From the NCBI GenBank assembly GCA_965153355.1, contig OZ231126.1:13578001-13642000 (forward strand): a stretch of DNA of 64,000 bases, read 5' to 3'. A program made the position numbers and the translations under genes. Position 1 is the stretch's first letter. Each line of letters begins with the position of its first letter. Below the pieces are notes generated by a model. It saw only the letters and a list, made by a program, of their open reading frames with translations. It made no database searches and was not told the origin of the DNA. Below, in pieces: positions 1 to 64,000 of this stretch. The stretch is from Flaccisagitta enflata. Lineage: Eukaryota.

Positions 1-1482
1 TGAAATCTGCCCTCTCAGGCCTGAAATCTGCCTATTCAGATTCAAACTCTGAGAGGGCAGATTTCAGGCCTGAGAGGGCAGATTTCAGGCCTGAGAGGGC
101 AGATTTCAGGCCTGAGAGGGCAGATTTCAGGCCTGAGAGGGCAGATTTCAGGCCTGAGAGGACAGATTTCAGGCCTGAGAGGGTAGATTTTAGGCCTGAG
201 AGGGTAGATTTCAGGCCTGAGAGGATAGATTTCAGACCTGAGAAGGCAGATTCAAGGTCTTAGAGGGCAGATTTCAGGCCTGAAAGGTCAGATTTCATGC
301 CTGAACACCCTGATTTTATTCTTTTTATATTTGGAATTACAATGATCTACGATCGTTTCTTGCGTTTTCTCCAGAATTTTCGTTTGTGACCTCATGAATG
401 GGCATATGGCTCATTTCTTCATTGAGTTTTTAGGGCTGGATTGATTTCTTAGCTGCTACGTCATTCTTTTCTATAGCGCAGCCAGTCCTTTCTTTGGTGG
501 TGATTGAATATGTTCCATCAGTCCTTTTGTCTCTTATTTGCACTCGTTTGTCCGTTGGTTGGTTGGTCGGTCAGTTGGTTGGTCCGTCACGAAAACGTTC
601 TACAATCCACAAAGAACACCTATTGGCCCACATAGCCTTGACCATAATTGAGGGTTTTTCTCATCCTCAACCACCGATTTCAATCGGCGTATTTTTGATA
701 CATCCTCGCTCCTCTATGAGACAGGTCCGTTTGTTGGTTGGTTGGTCGGTTGATCACACATACATCCAACTCCCAAAATCTGAGGTTCTGTCAACAGAGA
801 AGTGGGCAACCTTTTAATTCTTTCGTACATTTGACCTTTCTGTCATTCATTCAAGCATTTATTCATTCATTCATTCATTCATTCATTCATTCATTCATTC
901 ATTCATTCACTCATTCATTCATTCATTCATTCATTCATTCATTCATTCATTCATTCATTCATTCATTCATAGAATCTTTCCTTCATAAGAAACGTTCATG
1001 AAATGAAAAAAAGGGTTATAAAGAAAAAAAAATTTTCCGTTTTATATTCAATTTTCTCAAATCTCGATAAGCAGAAGCTGTAACACGGGATTTTTCATAA
1101 ACGAAAATTCCGCTTCCAAACGAAGAATTGATTGTAATTCGCACTCGATTCAGGGTGTGAAAGGTCAGATTTCACGCCTGAGAGGGCAGATTTCAGGCCT
1201 AAGAGGACAGATTTCAGGCCTGAGAGGGTAGATTTTAGGACTGAGAGGGTAGATTTCAGGCCTGAGAGAGTAGATTTCAGACCTGAGAAGGCAGATTCAA
1301 GGCCTGAGAGGGCAGATTCCAGGCCTGATTGGTCAGATTTCAGGCCTGAAAGCTCAGATATCAGGCCTGAAAGGTCAGATTTCAGGCCAGGCTGAGGGGG
1401 GGGGACGGATAAACAAACGAACGAACGAAAGTCCCCTGTGTTCTACAGAACATCGTCCCCTTCGGGGCCGCTGCCCAAAAAG
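1..1482 (-). mobile_element. Non-autonomous element (family B) with a 21-bp GCAGATTTCAGGCCTGAGAGG tandem core; 5'-truncated by the window edge and split by an insertion at 306-1157
   Basis: 21-bp tandem units at 1-305 and 1158-1390. Terminus CCCCTTCGGGGCCGCTGCCCAAAAA (~1457-1481) is shared with copies at 29.0, 34.5, 47.1 and 48.0 kb. Confidence 0.75.
306..1157. mobile_element. 852-bp non-autonomous DNA transposon-like insertion
   Basis: 8-bp inverted termini CACCCTGA/TCAGGGTG flanked by TGAA direct repeats (302-305, 1158-1161). Removing it restores the 21-bp repeat unit. Confidence 0.6.
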
Positions 1483-1498
1483 CGAAAATTAGTCATAC

Positions 1499-1748
1499 TT
1501 CCTGGTGGTGATGCTGATTTTGACCACTTTTCTCCTAGAATTGAATCGAAACCAAACAGTTGCTGGTAAAGTCTTGCTGGCCCATGGAAACCCATTTTGA
1601 GGTTTGAAAGCGTTTGCAGCTGCATGATCTAAACGCCACTCGGAAGTTGCACCGGAAGTTCCCCGATAAGAGATCCGTCGCAAGTTTTGAAACCGTTTGC
1701 GACAAAAAAATTCTGGTAACAAAAAAGCAAGCAATGAGCACCTAATTC

Positions 1749-1832
<84 letters not shown>

Positions 1833-2054
1833 TTGTGTGTTAGAGAGAGAAAGGTTGTTCAGCCAAATCCGGTTTGCTGATTTAAGGTAAAATAATGGAA
1901 AAGACATACTACCTTCTTTGTTGCTTTTTTCAGATATTCTGCAATAAACCGAATCGATCAAAGCGCGTTTTTTTGTATGTTTGACAACCATCACGGTGGA
2001 ATGAGAAAATTGAAACAACACCGACAAAATGATTGTCACAAAAAGAACATGCAT
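1499..2054 (-). CDS. Secreted F5/8 type C (discoidin/galactose-binding-like) domain protein, copy 1; partial, last exon probably left of the window
   Basis: Exon 1 2054-1910 (signal peptide MHVLFVTIILSVLFQFSHS, gtatgt donor, phase 1). Exon 2 1712-1499 (ATSEWRLDHAAANAF...WASKTLPATVWFRF). Clear paralogue of 3480-5063. Confidence 0.75.
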
Positions 2055-3479
2055 TTTTTCTTATTTCCACGTTTTATCGTTTGAAGTTAACTTTGGGGGG
2101 AAAGTTTTTTTCTTATTAGAAGAAATGATAAGAAAAAAAAAGGCTTCTCCTAACTCAATGAAAAGTCTGCTTAACGAATGAAAATTACATGAGCTTTTCG
2201 GAACCGAGATATTTGAACAGAAAGGATTGATCCAATTTCTGAGCGAATTCCATTTCGGCAAATATCAAGTTGTAAAGACTAATAAAAACTCGGGTGTGTT
2301 TCAATTATTCTGTATGTCTCTATTATTGTCTCATTTTAGCGTTTTAGTATTCTGATATTTCTTATGTTTCCATCTTTTCCTTTCTACGACTATCCCGGGC
2401 GGGAGTGAGCGAAATGAGTGAGCAAGCAAGCCTGTGTATGCATATTAACACACCATCTGTGTGAGACAAAGACGACTGTAGAATGTGGAAACGCGAAGAG
2501 CTGTGCAGTGAGTAAAAAGCAAGCAAATAAGTGCTGCCAGCGACCATGAGGCCAAAAACCAGGTTCCATTCAGAAACACGCCGTTGAGCTCCACCATAAA
2601 CAGGGCCTCCACTGTGCGCGACTTTTGAAGGGTTCACTTGAACTTGACTTGACTTGACTTGGCTAACATACCTGGTGACCTGGTGACCTATGATATTTAT
2701 CACTAAGTTAACTTACGGGAAGTAGGAATGAAGTCACGAAGTGCTTTAGGGTTAATGAATTTTGCTGGAATTTGGCGAAAAGTCATATTTGCCCTCAAGA
2801 TATGCTAGTAATCTATGACTTAAAATCTATCATTAGATTCGCCTATTTTTATGTTGAACAAATCCTTAAACATAAAAAAGTAATTTTTTGAGGGTTGAAA
2901 ACCAATAAAAACTTTATTTCCATAAGCCGACACGTGGTATTTACAGCAAGCAACATTACTAAACTAGACTACAACAAAGATGCCTATGACAATAAAAAAT
3001 ATTATTATATATGCATCTTCGCGGACACACAACTCTACACATACCGTGTCAGTTGGTCGCTCTGTCCGTCCATCTGTCGGTCCGAAATTTACGAGCGATT
3101 TATGCGCTACGGCCCTTGCCCAACCGTCTGCAACTGTCTTGCGATGTATTCGGTTTCCTTCACAAAAACAAAAAATACATTAAAAAAAACCTATACGACT
3201 GCACCCGAACGTGGTTGTGATATTAAAGCATCCCTGGGAATTCACTCCACTAGTTTCCTCTTGTCCATCCCATGCTTCCCAATGTCAGATTCAAATGGAT
3301 AAATCCTTGACTTATCGCTTAAATCTTGACATTTTAGCTCCAAAATTCTCGCTTATAGCTCCAGAATGCATATCCCAATGCCCAAAATCCTACCTACGGC
3401 CAGAAATACCAGCCTTAAGACTAAGTGAAAAAATCTTTATTTTTGCCATGTTGTTCGATTAGATGACAATCTCAATCCC

Positions 3480-5063
3480 TCATTGGTACATGGTGACATT
3501 GACAAAACCCGTCAGATTTTCTTTTCCTCCACTTGTAAGGACGTGAATTCCGTAGCATCGATACCATCCTTGCACTTGACACGGAATCTCCCAAGACTTG
3601 GTTTGATCTGGTTGGTCAAATCCTGACTTGTTGACGGTGACCAGAGTCACCCACCAAGAGCAATCGTCAGATGCGACGATGTTGAAGGTGACAGGTGCTT
3701 GATGGATGTGACCTCCTTTTCTGAAGATAAAGAATGAAAAGAAAATGATGCTGATGATTTAAGAATGTAAACAAATAAGCAGAATATCCTTTTTAGTCGG
3801 GGACACGCAATTCTTTTTGGACCGTCTGTCCGTCTGTCCGTCTGTCCATCCGTCACAAAGCTGTTTTTTAAGGTTTTCCTCCCCTGCCCACCCATCCGCG
3901 ACTAATGCTGCCGTGTAAACGGCCTTGTTTTCAATTAGCCTCCCGGCCCTGGCCTTGTTTTTCAGTACAGTTCCTCAAAAACGATCTATTTGATGCTAGT
4001 CGTTTGCAATGTGCTGTTATCTCATACACACTCCGTACAACAATACTTAGAGACGCCACACAAATGTTGTCTGCTTTGCTCTCATATTTGTTATCCAAAA
4101 AAGATGAGAATATTGACGCTTTCGACTATCATTCTGCTTCCCTGGTTGTGAAGCTGATTTTCTTGACTTTCTTTGACTTTTTTAACTGAAACCAAACAGT
4201 TGCCGGTAACGTGTTGCTGTTCCATGGGTAGTTTGTTGTCTGTGGTCTGAAAGCGTTGGCTGCCCCATGATCTGCTTGATACTCTGACGTTGCTCCAGGT
4301 GTCCCATCATATGTGATTGGTCGCAGCTTTAGGAACGGCTGACGACATGGCAAATCTGTAAGATAGTAAGGGCACTTTTATTCCTTTTTTTTTCTACCTT
4401 TTCTACCAGACCTCTTCGCCGTTGCAAATTACAATCCAAAAAAGAAACGAGTTCTTCAGGGATGTTTAAAGTTGAGCGGCTTTTATTTACTTACCCCTCC
4501 CCCGCTGGTCTTTCATTTGTTTCCCCGCCTAGACGAACAAGGCCGGATACACGGCAAAATAGTCGCGGACAATTGGGCAGGGGCTGTAATGCAATAATCG
4601 CTCAGAATTCAACAAAATTCGTAACGGACCGACCTACCGATATACCGACCGACCGACACGGCAAGGTGTAGAGTCGCGTGTCCGCGACTAAAAATCCTTT
4701 TTACCCCATCTTTTCTACCCCATAAAATATAAATTGTAGTATTTATATAGAACTGCCTCTAAAGTTTTTTTTTTCTTTCTGCTTTTCCATCCTTAGATTT
4801 TCTATCCCATCTCCAAACCCTTCGGAAATGCTCAACCTTATACACGTGCTGTTCATAGAAGAACACTAAGCTATGTCAAGTATGTTTTTCGCATTAGAAG
4901 GTGGTTGTAACATACTTTCCTTTATCACGTCGCATTTTTCAGATTTCTCACAAAACACAGCATGAATAGCGGCCTCTTTCTCCGTTCGTCTGACAACCAT
5001 CACAGTTGACTGAGACAACTCCAAAAATCCGAATAAGATGATGTGTAATTCTCCTCGTTTCAT
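3480..5063 (-). CDS. Secreted F5/8 type C (discoidin-like) domain protein, copy 2, about 200 aa
   Basis: Exons 5063-4916, 4355-4142, 3720-3480 with consistent phases 1 and 2. Motifs ATSEY..HGAANAF, WNSNTLPATVWFQL, APVTFNIVASDDCSWW, SWEIPC..YRCYGIHV. Needs a non-canonical GG donor at 4141, otherwise it is a pseudogene. Confidence 0.7.
3791..3950 (+). mobile_element. Helentron-like (HINE/DINE-type) non-autonomous element, family A
   Basis: TTTTAGTCG..ACGC start, (GTCY)n core, CCCTGCCCACCC..CGCGACT and GCCGTGTA..CGGCCTTGTT end. Confidence 0.65.
4537..4693 (-). mobile_element. HINE-like family A element
   Basis: AACAAGGCCGGATACACGGC ... AGTCGCGTGTCCGCGACTAAAAA. Confidence 0.75.
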
Positions 5064-6232
5064 TCTTCATTAGAGCTGTAAGTGCAAAATTGAGAGGAGC
5101 TTCAACGCTTCGAATTTACAACTTGCAAATTGGGTGGATATTCTGTTTAGCGGCGATATGGAATGCGAGGAAACAATTTCATTTTCGTGTATATAGCGGC
5201 TGCGAACACATCAGCCAAGCATGCTTTTCATAATGAACATTGTGGGCAGAAAAAATCGATTGAAAAGGTTTCCGCTGTGTTCCGCTGTTTAGCATCAGCG
5301 AAAATGACCTGCCAGATGTGTCTTTCTCATTTTCAGTTTTGATTTTGAAATGGAAAAACTTGATTTCGTCTAGAAATGAAACAATGGGCAGACAAATGAA
5401 GCTAGGAAATGATATTTTGAGCATAAACAGAATTTTGTCATAATTCTTTTTTATGATTCCTAATTACTTAATCAAGCCATCTCATTACTGTTAATGTATT
5501 CATGTTTTAGATAGTACTTCGAACAGAAGATGTACGGCCTACGGGAACATTGACATTGTTTTGAATTAGATATGCTTCAAATTTTCCATGATATATCCCG
5601 TTAGAATGAGAGAAGAAAGAACACGTCTTTTTATGGGATTACACATTTTATTGCTTTATTCTGATTGCTTTATAAATTATCAAGTCTCATTCCGTTAGAA
5701 TTTTGCACGTTTGGCCATTGCCATAGAGCATATTCATCTGTAACGCCCGTTCCTAAGCAACCACGGAACGCGCATTTTTTCACTGATCTTTCTGTGCAAA
5801 AATTATAGCCCATTCAATTTTGTTCCTGTGCTTTTTCAATTTGAAATATCTTCATTTCAGATTTCATTGAAACGTGTCTCCTTAGCAATGGGCCAAGATA
5901 ATTAAGGCATCTATCAATTTTTCAAGATTGCAAACATCGGTCCCTGGTATTATTTCTTTTCCCCTCATACTTGCCCCCACTATGTTTAATCTAAACGGAA
6001 TCTACTAAAGAGTGAAGACAGCAAAAATTGAGAGAAGATATTTAAACGATCTTGAAGCAAAAATCCAACACACCCCAAAATCCCCAAAATCATTCGCGCT
6101 GGACTGAGAGATCTTTTTCCCCAGATGGACTACAAAATTTATGAAAGCGAGTGCAGAAAATCGATGCAAAAATTTTAAGTCGCGTGTCGGGAAATACAGG
6201 ATTTTACAGGAGCTTACCTACCTCACATCGCC

Positions 6233-6270
<38 letters not shown>

Positions 6271-6703
6271 GCGTCCTCAAATCTTTGTAGGGGGCTTGTC
6301 TGTTTGTCCATCTGTCCATCAGTCCGTAACGCAAACTTCTAAACACGGTTTTATCTTTATTTCCTCATCGCTTTACGTCTTATCATTATGTATATTTGAG
6401 GACGTATCTTTTGGACATCTCGTAGCCTCGTTAACCATATATTGATCAATGCCTCTACCTCATCACAGAGAAAACGAATGGAATCCACGCATACCTGGCC
6501 ATGTTATCTCAGTGAAAATACAGGTGGGCGGCAAATGTGTGCATGAGATATATTGTTCATATCGACTGGATGCTGTCTTCCATTTGTCATTCCAAACGAC
6601 ATCTTGTAATGACGGGAATTATTGATTTCAAACACTGAAACTAGTGACACTGAAGATGTGCAACATCGGCCTTCTGGGTGTCCTGAAGCAATGCTTAACT
6701 CAA

Positions 6704-6831
<128 letters not shown>

Positions 6832-7344
6832 TTTTACCTCCTGTGTTTTACCTGCTGGGTAGCTAATATACGTTGCACCTTGTTATTTATTGGGCTTAAA
6901 AATATTGGAAAATGAACTTAACGACTGATTTTTTACAAGCAAGCGATTTATTGGTTCAAACAGTATTCAGAAATTATGGTTCCATAGAGAGAAATACACG
7001 CACAAGGATTTACATTAAACAGCATCAACAACATCACAATTTTATCGTTATTTATGACAGTTGTCTTTTTTTTTCAATACAGAATAAAAATCGAATCAGG
7101 GGTATCATTGATTAAAATCTTCTTTGGTTTTTCATGCAATAAGAAGGACCATATAATCAGGGTTAAGTCACCGGCGATAAGTTGGCATGTTCATAAATCA
7201 ATATATTGGCGAATCAACAAAAGAATAACAATAGAAGTTGAATTGCAGGTGCACTCCCATTGATGCCACTGGCTACACAAGCGAGTTTTGTTAAACATAA
7301 TGAAAATTTCTTTTATCTTATGGTCTCTCAAGAGAGTGGATGAC

Positions 7345-8152
7345 TTACTTACGCCTCCAGTGACTACCCCAGCTACCAGCTCCGTGGGTACCATGGCCAG
7401 TTCCCCAGGAACCAGATCCAGTGCCCCAGTTTCCTGAGCCAGTGCCCCAATTTCCAGAGCCGGTGCCCCAGTTTCCTGATCCGGTACCCCAGTTTCCTGT
7501 GCCAGTGCCCCAGTTTCCTGAACCAGTTCCCCAGTTTCCTGATCCTGTACCCCAGTTTCCAGAGCCAGTGCCCCAGTTTCCTGAACCAGTTCCCCAGTTT
7601 CCTGATCCTGTACCCCAGTTTCCAGAGCCAGTACCCCAGTTTCCAGAGCCAGTTCCCCAGTTTCCAGAGCCAGTACCCCAGTTTCCAGAGCCAGTGCCCC
7701 AGTTTCCAGAGCGAGCTCCCAAGTTTCCGGAGCCAGTACCCCAGTTTCCAGACCCAGTTCCGGTGCCCCAGCCTCCCCGGCCATTTCCCCAGGATCCATG
7801 GTCATTGCCTCCAGTGCCCCAGCTTCCGCCTGTGCCCCAGCCTCCCTGGCCATTTTCCCAGGATCCATGGTCATTTCCTCCAGTACCAGTTCCAGTGCCC
7901 CAGCCTCCCTGGCCATTTCCCCAGGTCCCAGTTCCAGTGCCCCCGTTTCCAGATGAGCCACCAGATCCAATGTTGTTCCAACCTCCAGTTCCCGATCCAG
8001 CACCAGTTGAGACTCCTGAGCCAGTTGAGACTCCTGAGCCAGTGGGCGTTATTGAGCCCAAAGCCAGGTTTCCTCCACAAGAATCTCTCTTTGGGCAATT
8101 GCAGGAACAACCTGAGTTTCCAATCTAGAGAGAGAGCGCGAGAGAGAGAGAG

Positions 8153-8209
<57 letters not shown>

Positions 8210-8334
8210 AAAACAAGAGGGGAAAGAGATAAAAAATGAGAGGAAGAGTGAGTGTTTAGAATGGGATTTCTTTTCCTTCATGCATTCTTTATATTTCTAC
8301 GAATTGTTTTTGTTTCACTTCCTTGACAGCAGCT

Positions 8335-8422
<88 letters not shown>

Positions 8423-9400
8423 TTCATAAAAGAAAAAGATAGCTTCATTAATGAACCGACCTTAGCTTGGAAGCATTCTCCTGAGCAGCTTGAACTGGCG
8501 GGACACGAATTGCCACAATTGTACATCATGTTGAGGAGCTTGACATCGTTAAAAGAAAGCCCGCTTTTGTTACGGTCACCGATGAGATTTTGGTAGCAAC
8601 TGTTTTTCGTCGTGATTGTATTCTGACCATTTTTCGAGAAATAATTTGAGCCGTAATGCATGAGGCTGTTCGAGTTTAAGAAAGAATAAAGGGGGAAAAT
8701 TACGGGTTGTATTCCTTGCTCACCAACTCACCCTGCATCCCCGTCAATTTAGAAGTTTGCTATACTACCATGGGAATAAAAGTTTAAGCTGAAATAATAC
8801 CTCAAATGATTCATCAGATATTGTCAATTGCATTCCTCAAAGTCAATCTGTATTTTTGTGACTGCTTGAGTGTTCGTGCTACATAAGCTTGCTTAAGCAA
8901 TGCGATAAAATTTTTTCCTAAGAAAGTAGATGGATACAAAGCACTCATCATTGCAGATTTCCTCTTCCGTTTCGTATTTGGGTTTTGTTTTTTTTTTAAA
9001 CTAAAGCGAACAATGATCATAGCTCATAGAATAACAAGCCAATGGTCTTGTCCACCATTAAAATTTATGAGAAAGTCTGAGTAATTTGCTTGCAATCTTA
9101 TTCCATTTGCTTGCCAATTACTAAAAAAAAACTTAGCCCTTGGTCACGATAAAAAACATCAGATTTTTGACATTTGAACGTATAATGGACTAGGATATTT
9201 GGATAAACAGGTGTGGAACTGACCTGAGGTAGTCATAAGGCAGACCAACGCCAAATGATGAAGACTGGTCCACTCTTCTAAAGGCGAAGGCTTTGCCCGG
9301 TTTGATGTTCTCATAATGAACTGTGATGTGTTGGTCCCGGTCATACTGAGTCTGAGTGTGATGCAAACCCAACGCGTGCATCAGCTCGTGCTTAATCACT

Positions 9401-9472
<72 letters not shown>

Positions 9473-10443
9473 GTTATTCATTAGCATTTAGATACTTTCA
9501 TATTAGTTGCATCCATCTGCCGTGATGCCACATAGTTTAATAAATATTGGTAAAAGCAGCATTCATATCCTGATTAAATGATCGTCACCTCCACGGCACT
9601 GTCTTAAACTCATTGCCACTTCCATCACTCAATCATTGGTTGGTTTCATCTACCTTGAATACAAGCATTGACTAATTGTCATTCCAGTCACCCATGTATT
9701 GATTGGTTTTACGAACCCGAAATACAAGCATTCACTAATTGTCATCCCAGTCACCCAAGCATTGATTGGTTTCACTAACCCTGAATACAAGCATTCACTT
9801 CCATCACCCCAGCATTGATTGGTTTCACCTACCCAGTAGTCAAGCATCCGGGGGCGAGCTCAACTTCCTGGCTTGGGCCAAATGATGACTTTCCGACGTA
9901 GGAAGAACAACCGACTCCATCAACGATTCTGAGACGTCCTGTTTCGGAGACGGAAATGGTAAGTTCGTAAAAGACTTATTGTTAGGAATATTTTGTCAGA
10001 ACTATATGAAAATTGCCAATTGTGACAACTGATTGGAGACATTGGGGAAAAGCTCCCACACTCATTGCCTAGATAACCTCCTTAATCACTAGCTGATAGG
10101 TTTATCAGATCTTTTTTTCATAATTCGTTTATTCCTAAACGGAAAAGTGAAAAATTAGGAGCGCTGTCCTAATAGTGAAGAACAATATGCTGATTTGGAA
10201 TTGTGAGCTCGATTGGGCAAGTATTTCTATTTTTAAGGCGCCGGGACTAAAAATGCAGAAAGGAAATTGTTCAAAATTATCTTCTATTTCTGATGCTAGA
10301 GAGGAGACCAATGATTGATCAAAAAACAATGTAACGACTGAAAGTTCAATCAGAGTTAGAATGGGTCAACTTTCATGTATGAGATATTCATAAAAAGTCA
10401 TTGAAACAGAACGAATTTTGAGTGGGGTGGGGTCAGGTAGATG

Positions 10444-10530
<87 letters not shown>

Positions 10531-11965
10531 CATATCCATATGAGCCACTAAAAGTTAAACGCCATTACCTGAAGCCCCGGCCGAGGGTTCGAACTTGATG
10601 CATGTTTTGGACATGAGGTCTTGCATGGCGGCGTAAACATGGTCTCTGCCGGAGAATCCGTGGTCGAACTCGTAAGGAACAACTCCATTGGGCCAAAAAT
10701 CGAACATTCCGTCGGGCTTGTGGGCCAAACGCTTCTCCATGTCAGACGCAGAACGGTTCAAAGACAGCTCATCAACACCTGAAAGGGTGAAATGATCAAG
10801 AAAACCGGATTCAAGGCATTAGTAGTCAACAAGTAGGGTATTGGTACTGAGACAGCGACAAAAACAAGATGAAGTTAAGTTGTTATAAGAATTATATTTC
10901 AATTGGTGTACATGGTATACATGTGTAAGCATGCAACTATGCATGAGTGCAGACAGAGACTGTATGCTTTGCATGAAACTATGGCTTACCTCCGATAATT
11001 TCATCAATGGTCTTCTCCGAGTCCGATACAATGGCTGAGAGAAAAAAAATATATATATCTTTGTAAATAAATTTGGTTGGACATCTGATGAAAAATTTAT
11101 TGAAGTGTGAATATGAATTTGTGCCTTTCTCTCTCACTTATCTACTCACCCTCTTACTCACTCAGTCACCCACTCAGCCACTGAGTCACTCACTCACTCA
11201 CTCACTCACTCACTCACTCACTCACTCACTCACTCACTCACTCACTCACTCACTCACTCACTCACTCACTCACTCACTCATTCACTCACTCACTCACTCA
11301 CTCCCTCACTCCCTCACTAACTCATATTTCTTACATGGTAAATTGCTGAAATCATGGGAAAGAATCTCCGCCGATGACCAAGTGTGTTGCGAGTCCGGTT
11401 CCTAGAAAGGAAGATAACGGAAAATGCAAATGAAAAAGAATTACAGCAAATTGCGAATACGGATAAAACATGACCGGATACGGCAATCAAGTCGCGGATG
11501 GTTGGGCAAGAGCAGTCATGCGAAAAACGGCAAGAATTCAAAAATGTGACGGACCGACATACCTACCGACCGACCGACACGGCAAGGTGTAGAGTCGCGT
11601 GTCGGCGACTAAAAGACAAGAATTAAGAATATCAACGCATTGTCCTCGATGTATATACGTCGTCTATGTATGAATAAATGATCTTATAATAAAATGATTC
11701 ACAATTGGCAAGTTTATTGAATGCATCGTGGTAGCTGTTTTAGGTTGTACTTGTCAGGGTGACATTTACAACGATCATATCAAATTAACATGAATTGCCG
11801 TTTCTTCATTCAGTCGTTTATATTCCTAAATTAACAAATAATGGCCATAACTTTGCCTGTATTATTCTATCTCACCTTTTGTTCTTTTGTTTCGTTGATG
11901 AGCTCACGAAGTTTCTCCATCAACTCACGCTTCTCCGTTAAGGACAAACCTGTTGAGAGAAAAAG

Positions 11966-12015
<50 letters not shown>

Positions 12016-12596
12016 TGTGTGTGTTTGATAGTGAAGTCAGAGTAACCACAAGCCTTATTTGCGTTTCATCAGCAAGAAAGGCATATTATCAAAGAAACAA
12101 TCGAAAAAAAACCGAGTTTTTACTCAAAATTAAGCTGTGCGGATGGGCAGGGGCGATACTACGGGTTGGCAAGGGTACCATGTAGGTGGGCTGATGCTGT
12201 AATGTAGCTGGGCTGGGGCCGTAATGCTCATAAATCATTGTTTTGGTCGATTTCGCGTCATCAAAAATTTGGCGTTGCCATCCTAAGACATTGTCTATTA
12301 GACATACAGATGTTGGCCTCCCCCGCTAAATGCACATGTTCAATAAGAAAACTAAAGGGTTCTTAACATTTTTTTTTCATTTTTGCTAAGACGGATATGA
12401 TCAGGTTTTTACGCTACATTTGATCTGATAACCAATGACTTAAACAGAATGAAAACAATTGTTGATTGAATGTTCTCTCAGTATGTTACCAATGTTACCA
12501 ATTCTTACCTTTTTTGTCAGAAGCAACTCGGGCATCAGTGAAGTTGATGGTGACTGCCAAGCAGCACAGAATCACCAAAACGAAAAACTTCTTCAT
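7345..12596 (-). CDS. Secreted astacin-family (M12A) zinc metalloprotease with EGF-like Cys segment and C-terminal (GSGNWGT)n tail, about 583 aa
   Basis: Nine GT-AG exons with matching phases: 12596-12509, 11949-11876, 11401-11335, 11034-10990, 10778-10569, 9938-9833, 9400-9224, 8665-8461, 8124-7345. Signal peptide MKKFFVLVILCCLAV; WPNGVVPY; TCIKF; GCSSYVG; HELMHALGLHH zinc motif; SLMHY Met-turn; LSFNDVKLLNMMYNC. Confidence 0.93.
7395..7770 (-). repeat. Coding 21-bp tandem repeat (about 18 units) encoding GSGNWGT
   Basis: Units vary almost only at third codon positions of the minus-strand Gly/Trp frame. Confidence 0.9.
9617..9848 (-). repeat. Degenerate 53-63 bp tandem repeat copying the astacin exon-6 end and 5' splice site
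   Basis: Minus strand ATGCTTG..GG|GTAGGTGAAACCAATCAATG recurs four times (plus-strand CAAGCAT at 9841, 9788, 9725, 9662). Confidence 0.8.
11468..11613 (-). mobile_element. HINE-like family A element (intronic)
   Basis: CCGGATACGGC ... AGTCGCGTGTCGGCGACTAAAAG. Confidence 0.7.
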
Positions 12597-12935
12597 TTTT
12601 TTCTGGTTCTTCTTCGTCGAGTTTCAAATGAGAGTTTGGTCAGGAGAATTGAGAAGGAATTTAAGTAGTTTGAAGCAAAGGTTGATGCACACGTTGGAAG
12701 AAGCGTGCAATTGCAACAGTTTCCACGGACTGAATATCTCCGTTCCTCCGAAATATCGCGAGAGCGAGTGTGAATGTCCTCTCCATCGATCTCCGTCTAT
12801 TTTATACTCTCGTCGCGAGGAGCTAATGAAGGCGGGACATCCCCCGACGATAAATCGGAGACATCCGAGAGACATCCTACCAGACCGGACCTCCGCCAAA
12901 GTCGAAACAGGTTTTCATTGGAAATTCTTCCTTCT

Positions 12936-13300
12936 TTTCAGTTGCGGACACGCAACTCTAAAAGAGGCTTTGTCCGTCCGTCCGTCCGTCCGTCCGTTGG
13001 TCTGTAACCATCGAGTCGAAAAGTGTGAAAATGCGCATTTCCGCCCCTGCCCACCCGTCCGCAACTGGTGGCCGTGTATCCGGCCTTGTTTTCAGTCACG
13101 TGCACGCGACTCTATGACCCGCTATGTCGGTTGGTCAGTCGGTCCGTCAGTCGATCAGTCCGTCTTTAACGCTTAGCGATTTCGGCGTTTACGGGCGGTT
13201 TTTGGATCACTGCTCCTGTCGTAAAAGTTCTATTAGCCTTTTTTATCACTGTTCCTGCCCACCCGTAAGCGACTTGGGTAGCCGTGTACCCAGCGTTGTT
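12936..13300 (+). mobile_element. Two adjacent HINE-like family A elements
   Basis: AGTTGCGGACACGCAACT..GGCCGTGTATCCGGCCTTGTT followed directly by AGTCACGTGCACGCGACT..GCCGTGTACCCAGCGTTGTT. Confidence 0.75.
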
Positions 13301-13307
13301 TGCTCAT

Positions 13308-13462
13308 TAGAGATATTTGTTTTTATGGTTCTTCTTTTTAGAGACATTTGTTTTTATGGTTCTTGTTTTTAGAGACATTTGTTTTTATGGTTCTTGTTTT
13401 CAGAGACATTTGTTTATATGATACTTGTTTTTAGAGACATTTGCTTTTATGGTTCTTGTTTT
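13308..13462. repeat. About 30-bp minisatellite (AGAGACATTTGTTTTTATGGTTCTTGTTTTT), 5 units
   Basis: Direct tandem repeats. Confidence 0.85.
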
Positions 13463-13628
13463 TTGGGGCGCTTGATTTTTTCGGGGTTCCTTCGCTTGCG
13501 AGTTTTTCTGCTTCTTAGTTGAATAAGGTAAGGATAACAATATTCTTTTTAGTCGCGTGCTACGCGACTCGACACCCTGCTTTGTCGGCCTGTTAGTTTG
13601 TTGGTTGGTTGGTCGGTTGGTTGGTCAG

Positions 13629-13966
13629 TAGAGGTGGGGGAAATGCACCTTAGTTAACAGATCAAGTTGCACGTGAAGGAAATGTCATAATATGATAAGA
13701 ATAGATAGTATGCCAAGTTTCAGGACCTTTGGAACAGTTTCAGCCTAGCCCTCCACTCCCCTGATTTCCTATAGAAAATGTATAGGAATGATTTTGGCCT
13801 CAAAAGTTTCCTATCTTTTATAATGGGGCAGGAGGGGGGTGGAGGGCTAGGCTAAAACTGTTCCAAAGGCCCTGAAACTTGGCATACTATTTATTCTTAT
13901 CATATTACGACATTTCCTTCATGTGCAACTTGATCTGTTGACTAAAGTGCATTTCCCCCACCTCTA
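13629..13966. mobile_element. Palindromic hAT-type MITE inserted inside a family A element
   Basis: TAGAGGTGGGGGAAATGCAC ... GTGCATTTCCCCCACCTCTA with about 130-bp inverted arms. 8-bp TSD TTGGTCAG at 13621-13628 and 13967-13974. Confidence 0.9.
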
Positions 13967-14115
13967 TTGGTCAGTCCCCTTTTTACTTTTTCGGCGTTTT
14001 TAAGCTTTTTGGGCTCTCAGCTTCTTCCTAAATGCCATCATAAGTCATTATAAGACATTTTAAGTCATTGTAAGTCATTTTAAGTCATATTAAGTTATAT
14101 TAAGTCACGAAAGTC

Positions 14116-14149
<34 letters not shown>

Positions 14150-14152
14150 TGC

Positions 14153-14240
<88 letters not shown>

Positions 14241-14417
14241 TACTGTCTTACATATTTAACTTTTTTTCACTAAACACGATATGTATTGTAAAAAAAGTAA
14301 TTTACACAATTACAGATCTGGTAGAATAGAAATACTAACATGAACGAGCCCATCGCTCTTCAGGATTCACTTCACGGCTGTAAACACTCGAGGTTGGAGA
14401 CCATAGACCTGGTATGT

Positions 14418-14615
14418 AACAAGGCCGGATACACGGCCACCAGTTGCGGACGGGTGGGCAGGGGCGGAAATGCGAGTTTTCCCACTTTTCGACTCGATCA
14501 CCTCTACGGACCAACCGACCAACCAACCAACCAACCAACCAACCGACCAACCGACCGACCGACCAACCGACGGACGGACAAAGCCTCTTATAGAGTTGCG
14601 TGTCCGCAACTAAAA
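14418..14615 (-). mobile_element. HINE-like family A element
   Basis: AACAAGGCCGGATACACGGCC ... (ACCR)n ... AGTTGCGTGTCCGCAACTAAAAA. Confidence 0.8.
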
Positions 14616-15168
14616 ACATCCGTCGTCAAAGCGCACAAACTAGTCACAACTCTTCTGGCTGTGTCAATCTTTTACAAGGGTTACGGTCAACCGTGACACG
14701 ACCGCAGTCCGCGTCACAACTGTGACACGACCGCGTCACAACCGTGTCTTGAGAGTGTCTACTCTCTGTCGTTAAGGGTTTCTGTCTCGCAGCCCCTCGT
14801 AGCGCAGTGACACTGCCGGTATTGTCTGTAGGCGTATTTTTGTTTTTCTGTCTGTCTGTGTATCTGACCTACACCTCAAATAGCTTTGTTTATATCCACC
14901 TGTTTCTATTCGCTGGCTCAGAGGGTGTGTTTGGGGTTGCAGGAAGGTAGGAAGTTCCGTCTCTCCGTCTGTCTGTGTGTACTTCAACGCTTGTATGGGA
15001 GATTTTCGAGCGGTGCTTGGATTACTGCCCCGGCCCACGTGACCCACGTTACTCGTATTTGCCAGGTATTCGGCCATTTCTAGCTTTATTTTTCTAGTTT
15101 TGTTTGTTCGTCTGTTTGTCCGTCTGTGTATCTGTCATCAGTTCTAAGTCTATCTGTTAATCTCGCTC

Positions 15169-15290
<122 letters not shown>

Positions 15291-15655
15291 TCTCTCTCTC
15301 TCTCATCAGGTGTATTAATTACCGTATCGTTACTTTACCGACTGTGTTGGCGCTGTGCGCTGGGTAGTGCATGAATTTCTCATCGTTTTTATGTCATCTC
15401 GTCGTCTCCTTTTTTAATGTTTTTAGCAGTAAGATCACAGATAAGCGAGTCCGCGAGGGCGGCAGTTTCTGTGGTGGCGACATGAAGCGAGATAAATCTG
15501 AAGGTGTGTATCGATGGTATGTCGTCTCCTTCATTGGAGGACCGAGGCACTGACCAACGCAAGACTGGGACTTGACTCTTCTCCCGTGAACCGGTTTTGG
15601 GGAGAGAGAGAGAGAGAGAGAGAGAGAGCCCACAATTGTGCACAACAACAACACC

Positions 15656-15707
<52 letters not shown>

Positions 15708-15713
15708 CCCCAC

Positions 15714-15773
<60 letters not shown>

Positions 15774-15780
15774 ACACACA

Positions 15781-15837
<57 letters not shown>

Positions 15838-17484
15838 CTGTATGTATACAATTAAAATCGATATTACTGCAGTTGTATTGCTTTACTTTACAATCAAAGC
15901 TGCGGAATGGGTTCGTCAATGACAATGAATAAACGATTGTCAATCTCGATTCTGAGACTGTTTGATAGAAACATTGCCCTGTGCTTGATTTGCTGGAAGA
16001 GCGTTTTCCTCGACGCCGTCATTCATGGTAGGCATCCAATATGGCGAGAATCCCAGGATTCAGGGCACCTCAGGGGGCCAAAAGCTGTCTTAACTTTCGG
16101 TTTAAATGCCAATTTCACCTTGTTATATCGAAAATCATAAAGCGCCTGTACCTGTGTCATCATCTACAAAGAAATCACTAGCAAAAATTTTTTTTTCTTT
16201 TTTTTTTCCCCTTTTTTTTCTGCAAAGAGAGGAAGAAAAACAACAAATATAAAATATAAAACAGCGATGATAGCAAAAATTGTTCTTCTGCGATGGTAGC
16301 AAAAATTGTTCTTCTGCCTTCCTCTTACTCTCTGTTTTAGCGGCCCTCTAGGGACACGAGGCAGAAAACGCAAAAAACATATGAACAATGGCAGCGGCAG
16401 CGTCAGGAGCAGCGGCAGAAGATTTAAAACAAGCTGCGGTCTCTTGATCGTTGAGGAATTTATGATAATAGTGCACATTTAAAACTCAAAAGCGCAGTAT
16501 GTTTTACTTTGAACCAAGCAACTTTGAACCAACCAACACACAGGCTGTTTCTATAATCTCCTTTTTGAGAGATGGCCAAAAAGGTCAATTTCAAAATTGA
16601 GAAAATTTGTCAAAAACATTCATAATCAGATAGTTTATGTCAATATGAACTTGGTTCAAAAACTGAATTTTGTTACTGATCCTTGATTTTCATGTAAATT
16701 AGGCTGAAATGCAACAAATAATGATCGAAAATAAGCAAAAGTTGAGTTGTCAAAGTCAGCAAAACCAAAAAAATGGGAATATTTTACTAAATCACAGTTC
16801 AAGAATTCAATCAGACCCGATTCTGCTGAAAAAAATTGAGATTTGAATTTTTTTTTTGAAAATTCTCTATAAGCAGCTTTTCTGGCTGGTTCGGCCAGTT
16901 GGCAAAAATTTACTGAATCTTTCGGCAACAATTATTTTAAGTAGGCATTCTCTGAAAGAACCACTGTGCAAAATTTCAGCCAAATCGGACAAATATTTAA
17001 GAAGTTATGCCGTTTTTTTTAATTTTTGGGTGGTAGGCTGGTTGGGCTGGTTGGGTTGGTTAGATGTGTTCCAGATGCACCAAATGCTCTGTTCGTAATA
17101 GTTTAAGTACAGTATTGATCCATGCAAAAAATCTTTTGACTCTCTCAAAGGGTTTCCAAGATATGGGCATTTCCTGATTTTTTTGGTTTACCATATTGCT
17201 GTAAGTGCATACATGCGCCGATAACAAAGAATGAACCACGAAGATTCATCTTGAAGCGTGATTATTCTGCCACAATTTACTGACCAATCACATTGAAAAT
17301 TTTATTATGGCTGAATGCCAGGGAGTTAAGACCTGAAATTTTCAGTGTATATGCAAAATTTCATGCTCTTTCCCATTGTGTTAGCCAAATTTCCATCATC
17401 AGTTTCACAATGGCATGACAGTGACAAACTTAAAGCGTGACATGAGCGTGACAGAAGAGCTGGGGGGGTGTGCAGAATAATCAC

Positions 17485-18129
17485 TAGCCTGTACTGAAAT
17501 GACAAAAAACAAAAAAATCGAAATTCTCCGAGCAACTCATGTTGTGGAGCTGTCTTGGGCTTCTATTGTTATCATTTTCAGCTTTTTAAGTTTAGATCTT
17601 GGTGGCCGCGCCTTACCTTGAACTTCCCATATGTCAATAGAAAAACAAAAATTTCAAATTGGTCAAATCATAATTTTGACTGCAGATTTGAAATCTTCAT
17701 GAAAAACTGTCTATTGAAAGTGCTTTTCTTTTTTCAAAATTCCTTCGGGATCACTATCAAAATCCATGCTAAATATTTATAAAAAAGGTAAGTTTAATGA
17801 TTTTACAAAGAAATTAAAAGGAAAGGTATAATTCGCGATATTTGACATCACTTTTGACCACCTTCTAATTGGAATATCAAAAAAAGGAAAACACTTTTAA
17901 TTGTCAGTTTTTCCTGCAGATTTCAAATCTGCAGTCAAAATTGGAATTTAAATACTTTGAAATTTTGGATTTCCTATTGGGGTAGGGTTAATAGAAGGTA
18001 AGGTGCGGCCACCTTAAAGTAGAATTTCAAAGTCAATATTGAATTCAATAGAAGCCTCAGACAGTCCCACAACATGATCTGCTCGGAGAATGTTGATTTT
18101 ATTCTTTTTTGTCATTTAGGTACAGGCTA
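17485..18129. mobile_element. hAT-type MITE, copy 1
   Basis: TAGCCTGTAC..GTACAGGCTA termini and 8-bp TSD ATAATCAC. Homologous to 23009-23632. Confidence 0.9.
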
Positions 18130-18897
18130 ATAATCACGCTTGGAGAAAAGTGTCATTACGCGGGATTGGGGTGTCACAGTGGCATGAAATTTGGAGCGTA
18201 TGTCCTTCTAGTAGTCCTCTATTAGATAGAAACTTGAAAAGTGATTAACTTTGAGAATTTATAGTGTTTTAAAAAAAGATAATTGGCATACTCAGATTTT
18301 ACCGTGAAATAGCAAAAAAATTAGAAGGATCAAAATTTGATGATAATACAATATTTGAACAACTTAGCATTTGCGCAGTAGGATGAAATTTTTTGTACAT
18401 CACATCGGAATGATGATAACTGATTAAAAGCTGAGAAATGATCAGATAATCTTTTTTTGATAAGTTTTGCTTGTTATTTGCTTGTCCGGACAAAATCCAG
18501 ACATGCCAATGTGGCCAATTTGACCTGATTTTTACTTCCCCTAGGGGTGGGGGTAGTCACAAAAAATGGTTTGGCAAGGTAATCCAGGTAGTTAGGAAAG
18601 TCATCCAACTATAAAAACTTGTCACAATGCAATAGACATTGCAGTAACACTGTTAACGTGGTGGTGAGTCGGGTTCTCTCGTCGAAAAGAGATTGTGACA
18701 TTTGCCCACAGCAAGTTAAGACAGCCCCTCATTCACTTATCCAAATCTTTCACTGCTGCTACGCGTTTTTTGCTTAAACTTTCATGCCTATTCATGGCAG
18801 CGTGGATGAAGTCGTCGACCTTCATTGTGTTCCACGATAGTGGAACACTAGATATTCAGAGTTTCTCCGTCCGTGCGTCCGTTCGTTCGTCCGTCCG

Positions 18898-21180
18898 TGT
18901 GTCACACAACCCAGTTTTCTCCAAATGTGTGTCACACAGCCTAGTTTTCTCCAAAGTGTGTCACAAAGCCTAGTTTTCTCCGTATGTGTGTCACACAGCC
19001 TAGTTTTCTCCAGTTTTCTCCAGTTTTCTCCGAATGTGTGTCACGCTATCCAGTTTTCTCCATATGTGTGTCACACAACCCAGTTTTCTCCGAATGTGTG
19101 TCACACAGCCTAGTTTTCTCCATAGTGTGTCACAAAGCCTAGATTTCTCCGTATGTGTGTGACACAGCCTAGTTTTCTCCAGTTTTCTCCAGTTTTCTCC
19201 GAATGTGTGTCACGCTATCCAGTTTTCTCCATATGTGTGTCACGCAGCCCAATTTTCTCCATTGTGTGTCACACAACTCAGTTTTCTCCGAATGTGTGTC
19301 ACATAACCCAGTTTTCTCCGAATGTGTGTTACACGGCCTAGCTTTCTCCGAATGTGTGTCACACAGCCCAGTTTTCTCCGAATGTGTGTCACACAGCCTA
19401 GTTTTCTCCGATGTGTGTCACAGAACCCAGTTTTCTCCATTGTGTGTCACATAACCCAGTTTTCTCCGAATGTGTGTCACACAACTCAGTTTTCTCCAAT
19501 GTGTGTCACACAACCCAGTTTTCTCTGAATGTGTGTCACACAGCCTAGCTTTCTCCAAATGTGTGTCACACAATCCAGTTTTTTCGGAATGTGTGTCACA
19601 CAGCCCAAGTTTCTCCATTGTGTTTCACACAACCCAGTTTTCTCCCAATGTGTGTCACACAGTCCAGTTTTCTCCGAATGTGTGTCACATTGCCCAGATT
19701 ACTCCGAATGTGTGTCACACAGCCCAGTTTTCTCCATTGTGTGTCACATAACTCAGTTTTCTCCGAATGTGTGTCACACGGCCCAGATTTCTCCAATGTG
19801 TGTCACACAAGCCAGTTTTCTCCAAATGTGTGTCACACAGCCCAGATTCCTCGAATGTGTCTCACACAACCCAGTTTTCTCCGAATGTGTGTCACACACC
19901 CCAGTTTTCTCCGATGTGTGTCACACAACCCAGATTTCTCCGAATGTGTGTCACACAACCCAGTTTTCTCGGAATGTGTGTCACACAACCCAGTTTTCTC
20001 CGAATGTGTGTCACACAACCCAGTTTTCTCCAATGTGTGTCACACAACCCAGATTTCTCCGAATGTGTGTCACACAACCCAGTTTTCTCCGAATGTGTGT
20101 CACACAACCCAGATTTCTCCGAATGTGTGTCACATAACCCAGTTTTCTCCGAATGTGTGTCACACAACCCAGTTTTCTCCGATGTGTGTCACACAACCCT
20201 GTTTTCTCCAAATGTGTGTCACACAACCCAGTTTTCTCCGATGTGTGTCACACAGCCTAGCTTTCTCCAAATGTGTGTCACACAGCCCAGTTTTCTCCAT
20301 TGTGTGTCTCATAACTCAGTTTTCTCCGAATGTGTGTCACACACCCCAGTTTTCTCCGAATGTGTGTCACACAGCCTAGCTTTCTCCGAATGTGTGTCAC
20401 ACAATCCAGTTTTTTCCGAATGTGTGTCACACAGCCCAGATTTCTCCATTGTGTGTCACACAACCCAGTTTTCTCCGAATGTGTGTCACACAGTCCAGTT
20501 TTCTCCGAATGTGTGTCACATTGCCCAGATTCCTCCGAATATGTGTCACACAGCCCAGTTTTCTCCAAATGTGTGTCACACAGCCCAGATTCCTCGAATG
20601 TGTGTCACACAACCCAGTTTTCTCCGAATGTGTCCACACAACAGTTTTCTCCGAATGTGTGTCACACAACCGATTTCTAAATGTGTGTCACACAACCCAG
20701 TTTTCTAATGTGTGTCACACAACCAGTTTTCTCCGAATGTGTCACACAACCCAGTTTTCTCCAAATGTGTCACACAACAGTTTTCTCCGTGTGTGTCACA
20801 GCAGATTTCTCCAAATGTGTCACACAACCCAGTTTTCTCCGAATGTGTGTCACACAACCCAGATTTCTCCGAATGTGTGTCACACAACCCAGTTTTCTCC
20901 GAATGTGTGTCACACAACCCAGTTTTCTCTGAATGTGTGTCACACAACCCAGTTTTCTCCGATGTGTGTCACACAACCCAGTTTTCTCCAAATGTGTGTC
21001 ACACAACCCAGTTTTCTCCGATGTGTGTCACACAGCCTAGCTTTCTCCAAATGTGTGTCACACAGCCCAGTTTCTCCATTGTGTGTCTCATAACTCAGTT
21101 TTCTCCGAATGTGTGTCACACAACCCAGTTTTCTTCAATGTATGTCACACAGTTCAGATTTCTCACACCACCCAGTTTTT
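18898..21180. repeat. 29-30 bp satellite GTGTGTCACACAACCCAGTTTTCTCCGAAT, about 75 units
   Basis: Continuous tandem array. The ORFs it generates in all frames are artefactual. Confidence 0.97.
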
Positions 21181-21228
21181 TTTCCACACACACACACACA
21201 CATACACACATACACACACACACACACA

Positions 21229-21460
21229 CACAGGCGGTAGTGGGACCACCCACAGGTGGCAGTGGGACCACCCTTAGGTGGCAGTGGGACCACCCTTAGG
21301 TGGCTGTGGGACCGCCCACAGGCAGCAGTGGGACCGCCCACAGGCGGCAGTGGGACCGCCCACAGGCGGCAGTGGGACCGCCCACAGGCGGCAGTGAGGC
21401 CGCCCATAGGCGGCAGTGAAATCGCCCATGGATGGTAGTTAGGCCGCCCACAGGCGGCCA
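21229..21460. repeat. GC-rich 21-22 bp minisatellite (CACAGGCGGCAGTGGGACCGCC)
   Basis: About 10 tandem units. Confidence 0.9.
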
Positions 21461-21641
21461 TTATCTACAACACAGATTTGTCTGGTTATCATTATTAGAT
21501 TTTTTCTATGAATTTTTGCCTTTCTTTTTCACGCCAAATCAAGTTTTCGTGGAACACAATATGGCGAACGCCACTAGTTTTAAATACAATCACATATCTG
21601 GTTCAAGGGTCCAATTTGGATTTAATGCGTGGCCGAAGGTA

Positions 21642-22326
21642 CTACACTTTTTTGTCACGTGCTACGCGACTCTACACCCCGCTTTGTCGGTCCATCGATC
21701 CGTTGGTCTGTCAGTCCGTCCGTCCGTCCGTCCGTCCGTCTGTCCATCACACTTTTCTTTTCTTTTTTTTTTGCGGTCATGGGCCTCACTGCTCCTTCCC
21801 AAGTGATCAAGGGACCTCAAATACGGCCCCTGCCAACCCGCAAGCGACTGGGGCAGCCGTGTATCCGGCCTTGTTTTTATAAGAACGTTAGGCTTGATAT
21901 CCTTGAAAATCTAAGAACATGCTAAGAATATTGGAAGGCTTCATTCTTTTAAAAATTGAAGAACTTTGGGCTTGAAATTGCAAAAATTTGAGAACCTTCT
22001 TAGAATATTGGAAAGCTTCATTTTTTCATTCAAAATGATTTACCTGGATTTTATTACGTAAATTTTTCTGTTTTTAAAGCTCTTATTGAATTTTCATGGT
22101 TCTTAACATTTACTTTATAAATTGAAACCGGACGCTTTGTTGGGTCATTAACATTTTCCTTCATAGTCTGCTTGAAGACAAACAAACCAATGAAGAACGT
22201 TTTTTATTAAACTGCATTTGAATTAAAAATGATTTAAGAATGTTCTTGAGCCTTGACACTATCCAAAATTTAAGAACATTGAAGGCTTGCCTAAAAATTG
22301 ACGTTCTTATACAAGAAAAAAGTGTA
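21642..22326. mobile_element. MITE (TACACTTTTT..TATAAGAACGT termini) whose left TIR is interrupted by a family A element (about 21648-21876)
   Basis: Left TACACTTTTT[insertion]TTTATAAGAACGT versus right ACGTTCTTATACAAGAAAAAAGTGTA. Confidence 0.6.
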
Positions 22327-23008
22327 TCGTCGTAGTCCTAAAGTATATCTTTATCTGCAAAAACATAGAAAGAATACTCCTTGACCTTGTTGACATAGTA
22401 CTAAAATGGAAATTGACTTAACTCTTCAATTAAGATTTTATTTCACCGGACAGATGAGGTGTTTTTTAAATGCTTTTGAAGTATCCATTAATCTGCATTT
22501 TTCCAGATTTACTTATGATCTCAGTAGAAGACACTTTTAATCACCTTGATAGCGGGCAATTCCTTCCCACGTTGGGTTATAAGGGATGGTATGGAACGGC
22601 TATGCTTGATGAGTGATTTCCTATGTTTTCCCTTCTTAGGTTGTTTGACCCTGAATTGTTGCGTCAAACTACCACATGAGAAGACTGATTTGTGACTTTG
22701 ATGTCACACAGCAAAAGTACACTTTTTGACCTTTGTTAAATTTCTTGCCTTCTTGCCTTCTTGCCTTCTTGCCTTCTTGCCATGATACATCCAGCGACCG
22801 ATTGGGGAGCTACTTGGATTGCATGTGGCCATTGACAGGTAACGAAATAAGCAAGTAACAAATTGAGTGAAGAGATAGCACTGAAAGTAGTGTTTGCCAC
22901 TCAATGTGTAGTCATTGAAAGCTACCGTCAAATGACATTCAAAAAATGGCCTGAAACAATTATATGCCTGCAAAGAAATGAATTGTAAGTTCCTTCATTC
23001 ATGCAGAG

Positions 23009-23632
23009 TAGCCTGTACTGAAATGACTAAATCCAAAAAGATCAAATTTCTACGAGCAGTTCATGTTTTGGAGCTGTCATTTTAAGCTTTAAAAGTTTAC
23101 GTCTTGGTTGCCGCGCCTTACCTTGAATTGTGCTTAGGTCAATAGAAAACTAAAAATTTCAAATTGCTCAAATCAAATTTTTGACAGCAGATTTGAATTC
23201 TGCTTGAAAAACTGTCTGTTGAAAGTGCTTTACGGTTTCCAAAATTCCTTTGAGATCATTACCGAAATCCACACTAAAGATCCTTAAAAAAGGTAAGTTC
23301 AACAATTTACAAAGAAATTAAAAGGGGAGGTATGTTTCACGATGTTCGACAGCACTTTTGACAACCTTCTAATTGGAACAAAAAAAGAAAAACGCTTTCA
23401 ATTGACAGTTTTTTCTGCAGATTCCAAATCTGCAGACAGAATTGGAATTGGAGTATTTTGAAATTTTGGATTTTCTAATGGGGTAAGGATGATAGAAGGT
23501 AAGGCGCGGCCACCTAAAATTAGAATTTCAAAGCCAATATTGATTTCAATAGAATTATAGAAGCCAGTCCCACAACATGATCTGCTCATAGAATGTTAAT
23601 TTCATTGCTTTTTGTCATTTAGGTACAGGCTA
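23009..23632. mobile_element. hAT-type MITE, copy 2
   Basis: TAGCCTGTAC..GTACAGGCTA termini and 8-bp TSD ATGCAGAG. Confidence 0.9.
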
Positions 23633-23643
23633 ATGCAGAGTCG

Positions 23644-23915
23644 TTTTTAGTCGCATTCTACGCGGCACTACACCCCGCTTTGTCCGTCGGTCGGTCGGTC
23701 GGTCGGTCGGTTGGTCGGTCGGTCGGTCGGTCGGTCGGTCGGTTGGTTGGTTGGTCGGTCGGTCGATCGGTTGGTTGGTCGGTCGGTCCCCATTTTACTT
23801 TTTTTATGTTTTTGCGGTCTTTGGCCTCACTGCTCTTGCCCAAGTGCTTTAGTAACTCAAATACTGCCCCTGCCCACCCGCACGCGACTAAGGTAGCCGT
23901 GTATCCGGCCTTGTT
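23644..23915 (+). mobile_element. HINE-like family A element
   Basis: TTTTTAGTCGC..(GGTC)n..CACGCGACT..GCCGTGTATCCGGCCTTGTT. Confidence 0.8.
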
Positions 23916-24084
23916 TTGGAGCAACAAGTCTCAAGCGTCATGAACCTTGCAAACACAGACCTGAATCCAGATAATATGACAAAATTTTTTGTTCTTTAAA
24001 TTCATTGTTTACGGTAAAAGTTTTATTGCTGCGATTCTTCGTAAACACAAGTAAATAAAGTTGCTTTTCTACTGTCTCTTCATT

Positions 24085-24296
24085 TTCAGTCGCGTGCACG
24101 CGACGCTACAACCCGCTCTGTCCGTCGGTCCGTCGGTCCGTCAGTCGGTCCGTCAGTTAGTCCGTCACACTTAGCTTTTTCGGCGTTTACGGGCGGTTTT
24201 TGGCTTACTGCTCCTTCCCAACTACTTTTCTGGTCTATTTCATCACTGCCCCTGCCCACCCGCACGCGACTAGGATAGCCGTGTACCCGGCCTTGT
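24085..24296 (+). mobile_element. HINE-like family A element
   Basis: AGTCGCGTGCACGCGAC ... GCCGTGTACCCGGCCTTGTT. Confidence 0.8.
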
Positions 24297-25593
24297 TAAC
24301 CTTTTTTTACCTGTTCAGTGTACACGTGATGACTTGCTAGATCACTCAGTAATGAACCAGCTGTGATACGACAAAAGCCTTGACCGTTTTTTTAATGCCC
24401 CCCCCCCCTGTGACGTTCATTCCCCACTCATTTCTGTACTGGTCCACTCAAATCCTCACACTTCTACCGCGTCTCCTTCACACTTGAAGAGAGCTGAGAG
24501 AAAGAAAAGTCTTTTTTAAGGTGTTTTCTCTCCAAGTTTCGTTTTCACTGACCTCAGAACCATAAATTTTCATTCGGCCCGTGAAAAAAAAGGAGACAGA
24601 GAAGCAAGGCCAGGCACAGAGAGGAATAGCCACATAGATAGAAACGGGGAAGGAAGAGGTGGTGCGAGAGAAAGACCGTGATTTTAAGGACGAGGTTGCT
24701 TGTGAAAAAAATGTCGGGTAGTGTACAGGGTAGGATTAAGAAGTGATGATGTGGGAACAGTTTGGTGGGTGGAGTAGCTTTGTAGTCGTTTGCTAAGCGA
24801 TTCTATAAGAGGGTTTGTCCGTAGGAAAGTAGGTAGGTCCGTCCGTAACATGAACATTTGAAGGACGCGAAATCGGCAGGAATAGCGATTCCTAAGCATT
24901 ACTGCCCCTGCCCAGCCACATTAAAGCTCCGCCCACTCACATACTGCTCCTGTCCACTTGTATAACTGCACTTGCCCACCCGCAATTAACTACTTATTGA
25001 CCGTGTATCCGGCCTTGTTGTTAACCAGAACGGCGTTGTAAATAGATATCGGGTGATGCAAGAGTACCGGCTGTAATTTGTTAACTCTTCAGTCGTTAGG
25101 ACACTTGGCAAATGTTCAGAGAGTATCACATAATAAGATTTGAATCAATGTCTAATGAACGGTGAAACCAGCTGCAAGTTATAGACGGATTTCTGCATGT
25201 GCTCATCTTTTTCAACATCGAAGGGGCTTGAGGGGAATTTCAAAGCAAGAGGGGTTGCTTTTCTCAGACAGGGGGGGGGGGACAAACACATTTGGAATAT
25301 CTATCGTTTTAAGCGAAAAAAAAAGTCAAAGGCTCTCATACTTATGATAACATGTTGAGAGAGAGAAAGAGAGAAAAAGTCGTAAAAAATGTTGAGATAA
25401 AGCGCAAACAAAAGAAAATTCGTGGGACGATTAAAAGAAAAAGAAAGAAAGGTAAAAACGAGTAAACAGGGAAAAAGAAGTAAGGAGGAAAGGAAAATAG
25501 AAAGAAACTAAAAACAGAGAGAAAATTCGATGTGGAAAAGATGAGGACAGGGATTTCACTTTGGGGACGAGCAAATGGCCCGTGCTCGGGACA

Positions 25594-25636
<43 letters not shown>

Positions 25637-26283
25637 GGATACTCCGAGAAAATTACGAGCAAAAAAATGGGCAAGCAGACGTACAGACAAAATAGGCCTA
25701 GATGAATTCATTCATAATTGTACATGCACTCATACATGCAGATTGTAACAGAAAGCCAGTCAGTTGCTTAAAATAGAAATGGGGCAGGGGCAGAAAAACG
25801 CATTGCCAGACAATTCAGCTTGAGCGTGACGGACCCAGAGACAGAAAAACTGACGGGGGCGGACAAAGCCTCCGCAATTTAGAAACATCACAAGGTCATT
25901 AGACCTAAGTCCGGTGCGTCAGCATTTTCAAAAAAGTCAAGCAGACAGACGGACAAACAATTTTTTTTTCAAAAAGACATTCAAAATGGCCATTCATTCC
26001 ACAAAAATTCTTTTCTACCATTCAAAGACATTAAATAGCCTTTGAAACAGTTTTGAGACGGACCGATGGATCGACCGACCGACGGACCGACCGACGGACC
26101 GACCGAAAAGGGGCTTGTAGATTCGCGTAGCACGCGATTAAAAAGGCACACCTTAAAAGCGGATAGAGGAAAGGCGGACAGAGCAATCAAATCAGGAGTA
26201 ACTATTACTCTGACTCCGTCTCCAGACTTCCCTTACTTATCAATGGTCTCCTTGGACACTCACTATGTCTCTGACGATGATAG

Positions 26284-26335
<52 letters not shown>

Positions 26336-26458
26336 CCAATCAGACGTACAGAGAGAGAGAGAGAGAAGAGAGAGAGAAGAGAAGAAAGAGAAAGAAGAAG
26401 AAAAGAAAGAAAGAAGAAAGAAAGAAAGAAAGAAGAGAGAAGAAGAAGAAGAGAAGGA

Positions 26459-26494
<36 letters not shown>

Positions 26495-26498
26495 AAAA

Positions 26499-26550
<52 letters not shown>

Positions 26551-26741
26551 GAGAAGAGGAAGAAAGAAAGAAAGAGAGAGAGAGTTGGCCAAGGTGGTCC
26601 TGTGAAACTTTGGGTCTAAATTGTCTTGGAGATAAGACAAGCAACAACTTTGCAGCATCTTAGGAGGCACAACAAACGAAAGGGACAGTCTGAATAATAA
26701 CAACACCGAGAACGACGACGACGACGATGGCGACGCGAAAG

Positions 26742-26800
<59 letters not shown>

Positions 26801-26884
26801 TATCTCGCGAGTTGGACCATTTGTTTTCTCCAGGTGGCGTTTTTGTGTTTCGGCGACGACCAAATCTACGAAATCTGCGCGTGG

Positions 26885-27120
26885 CCAAAATTGTTGTGGG
26901 CAAATTGTTGTGGGCAAAATTGTTGTGGGCAAAGTTGTCGTGGGCAAAGTTGTTGTGGGCAAAATTGTCGTGGACAAAATTGTTGTGGGCAAAATTGTTG
27001 TGGGCAAAGTTGTTGTGACCAAAATTGTTGTAGGCAAAATTGTTGTGGGCAAAATTGTTGTGGGTAGAACTGTTCTGTGCGATGATTGTTGTGGGCAAAA
27101 CTGCAGTGGGCAAATGTTGC
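26885..27120. repeat. 15-bp minisatellite (TTGTGGGCAAAATTG)
   Basis: About 13 tandem units. Confidence 0.9.
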
Positions 27121-27789
27121 CGTGGACGATGACTTTTGTGGACAATAATGATTGTTGTTATCAATGTTGTGACCGATTAATGTTGTTGCGGATCCTGCCT
27201 CCCTCTTTTTCTTTCGTTTCGGTCGGTTGCTCTGTCCATTGGTCCGTCCGCTACAATATTTTCTCCCTTGGTTACTTGTTTCTTCTAGTGGCAACAACAA
27301 TAATAAGCTCAATACAGGGCATAAGTCGCGGACGGTTGGGCAGGGGCAGTGCTGCAGTACTACAAAAGTACGGTAGTACATTTTTTCACACCCACAAATC
27401 TAGCAATGACCTAAAAAACTATCAACCAGAGAAAAAAGATGGTATTTCAAAAATGTTTCAAACAGACGAACCGAACGACCGAAAAAGAAAGGTGTAGAGT
27501 CGCGTGTCCGTTACAAAAACAGCAAGATTCGGTCTGTATTAATCTTTATCCTGTTTTCTTTGCATTCTGTTCTATTTTGTAAAAAGATTATTGCTCAGCA
27601 AGGCCAGATACACGGACCCCCAGTAGCGAACGGGTGAGCAGGGGCAGTATAGTGAATAATAAGTTACGGACCAACGGACAGACCAACCAACGAACCAACG
27701 GACCGACTCAGCAAGGTATAGAGTTGCCACTCCATGACTAAAAACCATTGCGTCACTTGCGGTCAATACTGTGTACTAGTTATTGCAAT

Positions 27790-28195
27790 ACTACGCGAAT
27801 AAAAAAAAAAGCCGCACCCTTTTTTAGCTGAATAGAAGAGACACAAAAAATAATTAAATTTTTTTTTCAACTGATTTTAATGATTTTCGAATTTTCTTTC
27901 ATTCTAGACTAACTGTCTGTATCTCAAACCGTCTAGGAGATAGAGCTTGCCAAAGTGAACTTCTCTTTTGCAAAAATGCAAAAATGCAAAAATAGGATTG
28001 CAAAATTGAAAATGTCAATGTTTTCACTCTTTTTTATGCCATTTCTAAACGAATAAAGCTAGAAATACCAGATTGGAGCCAAATGAAAGATCTCTTTAAG
28101 ATCTTCAAAATAGTCTAGGATTTTGTTTAATTATTTTGAAATTTAGTATGATAAATTGTCATTTAAAAGTGCGACTTTTTTTTTATTCGCGTAAT
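27790..28195. mobile_element. Tc1/mariner-type MITE
   Basis: TACGCGAATAAAAAAAAAAGCCGCAC / GTGCGACTTTTTTTTTATTCGCGTA inverted termini. Confidence 0.7.
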
Positions 28196-28767
28196 AGATT
28201 TCAAAACATCCTTCCTTGATTTCATTTTGATTTGCCTTGTTGATTGATGATTTTGTTACTTGGCGTCACTATAGGGTCCAATTCATCGCCGTCTTTTCTG
28301 TTGTCCACATGCCTGTTGTCCTTTTGTCTATTGTCCTTTTCCCTGTTGTCCTTCTGTCTGTTGTCCTTTTGTCTGTTGTCATTTTGTTTGGTTTCCTTGA
28401 TTGATCAATCTACCACTGAAAGGTACAATACATTGTCACCGAGAAATAGAATTCCTTTCCGGTTGTCCTTTTGTCTGCTACCCTTTAGTATGTTGTCATT
28501 TTGTTTGGCGCCGTCGATTGATCATTGTCCATGTGTCACTTGGAGTCGCTACTGGGTGTATATTATCGCCGGTGAGCGCGTGCGCAGATTCGGCCTGTGA
28601 AATGTTGCGCGATGTCGCTCCTCTCGTTGAATGCCAGCCTTCATACTCATCAGTAGACAGACGCCGAAAAAATGTGGTGGCGGAAGGGTAGGAGGGGAAA
28701 AGAGCGTTTGTTTTTCAATGAAATCTACGCGCACGTACGTGTGGGAGGTCTATCCCCTGTTTATTTT

Positions 28768-29030
28768 TCTTCTTCTTCTTCCTTTGCTTCTTCTTCTTCT
28801 TCTTCTTTTGCTTCTTCTTCTTCTTCTTCTTCTTCTTCTTCTTCTTCTTCTTCTTCTTCTTCTTCTTCTTCTTCTTCTTCTTCTTCTTCTTCTTCTTCTT
28901 TTTCTTCTTCTTCTTCTTCTTCTTCTTCTTCTTCTTCTTCTTCTTCTTCTTCTTCTTCTTCTTCTTCTTCTTCTTCTTCTTCTTCTTCTTCTTTTTCTTC
29001 TTCTTCTTCTTCTCCTATTCTTCTTCTTCT
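28768..29030. repeat. (TTC)n microsatellite
   Basis: Direct observation. Confidence 0.95.
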
Positions 29031-29034
29031 CCTT

Positions 29035-29670
29035 TTTGGGCAGCGGCCCCAAAGGGGCCGATGACCTCTGCTTTCACACATAGGGGAAATTTCTGCTTCT
29101 TCTCCTTCTTCTCTAAACGTCCCCCCCGTTTCAAGGCTCAAACCCCAGCCTTGAGGCTCAAATCACAGCCTCAAGGCTCAAATTCCAGCCTTGAGGCTGA
29201 AATTCCATCTTCGAGACTCAAATTCCAGCCTCTAGGCTGAAATTCCAGCTTCAAGGCCTAAATAACAATCTCAAGACTCAAATTCCAGCCTTGAGGCTCA
29301 ATTTCCAGCCTCAAGGCTCAAACTCCAACATCTAAGCTCAAATCTCAGCCTTGAGGCTTGAAACCAGCCTTGAGGCTCAAATCCCAGCCTTGAGGCTCAA
29401 ATCCCAGCCTTGAGGCTCAACTTCCAGCCTTGAGGCTCAAATCCTAGTCTAGAGACTCAAATCCCAGCCTTGAGGCTCAAATCCCAACCTTGAGGCTCCA
29501 ATCCTAGCTTTGAGGCTCAAATCCCAGCTTCGAGGCTCAAATCCTTGCAGCAAGGCTCAAATTCCAGCCTTTAGCTTCAAGACTAAACTGAGCATAGGTT
29601 ATCGGTCCCTCACATACACCAACACAGGGGCAACGGGTACCGCTGACCATCTAACGCTTTTGCGACTATT
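29035..29670 (+). mobile_element. Family B element with 21-bp CCAGCCTTGAGGCTCAAATC(C) core
   Basis: TTTTGGGCAGCGGCCCCAAAGGGGCCGATG start; GGTACCGCTGACCATCTAACGC end shared with 47.1 kb. Confidence 0.8.
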
Positions 29671-30340
29671 CTGCTTCTGCTTCTGCTTCTTCTTCTTCTT
29701 CCTCTACTTCCTCTCCTTTATTCTCTTTTTCTTCTTCTTCTTGTTTTTCTTCTCTTCTTTTCTTATACGTTTTCCCATTACTACATTAGTAAGTTTAGTA
29801 GCTAGCTTTTACTTAAAACTGAGTATTATTAACCACAATAGTATTGAAATGCATAAAAGTCCACAACGAAACCATGCGATAATGTTACCACAATAACGCA
29901 TAAATACAGAGGGCGAGTTTCAGAGGGAAAGACAATGGGAGGATGCGAATTAAAGGGACTGTGGAGCTCTAGAAGAAAAGTGTGTGTGGGGGGGGGGAAG
30001 GGGAAGGAGGGGGAGGGGGAGGGGGGACGGGGGAGGAGGGGTGGAATTTACCTAGACGCATCTCGTTTCCTCTTATCGGCACTAAATATCCTCTCTCTCT
30101 CGGAAGCGAAGCGTAAGCGGTCGGTCGGAAGGTTGTGAGGAGGAGAAGGAGGAAGAGGAGGAGGAGGAGGAGAAAGAGGATGTTACGTGGAAGCGGGACC
30201 ATTTATTGCCACTGAATGCCAACTTCATCTTGAGATGATGTTCTTTATTATTGTCGTTTATTGTGTTTGTCATTGTGCCCAATGTCCAGCAGCCGAATGC
30301 GCACAAAACACGTCGCCGGACGCAGAGAAGAAAGAAAAGA

Positions 30341-30860
30341 AACAAGGCCAGATACACGGCTACCGAAGTCGCGTGCGGCTGGGCAGGGGCCATATTTGAG
30401 GTCACCAGACCATTTGGGCAGGAGCAGGGAGGTCAAAGTAAAAAAATCATAAAAAAAAGTAAAGTGTGACCGACGGACCAACCGACCGACTGACAAAGCA
30501 GGTTGTAGAGTCGTGTGCACGCGACTAGAAACAAGCTCGACCAGGCAACGATGCGTCCGGGCTGTGTCTCAGCGTGTATTGATCATGTGACATATGTATG
30601 GGAGAGACAGATGGACAAACAGACGGGTGAAAAGACTCTCAAAAGATGTTGGTTGATCATTTGTGTCAGTGTAGGATCACACTGTGGCCAAAAATAGCCA
30701 AGAAACGCGGTTTTTGCACAGGCGTAACGGACCGACGGACTGACGGACCGACGGACCGACGGACCGACGGACCGACGGACCGACGGACCGACGGACCGAC
30801 GGACCGACGGACGGACAGACCCTCTCGTAGAGAAGCATACCTGACGGACGCATCTTAAAA
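30341..30860 (-). mobile_element. Family A element (30341-30530) abutting a family C element (30529-30860)
   Basis: Family C (AACAAGC.CGACCAGGCAACGAT..GACGGACGCATCT) recurs at 54849-55183. Confidence 0.75.
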
Positions 30861-31123
30861 GAAAAAGATAAGAAAAAGAGGGAAGAAGAAAAAAAGGATA
30901 GATGGAAAGAAGAACAGGAGGAAAGAAGGAAAGACGGAAAGACGGAAAGAAAAAAAGAAGGAAAGCAGAAAGAAGAAAGAATGAAACAAGGAAAGAAAGA
31001 AGAAGAAGAAAAGAAGGAAAAGAAAGAAAGAGGGAAACAGGGAAAAGTAGAAAAGAGAAGGTACACAAACATGTAAAGATATAAGGATTTTCTCGCATAA
31101 TCGATCAGGTGACTTCAGAAACT

Positions 31124-31440
31124 TTGTTTCGTTCGTTCGTTCGTTTGTTCGTTCGTTCGTTCGTTCGTTCGTTCGTTCGTTCGTACGTTTGTTCGTTCGT
31201 TCGTTCGTTCGTTCGTTCGTTCGTTCGTTCGTTCGTTCGTTCGTTCGTTCGTTCGTTCGTTCATTCATTCATTCATTCATTCGTTCATTCATTCATTCAT
31301 TCATTCATTCATTCATTCGTTCGTTCGTTCGTTCGTTCGTTCGTTTGTTTGTTTGTTCGTTCGTTCGTTTGTTCGTTCGTTCGTTCGTTCGTTCGTTCGT
31401 TCGTTCGTTCGTTCGTTCGTTCGTTCGTTCGTTCGTTCGT
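31124..31440. repeat. Compound (TTCG)n/(TTCA)n microsatellite
   Basis: Direct observation. Confidence 0.95.
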
Positions 31441-31714
31441 ACTCAACTCATCAGAACGCTTTGAAACCGTAAGTAAATTCAAGGCGTTATATTTTGATTG
31501 TGTGCTCATTACTTCAATGCTCCTCCCTCTTCAGCGCTCACTTTGTTACCTCCTTCCTGTACAAGTTTGAAGATTGCATCATTTCTCAACACTGCAAACA
31601 CGCTCATATTCGGCCTCGCGCGTCGCTAAACCGCATCTTTAGAGCCGGACGCTTGCGAGAGCAGTATAGTTCTCAGGAAAAGATATTTATTGGTGTCAAT
31701 GCCAATGTCAGACT

Positions 31715-31838
<124 letters not shown>

Positions 31839-33409
31839 CACCGCCCGGGTCGTTATTCCTCATATTTTCTGTCTTCTGTTACGTTGGATGTTGGTCACAT
31901 TTCACCTTAGGCTTAACTCCAACTTGTCTTTTGCAAATCTTTCGTAATAACGATTGCAATCTGTCAAAAGAGATTACGGACAACAATGACAAATTCCTTT
32001 TATTATTTGCTTTGTTCGGAGGGCTTTCTTGGTGGACGTGTTTACAACCATGTATTTGGGCAGGAGACATCTTACATGAATAAGTTTGCATTCAACTTGT
32101 TGGCATTTAGATACAAGACATTGTGCCTATTTACAAAAGAGAAAAGATCTAAATGAATGAATGAATGAAAGAATGAATGAATGAATGAATGAATGAATGA
32201 ATGAATGAATGAATGTAAAATACTGTTAGAAAAACGAATTATTATGAGGTTAGCATTGCTGACGGACGGATGGACAGATGGATAGGGCTTCCAAATTAGT
32301 AGAAGCGCGTCGGAGTATCTTTTCCTAGAAAAATGTCCATAGCATACCATATTATCAGTCCATGCAAAAGACTAACGATATCCACAGAGGAAGATAATAA
32401 ACGTCCACGTACGAAAAAGAAGAAAGATGATAGTGTTTTCTTTCAAAACTAATAGATATCGATTTTTTTTTCTTTCTTGTTGCGCAAATTCTCATTTACA
32501 GTTTATTTATCGAATGCAGCGACGTAATCGCAGAGATCTGTCGCAATATTTCAGGTGCTTCGTGAGAGTCGTGAGACTAAGGCAAGTGGTGGATAGTGAT
32601 GGGGATGGTGGTTAATCCATGAGAGATGGTGGCAATAGGAAGGGGGAGGGGTGGATCAAACAACTGAATAGTTGTTTGATGAGACAGTGGCAAGTGCAGG
32701 TGTTGATGGAGTCACATGAAGGTTCAATTCATTGACTGTTGCAAAATTGTTTGGCAGCAAAGGGAGGGAGGCAAAGACAGACGTTGATGAGCGATGGTGG
32801 TAGTCGGTGGTGGTACCGTGATACTCAGTGATAGTGGAGAGGAAGGCGGTTGCTGGGCTGGTGGTGGCGTAAGGAATAACTCAGGTGCTTGATGAGGCGT
32901 CGGCGGATGTTGATGGGTGATGGTGTAGGCGGGTGATGCGAGTAATGTGGCAAAGGGCAGAGGGGGAAGGAAGTGAGTGATGGTGATGGTGGCAAAGGGC
33001 AGAGGGGGAAGGAAGCGAGTGATGGTGGCAGATAGGGGGGGGGCGAGGGTGGGATGGGCTATGGACAGTGTTGGCGATGGCAATGATTCAGGTGCTTTAA
33101 AAGGCAGTGGCCGGTGTTAGTGGGTGATGATATTGATGGGTGGGGGTTTCGAGTGAAAGTGGCAAAGGGGGAGGGGGGAGGCGGGTAGGGCGGGGTGGCG
33201 GTAGCAATAATTCAGGTGGCGTGACTTAAGATTAAATCGTTGCCGTGTCCCAAGCCGCTCGTCTTCATCTTATTTCTTCTTTCTTTTTCTTTTCTATTCT
33301 TAATTTTCTTATTTCTTTTTCTCGTTTGTCCGCCCATCTGTTCGTCTGTTCTTTCGTTTCTTGGTTCGTCTGTTGCTGTTTGTTCCGCCGCAAGTTTTTG
33401 TTCGTTCGT

Positions 33410-33830
<421 letters not shown>

Positions 33831-34460
33831 TTCTCCTATTTTCCTCCCGTCCATTTTGGCTATTACTTATCTCATAACGGCATCCTCGGCCTTGCCGGCT
33901 CTATTCCGGCTCTTCTCCGGCTCGATCTGGCATTCAGGTTCTTCACGTCGGCGGATCTTGCGGCAATTTTACCGGACTGCCGGTATATTCTTCCCTTCCT
34001 TTGCTTTTCCTTTCCCATTTCCGGCAGTCGGCGTCTCTTTCCGGCGTCTCTTTCCGGCGTCTCTTTCCGGCGAAATATCGGCTGTTGCATCGCGGAAGAC
34101 GAGGACTGATTGCGTAACTTCGTCGACTAAATGACGGCTTCTATTTCTTTTTCTTTCTTTTCCTCTTCTCCATCTGCAACTCCGCGACTTCTTTTTTTCT
34201 TTTTTTTTCCTTTTCTTTTTCTTTTTCTTTTTCTTTTCTTTTTCAACTCCACGACTTCTTCTGTTTCTGTTTTTCTTTTTCTTTTTCTTTTTCTTTTTCT
34301 TTTTCTTTTTCTTTTTCTTTTTCTTTTTCTTTTTCTTTTTCTTTTTTTCTTTTCCTTTTTCTTTTTCAACTCCACGACTTCTTCTTCTTTTTCCTTTTCC
34401 TCTTCTTTTTCTTTTTCTTTTTCTTTTTCTTTTTCTTTTTCTTTTTCTTTTACTTTTACT

Positions 34461-34990
34461 TTTTGGGCAGCGGCCCCAAAGGGCCGATGTCCTGTAGGAC
34501 ACAGGGGTGAATTTCCAGACGTCCGTCCGTACGTCTGTCCATCCGTCCATACGTCTGTCTGTCCCCCCCCCTTGCAGCTTCTCAAGCCTCAAATTCCCAT
34601 TGAATAGCATGGGAAATTGAAAAAATACAATTTTCCCATTGAATAATATGGAAAATCTACAAAAAAAAAAAACAAACAAAAAATTGCATGTTCCCCAATA
34701 AATAACATAGAAAATTTATGAAAATTGAAAAAAATGTGAAATTCCCATTGGATAATGTGGTAAAATGACGAGAAATTGAAAAAAATGCAAAATTCCTATT
34801 GAATAACATGGAAAATGGCTACCAAGGACTCGAGTATACCCTCTAAAGACGTCTGGAAATTCACCTCTGTGTTCAACAGGACATCGGCCCTTTGGGGCCG
34901 CTGCCCTGCTCTCACTCAATTTTTTTAGATAATCACTCCAAGCAGGGCATCGGGCACCGCTGACCATGTGCGATTCTTGGATGACTTGTT
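34461..34990 (+). mobile_element. Family B element with about 60-bp subterminal inverted repeats and AT-rich core
   Basis: GGGCAGCGGCCCCAAAGGGCCGATGTCCTGT..ATTTCCAGACGTC mirrored at about 34848-34907; CCGCTGACCAT 3' tail. Confidence 0.8.
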
Positions 34991-35279
34991 CTTTTTCTTT
35001 TTCTTTTTCTGGTCCTTCTTTTTCTTCTTTTTCTTCTTCTTCTCCTCCTTCTTCTTCTTCTTTTTCTTTTTCTTTTTCTTTTTCTTTTTCTTTTTCTTTT
35101 TCTTTTTCTTCTTCTTCTTCTTCTTCTTCTTCTTCTTCTTCTTCTTCTTCTTCTTCTTTTTCTTTTTCTTTTTCTTTTTCTTTTTCTTTTTCTTCTTCTT
35201 CTTCTTCTTCTTCTTCTTCTTCTTCTTCTAAACCCTTCTTCTTTTCTTCCTTTTCTTCTTCGTCTTCTTCGTCTTCCTC

Positions 35280-35311
<32 letters not shown>

Positions 35312-37163
35312 CTTCTTCTTCTTCTTCTTCTTCTTCTTCTTCTTCTTCTTCTTCTTCTTCTGCCTCTTCTCTCTTCTTCTTCTTCTTCTTCTTCTTCTTC
35401 TTCTTCTTCTTCTTCTTCTTCTTCTTCTTCTTCTTCTTCTTCTTCTTCTTCTTCTTCTTCTTCTTCTTCTTCTTTTCTTCTTATTCTTCTTCTGTTCTTC
35501 TTCTTCTTCTTCGTCTACGTCTTCGTCTTCGTCTTCTTCTTCTTCTTTCTCCAGTTTATTTTCTTGTTTTTTTCTTTTTTACGAACGTTTCTGGTAGAAT
35601 CGACACTGCTACCGCGCAAAGTTCTCTAATTCACCACTGCTGTTTATTCCCCATTACCCCTCCCCCTCTTTTCCCCTTGTAACTCCCCAGGGGGGTTCCA
35701 CCCCCGCGGAGGAAGGAAGGTTGGATGGAGACGACCCTCGTTTATGAGCCAACTGCCGTGGAAATCCGATACCTAAAATGACAGACGAAGATTGGTTGCT
35801 GTCGGAGGAGTCTAGATGCCACATCCTCTCTACTTTCTCCCTCTTCCACTTCACGTGCCTATCTCCCCCCCCCCCTCCCCCACCTTTCCATGTCTGAATG
35901 TGACATCATGAGACCTCATTTCTCAATTCTCTTTTATCACCCTCCCCCATATACCACCCCTCTCACCCCTTTCACAGCGTCCTCCATTTCCTAATTTTCT
36001 CTTCCTCTTTGCGCTATCCTCTTCGCACTCTCCCCCTCGCCCTTCATCTACGGATCTATCTTCATCCGTCACCATTGGCAACTCTGCCTGTTCCTCCTTT
36101 TCCCCCCCCCCTCTTCCTTTCCACCTTCTTCTTCCCCCCCCCTCCCATCCGTCCCGCCTTGCGTAATCGATGCCGACGATTAAATATGGAAGAGAAAGAC
36201 ATTCTTATGTGTGTCTGCCACCGTCCAACTCGAGACCTTAGAGGGCGAGAAGACGCTGAGGAGGAGGGGGAGGAGGAGGAAGAAGAGGAGGAAGAAGAGG
36301 AGGAAGAGGAAGAGGTAGAGTCGAGAGGCGGTTAACCCCGTTACTATGGTAACTAACGAGATTGACCTTTGTACTTTCGGGAGAATGCGAGATGGAGTAA
36401 ACGAGAGAAAGACAACGGCGGAGGAAAGGCATGAGAAGTGCGACGGAGATAACTAACCCTGTTCTGTTTTTCTGTTTTTCTGTTTTTTTTTTTTGTTTTT
36501 TTTTCTTTTTTTTTTTGTTTTTTTTTGTTTTTTCTTTTTTTCTTTTTTTCTTTTTTTTTGGTTTTTGGTTTTTTTTAACAAGCCCTGTTCTGTACTGGTT
36601 TTTTTTCTGTTTTGTTGGTTTTATAGTTCTGCTCTGTTTCTTCTTGTTGTATTCTGTTCTTTACATCTCTAATGTGTTCTTTTCTGCTCTTTTCCGTTTT
36701 GTTCCATTTTGCTTCAGTGTAAATATATACGGTCATTTTCCTTGTGTCTATCCTGCAGAGGGATAGAATGAATAAGGAAGAGGGTAGAGATGGAGGATTC
36801 GTGTCGGAAGTAAGTAAGAGTGGCAATAACAGTTGATAGTCTAACAAAATGTAAGCAAAAGAAAGGGGCAAAAAATAAAAAGAAGAAAAAAAAAAGGAGA
36901 GAGGAGAACGAAAGAGAAAGATGTTCTATATTTGACGAGAATGTGTAGTTAGCTTTTGATAAATGTGAAAAAGTATACAATAATAGATTATAGTTAAAGA
37001 GATTGAAGGTTGATGAACTTACAAGACGGGATTTGGAACGTAGCGCTATCTCCATTTCTTTCCCCCGGTAAATAACTGTCTCTGTCTCTGTTGCTCTTCA
37101 TTCTCTGTCCAGTCTCTGGTTCCTCTCTGTCTGTCTGTTTGTTCGTCTATCTACCTGTGTAGC

Positions 37164-37200
<37 letters not shown>

Positions 37201-37209
37201 TTCTGTCTA

Positions 37210-37264
<55 letters not shown>

Positions 37265-37277
37265 GCCCGTTTTTCCG

Positions 37278-37380
<103 letters not shown>

Positions 37381-37479
37381 ATGGAATGGAAAAAGTAAGT
37401 TTTACCTGCGGCATAACATTAAAGTGCTTATTTATTGTTACGTTGCTCATTAATCTCTCTTTGTCTCTTTTTCTTCTCT

Positions 37480-37577
<98 letters not shown>

Positions 37578-39662
37578 CCTCATGATCCGCTTGAGCCCAC
37601 TAGAGGCGCTGGGGTCTTCAGGGGTGAAAGTTCTCGGCTTTGCTCCGAAAAGGTTTTCTCTTTTTTATGATTTCCAAACTGGCGTTTGACAGTCATGTTC
37701 CACACTCACCAATCCTCGGCGTCTGGTAGCCACTTCAACCCTTACTCAAAACACCTGCAACCTCCACATTCACTTTCTCTACCCACCTCAACCAAAACTA
37801 CACCATTTCACACTGACATGTTCCACAATCTACAATTACCTACTCCTGTGCGTCTTGTGCCTCTCATACCCTCGCCCCAATTAGCAATAACAACATCAAC
37901 CAACTTATCTATCCCCTCCCCCCACAGCCCAAACATCCGACATATCATGCGACATGCTACTCAATCATTTGCATAAAAATCCATTTCACCCACATCTGCA
38001 CATCAAACCCCACAACTTCTACGCCATCTTTAATTGTTTGTGGATGATTGAGGCGGAAAAGCAACCTTCTTTGCCCCAGACCATTTATATCCCGCCTAAA
38101 ACTAGGTGCGGAACTATGAGCAAAAATGTATCTAGGCTCCCTCTTTGATCGTTGATTACATGAAACAATAATCTGATAGGATCTCAGAAAAATCTGTACT
38201 GGAGCTACACCGCGCTACCAGCATGGCTCGTTCTTTAGAATAAACTAGTTAGATGGGATTGCCTCCTCGAATTTGGTAGTGACCTGACATCAGTAGCATG
38301 GGTCATCACGCCCGTCATGTTTGTTCGTGTTGTTTCCGGGAGTAGCCGGCCAGTTGCCGCAATTACAAATGTAACGTTCTCAACCTGTCGCTACAGAGAG
38401 GTGATAAGGGAGAAAATTTCGATTATCAGGAGGTAACGGGAAACTTCATATCACACAGACAAACCTGTATGGTCCAGAGCTGTTCAACTGTTTGGTCGTC
38501 ACCATTACCGCTAATCTTACTAGTGCTTACCTAATATGTAACAATATCATTTTTGAAAATCTTTTTAGTTATGTTTACCAGTAATGGCGGCTGTCGCCGT
38601 GAGGAAAAAAGTCGTCAGCATTGGTCACTTTCCATCAAGCTTTTGTCTTTAGTCACTGCAAATCTTTTTTTCTATTAGATCAAATCATGTATTGATTGCA
38701 CTGAAAATCAGAGAAAAACATGACTGATACAAATGAGCTAGATGAGCAAAAATGCTCAAAATCACTCAACCAGACAATCAGCTATGCTGACATGTTTTTT
38801 TTGTATTTACATGCTCCCATTAAAACATTTATTTATCCCATTAAAAATCAGAAAAAAAAAAGACTAAACTAAATGAGCTAAGTGAGCTAAAATGCTTAAA
38901 AACACCCTCACAGATGAGCAGTTATGCTCACTGATATGCTTTTTTGTATCTGCTTTCTTAAACATGTATCAGAATATCTATTCATTTATCACATTTAGGA
39001 TAAAAAAAGAAACTGAGCTAAATGTGCTAGAATCCTCCAAAACGCCCTCACAGATGAGCAGCTATGCTCATAAACATATTTTTTTTGTATTTGCATGCTC
39101 AAACAAACATAAATACACTCCTTTTTTGATCCTACTCAAAATCATAAAAAAATGGAAAAAAATTCAATTTGCAATTTTCATAAATAAATCTTTAAAAAAT
39201 CATAACGCGAAAAATATTTGTCGTAGAGCATTCTGCTTGGCGCCAAATGAAAGAAAATTATCAAATTTACTTACCCTATCAATTTCATTAGAGGCCCCAT
39301 TCGGTCGGTGGAGATTCCCAACTTTCCCATAAGAAAATGAAAACCCTGTTTCTCTCGAATATGTCAAAAAGTCGAAGACTGACTTCGACTTTTTTCCCGA
39401 TAACCGTTATTTCATGAAATTTCATCACGATCTGATAATGAAACAAAAATGGTTCTTACTACATTATGCAAATCAGTCTTCAATTGATTACATACTTCTT
39501 TTTTTCAGTCGCGGATATTTCTATAATGCAAATCTAAAAGATAGACCCACTAGTGTTAAATTGCAATTCATGAGACAAGAAATTATGCAGAGCGCGGAAA
39601 TACAAACATAAATGCAGAGTTGAATACGGCAGTCAGAAATGCGATGTCGTAACGAGATGACG

Positions 39663-39698
<36 letters not shown>

Positions 39699-39819
39699 GG
39701 CGTGTCACTCTCCTCCGAGGGGTCAAGAGATTGATCGTTGAATAAAGATATCGCGGTAAATGTTAACCGCAAATACGATTCATATCCTTCAAACTGTTCC
39801 ACGTCTCATATACAATCTT

Positions 39820-40004
<185 letters not shown>

Positions 40005-40856
40005 CGAGGCCTAGAACATATAACATGAAGAAACGAATATTTCCTCTCCACCTGTCCATATTTGAAAAGCGCGTCTTCAACATTATTGTCTTATCCGCCA
40101 ATGAACGTAAAGCGTACATCATCCACTGATGTTGCAGATTTCATCGCCATCTTGTCACAATTTTCATTCATCAAGCTTCCGTGAGATTCCAAATGTTCAA
40201 AGGCCGCTCTAAAGACAGATAATTAAAAGAAGTTATAATCATGTACCATGAATTTGGTTTCCTGAAAAAAAAAACCCCCTTGACTTGGGAGAATGTCTAC
40301 CAAAAATCAATGGGGAAAGACGAGTATGGCAGATGGGCCGTCGGTCTGACTGGGAGATATTAACGGACAGGTGGATCTGTAACAAACTCTTTAAGGTAAT
40401 AGAAAATATGCAAAACTGTGTAAAGGCGTGATTGTTGTGCCTGAAGACATCGAGAGTCTCCAATTGCAGCTTTCCATTTTCCAATCTGACAAAAAAGCCA
40501 GTTTTGATTTTGCCATTTGCTCCACAAAGTCCTGGGTTGACCCAAATGATAAATTTCTTTCGAAACAGAAGATTTTGTTAATGTACCATTTGACCATTAT
40601 GAACAAAGCTAGTAGATGATCAATAGATGCATCATCTTCAGATGTAATACTAATGAATATAATGTATGAGATGAAAGATGATGAAAGATGAAAGATGAAA
40701 GATGAAAGATGATCAAATGAAGAGAAATGCCTACAGATCATGTTCAACAGAATTAGCATTTGGTATGACATGCAGACGAATGGACACACCTAACATCAAG
40801 CAAGCTCTGATTAGTAATCATAAGTTTCATTTATCCATCAAATTTAACCTCCTTTA

Positions 40857-42484
40857 TCAATCTGTCTTACTTTTCTGCTGCCGTTGACACAAGAAATGCT
40901 TTTCATGATGGCAACGTGCAGCGATCAATTGCCTTGTGCCAAGGAGTGTCGGATTTGCCACGAGACAGTCTTTGCCTTTAGCGCTGTTTGGCTGACCATC
41001 GCCCCATGGAATTGTAGAACCATCCAGTTTTTCATCATTTTCGTCAATCCAGTACCACTTCCCTTCGCTCCCAACATCCGATGCTCCCAAGTGTACCCTG
41101 AAATTGATGCATGACCGATTATTTGCATGTTTGACAATTTTGTCATGATAACTTAACAAACATATGTGAGTTCTTTCTGGTTGTTGCTCTCACTGGTGTC
41201 TTGAGTCTTACCTGGACTCATCACAATGTCATTTGTAGAGGATCAGAGTCTTGCTTAACTCTAACTCTTGGTTCAGACATTGATTAATTTTTAGTTGCAG
41301 ACACGCGACTCTACACCTTGCCGTGTCGGTCGGTCGGTCTGTCCGTCGGTCACATTTTTGAATTCCGATCGGTTTTCGCATTACTGCTCCTGCCCAACCA
41401 TCCGCGACTGGACTACCGTGTATCCGGCCTTATTAGACTTGTGCGCCATAACTTTATACACCCCACTTTGTTGGTCCGCTGGTCCGCTGGTCTGCCCTCT
41501 GGTCTTTCTGTCCAGGAATCATAAGCTCACTTTTGAATGGTAGGTCAGGCCAACGAAGTCATTTTGGAGGTCATCGAACAATTTTTTAGAGTAATTGAGT
41601 CTGAGGTCACAGAATTTCCATTAAAGCCAATAAAGTTACTTTCTCAAAAATTGTTTGAGTCCATTGCGCCTTTTTTGATGACATTTCACTCATTATAAAC
41701 ATTTTCGTCAGTCGACTCTAATCATTCAAAAAATAAAGCCTCATGACTAATGTAATAATGAGTCGATCAGAAATCGATAACGCACACGCGACTGAGAGTA
41801 GGTTTTGGCCTTGGTTAGATCTACTAGGTTTTCCCAATTATTATGTATTGTATTACTGGCCATCCGGAGGAATGATTCTTCTGTCATTCAAGATTTGAAG
41901 GGAGATTTCATCATTGATAAGAGCGAGACGAGCCCGTTTTTGTTCCGAGATACAGGTGGATTTGGCATCTGACCAAATCTTCTGATTTGTATGGAAATGC
42001 TAAAAGTTCCCGTCTTCTGCTTGTTGGTAGTTACCTTCAAATAGAAAGGGCCGCAAACAAAACTCAACATGAAAGGAGCGGAGGCAGAAAGGCGCATTGG
42101 GCGGTCATTCGCTTCCACATCCCTAGCTTTGGCTATAGAGACCATATCGAGTCTTTAGACTTAAGTGTGAAATGGCGGACTAAATAAAGAATAGTGACAT
42201 GATGCTACTTTTGTGCCCTATGTTTTAATTAGTATTCATTCATCATTGGTCGCTATCTTCACAGACATACTCCAGCTTTTGAACTGTCCATATCTAGACG
42301 GACCGAAGGTCGGTTGGATGGATGCAGGGCTTGATGGATGGATGGATGGACGGATGGACGGATGGACGGATGGGCGAATATTCTGATATGTTAAGTTCAA
42401 TAACGCAGCTCAGTTACCCCAGTAAGCAGTGGCTTCCTTGGAGAAACAAATCCCCGCAAACAGGAACAAAATTTTGGAAGCCAT
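40857..42484 (-). CDS. Secreted single-domain C-type lectin (QPN motif)
   Basis: Exons 42484-42418 (signal [15 protein letters not shown]), 42132-42035 (or alternative 23-nt exon 42293-42271), 41999-41857 ([18 protein letters not shown]), 41097-40857 ([36 protein letters not shown]). Confidence 0.85.
41288..41432 (+). mobile_element. HINE-like family A element (intronic)
   Basis: TTTTAGTTGCAGACACGCGACT ... CCGTGTATCCGGCCTT. Confidence 0.75.
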
Positions 42485-43513
42485 AGCTTTAATGTCCAAT
42501 GTGCTTTTTTGCGGTCTTGGAACTGTTTCTAAATGCTCTGAGGCACAAATGAATCAATGTTTACCAAAGAATTCTGTTGCGATGTTTGCCAAGGAGTGGA
42601 ATCGATAAAAGTGAAAACTGATTCTAGTAACATTGGTTGAGTAAGTAATACATGTGGCAAATACAGATGGGAAATCATCCATACACCGTACTCTATATTC
42701 TATATATTCTATATTCTATATTCTACATAATCTCATTTCTATATATTTCTATATATTTCTATTTACTTTGCATTCTGCACGGTATATCAGATTATTTCTG
42801 TCAAAACTTTTCATTTCTACATATTTCACCGTTCCTGCGGCCATTCTAGTCGTTTGTGGGTTCCAGTGCATGTCCTTGCAGAAAATCAGGGAGATACTTG
42901 CTCTGTTTTTTGATACGACGCCGTAAAATATTCCTTTTCTTTATCAGTTGTACAAAATCGTTTTTAGGCCAAAGCACCTCTATAAGTGGCTCTGACCCCC
43001 CGTCCGTCCGTCCGTCGATCGGTCGGTCACGCTCGAATGAAAAAAGTCAAAAAAACCTGAAAATGTTTGAAATCACGTTAAATTTTCTTTTTTCATCATT
43101 AAGGTTTCTCGTCCTTTCAGTAATTATCATGTTCTGCTACGGTTAGGTCTGATAGAGCAGGAAATAGGCCTGATAGAGCTGGGGATAAGTCTGATAGAGC
43201 TCGGGATGGGTCTCAGAATTAATAAAGTCAAGCGTACCGTCGTGACCCGTTGTTTCCTCACACGACTACTCTAGTTAAGTGCACTTGGACAGATGCAACA
43301 GCGAATTTGGGTAATCAATCATTTGAATACGGGTAAAGATGCTCAAGCCACCTGTTTGAGTGACAGATATACTGACTGTCTGACCGATATAGTATGTTAT
43401 AGAGCACGCAAAGAACACTCCTGACACTTTTCCGACGGAAAGTGGCGCAATCGATACGAAACGCTTTTGTTCACAATCTTTACATCAAGAAAAGGCGAAA
43501 GGATTGCAGACAA

Positions 43514-43604
43514 TAGGGGTTTTCGCGTTGGGAAGATTATCGAGATATAACATAGGAAAAATCTAGATAAAATCTCGATATTACGCCCAATGCGACAACC
43601 CCTA
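43514..43604. mobile_element. About 90-bp palindromic mini-MITE
   Basis: TAGGGGTT.TCGC.TTGGG..ATCGAGAT / ATCTCGAT..CCCAATGCGACAACCCCTA. Confidence 0.6.
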
Positions 43605-43611
43605 ATGTGTA

Positions 43612-45513
43612 CAGTAGATCTCGTCTAGACTTGAGATAACGGGGGCAAGCATTGTGGAAGGATGCATGAAGCCAGGGGAGTGATATTTGGTTTATGGACT
43701 AATCAAAGGATACTTAGTTCCTCATGATAGCTGGTTGCCATGGAAACACATATCCATGTATTATCGCTAAAATATCAAGTATGAGTATGGGAAACAAGTG
43801 GAAGAGAAGCTGGTTTCGAGAGGGTATGGACAGAACCAAATACAGAAGCAGATGAAAGAGACATTCAAGATGGAGAGAGAAAAAGCGTTAGAAAGAGTGG
43901 AAAAGAAGAAAGATAGGAGGGTCAATTTTGTTATCACGCACAGTGCTTATTTACCAAATGTAAACAAGATTATGAAAAGGCATGGCCACTACCTGAAGGA
44001 GGATGGGATGGAGCGCTTCACCAAGGACTTACCAAGATTGAGCCTAAGGAGAGGAAAGAATATTGGAGACCTGGTTGTGAATGCCGAGGCAAGGGCAGAA
44101 GGGGCTGGGTCAGGCCCATGTGGAAGGGAATGAAAGCTGTGCAAGTTAATGCAAGTGACAGACACAGTAAAGGACATGGAGGGAAAAGTGCTGAAGATAG
44201 ATTCAAAGATTGACTGCCAAACGGTTGGGGCAATTTACGGGATGTTTTGCAAGAGGTGTGAGGAAAATTATTTATGTGGGTAAAACCAAAAACAAGGTTT
44301 GTGAGAGATTCAACGGCCACAGAGCGGACATGAGATTGGAAGATGACTCAAAACCGCAATACCACTTCAAGAAGGACAACCACGCGGATGATGACATGGA
44401 GGTTTTTTGACTGAGGTATGTGCTGGGGGAAGATGACGTCTACAGGATTACCCACGAACGATGGTGGATGAATCGAATGGGGACTTTTGAGGAGGAAAAT
44501 TGAAAGAGATAGGCCTCTGGATACCCTGGGTTTTTAGTCGTGGACACGCGACTCTACACCTTGCCGTGCCAGTTGGTCCGTCCGTCGGTCCGTCACATTT
44601 CTGAATTCCGAGCGGTTTTTGCAGTACTGCTCCTGCCCAACCGTCCGCGACTGGATTGCCATGTATCCGGCCTTGTTTTTTAAGAACTATATAAGATAAA
44701 AGATATTACCCAGGCGTAGAAAGAGGAGTATAAATTTTAGTGCTTACCAAGTACGCTTCATCAGACAATCTCATTGGATGCACTACAAAAAATTCGAATA
44801 TTGGAAGTTTCTTACTAGTAAAATGAGGTGAAATGCGGTTTGACACAGAATTTTATGGTCGACTGAAATGATTGAATTTTGTTGTTCTCAGGCTAACCTT
44901 CAAAAAGTGCATGAGGCACAAAATACATCGGGGTAACTTTTACATGTTATCAATATTTTGAGAGATTTTTAGTCGCGGACACGCGACTCAACACCTTGCC
45001 GTGTTGGTCGGTAGGTCGGTAGGTCCGTCCGTCAGTCCGTCCGTCCGTCACATTTTTGATTTCCGAGTCATTTTCGCATTACTGCTCCTGCCCAACCGTC
45101 CGCGACTGGATTGCCGTGTATCCGGCCTTGTTTGAGGGAACATTGCTCAAAATCAAATTTGCTACAACTTTTGTATGATATGTCCTGTAAGAATGTCGCT
45201 CGTTTAGTGGTTGCTAGGGAGCATCACAGGGTTGTCACACATAGATACGCTCCATAGCAACAGCAATATTCTTACATAACATATTGTAGGAAACTTGTAG
45301 CAAATTCAATTTTAAACATTGTTCCCTCAAAAAATCACTCAAAATATTGATAGTTTAGCGAGAATACATGGAAATGTGTTTCCATGGCAACCAACCATCA
45401 TGGGCAATTAATCATTCTCCTTTTAGTTTATATCCCAAATATCAGTACCCTAGTTTGATTTCTCTTCCCATCATACTTGCCCCCGTCATCTCAAGTCTAG
45501 ACGAGATCTACTG
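43612..45513. mobile_element. Long-TIR non-autonomous DNA element containing a Penelope-like fragment and two family A elements
   Basis: CAGTAGATCTCGTCTAGACTTGAGAT.ACGGGGGCAAG ... CTTGCCCCCGTCATCTCAAGTCTAGACGAGATCTACTG; imperfect arms extend about 140 bp (GGTTGCCATGGAAACACAT mirrored). Confidence 0.8.
43790..44512 (+). pseudogene. Decayed Penelope-like retroelement C-terminus (GIY-YIG endonuclease)
   Basis: RGY..; LRRGKNIGDLVV; PCGRE*KLC; IDCQTVGAIYGMFCKRC; IYVGKT..ERFNGHR; HF; ERWWM. Contains stops and a frameshift. Confidence 0.85.
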
Positions 45514-45828
45514 CATTGAGGTGTGACACTTTTACCCTTTTACAACCCTGTGTAGACATCTTGGATTTCGTCTAAGACAGCAAAAACTCGCATTGATGGA
45601 CGAATTCAGGTTAAGGAACAAGGAACTACAAGCATATAGGCTATAATGCACTATATAGCTGAAACATGATATTAAAAAAAGACTTATTCAGAAATCAGAA
45701 TTTGAAACAACATGATTATGATGTATGGCGATTTTTTCTCCAATAATGGCTTTTGCTGTGTATGAGTTGGACAACATTACTTGAAAGCAAAAAATCTATG
45801 AAACATTGTGATTGAATATTTGCACATT

Positions 45829-48712
45829 CTATTGGTCCTCTTTACCAGTCATAAACCAATGAAATATTCCGGCGATAAAAGTTGACTGAACGGAATACAG
45901 CACAAAATCCACAAATCCCGCCCATCTAAGCCCGACACCCCACCCTTCAATGCTCTCTCTTTCATCCACGATCAAACTCAATGTTGCCCACAGAACATAA
46001 GTCTGTTCAACCGCATCCACCACGAAATAACCACACAACATCCAAGTGAAAAATGACGACAATTTCATGATTCTCGAATACTTCTCGTTTCTGGCTTGAT
46101 TATTGACAAAGGCTAAGGCTTTCTTCAACTCTTCGGCCGTACACCAGTTGAAATAAATGCCAAATAAACATGGAATGATCGACATGAGTAAATGATAAAC
46201 GGGATAGATGATGAAAGTCGCGGGTATTTGTTTTGTTTCACCGTATGATTCAGTTTCAGATTCGGCAGCTTCATTGAGCATGTCCCAATGAGTTTCAGAA
46301 ATCCAGTTCATCGATCTAAAGTCCTTCTCAGATTTGAAATACAAGAACCAATTAAGAACGCCGAAAGCCAAGCAAACCGCGGAGAAAGAGGAGCACATCT
46401 TAATCGTGAGAATATGTTTCATTTGGGGTTTGCAAATGAGAATGAATCTATCGAATGATTGAGCGTTGATGAGCAGCTTTTGGCTCAATTTCCAGCTTTG
46501 AAAGACGCCGCTGAAAATTTCCTTTGTCTTGGAAATGACCCAAAGTTTTCCACCGTTTTCTGGATCTTTCACCAGATCCCAAATGAAACCAGAAAACACG
46601 CAGCCGATGTGGCCTTGGACAATTTAGGGTGTGTTTCTACTAACAATGAAGAACGCGTTCATTCCCTTCAAACGCGTTTTCAGTGTGAACACATTCTCGG
46701 AAATTTCAACAAACATAAGAGGGAGTGAGTGAAGTGAGTGAGCAAGCGTAGCAAAGCGAAGCACTGCAGAGTGAGTGAGCAGAGTGAGCGGTGCAAGTGA
46801 ACAAACATAGCGAGCGACCGACTGGCCCGTTAAAAACGCGATTTTCACGAGTAGAAACAGGCCATACCTTGGACAATTAAAAGATTGAGGACACAAACGA
46901 CGGAGACAACAATTCCATAGACATTGGCGCTGATTGGACTTTGCCTGAACTGACGAATGAATCGAAGCAGAACGGAAATGGCCAAAAACAAGCCGACGAA
47001 TGAGGCAATGGACAGAATGCCGTTTGGGACCAATTCTATGATGTCTATGATCAAACCTTCTCGCGCAAAGTATTCCTGTGAAGGGTTCAAAAGAAATAGT
47101 CGCAAGAGCGTTAGATGGTCAGCGGTACCCGTGCCCAGCTTAAGTGGGTTGTGGTTGAATCTGAGGGGGGAGCAGGGCAGCGGCCCCGAAGGGGTCGATG
47201 ACCTATGCTTTCACACGTATGGGGAATTTTCTCCTCCTTCTCCTCCTCCTCCTCCGCACCCGTTCCCCCTCCCCCTGGCCTCCAGGCCCACATCTCAGCC
47301 CGGAATCTTAGCCTTGGGGTTGGGATTTGGGCCTTGAGGGTGGGATTTGGGCCTCAAGACTGGGATTTGGGCCTCGAGGCTGGGATATAGGCCTCCGGGC
47401 TGAGATATGGGCCTGGAGGCTGGGGGGAGGGGGGGGGGTACGAAGGAGGAGGAGGAGAATGAGGAGAAAATTCCCCATATGTGTGAAATCATAGGTCACC
47501 GACCCCTTCGGGGCCGCTGCCCAAAAGGAAAGATATTGATGGGCTATCTGAGATTGTTGGTGAGGCGGTTCTTATAATAAAGGGTGAACAACCCCAAGTG
47601 TGGGAAAGTAAAAGCTAATTCCTCATAAATTACTCTGTATACTTCAAAACTGAAAGTTGCTTCTGGTTTTGGTTCGTCTAAAATGGCAAAGGGGATGAAA
47701 CCATGATGGAGATGGTTTCCCTTCATGTCAGTTATTTGTCTAATTTACTGTAAAAGTTGAGGTATGAGCATGCAGAAGTTATACAACGCTTAGCTTTTAC
47801 TTTCCCCCACTTGAGCTTGTTTACCGCGTATCATGTAGATAATGATTGTGTGACATAGAAAAGTGGTAGACAGTCTACTTTTACATGGCGCTGTTTGTGA
47901 TAGTTTGTTTGGTTTGTTGCACTGATCCAAGTAAAATATTCTCATCTAACATTGAATAGGTCGCCCAAGGGCAATATGTGGTCAGCGAAACCCGTTGCCC
48001 TGCTTTGCATGGTTGTGAATCGGAATGAGAGGAAGCAGGGCAGCGGCCTTGAAGGGGACAAAGTTCTGTAGAACACAGGAGGACTTCCGTCCATCAGTCT
48101 GTCTGTCCGTCAGTCCTCCCCAGGCCCTCACAAATCTACTATCTCAGGCCTGAAATCTGGCCTCTCAGGCCTGAAATCTCGCAGGTTTCAGGCCTGAGAG
48201 GGCTGATTCAAGGCTTGAGAGGGCAGATTTCCGGCCTTGGAGGGCAAATTTCCAGCCCAAAAGAGCAGGTTTCAGGCCCGAGAGTCCAGAGTCCTGGTCT
48301 TAGAGGGCAGATTCAAGGCCTGAGAGGGCCTGGGGGGGACTAACGGATGTACAAATGGACGGACAAACGAAAGTCCCCCTGTGTTCTACAGGACTTCGGC
48401 CCCTTCGGGGTCACTGCCCAAAAAGCAACCTACAATTTCTGTGGACGTCAGGGATGAATTGCCGTTTCTCGCTTCCTCCAATCTTTCTTCAGCAATACCT
48501 TTAACGACAAGAACGAGGGAAACATAAGAACTCAATAAATCAATCAACCACCTCTAACAAAATGCCATGATGGCCAGTTGATGGCCTTACCATTGCCAAC
48601 ATAAGTTACAAAACTCCTGGTAGAATCAAATGCTGTATGACATCGCGACTGGTGAATTCAACTTCATTATACCTTTGAGATTTGAAGTGATATTTGACGT
48701 AGAATTTCCCAT
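45829..48712 (-). CDS. Rhodopsin-like (class A) 7TM receptor, paralogue B
   Basis: Exons 47075-46868 and 46613-45829 join into a sequence colinear with paralogue A (SAN[V/I]YGI, QSFDR[F/Y]ILIC.P, PAT.I.YP.YHLL, FWFTG-like end). N-terminal exons 48712-48673 (MGNSTSNITSNLK) and 48498-48434 are tentative. Confidence 0.78.
46614..46867 (-). other. Predicted 254-nt GT-AG intron created by a MITE plus its target duplication
   Basis: CAAG|GTATGG donor and CCCTAAATTGTCCAAG|GC acceptor. Excision restores the frame and gap-free alignment to paralogue A. Confidence 0.72.
46625..46866. mobile_element. 242-bp MITE-like element with 12-bp flanking direct repeat
   Basis: TAGGGTGTGTTTCTACT / AGTAGAAACAGGCCATA imperfect TIRs. 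CCTTGGACAATT at 46613-46624 and 46867-46878. Internal GGGAGTGAG..TGAGTGAGCAAGC motif is also seen at about 2401-2430. Confidence 0.85.
47100..47527 (-). mobile_element. Family B element (intronic)
   Basis: GGGCAGCGGCCCCGAAGGGGTCG inverted pair at about 47176 and 47500-47522; 21-bp core. Confidence 0.8.
48036..48424 (-). mobile_element. Family B element with GCAGATTTCAGGCCTGAGAGG core
   Basis: Same core and end as the element at 1-1482. Confidence 0.8.
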
Positions 48713-49333
48713 GTTGACTGTACGACAAAAGTTTAATGTATGACGCGAGAAATAATCAAATGATCATCAACCAGTGGCCACAACACAATTCGTTTTCGTA
48801 TCGGCTCAGTGATTCAGCTTGAAAATGCTAAGATGACACATGGAAACAAAATTGAAAGTTGGATATTGAATTCAGTGAATTTGTGTTATCTTTACAACAA
48901 GAAGAGAAACAGCAGAGAGCGTTTTTTTCTAAGCATATGAATGTGGTGCTGTGCAGTGCAGTGCATTGAAGTATTGCCATTGGTACTTTCTAATGCAAGT
49001 GAGACGTTGAAAATCAGTGTTTGACAGTCATTTAGAAATAAAAAAAACTTAGATGTGGAGTCTTTATTCCGTAGCTAAATTCATCGCTGTCAAACGAGAA
49101 AGGATTATAGCCTATAATATAGGGGAAGGGGGAGCTCAAAATTCTGTATCAGGAACGGTAATTGCAGTTGATGAATTTAGTTCATCCAGCCGGGTATGAT
49201 GTGTATGATTGACAAACTAACTTGATGTTGATTTAGTTTTAACTTTTTCCGTGCAATGCATAAATTGACCTCATGCACATTGCTGTATCCGAACTGAGGG
49301 TACCCTAATTACTCAATAAACTCCTCATTCTCA

Positions 49334-50350
49334 TTATTTTTCCTCCTCACATTTTCCCGTGAACCAGAAGAAAAGCGCCGAAATAAAAGTGGCTTGAAGG
49401 GAATAACAGAAAAAATCCACCATTTCGAAAATTCGTCTCACAGGTTGGTAATAATTGGCGGCAACATCGTCCGTAGTTTCACTCTGCTTCGCGTAATTGA
49501 CATTTTTGTACAATAAGCTAATTTGATTCGCGACATCGACGATCAAATAAAACAAAAGCATTCGAGTCAAACAAGATGACAACTTCATGATGCGGGCAAA
49601 TTTCGCGTTTCTTCTTTGATTGTTAACGAAAGCGCAGGCTTTCCTCAGTTCTTGCTTGGTGCAATGATTGAAGAAAACGCCAAAAATGCACGGCAATAAG
49701 GACAACAACAAATGATAAATAGGATAGGCGATTGAAGTCGCGGGAACGGATTTTCGGTGGCCTCGAAGTTGAAAATGTTGATTAGATCCGAGTTTGTAAT
49801 CTGAATGAGTCTTGATGACGAAAAGTGACCATAAATCTTTGCCCACCTCGTTTTGATCCCAAAAATCATCGTCGGATTTTCGGTACAAAAACCAATTCAG
49901 ACCTCCGATAATGAAACAGCACAATGAAGCCAACAAACTCTTTCTCATCGACAAAATATGCTTCATGTGTGGTTGACAAATCAAAATGTAACGATCAAAC
50001 GATTGAGTTATGACAATCAGCTTCAAAACGACTTTGGAACTGTGAAAGACAACGTCGAAATATTCCTTCACTTGGACGTTGACGCTGTCCCACTCTCCCA
50101 TCAAATCGTGGACGATGCTGTAGAGAGAGCAAACGTTGATACCCTCAACGGAGACGAGATTCAACACGCAAACGGAACAGAGAATGATGCCGTAGATGTT
50201 GGCGCTGTTGGGGCTTTCTTGGTTCTGCTTCACGAAACGAGCGAGTGTGAAGAGACCAAACAGAATTCCCAAAATGGAGACGAGACTCGATGATCCTTGA
50301 AAACAGCCTTTGGTTATTGTTATATGTCGGTCGATTTCCATCGCGTTGCC
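49334..50350 (-). CDS. Rhodopsin-like (class A) 7TM receptor, paralogue A; TM region in one exon, N-terminus probably in upstream small exons
   Basis: 335-aa ORF with about 7 hydrophobic segments and SFDRY motif. A phase-0 acceptor (tttaag|GGC) lies at the position homologous to paralogue B. Confidence 0.85.
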   Translation of the reverse strand, partial: GNAMEIDRHITITKGCFQGSSSLVSILGILFGLFTLARFVKQNQESPNSANIYGIILCSVCVLNLVSVEGINVCSLYSIVHDLMGEWDSVNVQVKEYFDVVFHSSKVVLKLIVITQSFDRYILICQPHMKHILSMRKSLLASLCCFIIGGLNWFLYRKSDDDFWDQNEVGKDLWSLFVIKTHSDYKLGSNQHFQLRGHRKSVPATSIAYPIYHLLLSLLPCIFGVFFNHCTKQELRKACAFVNNQRRNAKFARIMKLSSCLTRMLLFYLIVDVANQISLLYKNVNYAKQSETTDDVAANYYQPVRRIFEMVDFFCYSLQATFISALFFWFTGKCEEEK

Positions 50351-51052
50351 CTTAAACAGTCAGTGTAAAGTATTTATTGGTATCTATCAAAAAATCCAGA
50401 ATTACCATCAGGATTCTGAATCTGAAAAAATGTTGGAATTTAGTAAATTTTGTAACTGAGCATCTAGCTGTTGATTTCAACAACCAGTTGATGTGGTTTT
50501 TGTTAATCACCAGAGGATGTGGTTAGAGATGGAAATGGAGTGTTAGAAATTTTTTGGGACAAAGGGCATACTCCATCTAACTCACCTCTTCAACAGATGC
50601 GCCCTCCCATTCAGATGCTTCCACCAACGCATTGAATTTATCTAGAATGATGAGCAGGTATGGACAGTTACAAATATGGGACATCGACTACTACATCGTA
50701 GCTGACATCAAAGACCTTTTAGAATGTGCTATTGTTGTTGTTATTGTGCTGTTATTGGCAATTTTCGTGATTCCGCTGCGTCCTATTGAGTATTGTCACT
50801 GAACCGGTACATCTGTAAAGGTCACCCTACAAAACCTTACAAAGGCGATGTAACGAAAATCTAAATTGGTATTAAAAGGAACCATGATTTCATCTTTGGA
50901 AAGATTCCAACTTGACCTAAAATATTTTACCTTCCATTATGTTTGTTCGATTTGAAGTTGAGTTGCCCATAATTGATTTTAATTGAATAGAAACCTAGGA
51001 TAAAATGGTTGTTTAAAATGATGACATGATTAAAGAATTGTGAATAGTAAAT

Positions 51053-51643
51053 AACAGTGGCCAAAATAAAAACCGGACGCTCAGTTTATCATGATTGACT
51101 GAATACTACACATACTTTTTACTTAAAATCCATGAGCATCTTAAAGAACTTCAAAAACTTCAAAATCTAGACCAAGCAGAAACTTCTAGCTTAAGTCGTT
51201 TTGAAATGACTTAAGATTGAAATTCAACACCCATTTCCTTGGAAGCAAATTACTGTGCCTGACAATAAGACACTTTTTGTTTCACATATTGTGTACAATA
51301 AAGGAATCAAATAAATGGAATGAAATTCAAGGTAAAATTGAAGTATTTTTAATTCTCTACAAGATGGAATCAAGCAGAAATCATGATTCTTACTCGTTTA
51401 CAAGCTATATTTATTCAAAGTTGGTTACTCTAAAAAGATTGATTCCAGATTCAATATTTCTGAGTGGTTATCTTTAAAGCATCATAACTTCTAAAGTTCT
51501 GAAGCTACAATGTTCTGTGAGAGCTCAAATGAAAGATATTTCGAAGCTCTTTGAAACCATCATGGATTTTAAGGGTTTATCTTTCTTGGTTACTGAGCAA
51601 TCCTTGATGAAAAAACAGCGTCCGGTTTTTTTTGGCCATTGTT
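51053..51643. mobile_element. Tc1/mariner-type MITE
   Basis: CAGTGGCCAAAATAAAAACCGGACGC / GCGTCCGGTTTTTTTTGGCCATTG inverted termini. Confidence 0.7.
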
Positions 51644-52210
51644 AGTTCTAAATGATCTTTACCTGATGCAAAAATGATTATTTTGAGTCTTGGCAGAGGT
51701 GTCTACACACTCCAAGTATGTCTCACATGTGTTCACTTACCGCGAAATTGACCCAAAATATATGTGATCGACAATTGACCTATTACATACATTTTTTTTA
51801 GAAACTTTGCATTGCCATGACTTTCAATCTAAAAAAAAAGCCTTCCAACAAGACGTTTTCTGAAGGTCTTGATCTTGGCTCTCTTACCTTATACAATATG
51901 GTTGATGAATCAATAAATTCAAAATGAAGCTTGTTCTCCCTGACAATCAAAGGAGAAGCATCTCATCAGAAGTGAAATGTTTTTTATAGTGTTTTCTAAT
52001 TATGAATCATTGCAAAATCATTGCATTGAATCATTGCAAAAGCACCTTTAAATCGGTTGCATTCATGTGGACGTTGATGTCGCTCTAATACCAGGGATAT
52101 GCAACTAAGCAGCACACATTTTTTTTGCAAATGAACGAATGAGTGATTGAATGAATGAATGAATGAATGGATGAATGAATGAATGAATGAATGAATGAAT
52201 GAATGAAAAA

Positions 52211-52278
<68 letters not shown>

Positions 52279-52771
52279 AAAAGAAAAATAGAAAGAAAAA
52301 AAAGAGAAAAAAGGAGAAAAGAGATTCAATCAATCAAACAACCAATCAATCAATTGATCAATCAATCAATCTATAGATCAATCAATCAATCAATCAATCA
52401 ATAAAACAGTAGAAAATAGATGGAGAAATGAATCGAACGAGGGGGACAAAGCCTGAAACAACCCTCTGTATACTTATCTTGTAAAGATGGTATGAAAATC
52501 AACTTGGAAAGTGATTACTGATTAACCAAATTGAATATCAACATTATGTGATTAAAAATGTTTTCTCGCCCGCGGAAAAAATAACGGAGAAATAAAATAT
52601 TATGTGACAGATTGATTTCTTCGATACAAGGCTGTATGGGTGTGCAATGGGCAGGACTAAAACCCTCCACATGTGAGTGGGCTGGGGCAGAAACTTAAAG
52701 GATAAGTGGAACCTCATGAGCTCCTAGCCAGATGTACCCCTACATGAGAAAGTGGGACAATTGATCTGGAT

Positions 52772-53340
52772 TTCTGGTCGCGTGCTACGCGACTCTACAC
52801 CCCGCTTTGTCCGTCCGTCCGTCCGGCGGCTGGTTGGTTGGTCTGTTGGTCGATCCGTTACCTTTTTTTTATAATTTCCATTGTTTGACCTCACCGCTCC
52901 TTCCCAATTGGTCTGGCGACCTCAAATATGGCTCCTGCCCACCTGCATGCAGCTGGGGTAGCCGTGTTAGCGGCCTTGTTTTCTCCAAATGTACCGCTAG
53001 TGTGTGAGTTGGGGATAAAACAAGGTACCATCGGACGGACCAACGGACTGACACATCGCCCAAACACCTTCATTGATCATCAACAGGGCCGGATACACGG
53101 CTACCTCAGTCGCGTGCGGGTGGGCAGGGGCCGTATTTGAGGTCACTTGGTTACTTGGGCAGGAGCAGTGAGGCCAAAGACCGCAAAAAAACAAAAAAAG
53201 TAAAGTGTGACGGACGGACGGACGGACGGACGGACGGACGGACGGACGGACGGACAAAAAAAGTAAAGTGTGACGGACGGACGGACCGACGGACAGACCG
53301 ACAAAGCGGGGTGTAGAGTCGCGGTGCACGCGACTGAAAA
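52772..53340. mobile_element. Two family A elements in opposite orientation (52772-52980 +, 53082-53340 -)
   Basis: GTCGCGTGCTACGCGACT..CGGCCTTGTT and its reverse complement. Confidence 0.75.
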
Positions 53341-53804
53341 TTGATTCCATCAGCGGTATTGAAAATGCAACGCCCACCGGATTGGAAATGAAAACCAATT
53401 GAACCATCTGGAATCATCTGGAATCATCTGGAAATTTCAATTCAAAGACGGAGATGCTTTAATTCCAAAATTGATACTTGATGTTTTCATCATGAAAGGC
53501 GATATGAAAACATTTTTGGATGCGCAATTCGTGATGGGTCCTCGCGTCTCTGTTCAAGAAAATGTGCCCATCCATCATAGGTTGGTCTGTAAGTATGCTT
53601 TTGTAACAAATCTGTTTGTGTGGCATGTGTATTCATCGTATATAAATCTCATACAATTAGTCAAAAAGGAAAAAAAAACTGAAGAAAATTTGGAAAAATA
53701 TGGACATTTATATAGTACAAGCTTCCATTGCACTGTAATGTACGTCTGTCTGTCTTTTCTCTGACCGTCTGGACATACTGATGCATGATGACAAACAGAG
53801 GACG

Positions 53805-53900
<96 letters not shown>

Positions 53901-53952
53901 TCTCTCTTGAAGACCTCCTGACCTCAAAAATTTGCGAATCTAAAAAATATGA

Positions 53953-54030
<78 letters not shown>

Positions 54031-54570
54031 ATGGAAAACATGATTGTTTCCGACGATTTTACTTTTTTTAATTTCTGATTTTTAATAACGATCGAATATC
54101 GTGCTAAAGAAATTAATTTCGGAACCGAGTCATGGGAATTATCCCTATCATATCTTGTTCTTTAACACTTTAACACGGCTTGAGATATTTGAAAGCCATC
54201 CTAACACAACTTTTAAAAAAACGATACCACTGCAGGTCTGACTGGGATCTAACGTTCGTTGGAGAATGGCCTACTTATGTTGCATCTTGTTTACACTTTA
54301 AACCACCCCAACAATGAATCACTGACTTTAACCGCTTGTTTTTAGTCGCGGACAAGCGACTCTACATCTTGCCGTATCGGTCAGTAGGTCTGTCGGTAGG
54401 TCAATCGGTCCATACATTTTTGTGATTGCGAGCAAGTTTTTGTATAACCGTCCACGACTTTCCTGCCGTGTGACCGGCCTTGTTTCTCAACAGCTTTTCG
54501 GGAAGACTCTCCATTTTTTTTTTACTCTGTGTTTTCACTACTACTAGCCAATGAATTTTTACAGACGAAA

Positions 54571-64000
<9,430 letters not shown>

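Follow-up and report, generated by a model that had tools for sequence, protein, structure and literature searches.

A receptor gene in the 64,000-base stretch of DNA analysed here (the window) carries an interruption that is probably a single intron gain from a transposon: a MITE-like element inserted into the coding sequence of this gene, which we call paralogue B (one of a pair of paralogous receptor genes), and is most likely spliced out. The insert is a 242-bp non-coding element bearing terminal inverted repeats (TIRs) on the minus strand (46866-46625), and it stands between two exact copies of a 12-bp target-site duplication (TSD), AATTGTCCAAGG, the upstream one at 46878-46867 and the downstream one at 46624-46613 on the same strand. 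These are the only two occurrences of the 12-mer in the window, and a search of the window that allowed up to one mismatch returned the same two matches. Among shuffled controls, 13 of 100 reached two matches with at most one mismatch, a window-wide figure that leaves aside the placement of two exact copies against the ends of one element. Each TIR is 17 nt long (5' TIR, TATGGCCTGTTTCTACT, 46850..46866; 3' TIR, reverse complement TAGGGTGTGTTTCTACT, 46625..46641), and the two match at 14 of 17 positions; in the alleles from a DNA run (X2) and a marine metagenome (X3) the 5' TIR reads TAGGG..., a better match to the opposite terminus than the window allele offers. A subterminal 11-nt inverted repeat is also present inside the element. 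Its size and the fact that only read-through frames cross it are typical of MITEs, as are TIRs flanked by a TSD, with the reservation that a TSD of 12 bp is atypical in length. The sequence-only reading had described just such an element, with imperfect TIRs and a 12-bp duplication, inside paralogue B, and as judged from the DNA itself these features support a transposon-type insertion into the coding sequence. When the predicted intron is folded to its minimum free energy, the two TIRs are paired, and the energy is ordinary (z = -0.24).

The TAGGG termini of the element resemble the YARNG termini of hAT transposons. The hAT superfamily, with its 8-bp TSD, was considered as the source of the element and rejected, because the duplication here is 12 bp long and the four extra bases match exactly. 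A 12-bp duplication exceeds the TSDs of most TIR superfamilies, and a text search of the literature on 12-bp TSDs returned no matching TIR family.

Paralogue B lies on the minus strand in two parts: an exon upstream of the element that encodes transmembrane helices TM1-TM2 (46868..47075), preceded by a candidate acceptor, cacag|GAATAC, with its AG at 47077-47076, and a last exon that runs from ECL1 to the C-terminus and includes the stop codon (45829..46613). The element is inserted at the TM2/ECL1 boundary. The downstream open reading frame had been given as 256 codons without stops; it is indeed open, and its length is 260 whole codons plus a split codon. Paralogue A, a gene of the same family with 335 codons (49334..50341, minus strand), lies 2.7 kb from B and serves as the reference for the intron-less ancestral state: it has no interruption at the codon homologous to the insertion site, and therefore the interruption of B is the derived condition. 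Just upstream of the first B exon is a second, unrelated repeat of 441 nt (47085..47525), palindromic with 101-nt arms, which is present in the window and absent from the allele behind an ENA gene call, P0019. We found no in-frame ATG for B, either in the upstream exon or along the frame that continues from it as far as the stop at 47213-47211, and when the upstream repeat was excised in 1,020 trial variants, not one yielded an ATG-started B frame; thus, the gene model of B is incomplete. As a start of B we considered the ATG at 47726, from which a GTAATT donor at 47633 could be joined in phase to 47075; nothing supports it.

The predicted intron (46614..46867, minus strand) is 254 nt long, has GT..AG ends, is in phase 1, and consists of the element plus one duplicate. 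Its donor, AAG|GTATGG, is built from the last G of the upstream duplicate (46867) and the first T of the element, and its acceptor, ...CCCTAAATTGTCCAAG|G, falls within the downstream duplicate, with the AG at 46615-46614; both origins had been claimed from the sequence, and both proved correct. With these sites the exon would end at 46868 and resume at 46613, and excision of 46867-46614 gives a single open frame of 334 codons. The frame restoration claimed earlier is thereby confirmed at the level of sequence: the spliced B frame is 41% identical to paralogue A (134/325, E = 7e-83), and the alignment is gap-free across the junction. Around the element a GT can be paired with an AG in 128 ways; 14 of these give an open frame in register, and the full 334 codons are kept by 46867..46614 alone. 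With the element retained in the mRNA, the frame would meet a stop six codons into it. As in introners, the predicted intron is bounded by an exact TSD and by TIRs (12 bp and 17 nt), and its predicted splice sites are made from the TSD, in the donor together with the first T of the element, so that the coding sequence would be restored; we infer that the spliceosome uses them.

To call this a perfect intron, as the earlier reading did, is too strong. Its signals are canonical but mediocre: the acceptor is a weak AAG behind a poor pyrimidine tract, compared with CAG at three acceptor-like sites of an astacin gene in the window. Two AGs, at -23 and -26 from the proposed acceptor, stand behind a better pyrimidine tract and would shift the frame. 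A "branch-like" motif, CCCTAAAT, lies about 10-12 nt before the proposed acceptor; it does sit in the 3' TIR of the window allele (which contains CCCTA), as had been noted, but in the X2 allele it is changed to CCCTGAAT. On the other side, a Cys conserved in the family follows within four residues past the junction, a point in favour of the proximal acceptor. Introns of this organism are canonical, with GT-AG ends: an intron of the astacin gene (9223-8666) is confirmed by the continuity of a Pfam profile, and elsewhere in the window the intron sites seen are canonical as well.

The data beyond the window that bear on the insertion are the X2 DNA run, the X3 marine metagenome, a further DNA run (X4), ENA contigs (P0019), and a polyA RNA run (X10). 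Wherever an independent data set reaches a junction, the insertion is there, namely in X2, X3, and the ENA contigs. Two X2 contigs (46310-46694 and 46837-46989) cover both junctions, the X3 contig spans 46817-47096, and the P0019 gene call, represented by three contigs, runs from the B exon into the element and ends there. Presence/absence polymorphism had been proposed as a check, and it did not appear: no empty site, that is, a joint skipping 46614-46867, is listed in the three DNA runs. Because rare variants are lost from Logan contigs, an allele with an empty site may still exist at low frequency. Searches for an uninterrupted or spliced B protein returned, with the last exon as query, only calls of 160 residues (the P0003 cluster) and distant paralogues, and, with the upstream exon as query, only P0019, ending inside the element. 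The 160-residue calls begin at an ATG preceded by AAGGA, and they appear to be the product of prokaryote-style gene calling applied to animal DNA. The insertion itself is old and occurs widely.

The insertion-bearing alleles differ from one another in a way that points to purifying selection. Across X2, X3, and X4, 13 of the 17 coding differences are synonymous and 4 are nonsynonymous, counted over 210 synonymous and 792 nonsynonymous sites; this excess of synonymous changes has a binomial P <= 1e-4 for any neutral synonymous share up to 0.30. No indels or stops are listed in B among these alleles. Between X2 and the window, dS is 8/183 = 0.044 and dN is 3/693 = 0.0043 (dN/dS ~0.10), and the element itself, in the X2 contigs that bridge into it, differs at 3 of 112 positions (0.027). 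Divergence of the element is therefore close to the silent-site rate and about six times dN (Fisher tests: dN versus dS, P = 3e-4; dN versus element, P = 0.038; dS versus element, P = 0.54), a timing argument that draws on only three substitutions in 112 element bases. Both exons contribute, with 10 synonymous and 3 nonsynonymous differences in the last exon and 3 and 1 in the upstream exon, and P0019 differs from the upstream exon at 2 of 79 aligned residues. Among ENA variants, four versions of the last 160 residues of B are 0-2 residues away from the window, whereas three variants of the same span of A differ by 2-7 residues. Older flanking polymorphism could have been moved by recombination onto insertion-bearing haplotypes. 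Neutral evolution of B had been named in advance as the mark of a simple knockout; the test, in its population form, came out against one. Purifying selection since the insertion implies that B stayed functional, which argues that the element is spliced out.

Among the sequencing runs listed as matching, none is an RNA run. In the polyA RNA run X10, about 6/100 of which was read, no reads fell on B exons, and all 112 matching reads lay within 47094-47132. This absence of spliced RNA would suit a plain knockout, in which B is a pseudogene or null allele and the GT..AG geometry a coincidence (about 1 in 64 insertions having a TSD ending in AGG). The same explanation would account for the missing start codon, for the weak context of the acceptor, and for the second repeat inserted directly upstream in the window haplotype and missing from another allele, and a redundant paralogue, A, lies nearby. 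We regard it as unlikely nonetheless, given that 13 of 17 differences are synonymous with no stop or indel, that dN lies well below the divergence of the element in the same contigs, that the C-terminal 160 residues of B vary less than those of A among ENA variants, and that every data set covering a junction has the insertion. If selection did act on a spliced gene, different sites might be used: the same donor with an AG at 46566 or 46560, or a cryptic donor, so that the insertion changed the protein. The two alternative introns, of 302 and 308 nt, are both open and in frame and would make the protein 16-18 residues shorter; an exonic T-rich stretch precedes their acceptors, whereas the tract of the proposed acceptor is poor and the site lies only some 10-12 nt past the branch-like motif. 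In addition, the 48 nt immediately past the proposed acceptor, which would then become intronic, hold 2 of the 4 nonsynonymous differences and none of the 13 synonymous ones. However, those two substitutions are conservative (H>N, K>R) and come from one run, the skipped segment contains the Cys conserved in most family members, and the loop that follows this Cys is variable throughout the family, which alone can explain relaxed constraint there. A change of splice sites also has a low probability in our view.

Two further explanations dispense with splicing or with the transposon. The halves of B might be used separately, with a promoter inside the element or beyond it driving the TM3-TM7 reading frame, which would be translated from an internal Met; selection would then act on this frame with no need for splicing. 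The last exon does contain in-frame Met codons and supplies most of the polymorphism evidence, but the upstream exon has the same bias toward synonymous change and few changes in P0019, a receptor without TM1-TM2 would not be expected to fold, and the portion of the RNA run that was read (about 6/100) contains no RNA start; separate use is very unlikely. Least probable of all, to the point of being barely credible, is that the insert is filler DNA, taken up when a staggered double-strand break was repaired, a process that can leave short direct repeats at new introns. The length of the duplication relative to the TSDs of most TIR superfamilies, and the lack of a matching TIR family in the text search, fit such an origin. 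Against it, the inverted repeats end the insert exactly at the duplication, three DNA runs show its core to be highly repeated and contigs to diverge at its ends, and a degraded relative with the same terminus is present at 2290-2530.

The repetition of the core is pronounced. In X2, summed word depth over 46720-46899 is 2e4 to 3e5, compared with about 100-300 in the flanks, although depth is not copy number; X3 and X4 show the same pattern, so that in all three DNA runs the core of the element (~46720-46866) is at roughly 1000 times the depth of the flanks. Contigs diverge at the element ends, and the loose ends carry other flanks. The 3' third (46625-46719) is not highly repeated at 95% likeness. 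These data support membership of the element in a repeated family. A related motif had been reported at about 2401-2430; there is a 27-nt match (92.6%) at 2401-2427, accompanied by two more colinear blocks and, at 2290-2306, by a match that resembles a terminus, but it is no second intact copy. On sequence resemblance the region 2290..2530 (minus strand), with three colinear blocks that include the terminus GAAACACACCC, appears to be a relative of the element that is old and degraded, and it lies outside every open reading frame of at least 130 aa. Searches with a 20-mer from the element core found 0 loci in metagenome contigs and 0 in viral contigs, and a 25-mer common to both window copies found 0 loci in metagenome contigs. 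It is a tentative and rather doubtful proposition that the element belongs to an active or recently active intron-generating MITE family with a 12-bp TSD and symmetric TA(G/T)GG termini. If it did, insertion in either orientation would make a precise GT..AG intron wherever the exonic target duplicate ends in AGG, and many genes of this animal would contain such young introns, some of them still polymorphic.

Paralogue B is supported only as a divergent rhodopsin-type seven-transmembrane (7TM) receptor, and it is lineage-restricted. Among 1.84 billion, just 16 representatives of the family were found at E <= 0.001. The label GPCR given to it earlier holds in this sense, through profile similarity, but not as a Pfam-level call. 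No Pfam 7tm family is matched at E <= 1 by A, by either part of B, or by the relatives P0002, P0004, P0010, P0011, and P0012; with any Pfam family, B has no match at E <= 1 and A none at threshold. An hhalign comparison pairs the family alignment with P0020, a 7tm_1 protein (Pfam E = 5.8e-52), along TM1-TM3 at 92.8% probability (E = 4e-7) and brings the FDRY motifs into register. The HMM match to olfactory receptor 51E2 is weak (E = 0.0023), and in the ESM Atlas the best 10 matches carrying a Pfam family all share 7tm_1 or its clan. An AlphaFold2 model from five sequences has seven long helices, but with a mean pLDDT of 44. As in rhodopsin-type (class A) receptors, FDRY followed by ILICxP marks the end of the third helix; unlike in them, the last helix has no NPxxY-type motif.

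The course of events that we favour, a probable intron gain from a MITE-like element, is as follows. A 242-bp non-autonomous TIR transposon from what is probably a high-copy family inserted into the coding sequence of B and duplicated 12 bp of target ending in AGG. Both termini being TA(G/T)GG, the last G of the TSD and the first T of the element form a GT donor (AAG|GTATGG), while the acceptor is the AG that lies within the downstream duplicate. Splicing at both sites would drop the element together with one duplicate and exactly restore the original mRNA. B has been kept by purifying selection ever since, and the element is most likely removed as a spliceosomal intron. The case is useful because the ancestral state is visible in the neighbouring paralogue, the target duplication is intact, and data from the population indicate that the gene went on functioning once the element was in place. 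Should RNA confirm the splice, nature would here offer a clean example of an exonic transposon insertion turned into an intron, and a reason to survey the genome for sister copies.

Removal of transposons from pre-mRNA has long been known from mutant alleles: maize Ds and dSpm and C. elegans Tc1 are spliced out via cryptic sites at or near their ends. There, too, an exonic DNA-transposon insertion is tolerated through removal from the pre-mRNA, as predicted here. However, that splicing is usually imprecise and leaky and concerns laboratory alleles, whereas in B the geometry would let the sequence be restored exactly, and the allele is a natural one, old and widely distributed. Closer to the present case is the tunicate Fritillaria borealis, which, according to the account of Henriet et al. 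2019 given in PMC11282704, has MITE-derived introns, mostly with non-canonical ends (AG-AC, AG-AT), that depend on an altered spliceosome. Both are marine animals with MITE insertions in genes, removed by the spliceosome in Fritillaria and predicted to be so here; by that account the difference lies in the ends, which are GT-AG in B; the remaining intron sites of this organism that were seen in the window are canonical too.

The closest parallel is with introners, introns derived from DNA transposons that were first described from algae and then surveyed across eukaryotes in 2022 (Gozashti et al., PMC9860276) and in a 2025 follow-up (PMC12130899). The 2022 survey also describes how introners that stem from DNA transposons recruit splice sites out of the TSD (PMC9860276). 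As far as that survey and its follow-up go, intron gain is rare in animals and transposon-made introns are documented in few animal groups: two groups with introners were reported in 2022, and those of a sea urchin and a tunicate were validated in 2025 (PMC9860276, PMC12130899). The single event in B extends this known mechanism and reveals no new one; what is new here is its presence in independent data sets and selection on insertion-bearing alleles. Like introners, the element is short and non-autonomous, with TIRs and a TSD, and lies in a coding exon of an aquatic host; in both, the TSD gives one or both splice sites, and the original mRNA length is restored, in B on the predicted splicing. 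On the other hand, introners occur as many near-identical copies spliced in unrelated genes, whereas in B there is one copy in a gene and its splicing is predicted, and the TSD is 12 bp, compared with 3-9 bp in the earlier introner families for which the survey gives a length (PMC9860276).

Paralogue B, one of the two receptor paralogues on the minus strand of the window, carries a 242-bp element (46866-46625, minus strand) between two exact copies of the 12-mer AATTGTCCAAGG (minus strand, 46878-46867 and 46624-46613), its target-site duplication (TSD). This 12-mer occurs just these two times in the 64,000-nt window, even when up to one mismatch is allowed. The element starts with TATGGCCTGTTTCTACT and ends with the reverse complement of TAGGGTGTGTTTCTACT; these imperfect terminal inverted repeats (TIRs) are identical at 14 of 17 positions, both termini read TA(G/T)GG, and the element has a subterminal inverted repeat of 11 nt as well. 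At 242 bp, the element is too short to code for a transposase. The hAT superfamily is characterized by TAGGG-like termini and an 8-bp TSD; the termini of the element are similar, but its TSD of 12 bp does not fit hAT. A blastn search of the window with the element found no second intact copy. The earlier remark on a related motif at 2401-2430 is partly right: 27 nt match at 2401-2427, 2290-2306 resembles a terminus, and two more blocks are colinear, which together indicate an old, degraded relative rather than an intact copy; the remaining matches fall near 11.2 kb, in a tandem array of short period.

Joining 46868 to 46613 in B takes out 254 nt that begin with GT and end with AG, in phase 1, and leaves 334 codons, with the count starting at 47087, in a single open frame. 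The joined product is 41% identical (134/325, E = 7e-83) to paralogue A, an uninterrupted 335-codon ORF (49337-50341, minus strand), and the alignment block spanning the predicted junction has no gap. The sequence around the element offers 128 GT..AG pairs; 14 of them give an open, in-frame product, and 46867..46614 is the only one that keeps all codons. An mRNA that retained the element would run into a stop after 6 codons. The frame-restoring GT..AG unit, the exact TSD, and the TIRs reported in the sequence-only reading are all confirmed, as is the predicted gap-free match to A upon removal of the element plus one duplicate. The homologous codon of A is uninterrupted, and therefore the interruption in B is the derived state. 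The insertion point lies at the TM2/ECL1 boundary, and the next residues include a Cys that most members of the family share.

A and B are the sole long clean ORFs in the window. Pfam assigned no family to B or to five relatives, and nothing came near threshold for A. The receptor family is very small: searched exhaustively with its profile, a set of 1.84 billion yielded 16 representatives at E <= 0.001, none of them named, and those with a source shown come from ENA. The family profile matched P0020, a bona fide 7tm_1 database protein (Pfam E = 5.8e-52), with 92.8% hhalign probability over TM1-TM3 with the FDRY..IC.P motifs aligned, and it matched olfactory receptor 51E2 over the same stretch (E = 0.0023). 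A language-model lookup led to 7tm_1 clusters, and the predicted structure has seven long helices at low confidence (pLDDT 44). We call the family a divergent rhodopsin-type 7TM receptor; the earlier label of GPCR is plausible, but it does not reach database level. In four gene calls of 160 residues (ENA proteins P0003 and P0005-P0007), the first residue is a Met inside B (ATG at 46311) with AAGGA ahead of it. Such database proteins are fragments that seem to stem from prokaryote-style gene calling applied to animal DNA in public metagenome assemblies.

The sequencing runs considered comprise a likely source run (X1), a second DNA run of the organism (X2), a polyA RNA run of the same study (X10), and marine metagenomes from two other studies. 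Data from X10, X2, the marine metagenome X3, and the DNA run X4 were compared with window positions 45400-47170. X2 contigs cover 46310-46694 and 46837-46989, bridging both element/exon junctions, one X3 contig runs across 46817-47096, and no join skipping 46614-46867 was found in any run examined. P0019, a 131-residue gene call on three ENA contigs, maps with residues 53-131 to 47084-46848 (97.5% identical) and terminates inside the element at the same stop as the window. The insertion is present in every independent data set covering a junction; because contigs can miss rare alleles, an empty-site allele could still exist at low frequency. In X2, the core of the element (46720-46899) has a summed word depth of 2e4 to 3e5 versus ~100-300 in the flanks. 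X3 and X4 have the same depth pattern, and contigs run into other flanks at the element ends. These observations suggest that the element belongs to a repeated family, with the caveat that such depth should not be taken for a copy number; at 95% likeness, high repetition does not extend to the 3' third of this copy. Another high-copy repeat lies in the 3' flank of B, at 45460-45519, where summed word depth is 3.8e4 to 5.1e5 and contigs diverge on both sides.

The three DNA runs differ from the window at 20 single bases in the B gene, 3 in the element and 17 in coding sequence, with no listed indels and no stops arising from the differences. Neutral evolution of B had been named as evidence against the proposed intron; we found constraint instead, and this is the strongest of the new results. 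Synonymous changes account for 13 of the 17 coding differences and nonsynonymous changes for 4 (210 synonymous and 792 nonsynonymous sites), and the binomial P for at least 13 synonymous changes is 1.5e-6 to 1e-4 at a neutral synonymous share of 0.21 to 0.30. Between X2 and the window, dN is 0.0043 (3/693), dS is 0.044 (8/183), and element divergence within the junction-bridging contigs is 0.027 (3/112); In Fisher tests, dN falls below both dS (P = 3e-4) and element divergence (P = 0.038), whereas dS and element divergence do not differ (P = 0.54). Since differences in the element necessarily postdate the insertion and are as dense as silent exon differences, the exons too probably gained much of their divergence post-insertion, under purifying selection. 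This timing argument rests on three element substitutions, and recombination could combine insertion haplotypes with flanking variants of greater age; a very recent duplicate, instead of an allele, is a conceivable source of the X2 contigs, which leaves the inference unaffected. Over the last 160 residues of B, four ENA variants differ from the window at 0, 1, 2, and 2 residues; over the last 160 aligned columns of A, three variants differ at 2, 6, and 7. A gene cut off after 80 codons would not show such conservation; removal of the element from the mRNA is the simplest explanation.

Splice sites in the window can be judged against an astacin-family metalloprotease gene (8461-10776, minus strand; PF01400 on three exons), whose exons match Pfam profile positions 2-42, 82-140, and 139-188 and whose intron 9223-8666 was fixed through profile continuity. 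Its donors (CAG|GTAATG, CAG|GTCAGT) and acceptors (...tttcag|, ...ctctcag|, ...gaacag|) flank canonical introns, from which it follows that the organism is a canonical GT-AG splicer. The pyrimidine tract of one astacin acceptor (~9402-9470) is a long (CT)n microsatellite, and microsatellites and short tandem arrays (CA/GT, CT/GA, CTCA-type, GAA/TTC, 12-20-nt units) are extremely abundant throughout the window. The intron in B had been described as perfect. On the one hand, its GT..AG ends restore the frame exactly and the putative donor, AAG|GTATGG, is adequate; X2 and X3 have GTAGGG at this place, which improves the TIR match and is probably the ancestral state. On the other hand, the putative acceptor is a weak AAG with a final 23 nt only about half pyrimidine, and the branch-like CCCTAAAT, ~10-12 nt from the AG, is CCCTGAAT in X2. 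AGs at -23 and -26 sit behind a better tract, ttcttcattgtt, and their use would shift the frame. A live alternative is that splicing uses downstream AGs at 46566 or 46560, which are in frame behind a T-rich stretch; two of the four nonsynonymous changes fall within the 48 nt between these and the predicted acceptor. That segment, however, includes the Cys conserved in the family, and past this Cys a variable loop can account for the relaxed constraint. The predicted RNA fold pairs the TIRs and so draws the ends together, but its energy is ordinary (z = -0.24).

The B exon upstream of the element contains no in-frame ATG, and the sequence before it, cacag|GAATAC (AG at 47077-47076), is a good match to an acceptor. 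Next to the exon on its upstream side is a second, different repeat of 441 nt (47085-47525) with 101-nt palindromic arms (89%) and five 20-nt tandem units, with further copies in the window at ~29034-29670, 34461-34967, and 47966-48423. P0019 jumps from 47526 to 47084 without this repeat, which implies a presence/absence polymorphism younger than the element. The window TAG at 47546-47544 is Thr in P0019; farther upstream the two diverge completely, P0019 departing inside a 36-nt inverted-repeat pair (47583-47618 and 47790-47825, 89%) that bounds ~243 bp and may be a third small TIR element. We read the region upstream of the exon as non-coding, either intron or 5' flank, with small repeats scattered through it; 1,020 trial excisions yielded no frame that starts with ATG, and the first coding exon of B was not found. 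At the tail of the 441-nt repeat, a 37-nt core (47095-47131) reaches a summed word depth of 2.5e5 to 2.6e6 in the three DNA runs. All 112 X10 reads fall on this core and continue into unlike sequence on both sides, and none fall on B or the element (~6/100 of the run read); the core is an abundant, transcribed repeat. The gene model of B is incomplete, and its splicing is inferred.

Insertion of TA(G/T)GG termini into a target ending in AGG, once the target is duplicated, would create a precise GT..AG unit in either orientation. Such targets would make up ~1/64 of random sites, and one survivor among the many insertions of a high-copy family would need no special system. For this one locus, the intron formation proposed in the sequence-only reading is the best and a rather likely explanation; purifying selection after the insertion and the presence of the insertion in all sampled alleles lend it indirect support; a wider intron-generating family in this animal seems unlikely.

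Introners are introns that derive from DNA transposons; many have TIRs and TSDs, and the TSD supplies part of their splice sites. They were found in 175 of 3,325 genomes, with strong enrichment in aquatic organisms and with just two animal groups among the hosts (PMC9860276). Validated cases from a sea urchin and a tunicate were added in 2025, as outlined in PMC12130899, and MITE-derived introns with non-canonical ends are described for Fritillaria in the review PMC11282704. The TSD in B, at 12 bp, is longer than the 3-9 bp given for earlier introner families (PMC9860276). The insertion in B operates like that of an introner, but we do not file it as a member, since introners are defined at family level, by many spliced copies in unrelated genes. 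Read as a transposon-made intron, the B locus adds a case to a known mechanism.
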